Assembly (NCBI GenBank): GCA_937625935.1
Contig: OW569377.1
Location: forward strand, 310,001 to 374,000
DNA: 64,000 nucleotides
Direction: 5' to 3'
Source of the DNA: Tetramitus jugosus
Taxonomy: Eukaryota; Protista; Heterolobosea
Part shown: positions 1-64,000 of the stretch, piece by piece
Layout: the number at the start of each line of letters is the position of its first letter
How positions within the stretch are numbered: the first letter of the stretch is position 1
Notes under the pieces: generated by a model
The model's database searches: none
Told to the model about the DNA's origin: nothing
Seen by the model: only the letters and a program-made list of their open reading frames with translations
Made by a program: the position numbers and the translations under genes

Positions 1-898
1 CCAGTGCCAAAATAATGGGAGGAACAAGTGGTGCCATGGAAATTTTGTGCTTTTGAATCAATTCCAAAAACAGTTGGAATTCAAACTTGGCCATGGTAAC
101 AACAGTGGCACCAGCCTTCAGAGCCGTGTTGAGCACCATGATTAAGCCATAAATGTGGAACATGGGGAGCACACCCAACATGACTTCCTTGGAGTTCATT
201 GTGTAAACACTTTCAATCTGAGCCAAGTTCATCATGACATTATGGTGAGTGAGCATGACACCCTTGGACAGTCCAGTCGTACCAGATGAATAAGGCAGGA
301 AAGCAATATCCTTCTTTGCATCAATCTCGACGCGAATCGGAGTTTTATCAGCAGGTGGCGCCAAAAGTTCTGTAAGTGGATACATTTTGGTCGTTGCCGT
401 CTTGAACATTTCCGCGATTTTTTCGCGGGGCGTCGTAGGCAACGGAATGAGGAAAATTCCCTCGACAGACAACTCTGACTTGCTCAAAGCTTTTTGCAAC
501 TGAGGAAGAAACATGTCAATGGTGACAACGAATCGTGCAGCACTGTCTCTCAACTGATGCACCAACTCTGTTGTCGTATACGTTGGATTAATTGTTGTAC
601 AAATACCACCAATATTGCTCACACCGTGCAACAAGGCAGCGTACACTGGTGTGTTGGGCAGCATGATTGCGAACACGTGACCCTTTCTGAACTGGAACTT
701 GTCATGCAAATTTTTTCCCACACAAAAAATCAATTGTTGGAGTTGCTTGTAGGTGAATGTTTGACCGGATTGACCATCAATCAGCGCCACTTTTTCACCA
801 TTGTCAATCGCAGAGGGAGAAAGCTTGGAAAAGACGTACTCGGTGACACCCATGTTGGTTGGAACTTGGACGTTTGGGAATGGACTTTGGATGATCAT
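1..898 (-). CDS. 4-coumarate-CoA ligase/luciferase-like acyl-CoA synthetase (AMP-binding), 3' end runs off the window
   Basis: Manual minus-strand translation from ATG at 898 gives MIIQSPFPNVQVPTNMGVTEYVFSK..., the AMP-binding motif IAFLPYSSGTTGLSKGVMLTHHN and LGVLPMFHIYGL. It is absent from the ORF track because it has no stop in the window. Confidence 0.9.
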   Translation of the reverse strand, partial: MIIQSPFPNVQVPTNMGVTEYVFSKLSPSAIDNGEKVALIDGQSGQTFTYKQLQQLIFCVGKNLHDKFQFRKGHVFAIMLPNTPVYAALLHGVSNIGGICTTINPTYTTTELVHQLRDSAARFVVTIDMFLPQLQKALSKSELSVEGIFLIPLPTTPREKIAEMFKTATTKMYPLTELLAPPADKTPIRVEIDAKKDIAFLPYSSGTTGLSKGVMLTHHNVMMNLAQIESVYTMNSKEVMLGVLPMFHIYGLIMVLNTALKAGATVVTMAKFEFQLFLELIQKHKISMAPLVPPIILAL

Positions 899-1331
899 GA
901 TGTTACAGTAAAAGCTTTGGATAGATATATTGGTAATGAGAGGGTATGAGAGCTTCGATGAATGCTTTTGGTGTTGGGGATGGTGTGTTCAGTTTGTTGT
1001 TTTGTCGACGTCCAGTTCACATGGAAAATTTCAATTTGATTGATAGGGTGAGCGGTAAATAGGAGGATTCATCGAAAGTCCGAAAGAGCGGATTGACTAC
1101 TGTACTCATTATCAGTGTCTGGATCTATCGATCATTATGTTTGTTTCTGGTGGGAAATTGCACTGAAGGCATGGTTTAAGGATGGCAAGGTGAAGACCCA
1201 AACTTCCTAAGAAACCCCACACTTTACAAAAACTTTCTTGTTCCCCTTAGTCAAGAAAAGACTGGAAGACACCGTTTGGCACAAGAAAAAGACAAACAAG
1301 GAAGGGACAGGTGTTTGTGACACAAAAGACA

Positions 1332-2762
1332 ATGAAAAGAAAACTCGAATCAATATGTCCTGATGATGATAATCTTCGAAGTGGAGGTACTCCCCCAATG
1401 ATGACTACAACAAGAACATCAACCATTATCCCACCTCATGGCTTACCAACACCATTTATCAGCAATTTTCACATTGCCTCAGGAGACCAACAACCATTTG
1501 CTAACAACAACAATAACTTGTTGTCAGCAGGTCATTCCATGATGCTTCAAAGTGCTACTGCTACTATGAATCAACAACAACAACAACAACAACAACAATC
1601 ATTTCAATTCACTTCGCTTGGAGCTCCTCCTCAGCAACTGATATCCTCTTCAGTAGTCAATCATCACTCTCTACCGACTCCACCTCATTGGCCAATGACT
1701 ACGACTGTTGTTGCACCCGTACTGCAACAACAGCAACAACAACAAGCAAATCATTGGGTATTACCAACACTATCACATTTCCAACAACAACAACAACCAC
1801 AATTGAATCATCTTCCTCAGTACTCTCAGTATCATCATCATCACCAAGGTCCTCAACTCTATGCTTCATCACCACCGTTTCAACAAGCAATGATATCACC
1901 TAACATGCAAATACCATCATTTGCATTCACTGGGGCAGCACCAGTGGCACAAATTTTTCCAATCTCGTCTTTCCAAATGCCATTCATCCAACCTGAGAGA
2001 GTGTATGAGGCAATGGACACTCGATTCAATGAACTTCCAAGTGATGTTGTTTCCATCATGATTGACTTTATTCCACTCGGAAGTCAAACCATTCTCAAGT
2101 TTATTTTAACAAACAGTATGGTGTGCGATACGTTCAAGAATCACAGGTATTTTGCTTATCATCAATTTAGAAGCACAATTATTCCCTCAATGCTTCAATG
2201 CTTGTGCTCTGACAAAAACCCTTTAGCCGAAAGTGAACTCCTCAAGTTAATCAGTGTGATTAAAGGACCACTTGAGAAGATCAGAGTAGAACCAATGTGG
2301 GCAGTAAAGAAAGAAAGTTGGGAAAAGTGGGTTGCAAATGATCGTTCTATTCCTTGTCCAGAGAGTAATAGTGTGTCATTGAAGCACAGACAAAGCATTT
2401 ATGACAAGTTTTACGGCCTTGTCACCTTTGAAATGTCAAAGAAGAAGTACGAGAAATACGACCAAGGAACCAAGAGATATGCCCAGATTCGAATTGGAAC
2501 AAAGATTGTGCTCTCATTTAAAGGTAAGAACACTGATCGAGGACATAAGGTTGGACTGACTATTAACGATGGAAACAGTAGGTTACATTTTGCGATAGAT
2601 GTTGAGAATTTGAGACGTCGCCCATACAATCCCGAAAGCTCTAGTGTTTTGAAATTCAAAGAGTCACTGGGATTGAAAGACATCTTCATTGACCAAGACG
2701 ATATGGTTGATCTTATTCTCTTTGCACTTCCATTTGGCTGGGACGAGGTTGGGTATTACTGA
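1332..2762 (+). CDS. Q/P/H-rich N-terminus + F-box-like domain protein (tandem copy 1)
   Basis: Likely ATG at 1332 (MKRKLES). F-box-like segment RFNELPSDVVSIMIDFIPLGSQTILKFILTNSMVCDTF. The C-terminal half is paralogous to 3217..4619. Confidence 0.7.
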   Translation: MKRKLESICPDDDNLRSGGTPPMMTTTRTSTIIPPHGLPTPFISNFHIASGDQQPFANNNNNLLSAGHSMMLQSATATMNQQQQQQQQQSFQFTSLGAPPQQLISSSVVNHHSLPTPPHWPMTTTVVAPVLQQQQQQQANHWVLPTLSHFQQQQQPQLNHLPQYSQYHHHHQGPQLYASSPPFQQAMISPNMQIPSFAFTGAAPVAQIFPISSFQMPFIQPERVYEAMDTRFNELPSDVVSIMIDFIPLGSQTILKFILTNSMVCDTFKNHRYFAYHQFRSTIIPSMLQCLCSDKNPLAESELLKLISVIKGPLEKIRVEPMWAVKKESWEKWVANDRSIPCPESNSVSLKHRQSIYDKFYGLVTFEMSKKKYEKYDQGTKRYAQIRIGTKIVLSFKGKNTDRGHKVGLTINDGNSRLHFAIDVENLRRRPYNPESSSVLKFKESLGLKDIFIDQDDMVDLILFALPFGWDEVGYY

Positions 2763-3216
2763 TGGACATCAATCGATTGGATGAGTCATTTCAAGTAACC
2801 AATAAACCAAAGCTCATTTAACAGGAGGCTCTAAAAAATCTAGCTATCCTGTGCGGGGTCTAAGCAATCATTAAATTTGAGTTTTACCGTGAGTATCTTG
2901 ACCTCAGAAGTTACCTTAAGAATCATTCTTCAGTGAAGACAGAATTTGTGTGACATAGTAAAAAGAATTTTGGGGCATGTGGGAACTTCCCGATTTATCT
3001 CTTTCAGTCATTGCAGCTTGAGATCGGTAAGCAGATGTAACATGGTCGCTCGTTCAACTTTGGATTACATGGAGTGGACATGTTCGATTGATTCTCAAAT
3101 CCAGGTTGAATACGTCGAGAAAAAAAATCTGGCATGGAAAAGGTACTCCGACTGCCTTTTCCATAAAGTTCTTGAATTCAGTCATCCTTGTTAATTCCAA
3201 GACATCGAAAAACAAG

Positions 3217-4619
3217 ATGAAACGAAAGCATGATTCAATCTCAGGTGATCGTAACGACAGTAGCAACCACGAAATTCGTGCTCAACCAATGATTACAACA
3301 GCATCCACAACTCCACTGCCCACACCGAGTATCCCACCACCTCATTTCCATGGAACCTCACCTTTCAACCATATCACTGGATCACAACAACAACAGTTTT
3401 CCAACATGACAAACTTTGATTCCACCTTGCTTAATGTGTTGCCACAAGTCGCTCTTCCCCAGCAACTACTGCCAAATGTTTCTTCAGCAAATCAAGCTCA
3501 GCCAGCATTCATCAGGCAACTGCAACTGTACCACAACAGCTAAATGATCATTGGTCATTTGCACCATTGTCATCACTTCCACAACCCTATCACCTCCAAC
3601 AACAATTTCCACCACATCAATTGATACTTTCTCAGTATCATCAACATCATGGTCAACCCTTTCCACCTTTTCAACCAATGATGTCAATGATGAATAATGC
3701 TTCTTTTCCTCATCAGATACAATTGCCATCCCTGTCATTTCCGTTAGTAACGGCCCAACCACAAGCATCCTTGTCCAATGATGAAGAACCAAGTTTTCAT
3801 TCATCCATACAACCACTCATTATCCAGCGTGAGAGGATTTATGAGGCGATGGACACTCGATTCAATGAAATTCCAAGCGAAGTGTTATCCATCATTATTG
3901 ACTTTATTCCACTCGGCAGTCAAACCATTCTTCAGTTTATCTTAACAAACAGTGTGGTGTACAATACGTTCAGAAATCATGGGTATTTCACTTATCATCA
4001 ATTTAGAAGTTCAATTCCCTCAATGCTCCAATGCTTGTGCTCTGACAATAACACCTCAGCCATAAATGAAATTAACAAGTTGATCACTCTAATGAAGGTA
4101 CCACGAAATAAGATGATAATGAGGCCTCTGTGGGAAAGAAAGAAGGAGATTTGGAAAAAGTGGGCTGCAAATGATTGTTCTGTTGCTTATCCAGAAAGTA
4201 AGAGTGTGTCATTGCCCGTAAGACAAACCATTTATGACAAGTTGTACAATCTTGTCACTTTTGAGATGTTGAAAGAGAAAGACGATGATTATGACGGTTA
4301 CAGAGTCACAAGACATGCCAAAATTCGGATTGGAGAAACTATTGTGCTCACATTCGAAGGTCAGAACACTGATGGAGGGAATCAAGTTGATATGACTATT
4401 GAATACGCCGGAGATAGTTCATCTCGAAGCATCTACATTGAGAATTCGTTCTTTCATCCATACTCTTCCGAAAGCGCTGGTGTTTTGCACGAGTTCAAAG
4501 AGGCACTAGGATTGAATAACATCTTTGTTGACGAAGACGATATGATCGATCTTCTTCTATTTGCACTTCCATTTAGCTGGGATGATCTTCCCTCTCGGAC
4601 TATGATGGCATCAACCTAA
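3217..4619 (+). pseudogene. F-box-like tandem copy 2, split by an apparent 1-nt frameshift near 3510 (pseudogene or sequence error)
   Basis: The MKRKHDS start at 3217 is in one frame (stop at 3543). The homologous ...QQLNDHW...RIYEAMDTRFNEIPSEV... part lies in another frame that is open from 3435. I saw no convincing intron that repairs the frame. Confidence 0.65.
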
Positions 4620-4921
4620 ATGTGATTGCCCAAACCAAATACAATGTTAGCGGTGCACCCGCTTCTCTGAAACGACATCACAACTATTACTCCATAGACA
4701 CATGGTGCAAATTGGTTTTCTCCGTTTTTCAAGGAAGGAAAGATGCCAATAATCAGGCTTCTCCCCTTGGCTCTCTCTAAAATCGTTCATGACATTGGCA
4801 ATTGTTGTATCTCATGATGCAGCTGTCCCAATTCAATCTCTTCACCTTTCGTTCCATTGGTAATGCCGGTTTTAGCAGCTGCTACAAGGGTCATGTTCCT
4901 ACTCCAAAGGTAAGTTGCCGG

Positions 4922-5125
4922 CACCATTTATGACAAGTTTTACAGCCTTATCACTTTTGAAATGTTGAAAGAGCCCACTTTCTGAGATTGAAATTGGGAA
5001 CTCAAAACGTCGTCCTTGTGCTTCCAGAAGCTCTGATATTTTGAACGAATTCAAAGAATCACTGGAGTTGAGTGATGAAGATGATATGGCCGAGCTTCTT
5101 CTCTTTATACTTCCATTTTCCTATG
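4922..5125 (+). pseudogene. Degraded third copy of the F-box family C-terminus
   Basis: accatttatgacaagttttacagccttatcacttttgaaatgttgaaagag and gaattcaaagaatcactggagttg...gatgaagatgatatggccgagcttcttctctttatacttccatttt match the 3' parts of copies 1 and 2 (IYDKFY.L.TFEM.K; EFKESL; DDM..LLLF.LPF), with internal deletions. Confidence 0.75.
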
Positions 5126-6046
5126 CAGCAATGTTTCCGTAGTTGATCGACCTCTGGGAAATATTTACACCGACAACAAAATTAGAATCAAAAATCCGAA
5201 ATCGCTCTTCCCTTGAAGAGTCCAACAGAAGGACATCACCACTCTTCTTTGTGTAATGGAAGTGAGGAGTGGATGCAAGTATCATGTATTCAAATCATGA
5301 ACAACGACAACTGTTTCAATCAACCCGAGCTACAGAATTTTGTACACACAGCAATGACAGAGATTTTTTCGCGTCGCGCAAAGATTTCCGACTATCGGAG
5401 GTATCGGGAAGCCGATTGGGAAGATGCCGCGTTATTTTTCGCCTTGTTCACATTTTCCCTTAGCGATTCGTTCTTTCCCTACAAGTTACGTGTTTCAAGG
5501 TCCGTTAACGCGCTAACTGGAGAGCGAAATGTGTGTCGATGGAACCAATCATCGCTGTAAATCAGTCGGTGATCACTTCCCGCCAAGAAAAAAGCGATTC
5601 CACGAAAATCTCTTTACCCAATACTGGACATTATCGGGAAATCTTAAAGCGGCTAGTACTCGTTCCCGTCCGATCGCGCTTTCGAATGCTTACGAAAGGG
5701 ATCCTTAGGCAAAGGAATTGGACGTTGTTGGTTAACTACTAAAAACAAAACCAACCAAACATCTGAATCCCTAGAGCTCGCTCACTACCCTACTCGTATA
5801 TCCCAACAATCTGTGTGATCTTTTAGACATCTCCTCACAGAAAAATCTCACCCTGACCCTCAGATCTTTTCAATCACAGAGAGCTCGCTGTCTAAGAGTT
5901 TTTCTTTCTCGCCTGGTTCCAACAGAAATCAACCCCCGGAGTAACTACCCAAAAAAACGTGTCTTCTCACATATCGGTGTTACGCGTTAGAGCAGCCAAA
6001 AGTTTGTCATTCACACAACAACGAAACGCGACCAAACAGTACATAC

Positions 6047-6075
6047 AAGCCATAAGCCATAAGCCATAGCCATAA
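6047..6075 (+). repeat. Short tandem repeat (AAGCCAT)n just upstream of the ATG at 6111
   Basis: aagccataagccataagccatagccataa is read directly from the sequence. Confidence 0.8.
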
Positions 6076-6110
6076 TCCAAACAACTTTAATCTCCCCAAG
6101 GCCACTTTAA

Positions 6111-8738
6111 ATGACTAGAGCTATAATGACATCTCCTGCTCGTTCCACTTTTCCCATCAACAATAACGTTGCCGCAACAACTAGCTCAGTAGATGCGAGC
6201 TACACTGGTCAATCGCACCACTCGGATCATTGTAACAATAACAATAACAACAACCATAACAATAATAGTGTAGTGAAGCAGTATCCAGCTCCACTGCCAT
6301 CATCCTCTTCTCCACAACATCAACATCAACAACAACAAGAGTATCACTATGTAACATACAGTCACCCACAACATCCACAACATCCACAGTACAATAACAA
6401 CAACCATAACAATAGTATGACTTATCCACCTGTACCACAACGACTAAACACTACTACGAATAGTAGTCACATGAGTCCAACCACTCAATTTCAACACTAT
6501 CAACAACAACCACAACAACAACAACAACAGATATCTCAACCAATTCCACGTCGATTATCCATTATTGACACTGCAGATGAAGATAGTCGATCATCAGGTA
6601 ACATTCACGAATCACATCAACATCAAATGGGTTCGGAACGGAAACTGTCCTATGATTTAACTACGACAGGAGCAAGTTTTGCAAGTGAAGATGATAGTAT
6701 GATGAGTGGTGGTGGTAGTGCAAGCAACATTAGTAGTAGTCGATTTATATTACCTAGTTTTAAGAATTTTATTGACATTGTTGCTCACAAGAGTCATTCA
6801 CCTACTACTGGCACATCATCTAGTAGTGAGAATAAGGATGGTAAGGTGAGTGGAAATGGTGAGAGTGACTCTACTGCTGCCTCTGCCTCCTTGTTAAACA
6901 ATCACCACTCTAGTCCTCCTTCATTTAACAATACTCACAGTCATATCAATCCATATCAACAACCACCACAGCAGCAACATCATTATGTGGAGAGTCGTAG
7001 TAGTAGTAGTAGTAGTAGTGTTGTTGTTGTTGGTGCCAGTAGACCTCGTTCTCTATCGGAGTCTGACATTTTCTTGCATGCTCCCAAGAGACAAAAGTTG
7101 GTTCATGGTGGTGTTACTACGGATGTGATTGCCAGTGAGAGCACTCATGTTACACCAGCAACGTCGTCACCTGCTTCAGCAGTGACGACACCTCTATCCT
7201 CTACTTCACCATATCACGGTGCAAAGAGCAGTGGTGGTGCAATGGTCAATCATCAGTACCATTATCGTCAGCAGCAACAGCAGCATCAGCAACAACAGTC
7301 CTACCATCATCAGAATCATGAGCAGCAACAGCAAATGATGATCCCGGTGAATCATGAGGCACCTAGTTCCTCTTATGACTATCATCGCTATCACAACAAT
7401 AGTGCTGGTAGTGGAGGCAGTGGTGGAGGTGGTGCTGGTGGTCATTCTCAGCAACATCACCCACAACAACCTCAAGCACAACAACCATCGCAGCATGGTT
7501 ATCCATCATACCATCATCACACACATGCCCATCATTCTGAGAATAACCAACAACAGCAGCAGCATGGTTATCCTCCAATGAATCCCTCACATTCATTCCA
7601 TGGCTCGAACAATAGCAACAACAATAGCAATATTGGTTTTGAGAGACGTCATTCTGTTTATGAAGAGCCAGTGTACCATAACAATAGTAGTAGTAGTAGC
7701 GGTAGTGCTGCTCCCATGGCACAGCACTATTATCCACCAAGTCATCCCAGCTCTAATCCTCCATCGTCAGGCTCTACAGGCTATTATCACTCATCGTCGT
7801 CACCTTCTGCTTCCACTGGGTATCCACAACCGTATCAAGGAACATCTCCTCCTCCACCAGGACAATCCCAACAATACCCTGTGAATCATCCTCATCATTC
7901 GATGCCACCACAGCAACCATCACCACAGCAACAACATGGCTACCATTCCCATCATCACATTCAACAGCAACAGAGCCATCATCATTTGAGCTATCATCAC
8001 ACTGCACAGACACAGAGTCAATATAGTAGTGGTGGTGGTGGTCATAACAGCCAATCATCTTCTTCGTCATTGATTCATCAAGAGGATTCGAACCGTAGTG
8101 TTTCCCCCAACAGCCCTCCTTCGTCACCTGATTCAACCTACACACCAGACATGTTGTTAGAGGATCAAAACTATCAACAATTGCAACCCATTCGTGTGTT
8201 GGCCTATCGTATTGGCTTATCCAAGGATCCAAACAAGAGTTGGAGATACAGAGACATCAAGAGAAGTTTGTTTGAGAAGACAACACCTCAACAGGCTTCG
8301 TTTATTGATAAAAACTTGGAACACTCACTGTTGAAGCAAAGATTGCCACACAAGTTGAGCATGTGCTCGTTCGCGAAGCGAATTATGCTATTGGTTTATC
8401 ACTTCATTTTGCGTGATGGAAGAGAACCAAAGTTTTGGCGCAGAGGAAGCGTTAGAGCTGACTTGGTAGAGAAAATTTTGAAGGAGACTGATGCTGATTT
8501 TTATACTAAGATTAATAAGCAGGCTGCAATAGAGGTCCATACTTACACGGCATCTGGAATGACTATTGAACAGGCTGTTAAACAACAACAGGCAAAGCAG
8601 AGTTCCACTGAGTCGTCTGTTGTGAGCGAAGATCGGAACTCACAACAATCGACTGCTGAGGAACAAAGTCAACATAGTGTACAGAGTGATGTTCCATTGC
8701 ACGCAGAACAACGCAAGGAAGAGACTGTGTCTCAATAA
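6111..8738 (+). CDS. 875-aa Q/H/N/S-rich protein with a compact basic C-terminal domain; putative nuclear regulator
   Basis: Long ORF. About 690 aa are low-complexity and include an NLS-like PKRQKL; a globular basic segment follows (IRVLAYRIGL...FWRRGSVRADLVEKIL). Confidence 0.75.
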   Translation: MTRAIMTSPARSTFPINNNVAATTSSVDASYTGQSHHSDHCNNNNNNNHNNNSVVKQYPAPLPSSSSPQHQHQQQQEYHYVTYSHPQHPQHPQYNNNNHNNSMTYPPVPQRLNTTTNSSHMSPTTQFQHYQQQPQQQQQQISQPIPRRLSIIDTADEDSRSSGNIHESHQHQMGSERKLSYDLTTTGASFASEDDSMMSGGGSASNISSSRFILPSFKNFIDIVAHKSHSPTTGTSSSSENKDGKVSGNGESDSTAASASLLNNHHSSPPSFNNTHSHINPYQQPPQQQHHYVESRSSSSSSSVVVVGASRPRSLSESDIFLHAPKRQKLVHGGVTTDVIASESTHVTPATSSPASAVTTPLSSTSPYHGAKSSGGAMVNHQYHYRQQQQQHQQQQSYHHQNHEQQQQMMIPVNHEAPSSSYDYHRYHNNSAGSGGSGGGGAGGHSQQHHPQQPQAQQPSQHGYPSYHHHTHAHHSENNQQQQQHGYPPMNPSHSFHGSNNSNNNSNIGFERRHSVYEEPVYHNNSSSSSGSAAPMAQHYYPPSHPSSNPPSSGSTGYYHSSSSPSASTGYPQPYQGTSPPPPGQSQQYPVNHPHHSMPPQQPSPQQQHGYHSHHHIQQQQSHHHLSYHHTAQTQSQYSSGGGGHNSQSSSSSLIHQEDSNRSVSPNSPPSSPDSTYTPDMLLEDQNYQQLQPIRVLAYRIGLSKDPNKSWRYRDIKRSLFEKTTPQQASFIDKNLEHSLLKQRLPHKLSMCSFAKRIMLLVYHFILRDGREPKFWRRGSVRADLVEKILKETDADFYTKINKQAAIEVHTYTASGMTIEQAVKQQQAKQSSTESSVVSEDRNSQQSTAEEQSQHSVQSDVPLHAEQRKEETVSQ

Positions 8739-8754
8739 ATTGAAATGTCTCGAT

Positions 8755-9534
8755 TCATGTCGTCATTGTGGTCATATTGTGGTTCAGCTTCCTCTTTAGT
8801 GCTCGTATCTTTCGTTCATATTTGGTAACATTGTCATGGACTACATTCTCCAATTTTTCTAAGCTAGCTTCTGCCATGAATGTCCTCGTTCGAAACTTGG
8901 CCAATTCTTTCTCTAACGTTCCCAGCACATCTTCTTCTGGTGTTTTGTCAGTGTTGTTCGAAGATTGATCTGGATTCTTGGAATTGGAAACATATTGTGC
9001 AATGAGAAGTTCATGAGCCACTGTTTTCTTCTCTCTCTCCAGATCAATAATCTTCTCTCGATCCTGTGCAGATTGAGTTTCTAAGAGTTTAATCTTCCTC
9101 TTGAGCTGTGAATTCTCCTGATGTAACGATGAGAGTTCTCTCTTGGATTCTTCTTCTATAGTTGCGAGCTTCGAGCTGAGTTCTTCTATTTTCGAGTGGA
9201 GTTCCTTATTCTCTTCGCTGACTCTATGAGATAAGGGATCATTACTCCTGAAACTGGACCTCCTTTGCTGTACTAAAGCAAGTCTCATCCTCTCAGACTC
9301 CTGTAATTGCTTTATTAAACTTACTTTATTCTCCAATAAGGATTTCAATTGATTCTTCATTGTCAGAATAGTTGTTTGACAGTTAGCATGCATTTGAACT
9401 AACTTCGAATGTTCGGTTGAATCAATCAGAATTTTCTCTTCTAGAGCTCTAACGTGTCGTTGAAACATCTCACGATCCTCCAAGGATGCTGAGGAAGGAC
9501 TGACCACAGTAGGTTGTGAGAGGTAATGAGTCAT
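8755..9534 (-). CDS. Coiled-coil protein of unknown function
   Basis: E/K/L heptad-rich ORF. The start is uncertain: first real ATG MTHYLSQ at about 9534, and the ORF track extends to 9690. Confidence 0.65.
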   Translation of the reverse strand: MTHYLSQPTVVSPSSASLEDREMFQRHVRALEEKILIDSTEHSKLVQMHANCQTTILTMKNQLKSLLENKVSLIKQLQESERMRLALVQQRRSSFRSNDPLSHRVSEENKELHSKIEELSSKLATIEEESKRELSSLHQENSQLKRKIKLLETQSAQDREKIIDLEREKKTVAHELLIAQYVSNSKNPDQSSNNTDKTPEEDVLGTLEKELAKFRTRTFMAEASLEKLENVVHDNVTKYERKIRALKRKLNHNMTTMTT

Positions 9535-9801
9535 TGGTTTGTTTGTGCGCCTTGAAGCGAACTTCCGGAATCGGAGACGGCTGAAGAACTGATGAAGATT
9601 TGTTCGGCCGACATCGTAGTACAGCCGCTTGCAATGGACAACGCGTTCTATTCCTCTTTTTGAAAGGATGTGATTGGCTAGATGATTCACGTTTGAATAC
9701 TGTCACGATGTGTCAAGCCAGTTTCACTTCAACACAAATAGATGAAACGAACTACAAGAAACTGGTTTTCAACTCCCCAACAATAAAACAACCACCACAA
9801 G

Positions 9802-10698
9802 ATGCAGCCAGCTCAAGGAATTGTAAATTACTACAACTATTTGTTGAAGAAGTATGAAAACGAGGTGTCTGTGTCGCATTTTACCTTCTACCTCAGGGAT
9901 ATGATGGCACATTTTACGCAGGGTATTCTCCTTGGTTGTGGTACACATGTGAAACCTATTCATTTCTCCAATCTGATATCACTGCTTGAGCATAAAGCTG
10001 TGTCTATGGAGATTAAGGATTGTGTATTGTGTATTCTGTTTCTGTTCGAAACATTGAATCCTGAATATAGAAACAAATGCTTCTTGTACGAGGTGGCAAT
10101 AATGATGAAAGCACAGATGATTGCCTGGGTGGATGGCAATGGACACTATTTGCACAATCTACTCCAATTTGTCACATCTCTGAACAATCCAAAGTTAAAA
10201 TCTCTTCTCGACAGTATCCAGTGGCGCATCAATTACTTGGTCAACAAGAAGAAGATTGAAACTAAAATATTGAATTTCAGCAAGCATTCCTCATGCCCAA
10301 TCATATTCAAAGATACTATCCATCCATTGATTATGCCCAATTGCCAGGCAGACACAAGTATGACATCCCCAACTCCTGCTAAATCCTTCCAATTCATAAT
10401 GGAGGACTATTCACAACCAACACATACAAGCAAAAGGAAACGAGCTCGAGAAACTAGTTTGATTGAAGAGGGAGAACCATCCAATCAAGTTCCTCCGAAA
10501 CGTTCTCGCGATGGACCTACTCCCAGTGTTTCCAGGGGTCAAGAACCATCAGTCAATGGACCCACACCTGACGTAGGCGAAGATTTGTTCCTTGACTTTT
10601 TCACTCTCAGCGATTGCTATTCACCAACAGAATACATAGAACCCTGCTCTGAGATGGAGCTGGACGATCTCGACTTGGATCATCTTTTGAACTTCTGA
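9802..10698 (+). CDS. 298-aa hypothetical protein with NLS-like motifs and an acidic-hydrophobic C-terminus
   Basis: Clean ATG-to-stop ORF containing KRKRAR and PPKRSR, ending EMELDDLDLDHLLNF. Confidence 0.65.
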   Translation: MQPAQGIVNYYNYLLKKYENEVSVSHFTFYLRDMMAHFTQGILLGCGTHVKPIHFSNLISLLEHKAVSMEIKDCVLCILFLFETLNPEYRNKCFLYEVAIMMKAQMIAWVDGNGHYLHNLLQFVTSLNNPKLKSLLDSIQWRINYLVNKKKIETKILNFSKHSSCPIIFKDTIHPLIMPNCQADTSMTSPTPAKSFQFIMEDYSQPTHTSKRKRARETSLIEEGEPSNQVPPKRSRDGPTPSVSRGQEPSVNGPTPDVGEDLFLDFFTLSDCYSPTEYIEPCSEMELDDLDLDHLLNF

Positions 10699-10724
10699 AT
10701 AGATTTGTACATTACACTCTCCAT

Positions 10725-13700
10725 TTACTCTTGCCCATCATAAAATAGAGAAAAGAGCATTGTGGGCACATCCACTACATGTCTTCTCAGAGCTTCTTTT
10801 ATACTTTTCATGTCCTCGTTTCTTACCTCGGATTCTTTTGGCCACAATCGGACCTTGTTGTATAGTTGTTCCGATTGCAACGGATGCCTGTTAATATAAT
10901 GGAAAATAGTAGTCAAGATTTCAATCATCGAATGAGCAGAAACGTGAGGTACGAGATCCGTCAGGAAGGTAAAGGGTCTCCTGATCCACTGTCCCTTGTT
11001 TAAAATAGAGAGAATCAGTAATGTTCGATTCATTAATGATCGTTCCTCTGATACCTTCTTCGACTGTGGTACGATCAAACTCCAATCACCAATCAAATTT
11101 ACAATCAAACTGAATATCACAAAATCAAACGCGAGTAATCTCTCCGGATCATACTCAGCAATCAAATCGAGTATAGAGTACAGAATCGGGAATTTCAAGA
11201 ACATTTTTGCCAAAAAGATGTCCTTCTCAAACATTGGTTTCTTTGGTAGAGACTTGCAGTACTGTTCGTAAGTAGTTGTCAGTGAATAGATACGCAATCG
11301 GTTGAAAAGCTGAGAGGAGAGATACTGTGTTGCATCAGGAGATGAAAGGCACACAGTTATCAGGTGAATGACCGAAGCACTATTCCTCTCAATCAACTTT
11401 TGACTCTCGATATCTATTGCATTCTTATTGGATCTACGGGCTAAACTTCTGGAAGTTAAATGCATATGAACTTTTTGCGGATTAACAATCACAACACCTC
11501 GAGCTTGCAAATCGTTAAGCAAGTCAGTGTTCGCATGGTTGATATCCAGTCCTTCAGGGTTTATCATGGTTGAAAGTTCTCTCAGTAATGAAGGCTTAGT
11601 TTTCTCCGTTTTCGTCTTTTGAGGCTTTTTATGCCAATGCGAAAATAGAAAATCTGGTTGATTGTATTGTCCTTGTTGGTTCTGATACTTTGGTAGAGAG
11701 TCGTTCAATAACTCAACAATAGAGCTGTATTCTTGTAGCGGAAAATGGCATTGCTCATAAATTTGTCTCGACATTACAACATCTTGAGAATGCAATCGGG
11801 ACTCTGAGTGACGTGCAAATATAATATTGAACACGAAATTAAATAGACTATCGGTAATCTTTGGATTTGATTGCACCAATTGACTCAGAATAGTACACAA
11901 TTCGTTCTTTAGACTATCGATCCGTATTCCTCGTTGTTCATATCCTGATACGAAATCTCGATAAAATTCAATGTTTGATTTGTCTCGTTGATAATCCAAA
12001 TTATTTGACGAGCTGTTTGTTTCCATGCTTTGCACTTGGTCATTCTTCGGAGGCAATGGCTCAAGTACAAAAACAAAGAAAGAAACGACAGCACTTGCCA
12101 TACCGGATAAAATATACTTGGGTATCTTTTTGCGATGTAGGTTGAGCTCTTCCAGTGTTGTGTGGATCATCGTTAAGCAATTCATTGGATTGACTCCAGG
12201 CTCTCTTGGCTCATGGAACAAATATGGATAGAACGTCTGCCAATTCATGATAATCATTCGATACAAATAGTGCTTATACACAAAACTCTGTTCGCTTTTA
12301 AATTTGAGGTATTGTACCCATTCACATAAATTGTTTAAAATATTTACAGAGGTAGAATCATCTGTTTCTGAATGACTCTCGATGTGCGCTGATATCTCGA
12401 AGAACATCTTGTCAATCACATTCTGATCAAAGTCATGCAGATTAATCGAAAAAGTATTGAATAAGTTGATGAATAAAGAGCCAATAGAATTCCAAGCGAA
12501 ATTTGAGATTATATAGATCATAATATTGGTTGCGGTCGTGATTGAGGATAGACCTAATAACTCTGCAATGAATAACCATTTGTTGTTTGTGTGATCCTTA
12601 TCATCTTGAATCAAGTTCTTCAATACGTCTTGCGTGTTGTTCGATATCTCTGCTATTGATCTCAAGCTCTTCTCGTCGATATTTCGCGAGACATCTTGCG
12701 TTTCTGACATGTTCAAAAGCACGACATTTCGTTGATAGAGCGCGATAACTCTCATTAGACATGCTTCGAGAGTAGATTTAACAGATTGGTTCGGATGTGT
12801 CTCACTCAATGACATTAGTGCAGATAAACAATTAAATGTTTGATCTGCCAACTCATCAATTCTTCGACAGAGTAAATAACCAAACACGTCATCTCGACTT
12901 TCCTCGACATGATAAGGTACAAATGCTAGGGTGTTTTGACCGATTCGCTCCTTCACAAACTCAATCAAATCCTTAGTAAAAATGTTTAAAAATCCTTTGC
13001 ATTCTGCGATCAGTGTTAAAAACAGTGCAAAGAATAACTCATTCTGATACGTCCACTCACTTGCTCGACTCTGAATCAACAGATCATTCAAATGTGAGCC
13101 GATAAACGTGCGAATAAGTTTTGGATACTTTTGACACACGCACTCAAAAATGACTATAAACTTTTTGAGTAATCCTGTGCCATACATGTTGCTCAACATT
13201 CGAATTAAAATGGACTCGTCAAACAAATTCGGAAGAGAATTCCAATTTCCCAATTCCTTGTGCGTTATAATCAATATACTAGCCAACGAATAGCTTGTAA
13301 TTGGGAAAGGGTACTGTAGCGCCAGATAAACACAGATCCATTGATGTTGTGCACACTAAAAAACATGTTGTTTGAGTCACATGGCACTCCATAAAATTAA
13401 CAAAACACCAAAACACAAAAAGAGGTTCATGATGTGTACTTACCGATACAGCCCACATGAGATCCTCATAACGGACATCAATTTCATTACTCAGAGCGTC
13501 TCTAATTGAATGGATCTGAGCATCTCTTGATTGAAGCATCTGAATCTGATTTACACCATCGATAACAAACGTATTGGTACTCAATTGATCCGACACTGAC
13601 AATTTCAACAAGGCGAGTAAATTTTGACAAAACATGTCACGTTCCATCTCACCAATCACTTGCAACGCATCAGGACCACTGGCAAACTCAATCTCTTCAC

Positions 13701-14451
13701 TTCTTTTTTGCTTTTTCGATGGGAAGGCATCTCCACGATGATTCTCCTCCTCACCATCCTCACTACCATCCTCGTCATGCTCTGATTTCGTGCTCTTTAG
13801 ACACGGAACAGACAATTCAAAGCAACTGTCAAGTAGCCACTTGATCACTAACCTCCTTGCATCCACAATGATCGAACTCGTGAATGTTTCCTGTTGTTCC
13901 TCTTTTTGACCACTTGTAGTTCGTAAATCATGATTGATAAACGATTGAACATGTTTCAAAAACACATCAAACACCTCAATGGCATGCACTTCCAACTCTT
14001 GAGCTTGTCTCTTTAAGCTCTCTACCTTTCTCTTGATCTTGAATTGATTTCCCTTGTACAAGTGATGTGGAATGGCTTGTTCCTTTTTTATCGATTCTCT
14101 GCACAGTTCATATTGTTCCTTGTAGAGACACAACCGCTCAAACAATAAACGCAAAACATCTGACAATAAGCTACTACCACCACTAGTAGTAGTAGTGCTA
14201 CTACTATCATTCTTATGATAAACTTTTTTTTCGACATGTTCTTGAAAATGAGAGAAACACAATTGAAGAATCAAACGCAACGAAGAAGCCAAAGCAGGCA
14301 CATGAATGAGACCAATTGTTTGTAAAAAGTAGTGATACGAGTGGTGAATACTGTGAAAGTGGTGAGGAGAGAGTTTGTCTTCTTGGTGTGGTATGTGAAA
14401 AATGGAGTTGAGTAGTTGATGCACCTGGTGCTCTATATTGTTGTGAGGCAT
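10725..14451 (-). CDS. INTS5: Integrator complex subunit 5-like helical protein (2 exons, intron 13356..13443, ~1212 aa)
   Basis: A GTAAGT...TTTTTTAG intron joins the 390-aa and 853-aa ORFs in frame (AVS|CAQHQWICVYLALQYPFPI). The C-terminus EKDIFLAKMFLKFPILYSILDLIAE...LIGDW...LSILNKGQWIRRPFTFLTDLVPHVSAHSMIEILTTIFHYINRHP follows the INTS5 C-terminal pattern as I recall it. Confidence 0.65.
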
Positions 14452-14549
14452 TTTTGTTGTCCTCGTGTTGTTGTGTTGATCGTTTTCTTTGAAGAAAAAA
14501 AAATTATCAGCGAGAGAAAAAAAGAAGAGAAAGCTTTTTGGTCGAAACC

Positions 14550-15209
14550 ATGTCGTCGTTGTTGTTTATTCTGATTTGTCCAGTTGTGTTGGTAGCTGTG
14601 CTGTTCATTGTTCGGTTGTGGATGGTTCTTCCATCATCAAGAAAAAGTGCACAACAAACGAGACAACCAACAGAAAAGGTCAAAACATGTGTCGTTTTGG
14701 GCTCAGGTGGTCACACATCCGAAATGTGCGCTCTGATACAGTCCTTGGACACAGAAAAGTATGAATTTGAGTTTTTTGTGGCACATTCTGACGAAAAAAG
14801 TGAACCATTTGTCAGAGCTTTCTTTACAAAGCACCAGCGCGGCGATACCTCCCTTATTTTTCATCAGATACCTCGCAGCAGAGAAGTCAAACAGTCGTAT
14901 TTGACATCCGTGTTCACAACTTTGAAAGCATTGGTCTACACAACTAAACTTGTCGTGTCAACGATGCGTCCAGATCTCGTGTTGACCAACGGTCCAGGAA
15001 CTTGTGTTCCCGTTGTCTTTGCCAGCTATTTGCTCAGGATATTTGGATTGAAACATGTCAAGTTTATTTATGTGGAGAGTGCGGCAAGAGTAAAGTCCTT
15101 GTCACTCACTGGAAAGATTCTGTATCCATTCGTCGATCGATTTCTTGTCCAGTGGCCTGATCTTGTGGCCAAATATCGAGGAGCAGAGTACATTGGTCGT
15201 CTCTGTTGA
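14550..15209 (+). CDS. ALG14: UDP-N-acetylglucosamine transferase subunit ALG14
   Basis: N-terminal TM helix, KTCVVLGSGGHTSEM, IPRSREVKQSY, PDLVLTNGPGTCVP, YVESAARVKSLSLTGKIL, FLVQWPDL. Confidence 0.95.
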   Translation: MSSLLFILICPVVLVAVLFIVRLWMVLPSSRKSAQQTRQPTEKVKTCVVLGSGGHTSEMCALIQSLDTEKYEFEFFVAHSDEKSEPFVRAFFTKHQRGDTSLIFHQIPRSREVKQSYLTSVFTTLKALVYTTKLVVSTMRPDLVLTNGPGTCVPVVFASYLLRIFGLKHVKFIYVESAARVKSLSLTGKILYPFVDRFLVQWPDLVAKYRGAEYIGRLC

Positions 15210-15403
15210 TCACTGTCATGCGTGTCACAACACTCTGTTTGTGAACACAACAATAGTACAGTATCATAATAAGCAACCAAAAAAAAGTGGTTCATCGTGT
15301 CACTTCTGTGGCCTCTCTCCCATGCATTTTTTGTTCATTAAAAACAACATGTTTTAGTTGCCAATCTTGTTCACAACCCAGCAAGCAGAAGCAATTGTTG
15401 TGA

Positions 15404-15790
15404 TTACTTGTTGGTGAAGCTCAACATGGTCATCATGTTATCATATGGTCTCATCTTCTTCTTGTGAACATTGCGCACTTCCACCAATTTTTCATCCTTT
15501 TCATCAATCGAGTCATCATCATCATCATCCATCATCATGGCATCCAATTGTTGTTGTTGTTGTTGTTTTCTAGCTTCAACAGATGCTCTTCTTCCACTAG
15601 TACTACTATTGACAGTACCACCACCATTCGCAACCGACTTTCTTCTCTTACTGGTAGTGGTCGCTCCACTATTGCTGTTACTATTCGCACCATTATTGCT
15701 ACTCTTCTTCTTTTTTGATTTTGAAGCTTTGATTTCCTTTGTTGATAAATTCATGTCATTCTCTGGAGTCAAATTGTTGTTTAGTGTAGG

Positions 15791-15824
<34 letters not shown>

Positions 15825-16882
15825 GGTGAAAGAATAGAGTGCTCAGCGCCATCAAGTAGTGAAAAAGAGTCATTAAAAGTGTGATGCTGTTGTTGATGTT
15901 GTTGAAAATGATTATTATTATTGTTGTTATTGTGATTGTGCATCATGTTATTGTTCATGTGATGTTGCAAAATGGATTGTTGTTGTTGTTGTGATTGTGG
16001 ATGATGATGATGATGATGCATGGAATGAGGTTGATAGTAAGCTTGTGGTTGTGGTTGTTGATGGTGGTGTTGATGATGATGATTGAGATTTGGCAAAGGT
16101 GGAGTCATTGGTGAAGTGGTGGTAGTGTTACATAGGTGTTGTTGTTGTTGTTGGAGGTGATGGTGATGATGATGATGATGAGAATTGTTATTATTGTTCT
16201 TGTGATTTCCATTCAACACTTCTGACATGTACGCTTGAATCATTTGTTCCTGCAAGTTTGAGCTACTATGGTTATTATTATTATTATTATTGAATGATAA
16301 TGGTGATGATAGATATGACTGTTGTCTTTGTTGATGTTGATGTTGCGATGGAAGGAATGTTGGTGAAGAGGATTGATAAACATGTTGTTGTTGATGATGA
16401 TGATGATGATGAAATGGTGAAGATGAGGATGATGATGATGATGATGACATGGATGGAGAGTCAAGCATATGAACTGGGACATCAATGTAATCCTTTCTTC
16501 CTTCCAAAACTTGCATAATTTCCATGACTACATTAACAAAATCAATATTCCGATAAATATTTTCGACTAACCGCTGTTCTTGTGTAGTGGCTTGCGCACT
16601 CATGTTATTATGATTGTTGTCAGATGAGAGTGAAGGTGATGAACCTTGTTGAATTTTGGTCAAAATGTATTCTTGTTGTTCTGGACTGAGCATACCCATC
16701 AGTGATGTTGCTAAGCTTGAAAAATCTGCAGCACTACTATCATTGTTGTGACGATTGTTGCTATTGTTGCTATTGTTGTTATTGTTATTTTGATAGTGAT
16801 TGTTGTTCATGATTGGAGAGTGTTGTTGTTGTGGATATTGTTGTTGATGGAAATGGTGGGTTGTTGTTGGGAGAGAGTTCAT
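15404..16882 (-). CDS. 492-aa N/H/Q-rich low-complexity protein with basic clusters
   Basis: Continuous ORF with short structured islands (LSPEQQEYILTKIQ; IDFVNVVMEIMQVLEG) and the basic clusters KSKKKK and KRRKS. Confidence 0.65.
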
Positions 16883-17185
16883 GGTTGAATTGGTTGGTTT
16901 TTGTGTGTATTAGTTTTTTTCTATGGTTTATACTTTGGAATTTGCCTTCTTGGAGAATTCCGATGTCGGGAGCGGGTTAATTCAATGGAAGCCCTATTGA
17001 GGCATAGGAGGGTGAAGGTTGACTGAATGGGCAGCCGCGATATTCGACCCTGTTTTGACTCGTCAGGTTAACGCTCCATGGAACTCCATTAAGTCTTGAT
17101 CACGAGTGAAGAATCTTCACTATCACTATCATACCGAATTCAGATTTGGGATTGTATTTGAACAATTTGGAGATCCAAATCAAAG

Positions 17186-18121
17186 ATGAATAATCAAAAC
17201 AAGGTCATATACAGAGGGGTTGTCATTGTCTCCATAGTTGCTATCATTCTCATAACTTGTGGGATCTGTCAGAATGAGAGGGAAGATAGGAGAGGGAGCA
17301 AACAATTGAACAGCTTGATTTCAGTTGCTATCCAAAATGGACGGAAGAGTGATCAATTCCTGACTATCCTGCCCCCAAATTCTCTTCTCGAAAAGGCCAT
17401 CCCTTCATCCTGCTCTAGGCAATTGTATGGCATTGATTTACTCAATTCAGGCACTTTTGTTGGAGCTCTGGCTCGAGTGTACAACAGCAGTACACTGCGA
17501 ATCGGTGTCAGCACTCAGGCAAACTCCGAGCAGTTCTCAATCAACGGTTTAGGAGTTGTATCAGGTTTTCTTGCTGATGTTAGTCGACTTGTCACTAATC
17601 AAATGGGAATGATTCTAGGGAGAGAAATTGTTCCTTCTTTCGTTAGTTACCACTTCAATTCCTATTTTGAGGACACAATTGACTTGATCAACAGTGGAAA
17701 TGTTGACACTGTGGTGGGTGTTGTTTTTTTGACTTCCCGAGCTCGTAGTGTTGATTTCACTTGTGTTTTTGCGGATGCTTACCCACTAGCAATTTTCACT
17801 AATTCAGCTGTTGGCTTACCACCAGAAGTGGGAGTTCCTTCAAGTATCAAGGATTTGAATCGAGCTCAAATTCGAGTGTCAATTGTCAAAGGTTCGTTCA
17901 GTGAAAGTGTCGCAGAGAGATTCTTTCCATTGGCTAAGAGAGTGTATTTCGCTAAAGGAGATGATGCTTTCAACGCTGTGGGAAGAACCACGGATATTGT
18001 GTGTGATGATATGAACACTGTTGCGTTGTACAATGCCCAAAATCGGAATCGGTTAACCCTTGTGGAACACACTGAAACCTTGGTTGTCGGAGGGAATGCA
18101 TTCATTACAAAGAAGTATTAA
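17186..18121 (+). CDS. Solute-binding protein family 3 (PBP type 2)-like protein with N-terminal signal/TM anchor, copy 1 (SBP1)
   Basis: Hydrophobic N-terminus, then TLRIGVS, GFLADV, LINSGNVDTVV, SRARSVDFT, SIKDLN...RVSIVKGSFSE, DAFNAVGRTTDIVCDD: the SBP_bac_3 motif order. Confidence 0.85.
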   Translation: MNNQNKVIYRGVVIVSIVAIILITCGICQNEREDRRGSKQLNSLISVAIQNGRKSDQFLTILPPNSLLEKAIPSSCSRQLYGIDLLNSGTFVGALARVYNSSTLRIGVSTQANSEQFSINGLGVVSGFLADVSRLVTNQMGMILGREIVPSFVSYHFNSYFEDTIDLINSGNVDTVVGVVFLTSRARSVDFTCVFADAYPLAIFTNSAVGLPPEVGVPSSIKDLNRAQIRVSIVKGSFSESVAERFFPLAKRVYFAKGDDAFNAVGRTTDIVCDDMNTVALYNAQNRNRLTLVEHTETLVVGGNAFITKKY

Positions 18122-18140
18122 AATGATGGTTGGCTAGTTC

Positions 18141-20576
18141 CTACTTACTACCAACTTCCACATAGGGACAAAAGTTTGGAGCTCCAAGTCTTTCGTTCAA
18201 TTCAATCAATGGCTTGTCTCTGGGATATTCTGACAACAACTTCAAAACCAAAGAGTGAGCAGAGTCCAAATTGTTCTCTTCAATGAGTTGACTCACTTGA
18301 CATGTGCCGCTTTCCAGTTCTTTCTGTTTTTCTGTTGCTTGTTCTCTCTCACTCAACACTTCAAAAACATGAACTAAGGATGATTACAGAATGATGAAAG
18401 ATAATTAGGTGTCAGTAATTAGGGTTCCAACCAACGTTATGACAACAAGAAGAAAGAAGTACATACTGGGTTGAGATTTTCCTTTGACACAAACAAATGA
18501 AATCCATCGACAAACAAATTGTTCTTGAACTGCTTCTTTCGTCTTCGGTCCAATCATCAGTGTTGTATCATATCGTTTGTTGAGTGACATCAATCGACTG
18601 GCAACATTGACTGCATCACCCAATGCAGTGTAATTGACTCGAGATCGACTTCCCACATTCCCAACATAACACATATCTGTATTCACTCCCATTTGAATCG
18701 CAATACTGGGAAAGCCCCTCGTTATCCACTCTTGATTCAATTCACATACTCGGTGATAAACTTTACAACATGCTCGAATTGATCTGATTTCGTGATCATC
18801 AATACTCAACGGTGCATTGAATAGACACATGATTCCTTCAGATAGGTACTTGTCGATTACGCCTCCTTCATCAGTTATAATTTGAGAGAAAGAAGTGAAC
18901 ATGATTTGCAACATTTCCACAATGAGATTTGGTGAGAAATCCTTGGTGTCCTCTACTCTTGTTTCGATGAACACAATTGTCGTTCTTCTCCTCACAACTC
19001 CGAGTTTAGCACTTGCATTTCTTGAAATTAACACTCGAACAACATCTGAAGGCACATAGGCATCAAAACATCGAAGTCCATTTTTCAATTGCTTGATGGA
19101 TTCTGTCATGACTGACATCTCAAAGAATGAATGAGAGTGAACCTTGTTTCGACGTGCAAAGTTCATCTTTGTAATTTTCACAAATTCTTTCGAGATTTCA
19201 TACAATGGAACTGAAATCAGTATGCTGAGGATGAGAGCAATCAGAAGCGATCCAATGATAGTACAAATTGTCACAATGGCCAAGACTCGGTTTGACTTGT
19301 CCACGACCTTCAGAACAACTCCTTCTGACAGTACGTTTATCAAGTTCCAATTGAGACCAAAATTATCTCTGAATCCAATGAGGGATATCTGCCTTTTCTT
19401 CCCCGTGGAATCAACAAAATTCAAACCAACAAAACTTCTAGGATTTACAGCCAGAGGTACTCCTAAAGAAGCTACTATAACCTCTGCTGATTCCCGAATC
19501 ACAAAATCTGTGCTGTTTCTTGCGTCGACCATTTTGGGATTGTTAGGATCAGTTTCATCGGTAATGTTTCCACTGTTCGCAGCAACTAATGTCATATCGC
19601 TCTGCACAACATACAATCTTGTTTCTGGAAAAACAACAAGAGATTTCAAGAAGTCGGAAAGAGTTTGGAGATTGATTCCAACGCTAAATACACCATAAAA
19701 GCTCCCATCATTCACATCAAAGTATGGTCCGCTCACTGCCATAGTCATGTGAGGAGGCCGTGTTATGGTGAAGAGAATGGGCCCCCATTGAATCGCTCCC
19801 GTCTTCTTTGCATTCACATACCAAGATCGTTCGGTTGGAAAATATCCACGGTGGACATCGTTTGACCTAGGAGCTACATCCAACAAGTTGTTCGTTTGAT
19901 GATTGAACAGAATTCCATCTCCATGCGATAATCCCATTATGAACCTTTGAGGAGGAACAGCAGTATCGTTAATCATTACCCCAGTGAAGTAATTGTAACG
20001 TGTTCCGTACCATATCGTTGTGATTTGGGGATTTTTAAGTTGACTGAACATGAATATCTCTTGAATTTTTCTACTTTTCTCATTACTAGAGTCACTGAAA
20101 CTAAGCCCAGACCGATCTCCCCATTCAGTATCCTTTATCAATGTTTGAACAAGAAAGGGTCCAGCTGACACATAGTTTTGCAAGTGATTCAGCACTTGGA
20201 GGGTCAACAAGTCTCTTTGAATCTTGGTCTCTTGTCTAATGCCATTCCGTATCACAAAGTAATTAAACAACCAGAGTGAGACTCCAATGGCCACCAGGGA
20301 AGCCAATAGAGTCACGAGAAAAACAACACTGAAACTCCAAGAGAATCGAAGCACCTTCAAAATCATGCAAAAAACTCGTCGTTTTCCTTTCTCGTTCGTG
20401 CTCGGTTCAAATGCATTGCACCATGGGTGAAGATGATCTTCTTCAGTGCAGGATGCTTCTTTGGGAAAAATATCGGGTGAATGTGGTTGAGGGTTCATTG
20501 TCTGATCATTGTGCTGTGAAGGGAGAGAATGCTCTGTACTGATCACAGGGCGATTCCACTCTAGTTCTCGAGACAT
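18141..20576 (-). CDS. Receptor-type class III adenylate cyclase-like protein (TM-Cache-TM-HAMP-cyclase), copy 1 (AC1); intron 18374..18466, ~780 aa
   Basis: Two TM helices flank a Cache-like domain (YFPTERSWY...WGP...SGPYFD). These are followed by HAMP-like ISVPLYEISKEF, YVPSDVV, GGVIDKY, GNVGSRSRVNYTALGDAVNVASRL and VKGKSQP|IHVFEV after splicing GTATGT...TTAG. Confidence 0.9.
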
Positions 20577-21024
20577 TTGTGCACTGTGGTGGTGTTATTG
20601 TCCTTGAACAGAAAGACAGGAATGTTATGTGATTGTAGTTGCAAAAATAGTTCAGGAAGGAGATCAATTTCCCATTACATATCATCCTGAACTTTATCCC
20701 AAATCGCTCAAGTCGCGAGATTTTACCCACACTGAACACTTATTTTTAACTGTCAGGTCAGTCAATTCCAATACAAGTCGATTCAACATGATGAAACGAT
20801 GATCGAGACAAAAAGAATCAGTTCATACAGATTGAATCTCTGCAACAAAACGACACACGACAAGGCCGCACCACACTGATGGCTTCTGAGAAGCTGTGAA
20901 ACCAAAATAGGCACCGATTTGTACTTGTGTTTGTCACATTGGATCTTGCACGGTCTATTTTGGAAAGAAATCTTCACATAACATTTCCTGATCTTTCTGG
21001 GTGGAAAACCAAAACACATCACAA

Positions 21025-23500
21025 ATGTCTCGCGAAATGGATGTGATCGGTTCAGAACATGCTCTTCCACAATTCAACAATCCTTCGGTAGGGGATGAAA
21101 GAAGCAGGAGCAATGACGCACAAATGATTCCTCCACCGTTTTCAGGTGATGAAATTTTTCCGAACTATTCCAAAGAAAGTTCCAGTGCTCTTGGTCATCG
21201 CCATTATCATCCATGGGGTAAACTGTATGAACCAAGTTTTGAAAAAGGCAGGCAGAACTTGAGTTGTGTGATATTGAAGGTGCTTCGATTCTCTTGGAGT
21301 TTCAGTGTTGTTTTTCTCGTGACTCTATTGGCTTCCCTGGTGGCCATTGGAGTCTCACTCTGGTTATTCAATTACTATGTGATACGAAATGCTATTAAAC
21401 AAGAGACCAAGATTCAAAGAGAATTGTTGACGTTCCGAGTGCTCAATCATTTGCAAAACTTTGTGGCCTCGGGACCCACTGTAGTTCAGACAATTATCAA
21501 TGACATGGCGTGGGGAGATCGATCTGGTTTGAACGTCAGCAACACGAGGAATGAAACGAGCAGAAGAATTCAAACAATTTTATTTTTTAGTCAACTGAAG
21601 GATCCGAGAATCACAATAGCATGGTTCGGAACTCGTTACAATTACTTCACGCACGTTATGATTAACGATACAGTAAATGTTCCTCCTCGACAATTCATGT
21701 TGGGAATTTCAAACGGGGATGGGATACTGTACAATTACCCCATGAATGACTTCTTGGATGTAGCCCCTAGGTCACCTGATGTCCAATTCGGATATTTCCC
21801 AACCGAACGTCCTTGGTATGTTGCAGCACAGACGACTCGTGCAATTCAATGGGGTCCTATCGTCTTCACCATAACGCGACCAACGTATCTGACTGTTGCA
21901 GTGTCCGGACCATACTTTGATGTGAATGATGGTAGTTTAGTTGGCGTAGTGAGTGCTTCGATTAACCTACACACTCTTTCCGACTTCTTGAAATCTCTTG
22001 TTGTTTTTCCAGAAACAAGATTGTATGTTGTGCAGAGTGATATGACACTAGCTGCTGCGAACAGCGGTAACATTACCGATGAAACTGATCCTAATAATCC
22101 CAAAATGGTTGACGCAAGAAACAGCACTGATTATGTGATTCGGGAATCAGCAGAGGTAGTTGCCCAAGGGTTCGGGGTGCCAATACCTGTCGATGTTAAC
22201 CGTAATATTGATTTAAAGTTTGTTGATTCAACAGGAAAGAAGAGAGAAATAGAAGTCGTTGGATTCCAAGACGATTTTGGTCTCAGTTGGAATTTGGTCA
22301 CAGTGATATCAGAGTCCGTTGTTTTGAAGGTTGTGAACCAATCAAATAGAGTCTTGGCCATTGTTACAATTTGTACAATCATTGGGGCACTTCTAATTGC
22401 TCTCGTCATCAGCATGATGATATCTGTCCCATTGTATGGAATCTCGAAAGAGTTTGTGAAAATTGCAAAGATGAACTTTGGTCGTCGAAAGAACAAGATT
22501 CACTCTACACCATTCTTTGAGATTTCAGTCATGACAGAATCCATCAAACAATTGAAAAATGGACTGCGGTACTTTGATGCCTATGTTCCTTCAGATGTTG
22601 TTCGAGTGTTAATTTCAAGGAATGCAAGTGCTAAACTCGGCGTTGTGAGAAAAAGAATATCAATTGTTTTTATCGATACTGGGTTTGAGGAAACGACTGA
22701 TTTCTCACCGAATCTTGTTGTGGAAATGTTGCAAATCATGTTCACTTCTTTCTCTCAAATTGTGACTGATGAAGGGGGAGTGGTTGATAAGTATATTTCG
22801 GAAGGAATCATGTTCCTTTTCAATGCACCACTGAGTATTGATGATCACGAAATCAGATCAATTAGGGCCTGCTGTAAAATCTCTCAGAGAATTAGTGAAT
22901 TGAATCAAGAATGGATAAAGAAGGGTTTTCCCAACATCTCGATTCAAATGGGAGTGAACACGGACATGTGTTTTGTGGGGAATGTGGGAAGTCGATCTCG
23001 AGTCAATTACACTGCATTGGGTGATGCAGTCAATGTTGCCAGCCGATTGATGTCACTCAACAAACGATATGATACAACACTGATGATTGGACCGAAGACG
23101 AAAGAAGCAGTTCAAGAACAATTTGTTTGTCGATGGATTTCATTTGTTTGTGTCAAAGGAAAATCTCAACCCAGTATGTACTTCTTTCTTCTTGTTGTCA
23201 TAACTTTGGTTGCAAACCCTAATTACTGACACCTAATTATCTCACATCATTCTGTGATCATCCTCAGTTCATGTTTTTGAAGTTGTGAGTGAGAGAGAAC
23301 AAGCAACAGAAAAACAGAAAGAACTGGAAAGTGTCACATGTCAAGTGAGTCAACTCATTGAAGAGAACAATTTGGACTCTGCTCACTCGTTGGTTTTGAA
23401 GTTGTTGTCAGAATATCCCAGAGACAAGCCATTGATTGAATTGAGAGGAAGACTTGAATCTCCAAACTTTTGTCCTTACGTGGGAGTGTGTACCAAATAG
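21025..23500 (+). CDS. Receptor-type class III adenylate cyclase-like protein, copy 2 (AC2); intron 23174..23267, ~793 aa
   Basis: ATG at 21025 (MSREM, cf. MSREL in AC1). Same architecture and intron position as AC1, and splicing gives an intact frame to the stop at 23500. Confidence 0.9.
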
Positions 23501-23575
23501 ACTCGCATCCTGACCTTTGAGACGTGAACTAACTAAGAGCTTTCACAATAATGTATTTACAAAAGATCGAATCAA

Positions 23576-24538
23576 TTAAAGTGATGTTATGAAAACACTT
23601 CCTCCAGCAAAATTGACCTTTGTTTTTTCCAGAATTGCCAATCTATTGTCATGTAGTTGGTTATACAGGTATACATTGTCCGATTCATAAAACACAATGT
23701 CAGCCATCTTTCCCACAGCGTCGAATACTTCATTGTCAGTGTTGAAATATACCTTTTGGGCAAGAGGCAAGAATTTGGTTGTTGCTTCTTCATAAGAAGT
23801 GTCTGGAACAACGGCCACTCGTATTTCGGGTCTGTTCAAATCATAGATGGATGAAGGAGTGGCGACATTGGGTGGCAATGCTTGGAATGCATCCCTAAAT
23901 GCTGCAAAGGGAGAAGAATCCAAGTAGGGGCAAGAGAAATCGGCGAATGGTACTCGGGAGGCCAAGAATGCAACATCGAGTACTGTATCGACCTTTCCAC
24001 TTTTGTTCAGAAATTGGAGCGAATCGACGAAGAATGACGTAAAGTTGTACACGACAAAGGAGGGACGAATATTCTTACCCAGAATCAATCCCATACCATT
24101 CGTCACCAACGTTCCAACATCAGCCAGAATCCCTTGAGCCACGCCTGTTGTTTGATTGATGGAAAACACTTTGGCATCGTTGATTGCTGTAACTCCAATC
24201 CGGAGGATTCCATTTTTGTATACTGTTGCCAACGCTCCTTCAAATGACTTTGGGTCCGAAACATCTAGGTCATACAACTCCCTGGGGCAAGAAGTTTTGA
24301 TTGGAGTCGGAATGATTCTCAATGGGTCAATTGTACCGAATTCACCACTGTTTCTACCATTTTTGATGGCGACTGACATCACATTGTTGAGTTGTTTGTT
24401 TCCTCTGGAGTTGCTATCATCGTTGCTTGTTTGCATGAACACAAGGGATGATGAGTCCAAACTGATGATGGTGAGAGTCAAACAGAAGCCGATGATCACT
24501 GCAAGTGGTAGAAAACTAAATCCTTTTTTGTTCGTCAT
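23576..24538 (-). CDS. Solute-binding protein family 3-like protein, copy 2 (SBP2)
   Basis: First ATG at 24538 (MTNKKGFSFLPLAVIIGFCLTL). Motifs ILRIGVT, GILADV, SGKVDTVL, SRVPFADFSCPY, SIYDLN, DIVFYE. Confidence 0.85.
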   Translation of the reverse strand: MTNKKGFSFLPLAVIIGFCLTLTIISLDSSSLVFMQTSNDDSNSRGNKQLNNVMSVAIKNGRNSGEFGTIDPLRIIPTPIKTSCPRELYDLDVSDPKSFEGALATVYKNGILRIGVTAINDAKVFSINQTTGVAQGILADVGTLVTNGMGLILGKNIRPSFVVYNFTSFFVDSLQFLNKSGKVDTVLDVAFLASRVPFADFSCPYLDSSPFAAFRDAFQALPPNVATPSSIYDLNRPEIRVAVVPDTSYEEATTKFLPLAQKVYFNTDNEVFDAVGKMADIVFYESDNVYLYNQLHDNRLAILEKTKVNFAGGSVFITSL

Positions 24539-24794
24539 TTTGCCTTGGATTTTCACAAAGTTAATTGTATCCTGAGATCACTCCCGAGAAATATTTGCGG
24601 GATCATAGTATTTTGGCTTCCTTACAAAAAATAATTTCATTCTCGGCAATTTTAAGGAATGAATTGTTTCGATCGAAACCTTCCGGAGGTTTTATACCAA
24701 CCTAAATGAAACTGGGATGATTTTCATCCGCTGAAACATTACCGATTGGGCGCGTTGCACATTTCCACTTCCTTATCAGATAAAACAGAGTAAG

Positions 24795-27414
24795 ATGGAA
24801 AATAGAAGGTACAACACTGAGATCTTGGGCAGAAGCGACCCATTGGTAATAGAACCATCGTCCAGTGGCAATTCTTGTTCAAACCACATGAGACCTCTGA
24901 TTCGCGAACAAACTTTTCCTCTGGACACCTCCCATACACTCGACTTGATGACTCCTCTTAATCAAATTCATGAATCTACCCAAAGGGAATCATCTAGCAA
25001 CAACACGATTAATGATCAACCAATTTCAAACTACTCTATGCCCAATTCTTCAACAGTCACTACCGATCATCATCAAAGGGAATTCTCAAGTGATAGTCGA
25101 GAAGGAGGGTATCCGTGGTGTCAAAAGTATGAACGGAGTAGTGATAGAAAAAAGAAGAATCGTCGTCCCAAGAAGAGAGAAAACATCTGTTTCAAATTGT
25201 TGCGGTTGTCTTGGAGCTTTAGTGCAGTTTTTCTTGTAACTCTGTTGACTACACTGATTCTTGTTGGCGTCTCAGTATGGTTATTCAATTATTTTGTCAT
25301 ACTAGGGGGCGTGAGGAATGTGGCAATACAACACCGAGATATTCTTATGGCTCAAGTCATGGATCATGTCAACAATTTTGTGTCCAAAGCACCACTCGTG
25401 GTTCAAGCTGTGACTCAAGAGATGAGAATGGGAGATGTGTTAGGATACAACTTTAGTAACTCTCGAATTGAGAAGAGCAGGAGAATACAAGAAATATTAC
25501 TGTTCAGTAAATTGAAGAACCCAATGATCTATGGTGTGTGGTATGGCACTCACGATAATTACTTCACTGGACTCACGATTGACGATAAGAGGAAACCCCC
25601 GCAGCAATACTTACTGGGGCTGTCCAATGGAGATGGAACCGTACAAAATATTCAAGTGAATAATGAACTCAACCGAGCACCTAATGCGACTTTTGTTTCT
25701 ACTGACTATTATCCCACGAAACGTCCTTGGTACACTCCCGCAGAGACAACCAGAACAATTCAGTGGGGTAAGGCGTACCCCACTGTGAGTAGTACACCTC
25801 TACTCATGGTATCGGTATCGGGTCCCTATTTCGATACTCACAATGGCAGTTTGTATGGAGTACTAACTGCCGGGGTTAATTTGGAATCTCTCTCTGAATA
25901 TCTCTCCGCGCTTTCGGTGTTCCCTAAGACGAGAATATTCATTGTTCAACCTGATATGTTGTTAGTTGGAGTGAACTACGGAGACATAGTCAATAACTTT
26001 GATCCTGCTCATCCCGAAATGTTAGATGCTCGGAATAGCTCCGATAGTGTAATCCGGGAAACAGCCCAAAAAATGGTTCAAAGATACACCGTACCTTTAC
26101 TACCGCAAAATCTACATCCCAAGGACTTTAAGTTCAAAGATTCAAAGGGCATTTCTCGACTCGTAGGGATCTCCTGTTTCCAAGACTCATATGATCTTAC
26201 ATGGGTTATTGTGTCAGTACTATCTGAGAGTGTTGTCCTGCAAGTTGTGGATCGGTCTAACAGAGTTTTAGTCATCGTGACTATTTGTACGATCATTGGA
26301 GCACTTTTGATTGGGTTTATCATTAGTGTCATAGTATCAGTCCCCTTGTATGAAATCTCAAGAGAGTTTGTGAAAATCACAAGGATGAACTTTGGAAATC
26401 GAAAGCACAAAGTTCATTCTCTTTCCTTCTTTGAGATTGCGGTCATGACTAACTCAACCAAACAATTGAAAAATGGATTGAGATGCTTTGATGCCTATGT
26501 TCCTTCATACGTTGTTCGAGTCTTGATGACAAGAAATGCCAGTGCTAAACTCGGGGTTGTGAGAAGGAGAATGACAATCGTCTTTATTGAGACAAGTTTC
26601 GATGGCACGAATGGTTTTTCAGCTGATATCCTAGTGGAGATGCTGCAAATCATGTTTACCGCTTACTCTCAAATTGTGACCGATGAAGGAGGCGTAATCG
26701 ACAAGTATCTTTCTGAAGGAATCATGTGTCTATTCAATGCACCGTTGATTATTGGTGATCACGAACTCAGATCGATTGGGGCATGTCGTAGGATATCTCA
26801 AAGAACTGAAGAATTGAACGAAGAATGGAGGAACAATGGTTATCCTTGTATCTCGATTCAAATGGGAGTGAACACGGACATGTGTTATGTTGGAAATGTG
26901 GGAAGTCGATCTCGAGTCAATTACACTGCATTGGGTGATGCAGTCAATGTTGCCAGTCGATTGATGTCACTTAACAAACGATATGATACAACACTGATGA
27001 TTGGACCGAAGACGAAAGAAGCAGTTCAAGAACAATTTGTTTGTCGATGGATTTCATTTGTTTGTGTCAAAGGAAAATCTCAACCCAGTATGTACTTCTT
27101 TCTTCTTGTTGTCATAACTTTGGTTGCAAACCCTAATTACTGACACCTAATTATCTCACATCATTCTGTAATCATCCTCAGTTCATGTTTTTGAAGTTTT
27201 GAGTGAGAGAGAACAAGCAACAGAAAAACAGAAAGAACTGGAAAGCGGCACATGTCAAGTGAGTCAACTCATTGAAGAGAACAATTTGGAATCTGCTCAC
27301 TCGTTGGTTTTGAAGTTGTTGTCAGAGTATCCCAGAGATAAGCCATTGATTGAATTGAACGAAAGACTTGAAGCTCCAAACTTTGATCCCTTCTTGAAAG
27401 TAGGTCATAAATAA
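24795..27414 (+). CDS. Receptor-type class III adenylate cyclase-like protein, copy 3 (AC3); intron 27088..27181, ~841 aa
   Basis: Same architecture as AC1/AC2: YYPTKRPWY Cache motif, cyclase core, and an identical intron position. Confidence 0.9.
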
Positions 27415-27438
27415 TAAAATACAAATTATACAAATTGT

Positions 27439-28374
27439 TTAATTTTTCTTTGTAACGAACGCTTGTCCACCAGTATAGACTGTTTGCGTGTTATTAACAA
27501 CGAGTAATCGATTGTCATTGTCGGCATTGTAAAGAGCAACTTCGTTCTCATCAAAAAAGGCAAAATCTGCCGTTCTGCCCACTGCATTCAAAACATCTGA
27601 AATCTTGGTAAAGTACACCTTCTTTGTTAGTGGGAGGAACCTTATTGCGGCGTCTTCTAGAAATGTGCCTCGGAGGATTGACGCTGTAACATTCGGTAAG
27701 TTCAAATCCTCGATACTTGCAATTGCTCCTATCCCAGTTGGTAAACCAACTTTTGTGTCCACGTACGCCGAAAGAGGATAAGCTTCCTGATAAATACAGG
27801 TGAAATCAGCACTAACAGAACGTGAAGCCAAGTAATAAACACCAATGACTGCATCAACCCTTCCACTGTCGAGCAAAGCCAGGGTGTCTGTGAAGAAGGA
27901 CGTGTAGTTGAAACGAACGAAAGAAGGAACAATTGTCTTTCCCAAAATCATTCCCATTTGATTGGTGACGAGCCAACTGACATCAGCGAGAAATCCTGTG
28001 GCAACTCCTGAACTGTCAACAGAAAACAGTTGTGGGTCTCTCTGATTACTAACACCGATTCGGAGTGTACCATTGTACACTCTGGCCAGAGCACCGACAA
28101 AAGTACTTGGATCAAATAAATCAATGCCATATAATTGTCGCGAGCAGCTTGATGGAATAGGTGGTCTGAGAATAGAGTTTGGTAATTGAATGGTTAAGAA
28201 CTCGGCACTGTTTCGTCCATTGTTGATGGCCACGGACATGACATTGTTCAACTGTTTGAAACCCCTAATTTCAGTCTCATTGGATTGAGAGTGAACGCTT
28301 GTGATCAAACCGATCGCGACAACAGAGATAAGGGTGAGAACGAAATGGATAATAAACTTGTTGTGAATGTTCAT
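27439..28374 (-). CDS. Solute-binding protein family 3-like protein, copy 3 (SBP3)
   Basis: Signal/TM N-terminus, then TLRIGVS, GFLADV, LDSGRVDAVI, SRSVSADFTC, SIEDLN, LRGTFLE, DFAFFD. Confidence 0.85.
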   Translation of the reverse strand: MNIHNKFIIHFVLTLISVVAIGLITSVHSQSNETEIRGFKQLNNVMSVAINNGRNSAEFLTIQLPNSILRPPIPSSCSRQLYGIDLFDPSTFVGALARVYNGTLRIGVSNQRDPQLFSVDSSGVATGFLADVSWLVTNQMGMILGKTIVPSFVRFNYTSFFTDTLALLDSGRVDAVIGVYYLASRSVSADFTCIYQEAYPLSAYVDTKVGLPTGIGAIASIEDLNLPNVTASILRGTFLEDAAIRFLPLTKKVYFTKISDVLNAVGRTADFAFFDENEVALYNADNDNRLLVVNNTQTVYTGGQAFVTKKN

Positions 28375-28539
28375 CTTTTGCTTTGGTTTGATGAGCCAGT
28401 TGCTCTTGTCGGCAAAAAAAAGAAAGTTGGTTGTATGAGATTCAACACGCGATCAACCGACGTTTTTGTAAAAATCGGTCGGGGAACACTCCTTAAACAG
28501 CAATCACCTTGACCTACTATGGCAGTTTTGAAACCCATT

Positions 28540-31500
28540 TTAATCTAGAGAAACACCAAGCTTGTGTTCTGATTGAGCCGATTCTTCAACTGTCGACTGC
28601 GATCGACGCTGCGTCATGAGAGGGATGTATTTGTAAGGGGTGGCTGGTTCATACCACTTTGTTACTGTGTCTACAGGGATGGTCTTATGATTCTCATCCT
28701 TGTTCTTGTAATTGTTTCTCCACACATTCCTCTTTCGTATCAACCAGTGAAGCAAGGAAACCAAAGGTATACACACCAACAACAGAAGAGCCAGAGAAGC
28801 CATAATGACAGTATGTGGAATAAATCGTTTGTCCGCAACAATCTTGGAACCATAGAAAAAGCACTGAAATGCAACAAAAATGAAGCAATTGCCTAACAGA
28901 ATTCTAACATTCATAATTGCCATTCTCTGGTGATTCAAAAAATCACTCTTGAAACCGAGCGTGGCACCGTTGAATGAAATATGTCTCCGATGTCCATAAG
29001 TATCATTTATGATTGCTCTGTCAATAAAGTACTTGTAAACGAAATAGAGCAGACCACAAGGTAAAACAGCTGGAGAGAATAGCGAATACGCCAACGTTAT
29101 AGACAACACCCAATGCATGTACGCATACTCGTACTCTAGGTACAAGGCAGTTTGTTCTGCAGCTTTCAGCTTCTCTACTGCTGTCATATAACGAGCAATT
29201 TTAGGGGAAATTCTCCTCCATATCTTCTGCGCAAATCGTATGTCAATTACATAAAATATGAGGTTTGGGATTCGATACAAGTCCAATGAATTCTTCAACA
29301 GGCCCTTTTGCAGCAAAATATTGATAAAGAAACTACCTGAGGCAGGTAGGAACAAATTTTGGAATGCCTTCTCCCAAATTTCATTTCCCGTAAAATACTT
29401 GACAATTCCATCAAAACTGGTTAACAGAATACTGGGAATGATCAATGTACTGAGAACCAAGTAGATGTATGATCGCTCAACAATCTTCCTCTGTACAAAT
29501 CCATGAGTATTATTCTTCGAATTAATGGCAGTAAAATAAATAATTGATGGCATGATACTCGATGCAATAAGTACTACCAACGAAGGAATATACTGAAAGA
29601 TCAAGTTGCCTACTGTTCCTGTTAATCGTAAGAGCCACGCGGTTGAAATTGTAATAAATTTCAGATTGAGAAATGACTGAACACCGGATGCGATTGACAA
29701 AGGTGAACAGAACAAAACAAATACAATGATGAGAAATATGTGAATCAGTACTCGTCGAATAAAATAGACTAATCCTCCATCTCTGAAACCAAAAATATTA
29801 TTCATCTCCATATCTTCAGGCTCAAAGTCCAATCTCGAAATTCGAAGTGAGAAAAAGCTGAAGTAATCTAATCTACGAATAAGATTGGCTGCGGTACTCT
29901 TCCCCTTTTCTGTAACATCAAATTGAATCTTTTTGATCTTAACAAGTGTGTCGCTAATCAATTGAGACTCTGTGTTTTGACTTTCATCTTCATTCTTCTC
30001 CATTTCATCGGGATTAACCTCTACAAGAGGAATATCCAACGGCGTTATCTCCTTTGTTTTTTTGTTTTTGAGAAAAGGTATTCCTTTGACCACTGATAAA
30101 GTATTTTCAATTTCTTTCTGTTCAATTCGTAAACCTCGGAATCTATAATACCTGCAAAAACTTCGAGCTGCCTCCACTGTATCAAAAACAATAATTCCAA
30201 ATCCACTGCTCTTTGGAGGTTTGATTTTCTTCGTGGCAACCATACTTTCATAAAACAAGTTCTCAGCAGGCTTAATGAAGCTCGACTCACCCTGTTTAGC
30301 ATTTTGAACCATATATGTTCTTGCGTATAATGCATCCCATTGAGCTATATCCCTTTCTAAATACTCTATGTGTTTTGTATAGTATTCAATCGCGTCGTAG
30401 GATCTGCGCACATGAAACTTTCCTCCGTCAAAAACATCTCTTCCACAGCAACTTAACACTGACACTGGTGAGTTGTCCTTCTTTCTTCTCATCTCATACT
30501 GAACATGCTCCAGCTGTTCCTTCAATAAAATTAACCGATTTTCTAACTCAACTCTCTTCCGCAAATCAGGAATCAACACTGCCTTCAGGATATGATTATC
30601 TAATTGTTTGTCAGACACACACTTCGCTGCCGAATGGACAATATCCAAGAAAGCTTGTTGATTCATTAAGGGAGGTATTCCCCTAATTGATACACAGAAA
30701 GGACTGGCAAGAAAGACAGAGTTTGTGCTTGAATCTAACTCCTCTTTCGTACGAGCCACACTCATTCCCAACATCGTCATTCTCGCCCATAGTGGTCTCA
30801 CTGTATTCCAATCAGTCATCTTCACCAAATAATTTTCATCAAAATCGGTTGAACAAAACTTTTCGTCATCTGCTGACTCGTAGTTGATTGTTCGAATAAT
30901 AGGGTGGCACAGAAACCGTACAATGCCAAACATGAAAAACAACAAGATAAACAGAATAGTCAACCCCACATGCAAATATAAAATATTTGGCTCTTTGAGT
31001 CGCATGTTGACACTCGTTCTCAACAAAAAGGTGCTTGAACTTCGATCAACATCCGGTGGAAGTGTACCAGTCAGATGCACAGGCAACAATGAACCCAATC
31101 CGATTAAAGAACATGCACCCAATGCAAATATAAGCATCTGCTGGAAGAAAACATATGCCGCCATATCACGACCATACTTTTCTGTGAGTCGATCACGATC
31201 TCTGTGTCTCATGGATGGAATAATAAGAGTCATCAGCGTTACCCACAAGAACACTATGCGATTCACCCAAAACTTCACAAACTTTCGCAAAAAAAGCACA
31301 ACCTTGTTGTACGCTCTTCGAAGGGGCTTGCTAGACTCCTCAACAACAATTTCAGTCGGCTCCGTTGCGAATGACACTGTCTGAGGCGATGAAATCGTAT
31401 TCTGCTCGTTTGATACGACTGGTGACGAATCAATCACCTCGCCGTCCTCTACAGAAAGCTCTGAATCAGCATTTTTGCTCTTGCTTGCAGCATTCAAAGT

Positions 31501-31917
31501 AATGGTCGTTCGTTGTGCCCTCTCGAGTTGTTCAATCTGCTCAGAACGCTTCTGACGGTCATGACTTGACGATTCTTGTGGCGTCGAAGGGTATTCCTCA
31601 TCGGGCCGCCGTACATGCTTCTTTTGCGCCAAAATCATCTCCAGCAATTTCTCCTTGTACCGTCGATTGAACATGCCACAGCAAGGTTGCAAGAAGAGCA
31701 CATAACCAGAAACAAGCAAAAATGCCAGAATAATATTAATGTAAAATGTGACGTCTACTCCACCATCTCTGAGCTTATCGAAAAAATCGGTAGAATTCTT
31801 GGTTGCATTGTTCGCTTCCACAAGAAAACTATCGACAATAAATTGGGAAATGTCCTTTGTGTTTGCCGATGGCATTGTGGATGCAAATGCCCATTTATTC
31901 TCGTATGAATCATCCAT
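28540..31917 (-). CDS. OSCA/TMEM63/CSC1 family calcium-permeable stress-gated channel
   Basis: Multi-TM 1125-aa ORF with YVFFQQMLI...LLPVHLTG, GFGIIVFDT, PEDMEMNNI and YAYMHWVLSITLAYSLFSPAVLPCGLLYFVYKYFIDR (RSN1_7TM-type). Confidence 0.88.
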   Translation of the reverse strand: MDDSYENKWAFASTMPSANTKDISQFIVDSFLVEANNATKNSTDFFDKLRDGGVDVTFYINIILAFLLVSGYVLFLQPCCGMFNRRYKEKLLEMILAQKKHVRRPDEEYPSTPQESSSHDRQKRSEQIEQLERAQRTTITLNAASKSKNADSELSVEDGEVIDSSPVVSNEQNTISSPQTVSFATEPTEIVVEESSKPLRRAYNKVVLFLRKFVKFWVNRIVFLWVTLMTLIIPSMRHRDRDRLTEKYGRDMAAYVFFQQMLIFALGACSLIGLGSLLPVHLTGTLPPDVDRSSSTFLLRTSVNMRLKEPNILYLHVGLTILFILLFFMFGIVRFLCHPIIRTINYESADDEKFCSTDFDENYLVKMTDWNTVRPLWARMTMLGMSVARTKEELDSSTNSVFLASPFCVSIRGIPPLMNQQAFLDIVHSAAKCVSDKQLDNHILKAVLIPDLRKRVELENRLILLKEQLEHVQYEMRRKKDNSPVSVLSCCGRDVFDGGKFHVRRSYDAIEYYTKHIEYLERDIAQWDALYARTYMVQNAKQGESSFIKPAENLFYESMVATKKIKPPKSSGFGIIVFDTVEAARSFCRYYRFRGLRIEQKEIENTLSVVKGIPFLKNKKTKEITPLDIPLVEVNPDEMEKNEDESQNTESQLISDTLVKIKKIQFDVTEKGKSTAANLIRRLDYFSFFSLRISRLDFEPEDMEMNNIFGFRDGGLVYFIRRVLIHIFLIIVFVLFCSPLSIASGVQSFLNLKFITISTAWLLRLTGTVGNLIFQYIPSLVVLIASSIMPSIIYFTAINSKNNTHGFVQRKIVERSYIYLVLSTLIIPSILLTSFDGIVKYFTGNEIWEKAFQNLFLPASGSFFINILLQKGLLKNSLDLYRIPNLIFYVIDIRFAQKIWRRISPKIARYMTAVEKLKAAEQTALYLEYEYAYMHWVLSITLAYSLFSPAVLPCGLLYFVYKYFIDRAIINDTYGHRRHISFNGATLGFKSDFLNHQRMAIMNVRILLGNCFIFVAFQCFFYGSKIVADKRFIPHTVIMASLALLLLVCIPLVSLLHWLIRKRNVWRNNYKNKDENHKTIPVDTVTKWYEPATPYKYIPLMTQRRSQSTVEESAQSEHKLGVSLD

Positions 31918-32666
31918 TTATCTCAGCCTATCAATCTATCGCCACACTTGACTTGACCAAAGCCTTTTTTCTTTTGTTTTCTTGTTCCTTGTGTGTGGGA
32001 CTCTATCAACGAATCTCTTTGTTGCTTGGTGAGTTTCCAGGGTACTTACGAACAACCTTTCCAAGAATTTTTTTTAACAGGCACAGAACGGATAGACGTT
32101 TGAGAGCTCCATGAAAGACATGGAAAGGGCAGAAAAACATCCAGCTTCCGAAAATCCGACACCCGACACCGGACTTGCGCATAGTTAAAAAAATCTTGAC
32201 GAGAAGTGGTCAATTTTCAGTGCCTGTTTATCCTTCCTTATGACTTGTTTCGGTCATTCGTTATTTGAGTCAGATCGTCGCTGAGAAAACGAAAACGACA
32301 AGGACGAGATTCAAATAACGAAAGACCCAGTTCACTTTTACCAAGATGATTCTTCTCAATGCGAAAAATAAGCACTCTCACTTTGCGCGTTAAAAAAGAT
32401 GGAATCTTGGCAGATGTCATCAAAGCGCATTACACATCATATCATTTCTCCGAGTTATAGGATCAAAAGGAGCACTTGGGAATTCATCCTGGTTTGCGAC
32501 ACGCCTTCACCGACGAAACCACGAAAAAAGCAAACGAAAAAAAAAGCAAAAAGCTTCCACCAAAAACGAACCAACAACAGCAGTAACAACACCACCAACC
32601 ACAACAACCCCTCTCAAAAAGGGATCTCACTCCAACCAAAAAAAAAACATACTCACACAAAGCAAC

Positions 32667-35614
32667 ATGACGTCCACTACTCCTGCTTCTGCTTCCACTT
32701 CTAGTCACTCTCCTGTTGTTCAAAGGCTTGCTGTAGCCAATGAATCCGTATGGATGGATATTGGTATGTTGTTGATCACCATCACCAATGATCACAATCA
32801 CCACCACATCAATGATCACGCAATTCTCAACCAAAAAAAATTTTATTTTTTTGATTTTTTTTTCTGTGTGTCCAAACGAACTCGTTTTTTCAATGAACTT
32901 ACACACACCACTACGATTACTACTATTTTTGTTACCACTCTCACACAGGTCGATTGGCAGAACAAATGAATGACACTGATAAGGCACTACACGCCTTTGA
33001 AAGTGCTCTCCGTCACAATCCAAACAACATGAAGGCTCTCACTCAGATTGCGGGCATTTACAGAGCACGTGATCAATATGATAAGGCAGTCACATACTAC
33101 AAGAAGGCATTGAGTGTCGATGGAGACAATTCAGAGATTTGGGGCTCATTGGGTCACTGTTTCCTAATGATGGATGACCTTCATAAAGCCTACTCAAGTT
33201 ATCATCAAGCAGTGTACAATGACAAGTTACAAAACAAGGGCAAACAAGATCCACAGTTATGGTACGGAATAGGTATCTTGTATGAACGATATGGATCATT
33301 GGAGAATGCAGAAGAAGCGTTCACGACAGTGTTGAAGGAAGATCCTAATTTTGACAAGAATAATGAAATTTATTTTAGGATTGGTATCATTTATAAGCAA
33401 CAGCAAAAGTATGATCAGAGTCTGGAGTGTTTCAGTCATATTTTGTCGAATCCGCCCACTCCATTGACACAGCCTGATGTTTGGTTCCAGATTGGTCATG
33501 TTCATGAGCTGAAGAAGGATGTAAGTGATCGCTTATGCACACGCACTTTTTTTGCTTGTGATTTTTGTGTGTGCACATGTGCTGACTCTTTTTTTTTTGT
33601 TGTTGTTGATTATGATGAAAAACAATGATAATGAACTGAAAAACAAACAATACAGTTTGAAGAGGCAAAGAGATCCTACGAATATGTTCTCAAATTCAAC
33701 CCTACTCATGCCAAAGTGTTGCAACAATTGGGTTGGTTGTATCACATGAATCAACAATTTGGAAATCAAGATGTTGCCATTGGTTACTTGCAGAGATCGA
33801 TCGAGGCAGATGCGACCGATGGACAAACATGGTACTTGTTGGGTCGTTGCTTCATGGCTCAACAAAAGTATAGATTGGCCTATGACGCATATCAACAAGC
33901 AGTGTTCAGAGATGGACGCAATCCTACTTTTTGGTGCTCTATTGGTGTTCTGTACTATCAGATTAGTCAGTATAGAGATGCATTGGATGCGTATAGTAGA
34001 GCCATTCGATTGCATCCTTATTTGAGTGAAGTTTGGTTCGATTTGGGCACATTGTACGAGACGTGCAGTCAAATTCCTGATGCTCTCGATGCCTATCAAC
34101 GCGCTGCCGACCTGGATCCAAAGAATATGCAAATCCTTCAACGATTGAACATGTTGAGAAGTCAAGCAATGAAACCAGGTGGAATGGAAGGAAAGTCACA
34201 AAATGGATTGGCGCCTATTCAGTCAACATTGGACAGCGGAGTCAATCCAATGAGTATTCCATCTCGAGGACCCAATGGACCTAGCTATGGAGGTCCTCCT
34301 CATGATCTGCCTATGCCGAGGTCTGGTCCAATGGGCGGTGGTTATAATGATATGGGCAGAGGAGGTCCACCTCCTATGCCATCTCACGGCGGAGGACCAC
34401 CATCTGGTGTGCCTTCACAGCAAGGTTACAGTGGATCACAATTGCCATCGATGAACTCTGGTCCTCCACCATTGAACTCGATGGGCAATGGCCCACCACA
34501 GACCAACTCACCATATGGTGGAATGAGTGCAAACGCACCAAGCGGACCGTACTCTCATCAATATTCTCAGCAGGGACCACCTAATCCTCGTGGGGCACCA
34601 CCAGGAGGTATGGGTATGGGTGGACCACCAGGTAATAGAAACGAACCTTCTCCCTATCCTAGCATGAAGAATCAACCTCCACCACCATCATCTGGAATTG
34701 CACCGCCACCGCTCTCCTCAAATGGATCCTATAGCAATTATCAAGGACCTCCACCAAGCATGCATCAGCAAGGAGGTCCTTCTCCCAAGCCATCTCACAT
34801 GCAACAGCAAGGATCTTCTCATCATCATCCTCATCATGGTGGCTCTGGACCCTATGGCCCACCGCCATCAAAGGGTGGTCCCTATGGCCATGATTCCTAT
34901 GGTCCACCACCTTCGAGAATGAGCCCTCAGCCTCCAGCATCATCCATGCAGGGAGCACACTTGCCTCCACCTATGCATCACAATCAGCCACCTTCTCAGC
35001 AACAACAACAACAACAGCAAGGACCTCCTCACGGACACTTGCCTCCTCAACAGACAATACCTCCCATGCAACCATCACCTTCTTCTCATGCACCACCACC
35101 ACCACACATGGGCATGTCTACGTCACCACATTCCGCCTCTGGAGCACCAGTAGATTCTCATTTAAAGAGATCTTTTGATCAAGACAACTCTCAAGTACCA
35201 AAGAGACCAAAGTTAGCTCATACTGGAGCAAATCCACCAAAGAATCGCGGTGGTACCATGGACGACGACGAAGAGGAAGATGACGAAATGGTGATCAATG
35301 ATGAAGATGAAGGCAATGATCGCAACGGAGGTGGTTCAAGAAGAAGAACACCAACATCATCCTCTGTTCCACCTGGTCCCTACAACCAATCCAATGATCG
35401 AAGAACCACAGTTCAGCAGGACGACAACTCATACTTGCACAGCAACAGTCGCAGTCGCTTCGTCAGCAAGAAGAACAAGATTCGCTCGGAACCACCTTCA
35501 CTCGCTGTCTCTTCCTCTTCATCGGGCGGCAACAAGACAACGGGCAGTGGTGATCAGTCTAATCAACCTTCATCATCAGACAACAACAATAATCCATCAA
35601 AGAATGATGAGTAA
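32667..35614 (+). CDS. CYC8: Ssn6/Cyc8 (Dictyostelium TrfA)-like TPR transcriptional corepressor; introns 32764..32948 and 33521..33655, ~875 aa
   Basis: Spliced frame: ANESVWMDIGRLAEQMNDTDKALHAFESALRHNP..., DPQLWYGIGILYERYGS, WYLLGRCFMAQQKYRLAYDAYQQAVFRDGRNPTFWCSIGVLYYQISQYRDALDAYSRAIRLHPY. A P/G/Q-rich tail follows. Confidence 0.9.
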
Positions 35615-35715
35615 ACGTAAACAACAACAACAAAAAAACAATCTTTTCATGCAGTGTTGTTTTGTTGGGCGGCCAATAACAAATCTACAATCATCAATGA
35701 TATCAGAAACACTAG

Positions 35716-36087
35716 CTAGTACTTTGAACTCGTCGCTTTTAATACCTTGTAGTCTCTAACAACAGGAAACGCCTTACTCATTCTTCCATTGAGCAAAATA
35801 TTCATATTCTTAATCTCTCTCTCTGCTCTCTTAATCTTGTCGTGAATAATGTCAACATCAGTATCGTTTTTACTCGCATGAAACTCCTCCCTTATCGTAT
35901 CAATCAGATAATCCCTTACATTGTCATATTGCAATTGTTGTTGTTGTTGTTGTTTACTGCTAATGTTGTTGGGTCGATGGGTCATGGTCACTTCAAAAAT
36001 GGGCCATTGATAGGCAGTGCGTAACAGTGATCGATAGGCGGAGAGAACTTTGGTTCGGCGCAGAGAGCTGCTTGCTAACTGAGACAT
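35716..36087 (-). CDS. LYR-motif (Complex1_LYR) mitochondrial protein
   Basis: KVLSAYRSLLRTA...WP...RDYLIDTIREEFHASKNDTD..I...IKRAE. Confidence 0.8.
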   Translation of the reverse strand: MSQLASSSLRRTKVLSAYRSLLRTAYQWPIFEVTMTHRPNNISSKQQQQQQLQYDNVRDYLIDTIREEFHASKNDTDVDIIHDKIKRAEREIKNMNILLNGRMSKAFPVVRDYKVLKATSSKY

Positions 36088-36208
36088 TTTTTCTTCTTTT
36101 GTTGTTTTTGATGATGGAGAAATTTTTCGATTGATTGAAGCGGGAGTCGCAGAAAAGACTGGATTTGCCCTCCAAAAAACTCATCAACAGCAACAACATC
36201 AGAGAGAA

Positions 36209-36765
36209 ATGAATCCCCAACAACAACAACAAATTCAACAACAGTTCATGTTGGCTGTTGAGCAATACAATCAATACAATAATCAATTGCAAAAGAATGC
36301 TGATGGTATGGTTTTGTTGTTGTTCATTGTTTTTTGAAGCAAAAAAAAAATCATCATTTTCTTTCTGACTGACACCAAGATCAATCACACAAATGACATC
36401 ACAAATCACATGATCACTCAAAACTATTTCTAGAAATTACATCCAACAGACAAAAGGAAGCTACTGTTTTGGCTCAACTCAATGAAAATCAAATTGTGAA
36501 AAATGAATTTGATTTGTTGAGTGATGATTCTGCCATTTTCAAGCTGATTGGACCAGTGTTGGTCAAGCAAGAGTCATTTGAAGCAAAGGGCAACGTAGAG
36601 AAGCGTATTGAATACCTTCAAAAAGAAGAGCAACGATTGAAGAAGCGTAATGAAGAATTGGAGAAGGAAAATGGAAGTGTTTATGCAAAGATGGCAGGAA
36701 TACAACAATGGATTGTCAAGACTCAACAACAAGTGGCTCAATTGCAACAACAGCAATCTGCTTAA
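36209..36765 (+). CDS. PFDN6: Prefoldin subunit 6; intron 36306..36433, ~142 aa
   Basis: AQLNENQIVKNEFDLL...IFKLIGPVLVKQESFEAKGNVEKRIEYL; splicing restores the N-terminal coiled coil. Confidence 0.9.
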
Positions 36766-36828
36766 ATGCTTTTATTAAAAACAAAAAAATTATTGTAAAA
36801 ATCATTGTTTTTTGTTGATAAAGTTTGG

Positions 36829-38712
36829 TTACAAACTTGAGTTGTGTGGTTCCAACTCGTAAAAGTATCTGAGGTCTTGTCCCGTCTCGTGCACTGCCGA
36901 ACCAAACTTGGAAGCTGGTAATGTGATGGCAATGGTACCGTCACTGTAAATGATGGTTTGATTGTATCCTCGGTCAATCTCACCAAACGAAATTAGTATC
37001 TTTTGGGATTGTGAGGTGTCTGATATGAGTTCCTTCTTCATTCGTTCATCCTTGCACAAGTCGATCATTCTTTGAGAGAAGTGAGACAGGTAACCATTGA
37101 TGACGGTACTGGGCATGTTGACCAGTTGACTCTTTGGTACTTCTTCATCAAAATACATTGCCTCGTAGTCAACTTCGAATTCGTATTGGATCCCTGTGAC
37201 ATCTTCGACATCTTTCAAGTACTTTTTCAGATTTTGTTGATTGTCTCGAATGCCAATGCGTACTATCAGAGGTAACTTGTGTGATGGACAGTTTGCATAA
37301 GTGGTCATTAAGTCGTCACCAATCTTGTCAACATCAATACCGAACTGGGCAGGGTGGACTTGGATGTACAATATCCCAGTTATAATTCGAGTGAAGTACG
37401 ATGACTTACTGATATTGTTTTCACTCCAACAGAATCCAATCTGTTTGGAAGTAGTCAATTCTGCAAAAGCTTCTCTTTGGAGTGGATCCTGCAGGAAGAG
37501 TTCCAGTTTTTCAATCAACACCCGAAGATACTCTTCAATGAACGCGGGTATTCGTTCTCTACAAGAAGATTCAATCCCTTGAACATTGTATAGAGCTTCG
37601 CAATTACAAGTGAACGACATTATACCTACTATCTTGCTTAATTGCTTCAGATGTTCGTTCTTCTTTTCTAACAGCGCCAAAACTCCATTTCTTACATGAG
37701 GGGGCAATAATAATACAGAGTGAGCTGCTACAAGGTCTGCCAATTCAGATCCAGTATCACCCACATTCAATAGAAAATTCTTGGGAGCTACTTGTATTAC
37801 TAGCAGTCCCTCGCGTTGTAGGACTTGTACAAATGGTACAGTTTCAGTGTTGAACTCGAAAATAATCTTCTTTGCATAAACAACTTCGGAAAGAGCTTCC
37901 AAATGTTTGGAATTTTCTGAAACATATGTTACAATACGATCCGATAGACATTTCAAATAGTTGGAGATGATATGCAGTTCCAGATTTCCATGATACTCTT
38001 CCGGAATGTCTTCGAAAGATAAGCATGAGGCTTCATTAAATTCAAACTCGAGATCTAAGCAGGTAAATTGCTTAATTCTTCTTAAACATTCCACTTTTTG
38101 ACGGACTTCCTCTGGTATAGGAGAATCAATCTTCTTCTGTCCAAGTATGCCCAAGACTGTATCAAATATCTTGTTGTTGAGATTGGCAAACGATGTTAGT
38201 TCTTCGGCTGCCGATCTCTTGGTTCGAGCTTTGGCCAACTTGAATGCCTCAAACCAAGCTTCACACTCACGATATGTCTCTGTTGCAATATGAAACTCTC
38301 TCAATTCCTTATCAATAATACTCAGAGTAATTCCGTTGGTGTTCTTAGTACATTCAGGATTCAACTTTACATCTACCACTTCATAGAAATCAATGATACC
38401 CAAAGGTTTTTGATTATGTTTCTTTGTTTCCTTGGTGTAGTACGAGAGAATAGAGCACTCCAAACCAGAGTAGTACTGCAGAATAAAGTACCGCTTCTTC
38501 CAAGATTTAACTCTTGATCCCTCCTTCCACAAGTAACCGTCCCTCAGTGTGCTCGTTTCTCTCTCAACAAAAGCGACTTGAATCTCATGGTTCATGGGAG
38601 AGTCTAGTTCACTGTCGACATCATACGGTGATGATGTCATCATTCTCATATCTTCAAGAGCATAGGCACTCTGATAAATGTCTTCACCATTTGGAAATTC
38701 AATCTCTTCCAT
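36829..38712 (-). CDS. PH-domain protein with three tandem ~140-aa C-terminal repeats
   Basis: PH domain LRDGYLWKEGSRVKSWKKRYFIL...PLGIIDF...ECEAWFEAF. Repeats end in NFLLNVGDTGSEL / QFGIDVDKIGDDL / KFGSAVHETGQDL. Confidence 0.85.
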   Translation of the reverse strand: MEEIEFPNGEDIYQSAYALEDMRMMTSSPYDVDSELDSPMNHEIQVAFVERETSTLRDGYLWKEGSRVKSWKKRYFILQYYSGLECSILSYYTKETKKHNQKPLGIIDFYEVVDVKLNPECTKNTNGITLSIIDKELREFHIATETYRECEAWFEAFKLAKARTKRSAAEELTSFANLNNKIFDTVLGILGQKKIDSPIPEEVRQKVECLRRIKQFTCLDLEFEFNEASCLSFEDIPEEYHGNLELHIISNYLKCLSDRIVTYVSENSKHLEALSEVVYAKKIIFEFNTETVPFVQVLQREGLLVIQVAPKNFLLNVGDTGSELADLVAAHSVLLLPPHVRNGVLALLEKKNEHLKQLSKIVGIMSFTCNCEALYNVQGIESSCRERIPAFIEEYLRVLIEKLELFLQDPLQREAFAELTTSKQIGFCWSENNISKSSYFTRIITGILYIQVHPAQFGIDVDKIGDDLMTTYANCPSHKLPLIVRIGIRDNQQNLKKYLKDVEDVTGIQYEFEVDYEAMYFDEEVPKSQLVNMPSTVINGYLSHFSQRMIDLCKDERMKKELISDTSQSQKILISFGEIDRGYNQTIIYSDGTIAITLPASKFGSAVHETGQDLRYFYELEPHNSSL

Positions 38713-38903
38713 GGTAATGATGATTGCATAAGCAACAACAAGAAATCATAATCGCACTATTTCGTGGAAAACAGATTTCTCACGTGTAGAACCTTCGCCG
38801 GGAACGCGCAGTAGTCGGAGTCGGTCATTTACTGAAATTACAGCTTTTTGGGGAGCCATGAAAAAGTGTTTTTATGTTATACAAATGTGTTGTTACAATA
38901 GTT

Positions 38904-40708
38904 TTACACATTAATGGAATCTGCGCTACTTGCCGTTGGAGGAATGTCAATGGTTTTCTTTGCAGGAGGTCTCTTTCCATTTCTTTTTGGACCACTGGTT
39001 TTCTTTGCCATCGTGAGCCTCCCAGAATCATCCATCTCGTTCAAGTCAACAACTGTAGTCTTAAGAACGTTTGATGGTGGTTCTTCGACTGCTTCAACCT
39101 TTGGTTTAGGTTTTGGTGCATTAGGATTTGGTCCAAAACCAATCATTGGCTTCTTGTTATTGCTGGCAGAAGATTTACACTCCTTCTCAAGTTCTACAGG
39201 ATCAGCCCAAGTATCAACATGGTTCTCGAATTGCATCTTTAACCGTTCACACCTTTGTAAAAATTGCTTGCACACATCAATAAAGTCATTGGCCAAAAAC
39301 TCCACCTTGTTCTTCTTCTCATAGCTAAGCATAATGAGAGAGGTGAAAGGTTAGTACGTTCTTACTAGCAAACAACCAACCGCACACTCGATATCAACAA
39401 AGAATAAACAACAACAACAACAACATACTCGATCGTTAAAAAGTTTGTTCGACTCTGGACCGTCAAAGCAGTCAACTTGTCGTATGCGATCACAATTTCA
39501 GACTTGTCAGACTTTGGTTTGTTCTTGGCATCACCACCAGAAACTGAAGGCTTCTTAATAACAACATCAGACACTCCAAATGATAGCTCACGATCAACAA
39601 CTACACAAAAGACAAGCAAAAAGAAGCAAGAACAGAAAAAACAATGAGCATGAGAAACATCTTCCCATCGACACTGAAGCTAACAAAGGACAGAAACAAT
39701 AGAACACATACATGTCGAATCATTGAGCTTCAAAACTACACCTAGTGGCTTCGAAGCCTTATTAGCACCCATCTTTGTTGGACCTCCACCACCAAAGTTA
39801 ATATCAAGAGCTTTTGCCTTCTCACTAATAGCACTTGTTTTCTTGTCCTTTGTTGACGAATTTTTGCTGTTTGCATTCGCGTCACTCGTCGCTGATGCTG
39901 CAGCTTCTTCCTTTCGTTCCTTTGATGTTTTTTCAATGTTGATCACGAGTTCCTTGTCGACGTGAGAGACACCCAATGACAACAGAGAACTGTTGCTGAC
40001 CATGAAGCTCTGAGATTGACGAATACGATGCAATTGACGCACTAAGCTAACAATTGATTTCAGAGAAGTTAAGCTAGTGAACTTCATGAGTCGTTCTTCG
40101 TCTTCTGTAGCAGCTTGATCACCACTGCCCAGATAGATTAGCTTTAGAGTGAGAGAGTTATGATCAGCGTCCAACTGCTTCAATCGCTCATATGGCAAGA
40201 GAAAGTTCTTTTGCTTTCGAATTTTGTGACTCGTGCAAATGTGTCGCTGTGTTACGAGAAACTTTGTCTTCATGAGACGACCATACTGGAAGCAAGCAAT
40301 TGATAATTCATCAGTCAAGTGAAACGCCTTGTACAACAGAGGGTCCAAAGCTCCACTGCTAGAAACAGAATTCTTTCTCTCTAGCACTGGAGAATCCGTG
40401 GCAGCTGTAGTTGTTGTATTTGGCGCGCTTTTCGCTTCAGTCGGAGTTTTTGTCGTCGAGTTTCTATTTTCTTTTTTGGAGCTGTTGTCTACAGCGATGG
40501 GGGTAGGTGGTCTCGTTGCCGATTTTCGATCACCACCCGATTCTCCGCTGTCACTTGCCGTACTATTTTTTCGAATGACAACATCATCCACATCATCGGG
40601 AGCTCCAGTGTCAGTCAATGGAGTGGTCGGTGGCTGCAGTTGATTGCTGTTTCGAGAGGGTTTAGTTGGTGGTGGCGCAGGTGGCTGTTCACTCGTCGAT
40701 TTGAACAT
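38904..40708 (-). CDS. Hypothetical protein, 3 exons (introns 39601..39711 and 39325..39428), ~529 aa; possibly two PH-like modules
   Basis: GTATGT donors and a TACTAAC branch site in intron 2. Splicing joins three ORF-track fragments in frame (DST|FVDRELSF; LTI|DYEKKNK). Confidence 0.7.
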
Positions 40709-40966
40709 TTGTTGAGTTGGTGGTGTGATGCTGATTGTTTTTTCTTGGGATTATTTTTGTGTTTGTTGTTTCTCGTCTGTGTTGTTCGACAGACACATGT
40801 GCAACACGCGCACACTCTTGAGAAGAGTTAAGCCGCCACAAGTGTCGCGTGTCAAATGTCAAAAACAGTCAGCTACGATAACGATTGGTGAAGGATTGGT
40901 GGGATAGAGCGACTTTTGACCACAGAGGATATCTCCAAATTTGATGGATAATAACTTAGGAGTGTT

Positions 40967-42848
40967 TTAATGGGAGGAGATTGAAAAGTCTTGATTGGTT
41001 AGAACTGGTTCGTTTCCGCATGCTTTGGTGGGGGAGTATGGTGATGGAGGAAGGACATGTTCTTGTTGCTCGATAGACTTGTTGCTGTGATGGTGTGCTT
41101 CTTCTTTGGGGGAATCTAGCTTGTTGTCACTCGCAGTTGTCGTTTTGGCAATAGGGTCATCGAATATGGGAGGAGACACAGACAATACTTTCTTCTTTTG
41201 ATTGTTCCGTCTGTGTTGTTTGGATTTCTTAACATAGATGATTGAATTGCTTAGTAGATTGTGCTGATGATGAGAATGGTAGCTGTCAAAGTAATGAGGG
41301 CTATAGTAACCACTGCCACCACTACTGCCTCGATCGCTGCTGGGCGAACTGTACGAGCTCTTCCGGGTAGGTGTCACAACGCCTTTTTTGCCCTTCTTTG
41401 GGATGGGAGAAGGGTTGTTGCTGCCGCTGCTACTACTACTGTTATAATGATACACTTGTTGTTGTTCTTCGAGCAACTCTAGTTGATATTGCTCCGAATA
41501 CGATGGATCGTAATGTTCCTCTGGTATGAATAGTCCATTCTTGTAAGGTGAAACAGGAGAGGGTGACGCCTTATAGTATGGTGACATTTTTGCAGGAGGA
41601 CTCCGGTACGTTTGATACGCTTGATACTCATAGCTTACCGTCGATGATGGTGATGCTGTTGGAGAATGGTAGTTCAAACTGTTATTGTTACTATTATTAC
41701 TATTATTACTGTACATGATGAAGTCCGTATGATCGCCATTTCCATTACCACTACCACTACTATTGCTGTTATGATATGATAAATCTGGTGAGTGATGATA
41801 CGAGTGATAGTGGTGATAATGAGGAGGATAGTGACCATTGTTCGTGGGAGACGATGACATCATTGTCGTGTGTTGCTGCTGCTGATGATTTCTCTGATGA
41901 ATTCGATTCATATTGAAATCCTTTTGGAAGGAAGCGTCTCTGAACGGATCATAGTGCTCATCAATGACAATTGGATTGCGAAACGAGTGTCCATTCTCCA
42001 ACAGCACAGATATCAACTCACAAATTGTTAAACAGTCTGATATTCCACTGTGATGCCTTCCACAAAACTCAATATTCGCATATTGGACCATGGATTTCAA
42101 CCCGCGTATCACTGCATAGGGAAAACAGGATTGAAACTCTGCTCTCAAATCAAAAAATGTTCGATAGTGACTCTTGAGAGCAATATGCTTCTTTTTGGTC
42201 TCTCGGAGCAACAGTTGCTTCAAATCCCATTGGCCGTCTGTCACCAGTGCAAATCGTCTCTTTTTCTGCTTTTGCTTCAACGAAACAGAATCCATTTTTT
42301 CTCCTCTGTCACTTCCATTGTAATCTTGCTGTTCTTCTTCTTCTTCCTTATCATAAAAATTCTCCTTCAAATATTGATCAAACAAATCAATGACGTGCTT
42401 GAGAGGCATTCCACGCTCGTTAATAATATCATTTGTAATTCCAGTGAGCTCCGTACAAAAACTAGTGAGTTCACTTGACCATTCTGGCTTTACAAAATAT
42501 TGCTTCTTGTCCACTACTTGCATGTATCGATATTGCTTTTCATTTGATGATGAACAAGCTTGCTGTTGTTCATCTCCATGATTGAGTAACCGAAGAACAA
42601 CAAATGGAAATTCAATCACTTCTTGAGTGTCACTTGTGACCTTTGGTACGGGAACACTATTATCACATGTTGCCTCAAAATCAAGCACAATCAGATAGTC
42701 ATAATCATCTGTTATTTGTACATTATGAAGATGTCGATTTATAGATGAAGAAGTTTGAGTTTTTGTTTTTTAGAGAGAGTGTAAGCTACGAATAGTAGTT
42801 GTGTGACATACGTTGAAAGGAGAAGCTTGGAGTTGTTGGATTTGACAT
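40967..42848 (-). CDS. ERI1/ERI2 (3'hExo)-type DEDDh exonuclease with a low-complexity tail; intron 42709..42811, ~592 aa
   Basis: YDYLIVLDFEATC, EVIEFP, LTSFCTELTGIT, VTDGQWDL, FCGRHHSGISDC. Confidence 0.92.
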
Positions 42849-43683
42849 GTCTCTTCAGTTTATAAATATATTTTTTTGAGTGTGAAGAGTTTTCTCTTTG
42901 CTATAGCAGGATGACGAAACAGATGTTCGTCAATTTTTGTTTGTGAAGAGCGGTGCGGTTTGTTTGTTTGGAGATGTGCGTTATCCAAATGTCGGTCGGC
43001 CAAAGTACTGCTTTTTTTTTGTGCAGCAGCTTCCAAAGTGTTTTTGAAGGGTGTTTATCAGGCCCAGGTCAGTCGGTTGGTTTTTTGTTGTTGAACTTGG
43101 AATAAATTCTCCGAACACTTGATAGGCGGGAAGTTCTGCGTGAGAGTCCAACCGAATGAAATCAGAATGGAAATTCGATTTGGGCATTTTGTCGACTTGG
43201 AAGCTGTAGATGGCAGTTGGGTGACAAAGATTTGAGAGTTTACCCATGCGTGAGGACTTTGATTGAATGATGTTTCCATGGAAGAACAATGTATTCAATA
43301 CACTTACTATCTCAACACCACCTCGGTCCTCCTCTTCACATACTTTGCTTTGGCAATTCAATGATACATTGTATATGCCAAAAGAGTAAAGATGTCTACC
43401 ACGAGAAGCCACGTCAAGCCACAAATTCAAATTCAGCATGCACACCCATTCCGCACAAAGAATCCTATTGTGCGCGATAAATTTCATCCGACGAAAGACA
43501 TTCCAATTCCCCCACAGGCGCGATCTCGCCTACACATTCAACATTCTCTCGCGAGATGCTGGTGTGGACAACCTGGCCTCAATATCGTGATGGATAAAAC
43601 GAGGCAAAGTAGCTTTGTTGTGTTAGCTACTAACAACAACAACAACAACAACAATTCATCTCTAAACAAACACACATAATAAA

Positions 43684-45658
43684 ATGAAACCACCACCTGC
43701 CACTGAACAACCGGAACAACAACCAAATTCAGGAACAGATATTCGTCAAGAAGAAGGAGAAACCACCATGACGATGATCAACAGCAGTATCAGTATCAGT
43801 AAAGAAACGGAAGAAGAATTTGCAGCAGTTTCACTCAACGAAGAACTGGACAATAACAAACCATCACTATCCTCTTCCATATCACTCATATTGGAAGAAG
43901 AACAAGAACCCAATGCAAAAGCAGTCAAAGCAGACACTCCATTACCCTGGGGTCCTCTTCTCATTGTTCTCTTCATTTTCTTGGCTGATTCGTTCAATCA
44001 GACTACTCTAGGTCCATATATTAGTGATATGATTATTCATATGGGATTGGTTCCTGATGGTGATAAGAGAAAAGTGGGTCGTTACTCTGGTTTATTGGCT
44101 ACCTGTTATTATGTGGCTCAATTTTTCTCCGCTTACTTTTGGGGCATGGCGAGTGATCGTTATGGACGGAGGCCCATTCTACTGTGTGGCATTATCGGAG
44201 CTTCCATTAGTTCGCTCATGTTCGGACTATCTTCCTCATTTTGGTGGGCTCTAATGTCCCGCTCATTGTATGGAATACTCAACGGAAATTTGGGTGTTTA
44301 CAAAACTTATTTGGCGGAGATTTCGGACAAGTCCAATCAAGCTCGTGTTTTCACGTACATGGCCGTTACTTTCTCTGTCGGTTCCATTATTGGTCCATTG
44401 TTGAGCGGATTGACGAGTGATCCATTGAAGCAGTATGCTGTGCTGAGTCGCGTTTTGCCTCAGTTTTTGATTTCTCTGTTGACGAAATTTCCATTCTTGT
44501 TGCCCAATATTATCATGTCGCTCATGAGCATTGTCTCATTCTTTTTTGGACTGTACTACTTGAAGGAGACCAATCAGAGAGTATTGTCTCGGAGAGTACA
44601 GCAGCAGCAGCAACAACAAGAAAAGGAACAAGAGGAAGATGATTTAGAGCTTCAAGAAGAAGGAGAAACAACGAATAAGCAGATTGAGCAAGAAGAAGAA
44701 AACATTGATGAAGAACAAGAATCGTTGCCAAATTCAACGTTGAAAACTGTTGTGGTCGATCATGGCGAAGGCGATAATGGCGAAGAAGGAGAGGACGTTG
44801 ACGGAGCAGATGACAAAACTGACGATTTATCTCTTTTTAAGCAAAAGGAGAAAAAGAGCTTGTCAACGGTGATGACCAAACCAAAGTACGTTCGATGGTT
44901 CGGAACAGTGAAACAAAAATTGAAGTTTGAAAATGAAATTTTTCAATCATATGCGCCACTAGCCACTGTAGCACTGTATGCAGTGTATGGTTTCGTTGGT
45001 ACAGTGTTCAACGAGCTAATGCCACTGTGGTTAGTGCTCAAAGTCGAGGATGGTGGATTGGGATTTGTTCAGCGACAAATTGGAATCATGAATGCAGTTA
45101 GTTTTGTGTTCTTGTTGCTGTGGTCTCTCATCTTTGTGCCTCGAATCATCAAGAGATTTGGCTGTTTGATTACAATCCGGAGTGCCATTATTTTGGGAGC
45201 AGCACCTATTGCGTTGACACCTGCGGTGAACTTTGTCGCTTCCTATCGGATATTGACCTGGGCTTGCTTGATTTTTGTTTATGTGTGGAGACATTCGGCA
45301 TTCCAGGCAGTGTTCGCATCTTTGACCATTATGAGCAACAATTCAGTCTCTCCGTTGAATATGGGTCAATTGAATGGTATTTCTCAATCATCAGGTATGA
45401 ATCATAATTATTTTCGTTTGCTTCAAATGTTTGAATGTTTCATAAAACTCACCCACTTCCTTCATTGTAGTTGCTTTAACAAGAGCGATTGGACCTGTTG
45501 TTGGCACATCTCTGTTTTCTCTGTTATTGTCTGTGGGCGTGTTCCCTCTGAACGTGTACTTTATGTACTTTGTTCTGACGGGATTGTTCTTGTCACTGCT
45601 ACTGGTGACCATCAGATTGCCCAAGACAATCGACACACCAAAAGAGGAGTTGAAATAA
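43684..45658 (+). CDS. Major facilitator superfamily transporter (ZIFL/DHA1-like); intron 45395..45470, ~632 aa
   Basis: WGMASDRYGRRPILL (MFS motif A) and GILNGNLGVYKTYLAEISD. Splicing gives ...LNGISQSSVALTRAIGPVVG... and the stop at 45658. Confidence 0.9.
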
Positions 45659-45846
45659 AAACTCCCTCATCACTTGCCCTTTGCAGGAGTTTTGTAATTA
45701 GAGGATAGAACAATTTTTGTAATTAAAGACGGTAACAATAAACTCGTGAAAAATCGAAATACAACAAATTTGAAAAGAGCAAATTTTTTTTATCAATGGA
45801 TATGTATAATTATAATGAAACAAAGTAGTCAAATCAAAACAAGCGC

Positions 45847-46478
45847 TTATTCTTCAGCTTCCAACAATTGTTGGATTTGAGCACGTGTCTGACTGTCAAC
45901 TTCAGTATTCACTTCAGTAACAAACTTGACCATAAAGTCAACAACTTCTGGTCCCTTTTGTCTGAATCTGTGGTTCACTTCATTAATAGCCATTTGCTTT
46001 CTTCTCTCCAAGTCATCACTCTCATCAGATCCACTTCCAAGATGCTATCATTCATAATCATATCATGTGCGATAGTAGTAGTTGTTTGTCAAAAGATATC
46101 ACAAAAAAATTTGTGTTAGCTTACGAGTTCAATCATCGTAGACGACAAAATATCTGGAGGGAAAAAATAAAATTCCGACATCATACTTCTTCCTTATATT
46201 TCAAAAATTGCTTATCGCGTTGTTGTCTGTACTTTAGGATGTCCTTGTCGGCTTCATCACGGGCTTGCTTCAACTTGACAAGTCTCTCTGTTGGATGGCA
46301 ACAAGAAAAAAAAGGTGAGTAAAAAATTTCATGATTTTCACACGAAGCTGAGAAAAGCTTTCACAGGTCAAGTGCACAGATTGAATAATGTACCTTTTCT
46401 TGCCTCCTTGACAATTTCAGATGCACGTTGTTCAGCATCGAGCAACAGTTTGATACTTCCTTGAGCCTTCTTGGACAT
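45847..46478 (-). CDS. ATP6V1G: V-type H+-ATPase subunit G; introns 46288..46393 and 46045..46186, ~127 aa
   Basis: Manual splice gives MSKKAQGSIKLLLDAEQRASEIVKEARKERLVKLKQARDEADKDILKYRQQRDKQFLKYKEEHLGSGS...VVDFMVKFVTEV. Confidence 0.9.
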
Positions 46479-47055
46479 TTTTGTGTTGATTGTTGTTGTG
46501 AATGGGTTGTGGTGATTTTTTCTGTTTTTTTGTGTGTCGCAGAATTACAAAATATCATTTTTTTTGTAAACGAGGTTCTATTCGACGAAAACTGCGCGCC
46601 AAGAAGCTTTGGTAGCTGGATGGAAGAATCTTGCATGATCTGTTTCGTAGGGGGCATGACAATATGTTGTCAACATTGAGGCAGTCTTGGACGTAACGAA
46701 AGATAACTCTTGTTTGTTCTTGTTTCAAAGACAGAGGAGGCCTCCAGGTTCGATTTCCATCTCAGGTCTTGTTAATTGAAAGAACCATGCTATGCGTTGA
46801 ATGTCTAGATAGAACAACCGTTGCCAAGCTGTGAGTATCTGTCCGCCAACCTTGCGATGTCGCCACTTGTCATTTCACCGATTAGAACTGCCATCTACAG
46901 AAAAAGCGCGGGAGATCTCAAATGGAATACGAGTTACGGTGTCCCCATCTGAAAAAAACCTCTCATCACTTCTCTCTGCTAGCTGGTCCAGTGCTTTGAG
47001 AACTCACTCTCTGCTTACACTTACAAGGACGAGCAACAAACACCGATACACACAA

Positions 47056-49413
47056 ATGAGCCTCTGTGAAGAAGAAGAGCTGCCACAACAGCAACCTCAA
47101 GAACCTCTGGTCATGCTTCATCCTGAAACGGAACAAGAAGAGACTGATGTAGCTGTAGTAGAGACTGAAAATGGAGAGACACCCAAAAAGGTTTTTCAAT
47201 CAAGACTCAAGCCCTTGGAACATATCAGTCCAATCTCGTATGATCGGTATCAGACTCCCAAGAGACGCGTGAATGGAAACTCTAGTGATGTTTCAAGAGA
47301 CGAATGTCTCTCTCCCGTGTCTGATATGACTGACTCATTTGTCTATGATCAAACTCCGAGAAGCTATTATTTAGAGCTGAGTCCATCGAGTCGCAGAAGA
47401 AAGAGTCGACAAATGAGAGTGAACAGGACTAATGAGTTCACTGAGAGTATCATGGCTAGACCATTGTGGAAGGACGAGCTGACTCATGAGACAAGACAGT
47501 TACTCATGAGGAAGAGAGAACTAGAGAAGCAATATGACTCAAAGAAATATATCATAGATAGGAGAGGAAACATTAGAGATACCAAGAAACTCAGTGAGGA
47601 AAAGAAGGCACTACTTGACAAGTACACGGAGTTGAGTAAAATGATTGTGAGTCCCAGAGCAGAAAAGAAAAAGGAGGACAAGGATTCTTTCGCTTTCTTT
47701 CGGAGGATGAAGTATCATGATGACATTGTAAGGGACAGAAATGAAGCCATTGTTGCAAAGGAGAAAGAGAGATCTATTAGGCTTCAAGAAGAAACAAAGC
47801 TGAAAGAGCAAGAAGAAGAGCTAAAGAGGAGACAGGAGAAAGAGGAGGCGAAGCGAAAGAAAATGGCCGAAAAGAGAAGACGAGAATCTCAGAAGAAACA
47901 ATTACATGTTTTAACTCACATTGTAGGTGATCTTGACAAATCAACGAGCACTTCGAAGCGATTACACGAAGTCAAGATTGATTATCCAAAACCGAAGGTC
48001 CTGAAGGTGAATCCTCAGAAGGAGGCTGAACTTCATCGATTAGAGCAAAAGAGAATTATGCTCGAGAAGAGACAAAAATTATTGGCTCCATCTCAAAAGG
48101 CTCTCAAAGAGAAGTACAAGGCACCAAAGGTATTGTTTTTAAAAGAAACACCAAAGATTGAACCTCCCAGACCAAGAATGAAGTATGTCCCACCTCCTAA
48201 GAAGAGACAGGCCAAGAAGACTCAACCACAAAAAGCTGAATCCATGGCAGAGAAATCTGACCTTCTTGAAACTCCACAGAAAACAGAGGAGCAAGCACAA
48301 GAGACAAGTGAAGAGCGCGATGAGCAAAAGTTTTATCTGGAGGATGAACATAGAATGTATATCATGGAGGAAATCCTCACTACCGAGAGAAAATATGTTA
48401 CTTTATTGAAGGAAATATTTGAAGTTTATGCCGCACCAATTCAAAAGAATGGCTTACTGTCGAGTGATCTGTACAGACTTGTATTTAATGACTTAAATGT
48501 TATCATGTTACTGAATCAACAATTCCTTGATGAACTGGAGACTACTTATCAACAGTACTTGGTGGATGTTAAAAACGGAATTGCTAGCTCTTTGATTGGT
48601 CATCTATTCAAACGTAGATCACCTACATTTAAATTGTACACAAACTATATTAACAATTATGAACAATCGCTGCATGTGATTGAGGAGCAGACAGAAAGAA
48701 GCAAAGCTTTCAGACTATTCAGAAAGAGCGCGAGTAGAGGGTTGATCGAATCTGGTTCTCACAACACAGATTTGAGTTCCTACATGATCTTGCCTGTTCA
48801 ACGTATACCAAGATATCAACTTCTGCTCCGCGATTTGATCAAACACACTCCAAAGGAACATCCAGAATATAATGCTTTAATAGAAGCTCATGACTCTATT
48901 GTTGAGATTGCCTCCTATTGTAATAAGAAGAAGGCAGAGGCTTTGAATATCTTCAAGGTTGTTGAGCTGGCAGAGGAGCTAAAGATTAAGGGGCTAGTTC
49001 AACCTGGTAGGACAATTGTAAAGGTGGGTGAAGTTCGACGTGCAAAGTCAAAAAAGATGACTAAACTTTTCCTATTCAATGATCTATTGGTGATTGTGGA
49101 GAAGGGACTATTGAACAAAGTTATCCAAATTCCGTTGCCCATAAGCGAAGGTGAAGAGGACGAAAACGTCATGACAAATGAGACACCAGATAGCCCTTGT
49201 CCTGATACTGATAACAGCACGATTCTGTATTTGAGAGCTCCAGAATTGGGCTACCAGCGCAACTTTATTTGCGAAAACAAGTGTGATAGAGATGAGTGGG
49301 TACGGGCCATCGAGTCCGCTCAGTCTACTTTGTCAGACTACAATAGTGATTCCAAATCACCAAAGAGAAAAATTGCACCTAGGAAGGGTCTGATCCGGAT
49401 ATTTGGCAATTAG
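47056..49413 (+). CDS. Dbl-family RhoGEF (DH-PH) with an N-terminal coiled coil
   Basis: RMYIMEEILTTERKYV, FKLYTNYINNYE and LSSYMILPVQRIPRYQLLLRDLIKHTP, then a PH domain (LFLFNDLLV...RDEWVRAI). Confidence 0.93.
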   Translation: MSLCEEEELPQQQPQEPLVMLHPETEQEETDVAVVETENGETPKKVFQSRLKPLEHISPISYDRYQTPKRRVNGNSSDVSRDECLSPVSDMTDSFVYDQTPRSYYLELSPSSRRRKSRQMRVNRTNEFTESIMARPLWKDELTHETRQLLMRKRELEKQYDSKKYIIDRRGNIRDTKKLSEEKKALLDKYTELSKMIVSPRAEKKKEDKDSFAFFRRMKYHDDIVRDRNEAIVAKEKERSIRLQEETKLKEQEEELKRRQEKEEAKRKKMAEKRRRESQKKQLHVLTHIVGDLDKSTSTSKRLHEVKIDYPKPKVLKVNPQKEAELHRLEQKRIMLEKRQKLLAPSQKALKEKYKAPKVLFLKETPKIEPPRPRMKYVPPPKKRQAKKTQPQKAESMAEKSDLLETPQKTEEQAQETSEERDEQKFYLEDEHRMYIMEEILTTERKYVTLLKEIFEVYAAPIQKNGLLSSDLYRLVFNDLNVIMLLNQQFLDELETTYQQYLVDVKNGIASSLIGHLFKRRSPTFKLYTNYINNYEQSLHVIEEQTERSKAFRLFRKSASRGLIESGSHNTDLSSYMILPVQRIPRYQLLLRDLIKHTPKEHPEYNALIEAHDSIVEIASYCNKKKAEALNIFKVVELAEELKIKGLVQPGRTIVKVGEVRRAKSKKMTKLFLFNDLLVIVEKGLLNKVIQIPLPISEGEEDENVMTNETPDSPCPDTDNSTILYLRAPELGYQRNFICENKCDRDEWVRAIESAQSTLSDYNSDSKSPKRKIAPRKGLIRIFGN

Positions 49414-49449
49414 ATTGAAACTTGACACTTTTCAATTGATAAATTCAGT

Positions 49450-50277
49450 TCATTTCTTTGTTCTTCTACTTTTGTTTGCGGCACTTCTCTTCCTGCATTC
49501 TGCGTCATGTTTTATGCAATTGTCCAAAAAGTTAACCACATCTTGGACTCCTCTGTGAACATCTATTTGAAAGTGGCTCCGTTCTTCTTCCTCTTCATCT
49601 AATTGTTTTTTACTTTGAGCACCAAAACGAGTTGCAGATCTCTTCCTCTTCCAATATTCATGTTCCCTCGTCGTTGAAAACACTGTATCGATCATCATTA
49701 TCTTGCGATTATCTGGGAGGTGAAACCCATGGGATTTGTAGAGGGATTGAAATGATTCTGCAGATGAAAGAACTCCACCCAACCTTTGGCAAATGTCCAT
49801 CTTGTTCAAACATATACACGTGGGAGTTCCTTGTAAATCCTGGTGATTCAAGAGTTCATTCAACTCTTTGAAACAATCTTTGTAGTAACTTTCTTGTTGT
49901 GAGCAATCAACAACATACACAATTGCATCTGTATCTGGATAGTATCTACTCCAATACACTCTAAGGTTAGGAGCACCACCCACATCTTCAAACTCATAAT
50001 CTACACCTTGATTCTTAAATTTACAATGATTCTTGCCAATAGTTGGCGCAACAGTAACAGGATCCTTCTTTTCATAGAGTCTCTTCAGGTCATTCAACAA
50101 ACAAGTCTTTCTGCTCTCCCAAGTTTAACATGTGGAGTAAGCAAACTTCAATTAATCAGAATCAACAGAGCTTCCAAAGAAAACATACCCAGAGTTCTCC
50201 AATCCCAGAATCAGCACATTTAAACTCTTTCCAGACAGAACAAGTCTCCTAAACAAGTACTGTGCCAGAGTGAACAT
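49450..50277 (-). CDS. ARF-like small GTPase; intron 50111..50188, ~249 aa
   Basis: Spliced G1 VLILGLENSGKT, G2 PTIG, G3 DVGGA, G4 NKMD. Confidence 0.88.
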
Positions 50278-50470
50278 GCTCGCACTCAATTCCGTAGTTT
50301 TTCTCGAATGTCCGATCACTTATTTACCGCCATTTCTTATTGAAGATTCACCAAAAACTTTGACGGTTTCACACAAGGATAATTTTCACAAACATTTTTT
50401 CATTCGTTTCGACTTGTGAAAACAAGCACACAAATTTTTTACATCAATCGCGAGAAAACAAACACGAAAA

Positions 50471-52418
50471 ATGAGCAGCGTCGTTAAAATTACAAAGGGT
50501 TTGGCAGCCATTGGAACCGAAGAAAGAGAAAGAGCTTTGGTTGATGTTCAACTTTGGGTTGAAAATACGAAATTTGAGAAGATGGATGCAAAGAAGATTG
50601 AAAGTGACTTTTTGCGAATTTGGCAGGGTATCTTTTATTGTACGTATTATCATCCTCTCTCGAGATCATTTTTGTTTGATAAAAAGGAACGAAAAAAAAC
50701 TAACCCGCGAAAATTTTGGCGCCAAATTTTTTTTTCTCTATTGTAAAATGTTAGCTTTTTGGTTAACAGATGGATTGGAGAAGCAATACTCTGTCTCTGT
50801 CATCATTTCTGAAATGATAAACTTGTTCAATGATCAACAACATGAAGCAGCTCTCCTCTTTTTGAGCACATTCTTTCAAACATTGAACAGCACTTGGCCA
50901 AAGCTAGACAAGCATCGTGTAGCCAAATACATGTCACTCGTTCGTCGCATCATTCAACAATCATTTGTCTTTTTGAACAAGCATCAGTTCCAAGAGCCAC
51001 TAGTGAAGGCCTACTTGCAAGTCATTCAATCCAATGTTCTCAATGTGAACAATCGATTGATTGGATCATTGCAAGCTCATTTCATTCGATGCCTCTATCC
51101 ATCACTTAAACAGTTTGGTTACGAGTTTATGAACGAAGATGCGTTTGAGAGCATTATTGATTTGTGTCTTGAATTTTATGCGGAAACTTTTGATTTTGCC
51201 GCCATGCGCGTCCTCGAAGAAGAATTGTTTGAGCCAATGATTCACGAAGGTGACGCACAATATGAAACGGAGAAGCAACTGGCGAGAATGCACGAACAAG
51301 ATGACTATGACTCGTCAGTCACAGCATCATCAGAAGGCGATGAGGAAAATTTGGAAGATTTGATCATTTTCCCAATTGATTACAAGTGGTTGAGTGATCG
51401 AATGGAAAAGTTGAGTGTTGGTCAGTCGACTGAAAACAGAGAAGAGTGTCTATCATGGAAAAACAAATTCTATGATCGATATGTTCAGTCGTTGAATGAT
51501 CCAATGACCATTTTGGATGATTTGGAGATGGAATTGGAGCAAGTGAAGCAACAACAACAACAAAAGAATGTTGACTCTACAAAACAAACAAAGAAACAGA
51601 GTAAGAAGCAGAAGAAGGCTGCTGCTGCAGCTGCTCAGCAACAACAAGAAGCTGAAGCTGTCAAGCAGGTGGAGAGTGCACCAGTGACTCCAACTCCTTC
51701 ATCAAAGAAGACCAAGAAGGAAGTGACACCAGCAGTTTCCAACAAGGAAAAGAGTCCTGTTGCTGCTGCAAAGAGTCCTGCCGCTGCCAAGAGCCCTGCT
51801 GTAGCAAAGGAAAGTCCTGCTGCGAAGAGCCCTGCTGCTAAGAGTCCTGCTGCAAAGAGTCCTGCTGCCACCAGCAAGAGTCCAAAGAACAAATCACCAG
51901 CAAAGAGCACTCCTGTTGTGCAACAGTCAGAGCCAATGGAGATTGAGAAGGTGTCTACTCCTTCAAAGTTCAACTCTGTGACTGGCCACTCCCCAGCGAC
52001 TCCAGAGCCAGTCACTCCACTCCTGTCCAGAAAGGATGCCAAGAGATCTGGACGGCGGACAAAGAATACTGTTGAAAAGCATAGACAACAGTTGGACATT
52101 CCAAACACTCCTTCACGCGATGTGTCAATGGATGATGGTGAAGACACACCAAACAAGCGTGTTCTTTTCTCCTTGGAGAAGAATAGAACAAAGATGTATC
52201 AATTGCAAGATATTGTTGCCTCATCGCCAGTTTCTGTCAAGAGTCCATCCAAGTCTCTGTTGAAGAGAAAGCTATTCGAGGGCGAAACTGTGCCACCAAT
52301 GGTTGATCACTATGAAGTTGGAACCGATGTCACTCCATTCAAGAAGAGACAGAGAATGAGCAACAACATCAAGGACTTGGTGAAACAAAAGAGAAAGAGC
52401 ATGTCTCCTTCAAATTAA
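50471..52418 (+). CDS. RRP1: RRP1/Nop52 ribosomal RNA processing protein; intron 50640..50754, ~610 aa
   Basis: LAAIGTEERERAL...FLRIWQGIFY|SFWLTD..., FFQTLNSTWPKLDKHRVAKYMSLVRR, and C-terminal KRVLFSLEKN. Confidence 0.88.
51750..51915 (+). repeat. Coding tandem repeat (KSPAA)n in the RRP1 tail
   Basis: aagagtcctgctgc-like units encode KSPVAAAKSPAAAKSPAVAKESPAAKSPAAKSPAAKSPAA. Confidence 0.85.
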
Positions 52419-52929
52419 ATTTTGAATTCTGACAACATCCAATTTAGTTAGTGTTTTGGCCACAATCTCTTTCAACAATAATTTACTATCATTCACCGAA
52501 TTTCGGTGAAAGAATCGAAGACTGATCATGTCACAGTTAGATGAACAAGAGGCAAGAGAAGAAGAAAATTTGTGAAGGGAACAACCAACATTTATGCCAA
52601 GAGTCATAGAAAAAGATACTTACCGAGAAATGCAGTCTCCTGTCGTCGGGTGGAAGTTACTTAATTGTATTGGGGTTGGAGGTAATGACAGATGAATTTG
52701 GGACAATTCTCGGGTCCGAATTCGCTCACCCAGCTTACTAGACTTTGAGTTTGTTGAACTGTGCATTTGTTGGTTGAACTGAAATTTCCGAAGGTTCCTT
52801 ATCTTTTACGTCACGTTGTAAACGTCATGTCAATCTCCTATCTTAAATTGTCACCTTCCAAGCAAAAAAACAATTCATTATAAAGTTAAAAAAACAACCA
52901 CATCACCAAACAACAAACAACCGTACACT

Positions 52930-53982
52930 ATGCAACAAAACAATACTGTTCGCCAACCAAAAGTCATTTGCATGTTTAACAACAAGGGTGGGGTTGGAAA
53001 GACAACATCACTTGTCCATTTGGCCACAACACTTGCCAAAAATCACAACGTTCTGATGATTGATGCTGATCCACAATGCAACCTTACTGGATACTGCATG
53101 GGTGCTCCAGGAATGAGAGATTATCAGATGAATGGTGGTCAAGATATTGTGACATGTCTCTCTCCACAATTTATCAGACAACAAGCTGTTGTTCCAATTA
53201 ACCCTGTCTTGTATTACAACATGAGAGAGACTTGTGCATACCTATTACCAGGAAATATTGGATTGGCCAATTATGAAACTGAGTTCGGAATGTCATTGAT
53301 TGGAAATTTGGGTGCCTACTGCCACTATCCTGCTGCATTGAGAACAGTAATTCAACTCATGAATCAACAGAAACAATATGAATATGTCTTTATTGATCTG
53401 AGTCCAAGTTTGGGTCCTTTGAACGAAGCAATCTTGATGTATTGTGCCGATTACTTTGTTGTTCCTTGTGAAGCAGATTTCTTCAGTCGTATGGCTATTG
53501 ATGGGCTCGTACAACAACTTCCAAGGTGGAGAGCCAGAAAGAACTTTTTGACTCAGCAGAATTACTTTGCAAATGCTAATAACATGCCACTTGTGGGATG
53601 TCCAAGAATGCTTGGTTTGTTTTTCAACAAGATTACTCCATCAAGGGGCAGAAGCCAGAATCACAGAAATCAACCTAGCAAAGCATGTTGTGAGGAAATG
53701 AAGCTGTTCGCACCGCACCTTCAAGCCATGGTGAATAAGTTGGCAGCAGAAAGCATGTTGGGCACCAATTTGACTCCGACCAACATTGTTTTGGGCTTCA
53801 TCCGTGATTTCGGACAGTTGAATAAGCTGAGCCAACAAGATACTGTTCCAGTTAACATGTTGAGCAATGAAGAATTGAAGGCATTTGCAACAGGATCTGC
53901 TCACAACAAAGCTGTTGAGAAGGCTGATGATATTGATGATAAGATTGAGCAAATCCTTGCCAATATGATTACTCACTTGTAA
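52930..53982 (+). CDS. ParA/Soj-family (deviant Walker A, SIMIBI) ATPase, bacterial type, intronless
   Basis: FNNKGGVGKTT, VLMIDADPQCNLT, LLPGNIGL, YEYVFIDLSPSLGPLN, ADYFVVP...DFFS. Confidence 0.88.
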   Translation: MQQNNTVRQPKVICMFNNKGGVGKTTSLVHLATTLAKNHNVLMIDADPQCNLTGYCMGAPGMRDYQMNGGQDIVTCLSPQFIRQQAVVPINPVLYYNMRETCAYLLPGNIGLANYETEFGMSLIGNLGAYCHYPAALRTVIQLMNQQKQYEYVFIDLSPSLGPLNEAILMYCADYFVVPCEADFFSRMAIDGLVQQLPRWRARKNFLTQQNYFANANNMPLVGCPRMLGLFFNKITPSRGRSQNHRNQPSKACCEEMKLFAPHLQAMVNKLAAESMLGTNLTPTNIVLGFIRDFGQLNKLSQQDTVPVNMLSNEELKAFATGSAHNKAVEKADDIDDKIEQILANMITHL

Positions 53983-54399
53983 TCTGATTTGTCCGTTGTC
54001 ATTCCAGCATAGTGAAGTTGACATTGCATTTCATATCCCACATAAATTCATTCACGGGGTCTCTTTCAGTTATTCGTTACGCTCATTTATAAAAAGGAAC
54101 ATCTGTAAGTCTCTACTGTTCCACCAATGAACTTTCCAGTAGCAGAAAAGTTGATAGCCCAAGTTCCACTGCAAACTCTGCAAACAAAAACATACACTGT
54201 TACTCTGTTAATTGTTGAATCTATCTTGCCTCAGTTACCAAAACCATTTCTTCGTTATTCTGAAATATGCTCATTCACTATTCATCATCTTTCCTTTTAG
54301 CCCAGTTCATTCATGGTATAGTTCACTCAGAAATTCATTTTACAAATAGATTACGTTATTCTCTATCCATATCAAGAAGGAACAAGTCCATCAGCGAAA

Positions 54400-55099
54400 C
54401 TGCAGAATTGTTGTAATTCTACATATCTGAAAGTTTAACCAATCACAATTCCATCCAGATTCATTTGGTCGAATAAGTGAATGATAACAACAAACAATCT
54501 GTTGAACAATACAGCCTGATGGTAATAAAATTCGACCTCAATTCCCTTTGTACATCTGAATTTCTTGAACAGCAAGTGCAGCTGGAGAGAAAGCGGCTAT
54601 CTGATTTTGACCAAGTCCATGAACCTGAGAAATCAAAGTTACTGACACAATCTGAAGTGAATCCACTGGTGCCATTGGCAGTCAAGAATGAAAAGCATCA
54701 TTCTCTAAATAGATGCACGAATACTTACATAATTGGGCCAACTGAGCATCATAAAATCCAGAACAAGTTTCTCTCGTGATGCTTTTCAAAGCAGTTGAGA
54801 GTTCCCTCATTGACTCTGGTGTCAATTGTGCAAATTGTTGACTGGAGATGCCATGAACCTGATCTTGATCCCAATTATTTAGACAGCCACTATTGAATCC
54901 AGCACAACACACCACTGGTGGTCATTTTAGTAAAACATGCAGCCTTCAAACCATAACATACATACTTATAGATATTGGAGATTTGAGCCGTTTGGAAACT
55001 ACTACTTGAACTTAAAATGGATACCAATTGAGCGAAGGATATCTTGAAGAATTGACCTGGAGAACTTCTGAAAGTTGTTGGGCAGTGAGAGTGGACCAT
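54400..55099 (-). pseudogene. Frameshifted remnant of a Cys/Gly-repeat (probably surface) protein gene
   Basis: Three consecutive minus-strand ORF fragments in different frames continue one repeat pattern: FQTAQISNI..YVCYGLKAACF / CAGFNSGCL / CSGFYDAQLAQL...C / TSGFTSDCVSNF. Confidence 0.5.
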
Positions 55100-55245
55100 G
55101 AAATGTCACTCGCATGTACGGATCCAACAGAAGAACAGAAATGAAGTCATTCGTCTCGTGGAAAAAAAAAGAAAAAAAAGCAACCAAGTCATTGTGCACC
55201 TCATTTGTTGATCAACCAGACTATTGTGTTTCCCTATTGTAGATA

Positions 55246-55767
55246 ATGGACATTAAAACCAAGGAAACATTACAAAAAATTCCCCTGCTCAAACAGAATA
55301 GTGGACCCCGCAGTGACAAGGAAAGTTGGGAAAGACGATTGAAAGAAGAATATGCTTCCCTCATTCAATATGTAAAGATAAACAAGGAAACAGACAGTTC
55401 TTGGTTCAGTATACAGAGTAACTCTAACGGTACCAAGTGGACTGGCACATGTTGGTACATTTACAACATGTTAAAGTATGAATTTAAGGTTGAGATTGAT
55501 GTCCCGGTGACGTATCCTCAGACACCACCTGACATTGTGTTGATTGAACTGGATGGCAAGACTGCAAAGATGTACAAGGGTGGAAAGATTTGCCAGACGG
55601 TGCATTTCCATCCACTCTGGAGCAAGAATGCACCTCATTTTGGCATTGCTCACGCACTGGCCTTGGGACTCGGGCCGTGGTTAGCAGCCGAAGTACCCGT
55701 CTTGGTCGATCGAGGATCCATTACTCACGAAGAATTTAGCAGTAGCAACAAGACAACTGTAAAGTAA
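55246..55767 (+). CDS. UFC1: Ufm1-conjugating enzyme 1
   Basis: [75 protein letters not shown]. Confidence 0.97.
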
Positions 55768-56019
55768 TCCAAAGCTCGCAGCAATACATTTCATCCACTC
55801 CCCAGGACCTATGATGCATTTTGTAAACCGAGTTCCAAGCTAGAGGTCCAAAATAAAATCCGACAACCCTAGAAATTTGCCGTGCGCTCCAAAAAACCAT
55901 AGAAGTTTTCCTGTGCCGCAAACAGACAACAAGCGACGAAAAAATCAACAACAATAACAATAACAAAATAGCTTTTTGCTGAATTCCTCAAACAACAATC
56001 AACAAAACGCATCATTATC

Positions 56020-57030
56020 ATGGGAGGAATCGTTAGTCAATATGTCTTTGTTCCACCAAAGTGTAGCTACACGACTTCACATCCACATCAGGTCACTTGG
56101 CTCCAAACAGCCAGTCATAAACAAATTCCAGCTTACTATCTAAAATCAAAAGAGTATGTCTCACACACAGCAGTCATATGTTATTATTGAATAACCTATA
56201 TTCACAATCCAAACAAAAAAAATAACGAAAAAAAAAATTTTTTTTTGTGTGTCAACAAATTGAACAAATTGAACAAATGATCGAATGATAGTGCCAACAT
56301 TAAAACACACATTCTGTACAGTCATGGTAACGCAGCAGACATTGGTCAAATGCACGATTTTCTTCAACTGTTGCGCAACTATCTCAATGTCAATGTATTT
56401 CACTATGAGTATGTCGGTTATGGATTAGCATCCGATCAGGGATCACCCAGCGAAAAAGACACATATGAGAGTGTAGAAGCAGCATACGACTACTTGACCA
56501 ACACTCTTCAAGTATCACCAAGTGATATTATCGTGTTTGGAACCAGTGTGGGCAGTGGACCCAGTTGTCATATTGCTAGTAAGCACAGAGGACTCAAGGG
56601 ATTGATTCTCGAGTGTCCATTTAGTAGTATTATGCGAGTGGTGACCACTACAATGTTTGCTCGGCCCATTGACATGTTTCAGAACATTAACAAGATTGAT
56701 CATGTACAATTTCCAGTGTTTATCATACATGGTAGGAATGATGATGTAGTGCCGTTTGAACATGGTGAGGCACTGTATGAAAAGGTGCCTGATGCGTTCA
56801 AGTATCCACCAGAGTGGATTGATAATGCGACGCATCATAACATTATTGAAAAGTTGACTGTGAGGGGTTACATTAAGAAACTGATGAAATTTAATGAGCA
56901 TTGTACGGCATTTGTCAAGGAGAGAGATGAGAGTGGTTCATCGCCGCGGTTAGATCATAGAGGCGGTCGTGGTAGTAGTTCGAGTAGTTCTGGAGGTGGA
57001 ATGTTTACTTCCTTGTCTTCTAATACTTGA
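56020..57030 (+). CDS. ABHD17-like alpha/beta hydrolase (depalmitoylase family); intron 56154..56291, ~290 aa
   Basis: MGGIVSQYVFVPPKCSY, ILYSHGNAADIG, YEYVGYG, GTSVGSGPS (nucleophile), IHGRNDDVVPFEHG, THHN. Confidence 0.9.
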
Positions 57031-57140
57031 TTTTGTCGATATATAATTTATTTTTTCATCTTTTTCCATAAGACTCTGCTTTGGAATAAAGTACATGTGT
57101 GTGATTTATACTTTTACAGCAAGTAATCAGCGCCACTCTT

Positions 57141-58265
57141 TTATAACCAAGAACTTGGCCGAATCGTTGTTCTCATGCCTTGATTCATGGACACTGCAGG
57201 ATAGAATTGTTGACCTCGAATGTTGTTGACCACGAGGATTCGTTTCCTCTCTCCATTTCGCAACAGATAAAACTCCATTCGTGCACCTGCTTTGTGACCT
57301 TGTGACATCAAACCGTTGCCAGTCGTACCACCAGTCGTGTCCGTTGCTAGACCTTCCAACATTTTATCATTGGCTTCCGAGCTCAGAGTCATGTCACACG
57401 CGACTCCAATGACATCACCTTCCTCGATCGTTTCAGAAACTTCAGGGTCGATACGTTCTCCGCGACACGCACCACGACATGGACCAATAATCAATCCAAC
57501 ACCCGTGTGCTGTGCCTGATAACCAATGACATCATTACCAGACTGAGATTCGAATGGAAATTGTGGACTTTCGACACCCACAATGATCCACCACGTGTTG
57601 TGCGTCGCTCGTTGAAATTGATTAATTTCAATTTCCCAGCGATAGCTATGGCCTGCATTGAGCATTCTCGTAGCTCTTGTAGTGCCCCAGTAGGAGCCAT
57701 GAACTTCAGGATTTTCCACGGTGCGATCATGGTTTGTAAAATTGAGCACACGCCCCTTTTGAGAGCTTGACGGGTCCCACACATAGGAAGTCATAAACTT
57801 GTACTGCTCCAACCAATTGTCAATTCCCTCCTCCAATCGTAGTTCCAATTCCGCCTTGTCCCTTAATTTCTCCTCTCTTAATTCCGCTTCAATCGAATCA
57901 ATGAGTCTTTCTTGTTCGCGGTCAGAGGAAGTTCCGCTCGAAGACGAATCAGATGGGTGATCTGCAGTGGCGTCAACCGTAGTTGTCGGAGTTGTTTCTG
58001 TTGCCGGAGTTTTTGCAGTTTCGGCGACTTTTGATTTGGCCGACCAGGCACGGCTCAGAGAATAGAGACACATTTGTTTCCAGAGGTAGTTGGCAGAGGG
58101 TGACTTGACATCTAGGACCATATCGTTCAGGGAGTGACAGACACGAGCCATACGCAACAACTGATAGGGTCTACAGTAGGTCAATATGGACAGAACAAGG
58201 TCCTCTGGTAGTAGCAACAGATCGAATTGATGGTACTTTTGCTTGTTTTTCTTTATGAGCAGCAT
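57141..58265 (-). CDS. F-box + SPRY/B30.2-like domain protein
   Basis: LLLLPEDLVLSILTYCRPYQLLRMARVCHSL (F-box), then YRWEIEI, IIVGV, EGDVIGVACD and FYPAVSM (SPRY). Confidence 0.85.
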   Translation of the reverse strand: MLLIKKNKQKYHQFDLLLLPEDLVLSILTYCRPYQLLRMARVCHSLNDMVLDVKSPSANYLWKQMCLYSLSRAWSAKSKVAETAKTPATETTPTTTVDATADHPSDSSSSGTSSDREQERLIDSIEAELREEKLRDKAELELRLEEGIDNWLEQYKFMTSYVWDPSSSQKGRVLNFTNHDRTVENPEVHGSYWGTTRATRMLNAGHSYRWEIEINQFQRATHNTWWIIVGVESPQFPFESQSGNDVIGYQAQHTGVGLIIGPCRGACRGERIDPEVSETIEEGDVIGVACDMTLSSEANDKMLEGLATDTTGGTTGNGLMSQGHKAGARMEFYLLRNGERKRILVVNNIRGQQFYPAVSMNQGMRTTIRPSSWL

Positions 58266-58750
58266 TGCCTTCTTTTAATAAACAATAACAATAATTTTGG
58301 TGGTATCTCACAGTTGTTGTTTGTTGATGTTTTTTGTGGTTCGATTTCCTTTTTGTTTCAGAGCGGACTTATTCGAACAGGATCGCGAGTTCATTTTGCC
58401 GACGACGCATTACAAAAAACTATGGCTCAACTTCCAATGTCCCTCCTTTTGTTGTCAAAGATTGTTGAGTCTCCCACCTGTGGTGCGCTCCAGACACAAT
58501 TGTTGAAGCCATAGTTTTCAGCCTTAACACGCTTTGAGCATGGGGAACTCGAATCGTTCAACATTCAGCTCCATGTCCATAAATGATATAATTCTATGAG
58601 TCCCATGTACAGATTAAACATAATCTTCTCCTCCTTCACTTCATGCGGCCAAAGTAAGAACAACCCTCAAAGATTGCCGCCAAGTTTACAGTTTTCGCTG
58701 GCGGGTGTTTTGGTTGGAATTAAACCGAAATTATTGTGCGGGTGATCAAC

Positions 58751-59872
58751 ATGAGCTTTTCAAGAAGTAGTGATGATAGTTATCACACCCAATCTTCTTT
58801 TACCTCCAGGGGTTCATTCCTGTTTGATAGCCCTGAGAAAGCTGCCCTTGTAAGTTTTCACAAACAACAATAACTTGTTGTTTCACTATATTCCATTTAA
58901 TTTGCTGACTGTTGTTGTCATCTTCCTTCACAGAGAGAAATAATTGATAAGCAGAGAGTAGAGCTTCAATCAAGAACTGAGATGCTTGAGAGAGCTAGAC
59001 TGGCTCTAAAGACCATTCAGAATGAGAATGAAAACATGAGAGTTTCAGAGGCCATCACGAATTTGGACTCGCTCCAAAAGGAATTAATGATGATAAAAGC
59101 TGAGAAGGAACAATTCCAGAGTCGTGCCAAACAATTGGAAAATATTGTAAAAGAATTGAAGAAGGATAAAGAGAGTTTGTTTGAGCAGATTGAAAAGATG
59201 AAGGAACAAGTGATGAACAATTCATTACAAGAAGCGAAGAATAGGTCATTGAACAACGATGAGTTCAGAAGGGCCATACAGAAACTAGAGGAGGAGAAGA
59301 TTGATCTTAAGAATCAAATAGATCGAGTAGAACAGGGACGAAAGTTGAGAGAAGAAGAATTAAGAAATGAAGTCAAGAGAACAATGTTAGAGAAGATGGC
59401 AGTTCTGCAAAAGGAATACCAAGAAGTAATGGAAAGAAAAGAAGAATCCGAAACAACTATCACCCAGCTGACTCAAAAGGTTAAGGACATCGATGAACAA
59501 TTGAGACAGAGTGAACAACAGAACACCTCGATGGAGGAGCAATGTGACAGGAACATGCGATTAGTAACATCTCTGAAAGACCAAGTTGAGAGTAGAGATA
59601 GAGCCATCTCTGAAATGAAGAGCGAAAGGAAAAACATGGTAGAGAAAGCTCAGTTGGACAAGTTGTACCAGAGTATGAGTGAAATATGCACCATACTCAA
59701 TGTAGATAGTTTTGACAAAGCTGCTCCCAGTGTCAGGAGACTAGTTTTGGTTGCTCGGGGGGTCAATCAGTGGATTCAAGATTCAACATCTCCCGTCTCA
59801 ACAACAAAAACCAGCAGGCGAAGTCCTCAAAAAGAGACTTCATTGATAGCAGAAGCATTGAGTTTCAAGTAA
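58751..59872 (+). CDS. Coiled-coil protein; intron 58850..58933
   Basis: An exon from ATG 58751 (MSFSRSSDD...KAAL) splices GTAAGT...CAG in frame into the 296-aa heptad-rich ORF. Confidence 0.75.
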
Positions 59873-59886
59873 AGTTTTTTTGTATT

Positions 59887-61944
59887 TTAACTGATTGAAT
59901 CCGTAGACGGTTTGAAATAAATTAGATCTCGTATGTTTGTCACATCTGACGTTATCTTTCCCTTCTCGACCAGTTCATTTGCCAGGAACAACCAATTTAC
60001 ACAGTTACTTACGGTAAAGAACTGGCTCTGAGCAGTCTTTGCTGCACACTCACTCATTTGCTTGAGTTTTTCTTCGTTCATGAACAGCTCATACAGCAAT
60101 TCTTCCACCTTGTGAGTTTGTCCCAGTGGGACAACGAAAGAGTTTTGGCCTGGCATAGCTTGCAACGGCATTCCTCCAACATCATTGAGAATAACTGGTT
60201 TTCCTTTAAACAAGCACTCCGTAATCTTCACTTCTAAACCCTCTCTGTGTGAGAGCTGAAGGGCTACATGACTTTTGCGCAACAATGCATTCAGAGTTTG
60301 GTCATTGTGTGGAATTCGGGCTCGCTTGATATCGTCAGCCCAAGGAGAATAGATATCGAGACTCAGTAAGCTCTCTATAGTTTCCATGATTGGTTCACTT
60401 TCTGGATCATCAATCGACCCATGCCCCACAATGACCAGTTGAGGTGTTTTCTCGAGGGGAAAATCCTTTGGCAGTCGATGTCTCAATCGTCTATAGGATT
60501 CCAATACGTCAGGGATTCCCTTTGAAGGATCGAAACGAGCTGTTTGGATAATGTATGGACGTTTGAGATCCAATGGAGTCTGATATCTGGATATCAAAAA
60601 GTTGTTGAACAACAGGCAATAGTAATCAATCTGATTTTCTGAAAGTGGCTTGTTCAGACCATCCAGAGGATCAGTTGTTGCAGGCATGAGTACTACCTTG
60701 TGTCGAGGAACCATGTCTGGAACAAATTCTTTGATTGGATGACTCAGGAACACATCCACGTGCTTCACTTGATTCTGATTCCAAATAAAGTCCCAAGTCA
60801 CGGATTGTGGAGAGCTTTTCTGATGAACCAAATGGGAATCGATATGGATATGACTACGATAAATGATTTTAGCATGGGGATTGTGTCTTCGAATAAAAGG
60901 GATGAGACCACTGGGTTGATAGTCATCACAAACAATGACTTTTGCTTCCATGAGAACAGGATACAATAGGTCCACATTCTCTTCACTCCACATGTTCATC
61001 AGTTCCTTGTCATTTTCCGTGAGTACCAAGTCCCTTGGAGCTACTCCTTGCAAAATGTTGTGAAACTTTAATTTTGTAATCTTGAAGATTTCGTGTCGCA
61101 CGAGCAGCACGTGCCAACTGACTGAACATTCGAGCAGATTCATCAATCGAATCAATGCATGTCTCATTAAGGCTACTCCTCCGCCCTGACCAGTCGAGCT
61201 TAGAAACACTATGCGATTGCCAAGTCGCTTAAACCTCTCTGCTTCCACCAGTAGCCGGTCAAACTCCATGTCTCGCACAGAGATTTGGCGTGGATCTCTG
61301 TACGCATCCAACGTGGTCAAACGTTGAGGAATGACTCGGCGAGTGGCGTCCATTCGAACCTTTGCTATATCAAATCCATTGTGAGACACTTCTCCCACGC
61401 AACTGTCATTCAAATCTTCAAAGTTCTCACCTGGGACTTCAAAGTAATCATAAATGAGTTGAACGAGCTGTTGTTTGACCAACGTTTCCACAATTTCGTG
61501 TCTCATTCCCTCTCCATTGAAATTAATGGCTTGATCATTGATGGGTACTACACCAGAAACTACATCGAGCTCCAACCAAGCACGTTCACACAATTTTCTT
61601 CCTCCAAAAATCGGTTGCACAAAAAAGGAGTCAAAATTGCAACCAACAATTTTACAATTATACTTTGAACCGTATTCACTCATCCATTGAAGGATTCGGT
61701 CTTGAACTTGAGAGACTGGAACGTCCTTGAAGTCAATAAATTCAGTTTTGATGTGACGAAAAAGATACTTTCTCACCACTGCCACAACAATACTCAAGTC
61801 CAGTGTGGAATTGGGTTGGAGTGACAAGGTATCAGGCATAGTCTGCTCTGTCGATGATTCATCAATACGAATCATGGACATGAATGTGGAGTCAAGTGGC
61901 TTGACCGGCTTCATCAGCTGTGTAGTGTGTGTACTGTCGCTCAT
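59887..61944 (-). CDS. Fungal-type trehalose phosphorylase / trehalose synthase (GT4, TreT-like)
   Basis: FLSSTGQGGGVALMRHALIRL, IFKITKLKFHNILQGVA, IYRSHIHI, MPATTDPLDGLNKPL, QTARFDPSKGIPDV, GHGSIDDP, LQLSHREGLEVKITE. Confidence 0.92.
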   Translation of the reverse strand: MSDSTHTTQLMKPVKPLDSTFMSMIRIDESSTEQTMPDTLSLQPNSTLDLSIVVAVVRKYLFRHIKTEFIDFKDVPVSQVQDRILQWMSEYGSKYNCKIVGCNFDSFFVQPIFGGRKLCERAWLELDVVSGVVPINDQAINFNGEGMRHEIVETLVKQQLVQLIYDYFEVPGENFEDLNDSCVGEVSHNGFDIAKVRMDATRRVIPQRLTTLDAYRDPRQISVRDMEFDRLLVEAERFKRLGNRIVFLSSTGQGGGVALMRHALIRLMNLLECSVSWHVLLVRHEIFKITKLKFHNILQGVAPRDLVLTENDKELMNMWSEENVDLLYPVLMEAKVIVCDDYQPSGLIPFIRRHNPHAKIIYRSHIHIDSHLVHQKSSPQSVTWDFIWNQNQVKHVDVFLSHPIKEFVPDMVPRHKVVLMPATTDPLDGLNKPLSENQIDYYCLLFNNFLISRYQTPLDLKRPYIIQTARFDPSKGIPDVLESYRRLRHRLPKDFPLEKTPQLVIVGHGSIDDPESEPIMETIESLLSLDIYSPWADDIKRARIPHNDQTLNALLRKSHVALQLSHREGLEVKITECLFKGKPVILNDVGGMPLQAMPGQNSFVVPLGQTHKVEELLYELFMNEEKLKQMSECAAKTAQSQFFTVSNCVNWLFLANELVEKGKITSDVTNIRDLIYFKPSTDSIS

Positions 61945-62451
61945 TTGTTTGTTGAGCTTTTTGTTGTTTTCTTGTTACTTGTTGTGATCTGTGGGTGGTT
62001 AAATCTGGTTCCAATTTTGTATTGGTCAGGTGGTTAGTTCACTCAACTTCCGATAAAAAAAATAGTCAATATTTTGATGGGCATCCAAAAAAAATAGTTC
62101 CTTCACAAATCTCTTGATTTTGATGGGTATAATCGCTGAGATCGAATCCAATTAATTACCCTCACAAACGTATCTCGTATCGTTCGTAAGATAACTCCGG
62201 CTTTCACATTACAAAATGACAACTCCTTTATATTTTTCGTAGCTTCTTATTACTTTTAGAATCTCACCATCAATACAATCTATTCATGGAGAATGATGTC
62301 TTGTGAGTAATAGCTCTATTTAGTCGTCGACTTGCTCTCCCATTATTTTCTGTAAACCGACACCACCCAAATCCAAAAATTCCCGCTCACCTCCTTTTGC
62401 GGTCATATAAAATTTTTCATGACTTTGAAAAAAAGACTTCAAAAACACACA

Positions 62452-62820
62452 ATGATGATCACGTCTTTACCGTCGTCCCAACTACTCATGGAAATACTGT
62501 CAAAAGTGGTCATTGGTGCACTCAGTGGTTGTTCACTTGGTTTATTCCTCGTTTTTCTCATCATCTTGATTCAAGAGAGAAGATGCATCTCCTATGACTC
62601 TATTCTGGGTCAATTCGTTAGCTTAGTGTTCTATCCAGTATGTCTGACCATCACTGGTGCTGTGCTAGGTTTGGTTCAATGGATTGGTTTCGTTCGTGTC
62701 ATTTGTGCACTTGTTGTGATGGCTGTTTTCATTTTTGGCGCCTTTTTCATGTACGGCGGAGAACAACAACAGAACTCCAAGTTGCAATCTTCCAACACCA
62801 AGAAAAAGGATAATTTGTGA
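62452..62820 (+). CDS. Small 3-TM membrane protein of unknown function
   Basis: Three hydrophobic segments. The ATG follows an A/C-rich leader; an alternative in-frame ATG lies at 62419. Confidence 0.55.
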   Translation: MMITSLPSSQLLMEILSKVVIGALSGCSLGLFLVFLIILIQERRCISYDSILGQFVSLVFYPVCLTITGAVLGLVQWIGFVRVICALVVMAVFIFGAFFMYGGEQQQNSKLQSSNTKKKDNL

Positions 62821-63088
62821 TATAGATGACTAGTGGTGGATGTTTGTGTTCTGGAAAAGTAACTACAGCCGCGCATAGACCAGCTTTATTGGATATTGTG
62901 CTGGTCCTTTGTGAGGTCCAAGAGGTCAACAGTTGGGTCATAATGTTTTCTTGTCGGGAGTCCAACAACAAGAATGGTCAAACAATATTGCGCAATCCAA
63001 ACGGAATAAATTTTTGGGCATTTGAAGGGCCTAATCAAAATTCCACAGCAAAAAACAAGAAACACAAACACTAACCAACAAACAAAGC

Positions 63089-64000
63089 ATGGGTAACGCC
63101 ATTCGGTCCTCCAACAACAACGACGATTTCGAAGAGAAACATTCTTCTGACTCCACCTCTTCAACCCGTAGATCACCACGTTTCTCTAGTCCCCGCCGCT
63201 CCAAACGGTTCAGCACATCCAACTCCGACCCGCTTCCTATTCTCCCGCATGACATCGTTCTCGCCAAAATTACGAACAGTAAACAATTTCAACAGAAATT
63301 GGGCTCTAGCATGAATCGGATGCGCCATTTCGCCAAACAAGTGTCGGACGTTGAAGAGCTCAAACAATCCTATTTGTCTACGGATTGGCTTCATACGGTA
63401 GAGCTATACAAGGAAAGTACAGTGGAGGACGATGAGGATGAAGAGGATGAAAGTCAGCGCCGTCATTGCTCTCTCATGACATCGAGTAGTGGTGGTGCTG
63501 TTCATCATCACCATCACCATCATCATGATCACCACGAACATCACGACCATCATCTCAACATTAGCTCTACACTGAGTAATCATTTGAACACTGTGCTAGG
63601 CATTACATCGACAGAAACCAACTCCAACAGTGAAGCTTTAGCTACACCTACAGCTACAAATGGAGAAGAGGGAATCACAATACAAGAACAACAACAAGGT
63701 CATGAGACGACACATCATCAAGAACAAGATGAGCAAGAACAAGCACGAGTCGATAGAGCTGTCCATGATGATGATGGCGTCGCAACCACCACCACCACCA
63801 CACCCACAACAGAAGAACAAAAGAACTTTTTTGACTCGTTGTTGGAGTTTGAAGAAATTCCTGAACGAGAGCTCGACTCGCTCAAAAATCTCTTGTTCAT
63901 GGAAAAGATTCGCATCAAGCTATTGATCTCTGAAACAGCAGCTAGACCATCAAAGAGAGCCATTAGACAACTGGTGAGTCCACTGCTCAATAGCTTGCAT
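63089..64000 (+). CDS. Hypothetical protein with a possible N-myristoylation start (MGNAIRS), truncated by the window end
   Basis: Manual translation from ATG 63089: MGNAIRSSNNNDDFEEKH..., acidic and His-rich tracts, ...LKNLLFMEKIRIKLLISETAARPSKRAIRQLVSPLLNSLH. I saw no stop before 64000. Confidence 0.7.
   Translation, partial: MGNAIRSSNNNDDFEEKHSSDSTSSTRRSPRFSSPRRSKRFSTSNSDPLPILPHDIVLAKITNSKQFQQKLGSSMNRMRHFAKQVSDVEELKQSYLSTDWLHTVELYKESTVEDDEDEEDESQRRHCSLMTSSSGGAVHHHHHHHHDHHEHHDHHLNISSTLSNHLNTVLGITSTETNSNSEALATPTATNGEEGITIQEQQQGHETTHHQEQDEQEQARVDRAVHDDDGVATTTTTTPTTEEQKNFFDSLLEFEEIPERELDSLKNLLFMEKIRIKLLISETAARPSKRAIRQLVSPLLNSLH

Follow-up and report, generated by a model that had tools for sequence, protein, structure and literature searches.

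Whether a free, bacterial-type solute-binding protein (SBP) may supply ligand to a receptor cyclase in a eukaryote is the question raised by a cluster of six genes in the heterolobosean amoeba Tetramitus jugosus, located within the 64,000-nt stretch of contig OW569377.1 analysed here (the window). Three of the genes encoded TM-dCache-TM-cyclase proteins, and each was arranged tail-to-tail with a family-3 SBP gene, at the positions given in the earlier note. The order was SBP1 (nt 17186–18121, + strand, 311 aa), AC1 (nt 18141–20576, - strand, 780 aa, intron 18466–18374), AC2 (nt 21025–23500, + strand, 793 aa, intron 23174–23267), SBP2 (nt 23576–24538, - strand, 320 aa), AC3 (nt 24795–27414, + strand, 841 aa, intron 27088–27181) and SBP3 (nt 27439–28374, - strand, 311 aa). 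The stop-to-stop gaps (19, 75 and 24 bp) and the two divergent spacers, assigned to neither strand, between AC1 and AC2 (nt 20577–21024, 448 bp) and between SBP2 and AC3 (nt 24539–24794, 256 bp) were also as described; the spacers shared neither mutual similarity nor common promoter motifs. Stop positions and paralogue alignments were derived from exon-joined models, and single exons served as database queries. The intron at the AC2 position was skipped as GT..AG in one soil metatranscriptome contig, AC3 had a poly(A)-like end at nt 27434, and SBP2, AC3 and SBP3 were all detected in one probable RNA run; the SBP2/AC3 spacer had no coverage in probable RNA run X9. The SBPs are expressed and under purifying selection.

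Assignment of the SBPs to family 3 (amino-acid type) held up, the model having a type II periplasmic-binding fold (AlphaFold pLDDT 88.3) that matched AncCDT-1 (5t0w) with Z of 18.2 and rmsd of 2.4 over 192 residues. With PF00497, SBP2 gave no match and the other two scored 21.2 and 24.5 bits against a gathering cut-off of 26.4 (E of 2.6e-4 for SBP1, under the cut-off), partly because the proteins are circularly permuted; a profile search recovered members of the family at 1e-30. In bacterial GlnBP and ArtJ, the counterparts of the N-terminal helix of SBP3 (about residues 38–62) are C-terminal helices, and a signal or anchor helix was present at the N-terminus of SBP1. The amoeba proteins share with the amino-acid-binding proteins of SBP_bac_3 (AncCDT-1, ArgBP and GlnBP) the fold (Z of 16–18) and the carboxylate-binding Arg, but differ in the transfer of the C-terminal helices to the N-terminus and in an invariant cysteine pair (Cys77 and Cys193 in SBP3). 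The alpha-amino-acid pocket of this family has an Arg that holds the carboxylate, an Asp that holds the amine and Thr/Gly in the hinge motif; here the Arg was invariant (R185 in SBP3), an acidic residue was present in SBP1 to SBP3, and the Thr position was occupied by a hydrophobic residue in all three. A scan of a collection of genome contigs revealed no relative that could represent a bacterial donor or a bacterial SBP-cyclase operon, and the nearest bacterial match (P0010) had no receptor neighbour.

The Cache assignment was likewise supported: two TM helices flank an ectodomain with a double PDC fold (AlphaFold pLDDT 90.5), and the best PDB matches of this ectodomain were dCache chemoreceptor domains. 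The ectodomains were encoded by nt 19296–20264 (- strand) in AC1, 21370–22341 (+ strand) in AC2, with identities of 71% to AC1 and 47% to AC3, and 25287–26255 (+ strand) in AC3. A linker of about 100 residues follows TM2 and may correspond to HAMP, although PF00672 gave no match there in AC1 to AC3 at an E of 0.1. The amino-acid sensor motif dCache_1AA consists of YxxxxRxW with downstream Tyr and Asp (PMC8915833). It was incomplete here: the first half, YxxxxRxW, was kept, the Tyr was found in AC3 only and the amino-group Asp was replaced by Gly (as in AC3) or Ser, the Tyr and Asp positions being assigned by motif spacing. A small ligand is probably recognised by the dCache pocket itself.

That the AC-SBP unit had been duplicated as a whole, as suggested earlier, was borne out by homology crossing the AC/SBP junction in modules 1 and 3 (78% over 2050 bp). 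The two partners, however, gave different trees: SBP1 grouped with SBP3 apart from SBP2, the Cache domain of AC1 grouped with that of AC2 apart from AC3, and AU tests rejected both an SBP1+SBP2 clade (p of 4e-11) and an AC1+AC3 ectodomain clade (p of 8e-4). This incongruence therefore indicates that no cognate co-divergence took place. SBP2 clustered with a tandem trio on contig 30 (61% to 63% identity) rather than with SBP1 and SBP3 (44% to 46%), from which it was synonymous-saturated. On the other hand, the cyclase 3′-ends of AC1, AC2 and AC3 were near-identical (98% to 100% in coding windows, and 87–93 of 93–94 bases in the intron), and a gene-conversion tract lying approximately at nt 23000–23460 (+ strand) covered the cyclase 3′-end, the intron and the last exon. 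The most likely history is one old adjacency that was duplicated and then reshuffled by gene conversion. The same near-identical ends, and a second haplotype of the organism differing by about 5% at SBP2, might suggest that the cluster is an assembly artefact of uncollapsed haplotypes. This is extremely improbable, as the copies diverge far beyond alleles (amino acid identities of 44% to 55% for the SBPs and 47% to 71% for the ectodomains) and a 4.7-kb match of 97% to an independent metagenome contig covered SBP3 together with its upstream flank.

Linkage of the two families did not extend to their close copies elsewhere in the genome. Of the eight close SBP copies, five had no cyclase neighbour; counted as independent loci, five of seven had no cyclase domain within 16 kb. 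For the solo SBPs, no cyclase was present in about 9 kb read per side, nor within 85 kb by coordinates. Conversely, neither an SBP nor an SBP relic was found near any of the clade's remaining 10 cyclases, ectodomains 61% to 71% identical to those of AC1 and AC2 stood alone on contigs 44, 45 and 3, and searches by blastn and tblastn beside solo copies detected no relics of a lost partner. The PF00497 genome scan missed all SBP copies, and more distant SBPs may therefore be uncounted. Relatives in another protist assembly also had no cyclase neighbours, and the one related contig available ends at the SBP3 stop. An AC relative (P0022) did have a tail-to-tail neighbour, but this was sirtuin-like by translation, and the locus is orthologous to the contig-44 copy, which stands alone. 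Word-based homologue searches, which were length-limited and thus uninformative on fusions, recovered few relatives, none of them a named Naegleria sequence. Since solo SBPs and solo same-clade cyclases both exist, the linkage is largely restricted to this locus within the genome. The earlier note had proposed three dedicated cognate SBP-receptor pairs, each yielding cAMP upon ligand delivery; all three cyclases at the locus having a tail-to-tail SBP, with homology continuous across the junction, would agree with such pairs, but the AU tests together with the solo paralogues led us to reject them, and this arrangement is now very unlikely.

A self-sufficient cAMP output is also called into question by the cyclase domains. 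The two metal-binding Asp sites were occupied by Glu and Glu in AC1, by Asp and Glu in AC2 (first Asp kept, GD to SE at the second) and by Glu and Glu in AC3 (E599 and S640-E641), so that by sequence none of the three has the two Asp of an active homodimeric class III adenylyl cyclase; if loss of these residues is inactivating, output from AC1 to AC3 alone would be impossible. All three nevertheless retained the substrate Lys and Thr/Asp and the transition-state Asn and Arg (K637, T711, N718 and R722 in AC3, in which Q689 replaced the phosphate-binding Arg), and the domains were under purifying selection (dN of 0.07–0.10 versus dS of 0.43–0.49). They belong to a clade of 13 C2-like half-site cyclases, as judged from sequence: 13 of 13 members have lost G-D (the second metal Asp) but still carry K, T, N and R. 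The genome has more than 20 dCache cyclases and many degenerate cyclase domains. Intact Asp-bearing dCache-cyclase paralogues were found on contigs 30, 50, 40, 12 and 43, and C1-like paralogues with the reverse residue pattern, having both Asp, on contigs 20 (N to H, R to N) and 26 (N to T). These intact and mirror-image paralogues suggest that the receptor cyclases may be heterodimeric. Mammalian cyclases likewise divide the catalytic residues between C1 and C2 (PMC4174876), as heterodimeric class III enzymes comparable with the alpha and beta subunits of soluble guanylate cyclase (PMC4174876, PMC8815786), but in the amoeba the halves lie on different two-TM receptors that each carry a dCache sensor of their own and have many paralogues; their heterodimers are putative.

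What the SBPs do can be read in two further ways. A sensing role is plausible because no bacterial ABC importer permease (PF00528, BPD_transp_1) was found in the genome, while 14 of 14 controls were matched, and because another eukaryote has a receptor kinase whose ectodomain is a relative of these permuted SBPs. The SBPs might deliver ligand to a range of dCache (and NIT) receptor cyclases, with no one-to-one pairing: by analogy with Vibrio ScrB-ScrC and NspS-MbaA, a ligand-loaded SBP would dock on a half-site subunit through its ectodomain and thereby switch the cyclase heterodimer. The bacterial precedent (PMC8050422), detection of SBP2, AC3 and SBP3 in a single probable RNA run, the carboxylate Arg kept in the SBPs while the amino-group Asp is missing from the dCache pockets, and a second SBP/receptor cluster on contig 27 are all consistent with this. 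Yet that contig-27 adjacency alone is not significant, most independent SBP loci are without a cyclase, and the retained YxxxxRxW implies that the Cache pocket may bind a ligand of its own; the reading is thus tentative and on balance rather unlikely. Equally doubtful is its fullest form, in which free permuted SBPs would be the ligand-capturing subunits of combinatorial heterodimers (a C2-like with an Asp-bearing dCache cyclase), so that amino acids or prey would be sensed by a three-component cAMP system that needs no GPCR input. Alternatively, the SBPs may lie outside cAMP signalling, as cell-surface scavengers that concentrate amino acids for eukaryotic permeases or endocytosis or as enzymes like cyclohexadienyl dehydratase (CDT), with the cyclase-like proteins as decoys or dominant-negative regulators. 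The top structural matches were AncCDT-1 and CDT relatives, pocket residues differ among the SBP paralogues, and degenerate cyclase domains abound; but AncCDT-1 is a reconstructed ancestor that scores high for any divergent family member, and K, T, N and R, kept throughout the clade, are easier to reconcile with a functional half-site than with an inactive decoy, making this an unlikely account.

The explanation that we favour, by a modest measure, is that local triplication produced the cluster from a cassette of two members of a bacterial-style toolkit for surface sensing, with no dedicated pairs and with half-site receptors acting in heterodimers. One tail-to-tail AC-SBP adjacency was duplicated twice long ago, both families occurring also on other chromosomes without a neighbour; the cyclase 3′-ends were homogenised by gene conversion as sensors and SBPs diverged independently. 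As homodimers, AC1 to AC3 would make little or no cAMP; as ligand-sensing subunits, each may form with an Asp-bearing dCache-cyclase paralogue, probably encoded elsewhere in the genome and not in the cluster, a heterodimer with a single active site, much as C1 and C2 do in mammals. The SBPs, secreted or membrane-anchored, may capture or present amino-acid-type solutes at the cell surface. Of the original proposal, the domain assignments and the co-duplication thus stood, whereas dedicated pairing and autonomous cAMP output did not. Two observations sit less easily with a triplicated cassette: none of the three copies has lost the adjacency, despite the synonymous saturation of SBP2 relative to SBP1 and SBP3, and contig 27 carries, at a locus placed from coordinates (451000–458000), another, distant SBP relative at 3.2 kb from a NIT-cyclase-like-RGS gene, which a PBP_like_2 gene also adjoins (chance about 0.12).

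In bacteria, SBP-stimulated dCache receptors include Vibrio ScrB-ScrC (with an SBP_bac_3 partner), NspS-MbaA and LuxP-LuxQ (PMC8050422). As in these, the neighbour of a free family-3 SBP gene encodes a transmembrane dCache receptor whose output domain is of a second-messenger type, but the amoeba locus is eukaryotic, has convergent genes rather than an operon, a class III cyclase output and a permuted SBP, most of its paralogues are unlinked, and the partnership is only putative; adenylate cyclase is absent from the four receptor families of that review. Naegleria has a bacterial-type Cache adenylate cyclase (PMC4822843), likewise a heterolobosean receptor cyclase but reported as a single protein, in contrast to the multigene family of T. 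jugosus. Trypanosomatid receptor adenylate cyclases (PMC7719234) and the Peripla_BP_6-fused cyclases of T. jugosus also combine a periplasmic-binding fold with a protist receptor cyclase, but there the binding domain is fused and of another SBP family, whereas here it is a separate gene. No description of SBPs feeding receptors in a eukaryote was found in the searchable literature, which covered few subscription papers.

Partners in eukaryotes need not be gene-linked, and solo copies are compatible with interaction; gene linkage is weak evidence for SBP-fed receptors. To our knowledge, little is known about food sensing and the triggering of cAMP in heterolobosean amoebae, to which Naegleria is related. 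The 13 half-site receptor cyclases and their complementary partners in the same genome would, if confirmed, amount to a combinatorial heterodimer code among bacterial-type receptors. A second lead is the orphan family of permuted amino-acid-binding proteins, probably located at the cell surface; should they feed receptors, a bacterial signalling principle would be at work in a eukaryote.

The three modules described in the earlier note (window 17186–28374) are real: each comprises a TM-dCache-TM-class III cyclase gene (AC1 to AC3) and, tail-to-tail with it, a family-3 solute-binding protein gene (SBP1 to SBP3), in the order SBP1(+), AC1(-), AC2(+), SBP2(-), AC3(+), SBP3(-). Each cyclase gene had one intron of 93–94 bp close to the 3′ end, the one at the AC2 position being spliced out in a contig from a soil metatranscriptome; once the introns were taken into account, the reported stop-to-stop gaps of 19, 75, and 24 bp were confirmed. 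Homology between modules 1 and 3 spanned the AC/SBP junction (78% over 2050 bp), indicating that the pair is one duplication unit and bearing out the claim of joint duplication. An OSCA/TMEM63-like (RSN1_7TM) channel gene (28540–31917, minus strand) lay immediately upstream of SBP3; a long His/Gln/Asn-rich low-complexity ORF with no Pfam match (15404–16882, minus strand) was divergent from SBP1, and the stretch 10725–13286, minus strand, matched the C-terminal domain of Integrator subunit 5 (PF14838, E 8e-17). Sequencing run X9, from the same organism, had reads over SBP2, AC3, and SBP3, left the SBP2/AC3 spacer uncovered, and had a poly(A)-like terminus at 27434; thus, it is probably RNA. Its SBP2 contig reached across the AC2 stop (23416–24461), which suggests that the AC2 and SBP2 3′ UTRs overlap; this contig differed from the assembly by ~5% and probably represents a second haplotype.

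Both families were under purifying selection (dN far below dS). The final ~450 bp of AC1, AC2, and AC3, intron included, were near-identical, whereas the ectodomains were 47% to 71% identical, which points to local gene conversion among the cyclase 3′ ends. In the SBP tree, SBP1 and SBP3 clustered with a contig 31 copy and SBP2 with a contig 30 trio; in the ectodomain tree, AC1 and AC2 grouped together, with AC3 as outlier. Forcing SBP1+SBP2 (p 4e-11) or the AC1+AC3 ectodomains (p 8e-4) into a clade was rejected, in quick trees with constrained groups picked to mirror the partner tree. Sensors and adjoining SBPs therefore did not co-diverge, contrary to a prediction of the cognate-pair model. 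AC1/AC2 conversion could by itself create the mismatch, yet it would mean that a sensor had been replaced while its presumed partner had not.

The genome (26.35 Mb, 56 contigs) was searched with single exons rather than exon-joined models. Eight close SBP copies were found. Besides the three in the cluster, contig 30 carried a tandem trio, and contigs 31 and 3 had one copy each; the contig 3 copy (L013:8780-9450) is interrupted by an in-frame stop, lacks a recognisable N-terminal portion, and is probably a pseudogene. None of the five outside the cluster had a cyclase neighbour. The contig 30 trio, of SBP2 type (L012:63-3307), stands behind an FkbM methyltransferase and is syntenic in a related strain (L036, ~94% DNA identity), next to the same methyltransferase; in another protist assembly, SBP relatives neighboured WD40, RCC1, and phosphatase genes. 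AC1-3 belong to a 13-gene cyclase clade. Of its ten other members, five have ectodomains 61% to 71% identical to AC1/AC2; in 10 kb of sequence surrounding every one of the ten, neither an SBP nor a relic of one was seen. These solo genes remove the main argument for pairing. Together with the incongruent trees, they make the dedicated SBP-receptor pairs of the earlier note highly improbable.

All 13 clade cyclases had S/P/A/N-E for G-D at the second metal site and retained K, T, N, and R; AC1 and AC3 had Glu at the first metal site, and AC1-3 had Gln for the phosphate-binding Arg. Judged from these residues, the 13 are predicted C2-like halves, although Asp-to-Glu variants could retain residual activity. 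Intact dCache cyclases were present on contigs 30, 50, 40, 12, and 43. The reverse defect, with both metal Asp kept, was observed in two candidate C1-like dCache cyclases, one on contig 20 lacking the transition-state Asn and Arg (L029:2526-5849) and one on contig 26 lacking the Asn (L025:3501-6719); the ~350 additional N-terminal residues of each gave no convincing Pfam match. The simplest mechanism would be a heterodimer with a single active site, to which AC1-3 would supply the sensor and half a site. Across the genome, ~12 open frames of 1190–1270 aa combined Cache-like regions with highly degenerate cyclase domains, and RGS matches numbered at least 130. There were also cyclases fused to several Peripla_BP_6 domains (C49:272789-277047, C39:420650-425096, C33:80562-84948), which resemble trypanosome receptor cyclases.

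The AC3 ectodomain had a dCache fold in the predicted structure, flanked by two hydrophobic helices, and AC1-3 carry a putative HAMP domain. Compared with the amino-acid dCache motif (PMC8915833), YxxxxRxW was kept but the amino-group Asp was not; these domains are thus not canonical amino-acid sensors and may bind another small ligand directly. Residues 93–311 of the SBP matched amino-acid-binding proteins (Z 18.2 to AncCDT-1), ending ~30 residues before their C-terminus, and the N-terminal-helix profile matched ArtJ and GlnBP at their C-terminal helices (E 1e-4 to 4e-4), its best eleven matches all being SBP family 3 or containing its domain. The family is thus circularly permuted. The carboxylate Arg was invariant, with the remaining pocket positions variable. 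No bacterial ABC permease was found in the genome. In another eukaryote, a more distant family member is fused to a kinase by way of a TM helix (P0013; L049:10001-11997), which makes a sensing function of this fold more likely.

Partner proteins in eukaryotes do not require gene linkage, so solo copies weaken the pairing argument without disproving pairing. A looser, family-level partnership is less improbable, but still unlikely. A profile search gave three further, more distant SBP relatives; one on contig 27 (minus strand) adjoins a PBP_like_2 gene (plus), and 3.2 kb separate it from the cyclase-like domain that a NIT-cyclase-RGS gene (plus) encodes, all within 5 kb (C27:452049-456942, known from coordinates alone). 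The chance of one such proximity among six other loci is ~0.12, ~2% of the genome being equally near a cyclase domain. Bacterial systems combining SBP_bac_3 with dCache-like sensors also speak for such a partnership, ScrB-ScrC being a precedent (PMC8050422). The most likely reading of the cluster is that the gene for a half-site dCache receptor cyclase came to lie beside that for an orphan permuted binding protein long ago, and that this adjacency was then duplicated locally. Heterodimeric cyclases, SBP-stimulated receptors, and heterolobosean Cache cyclases (PMC4822843) are each known; the novelty here lies in their combination.
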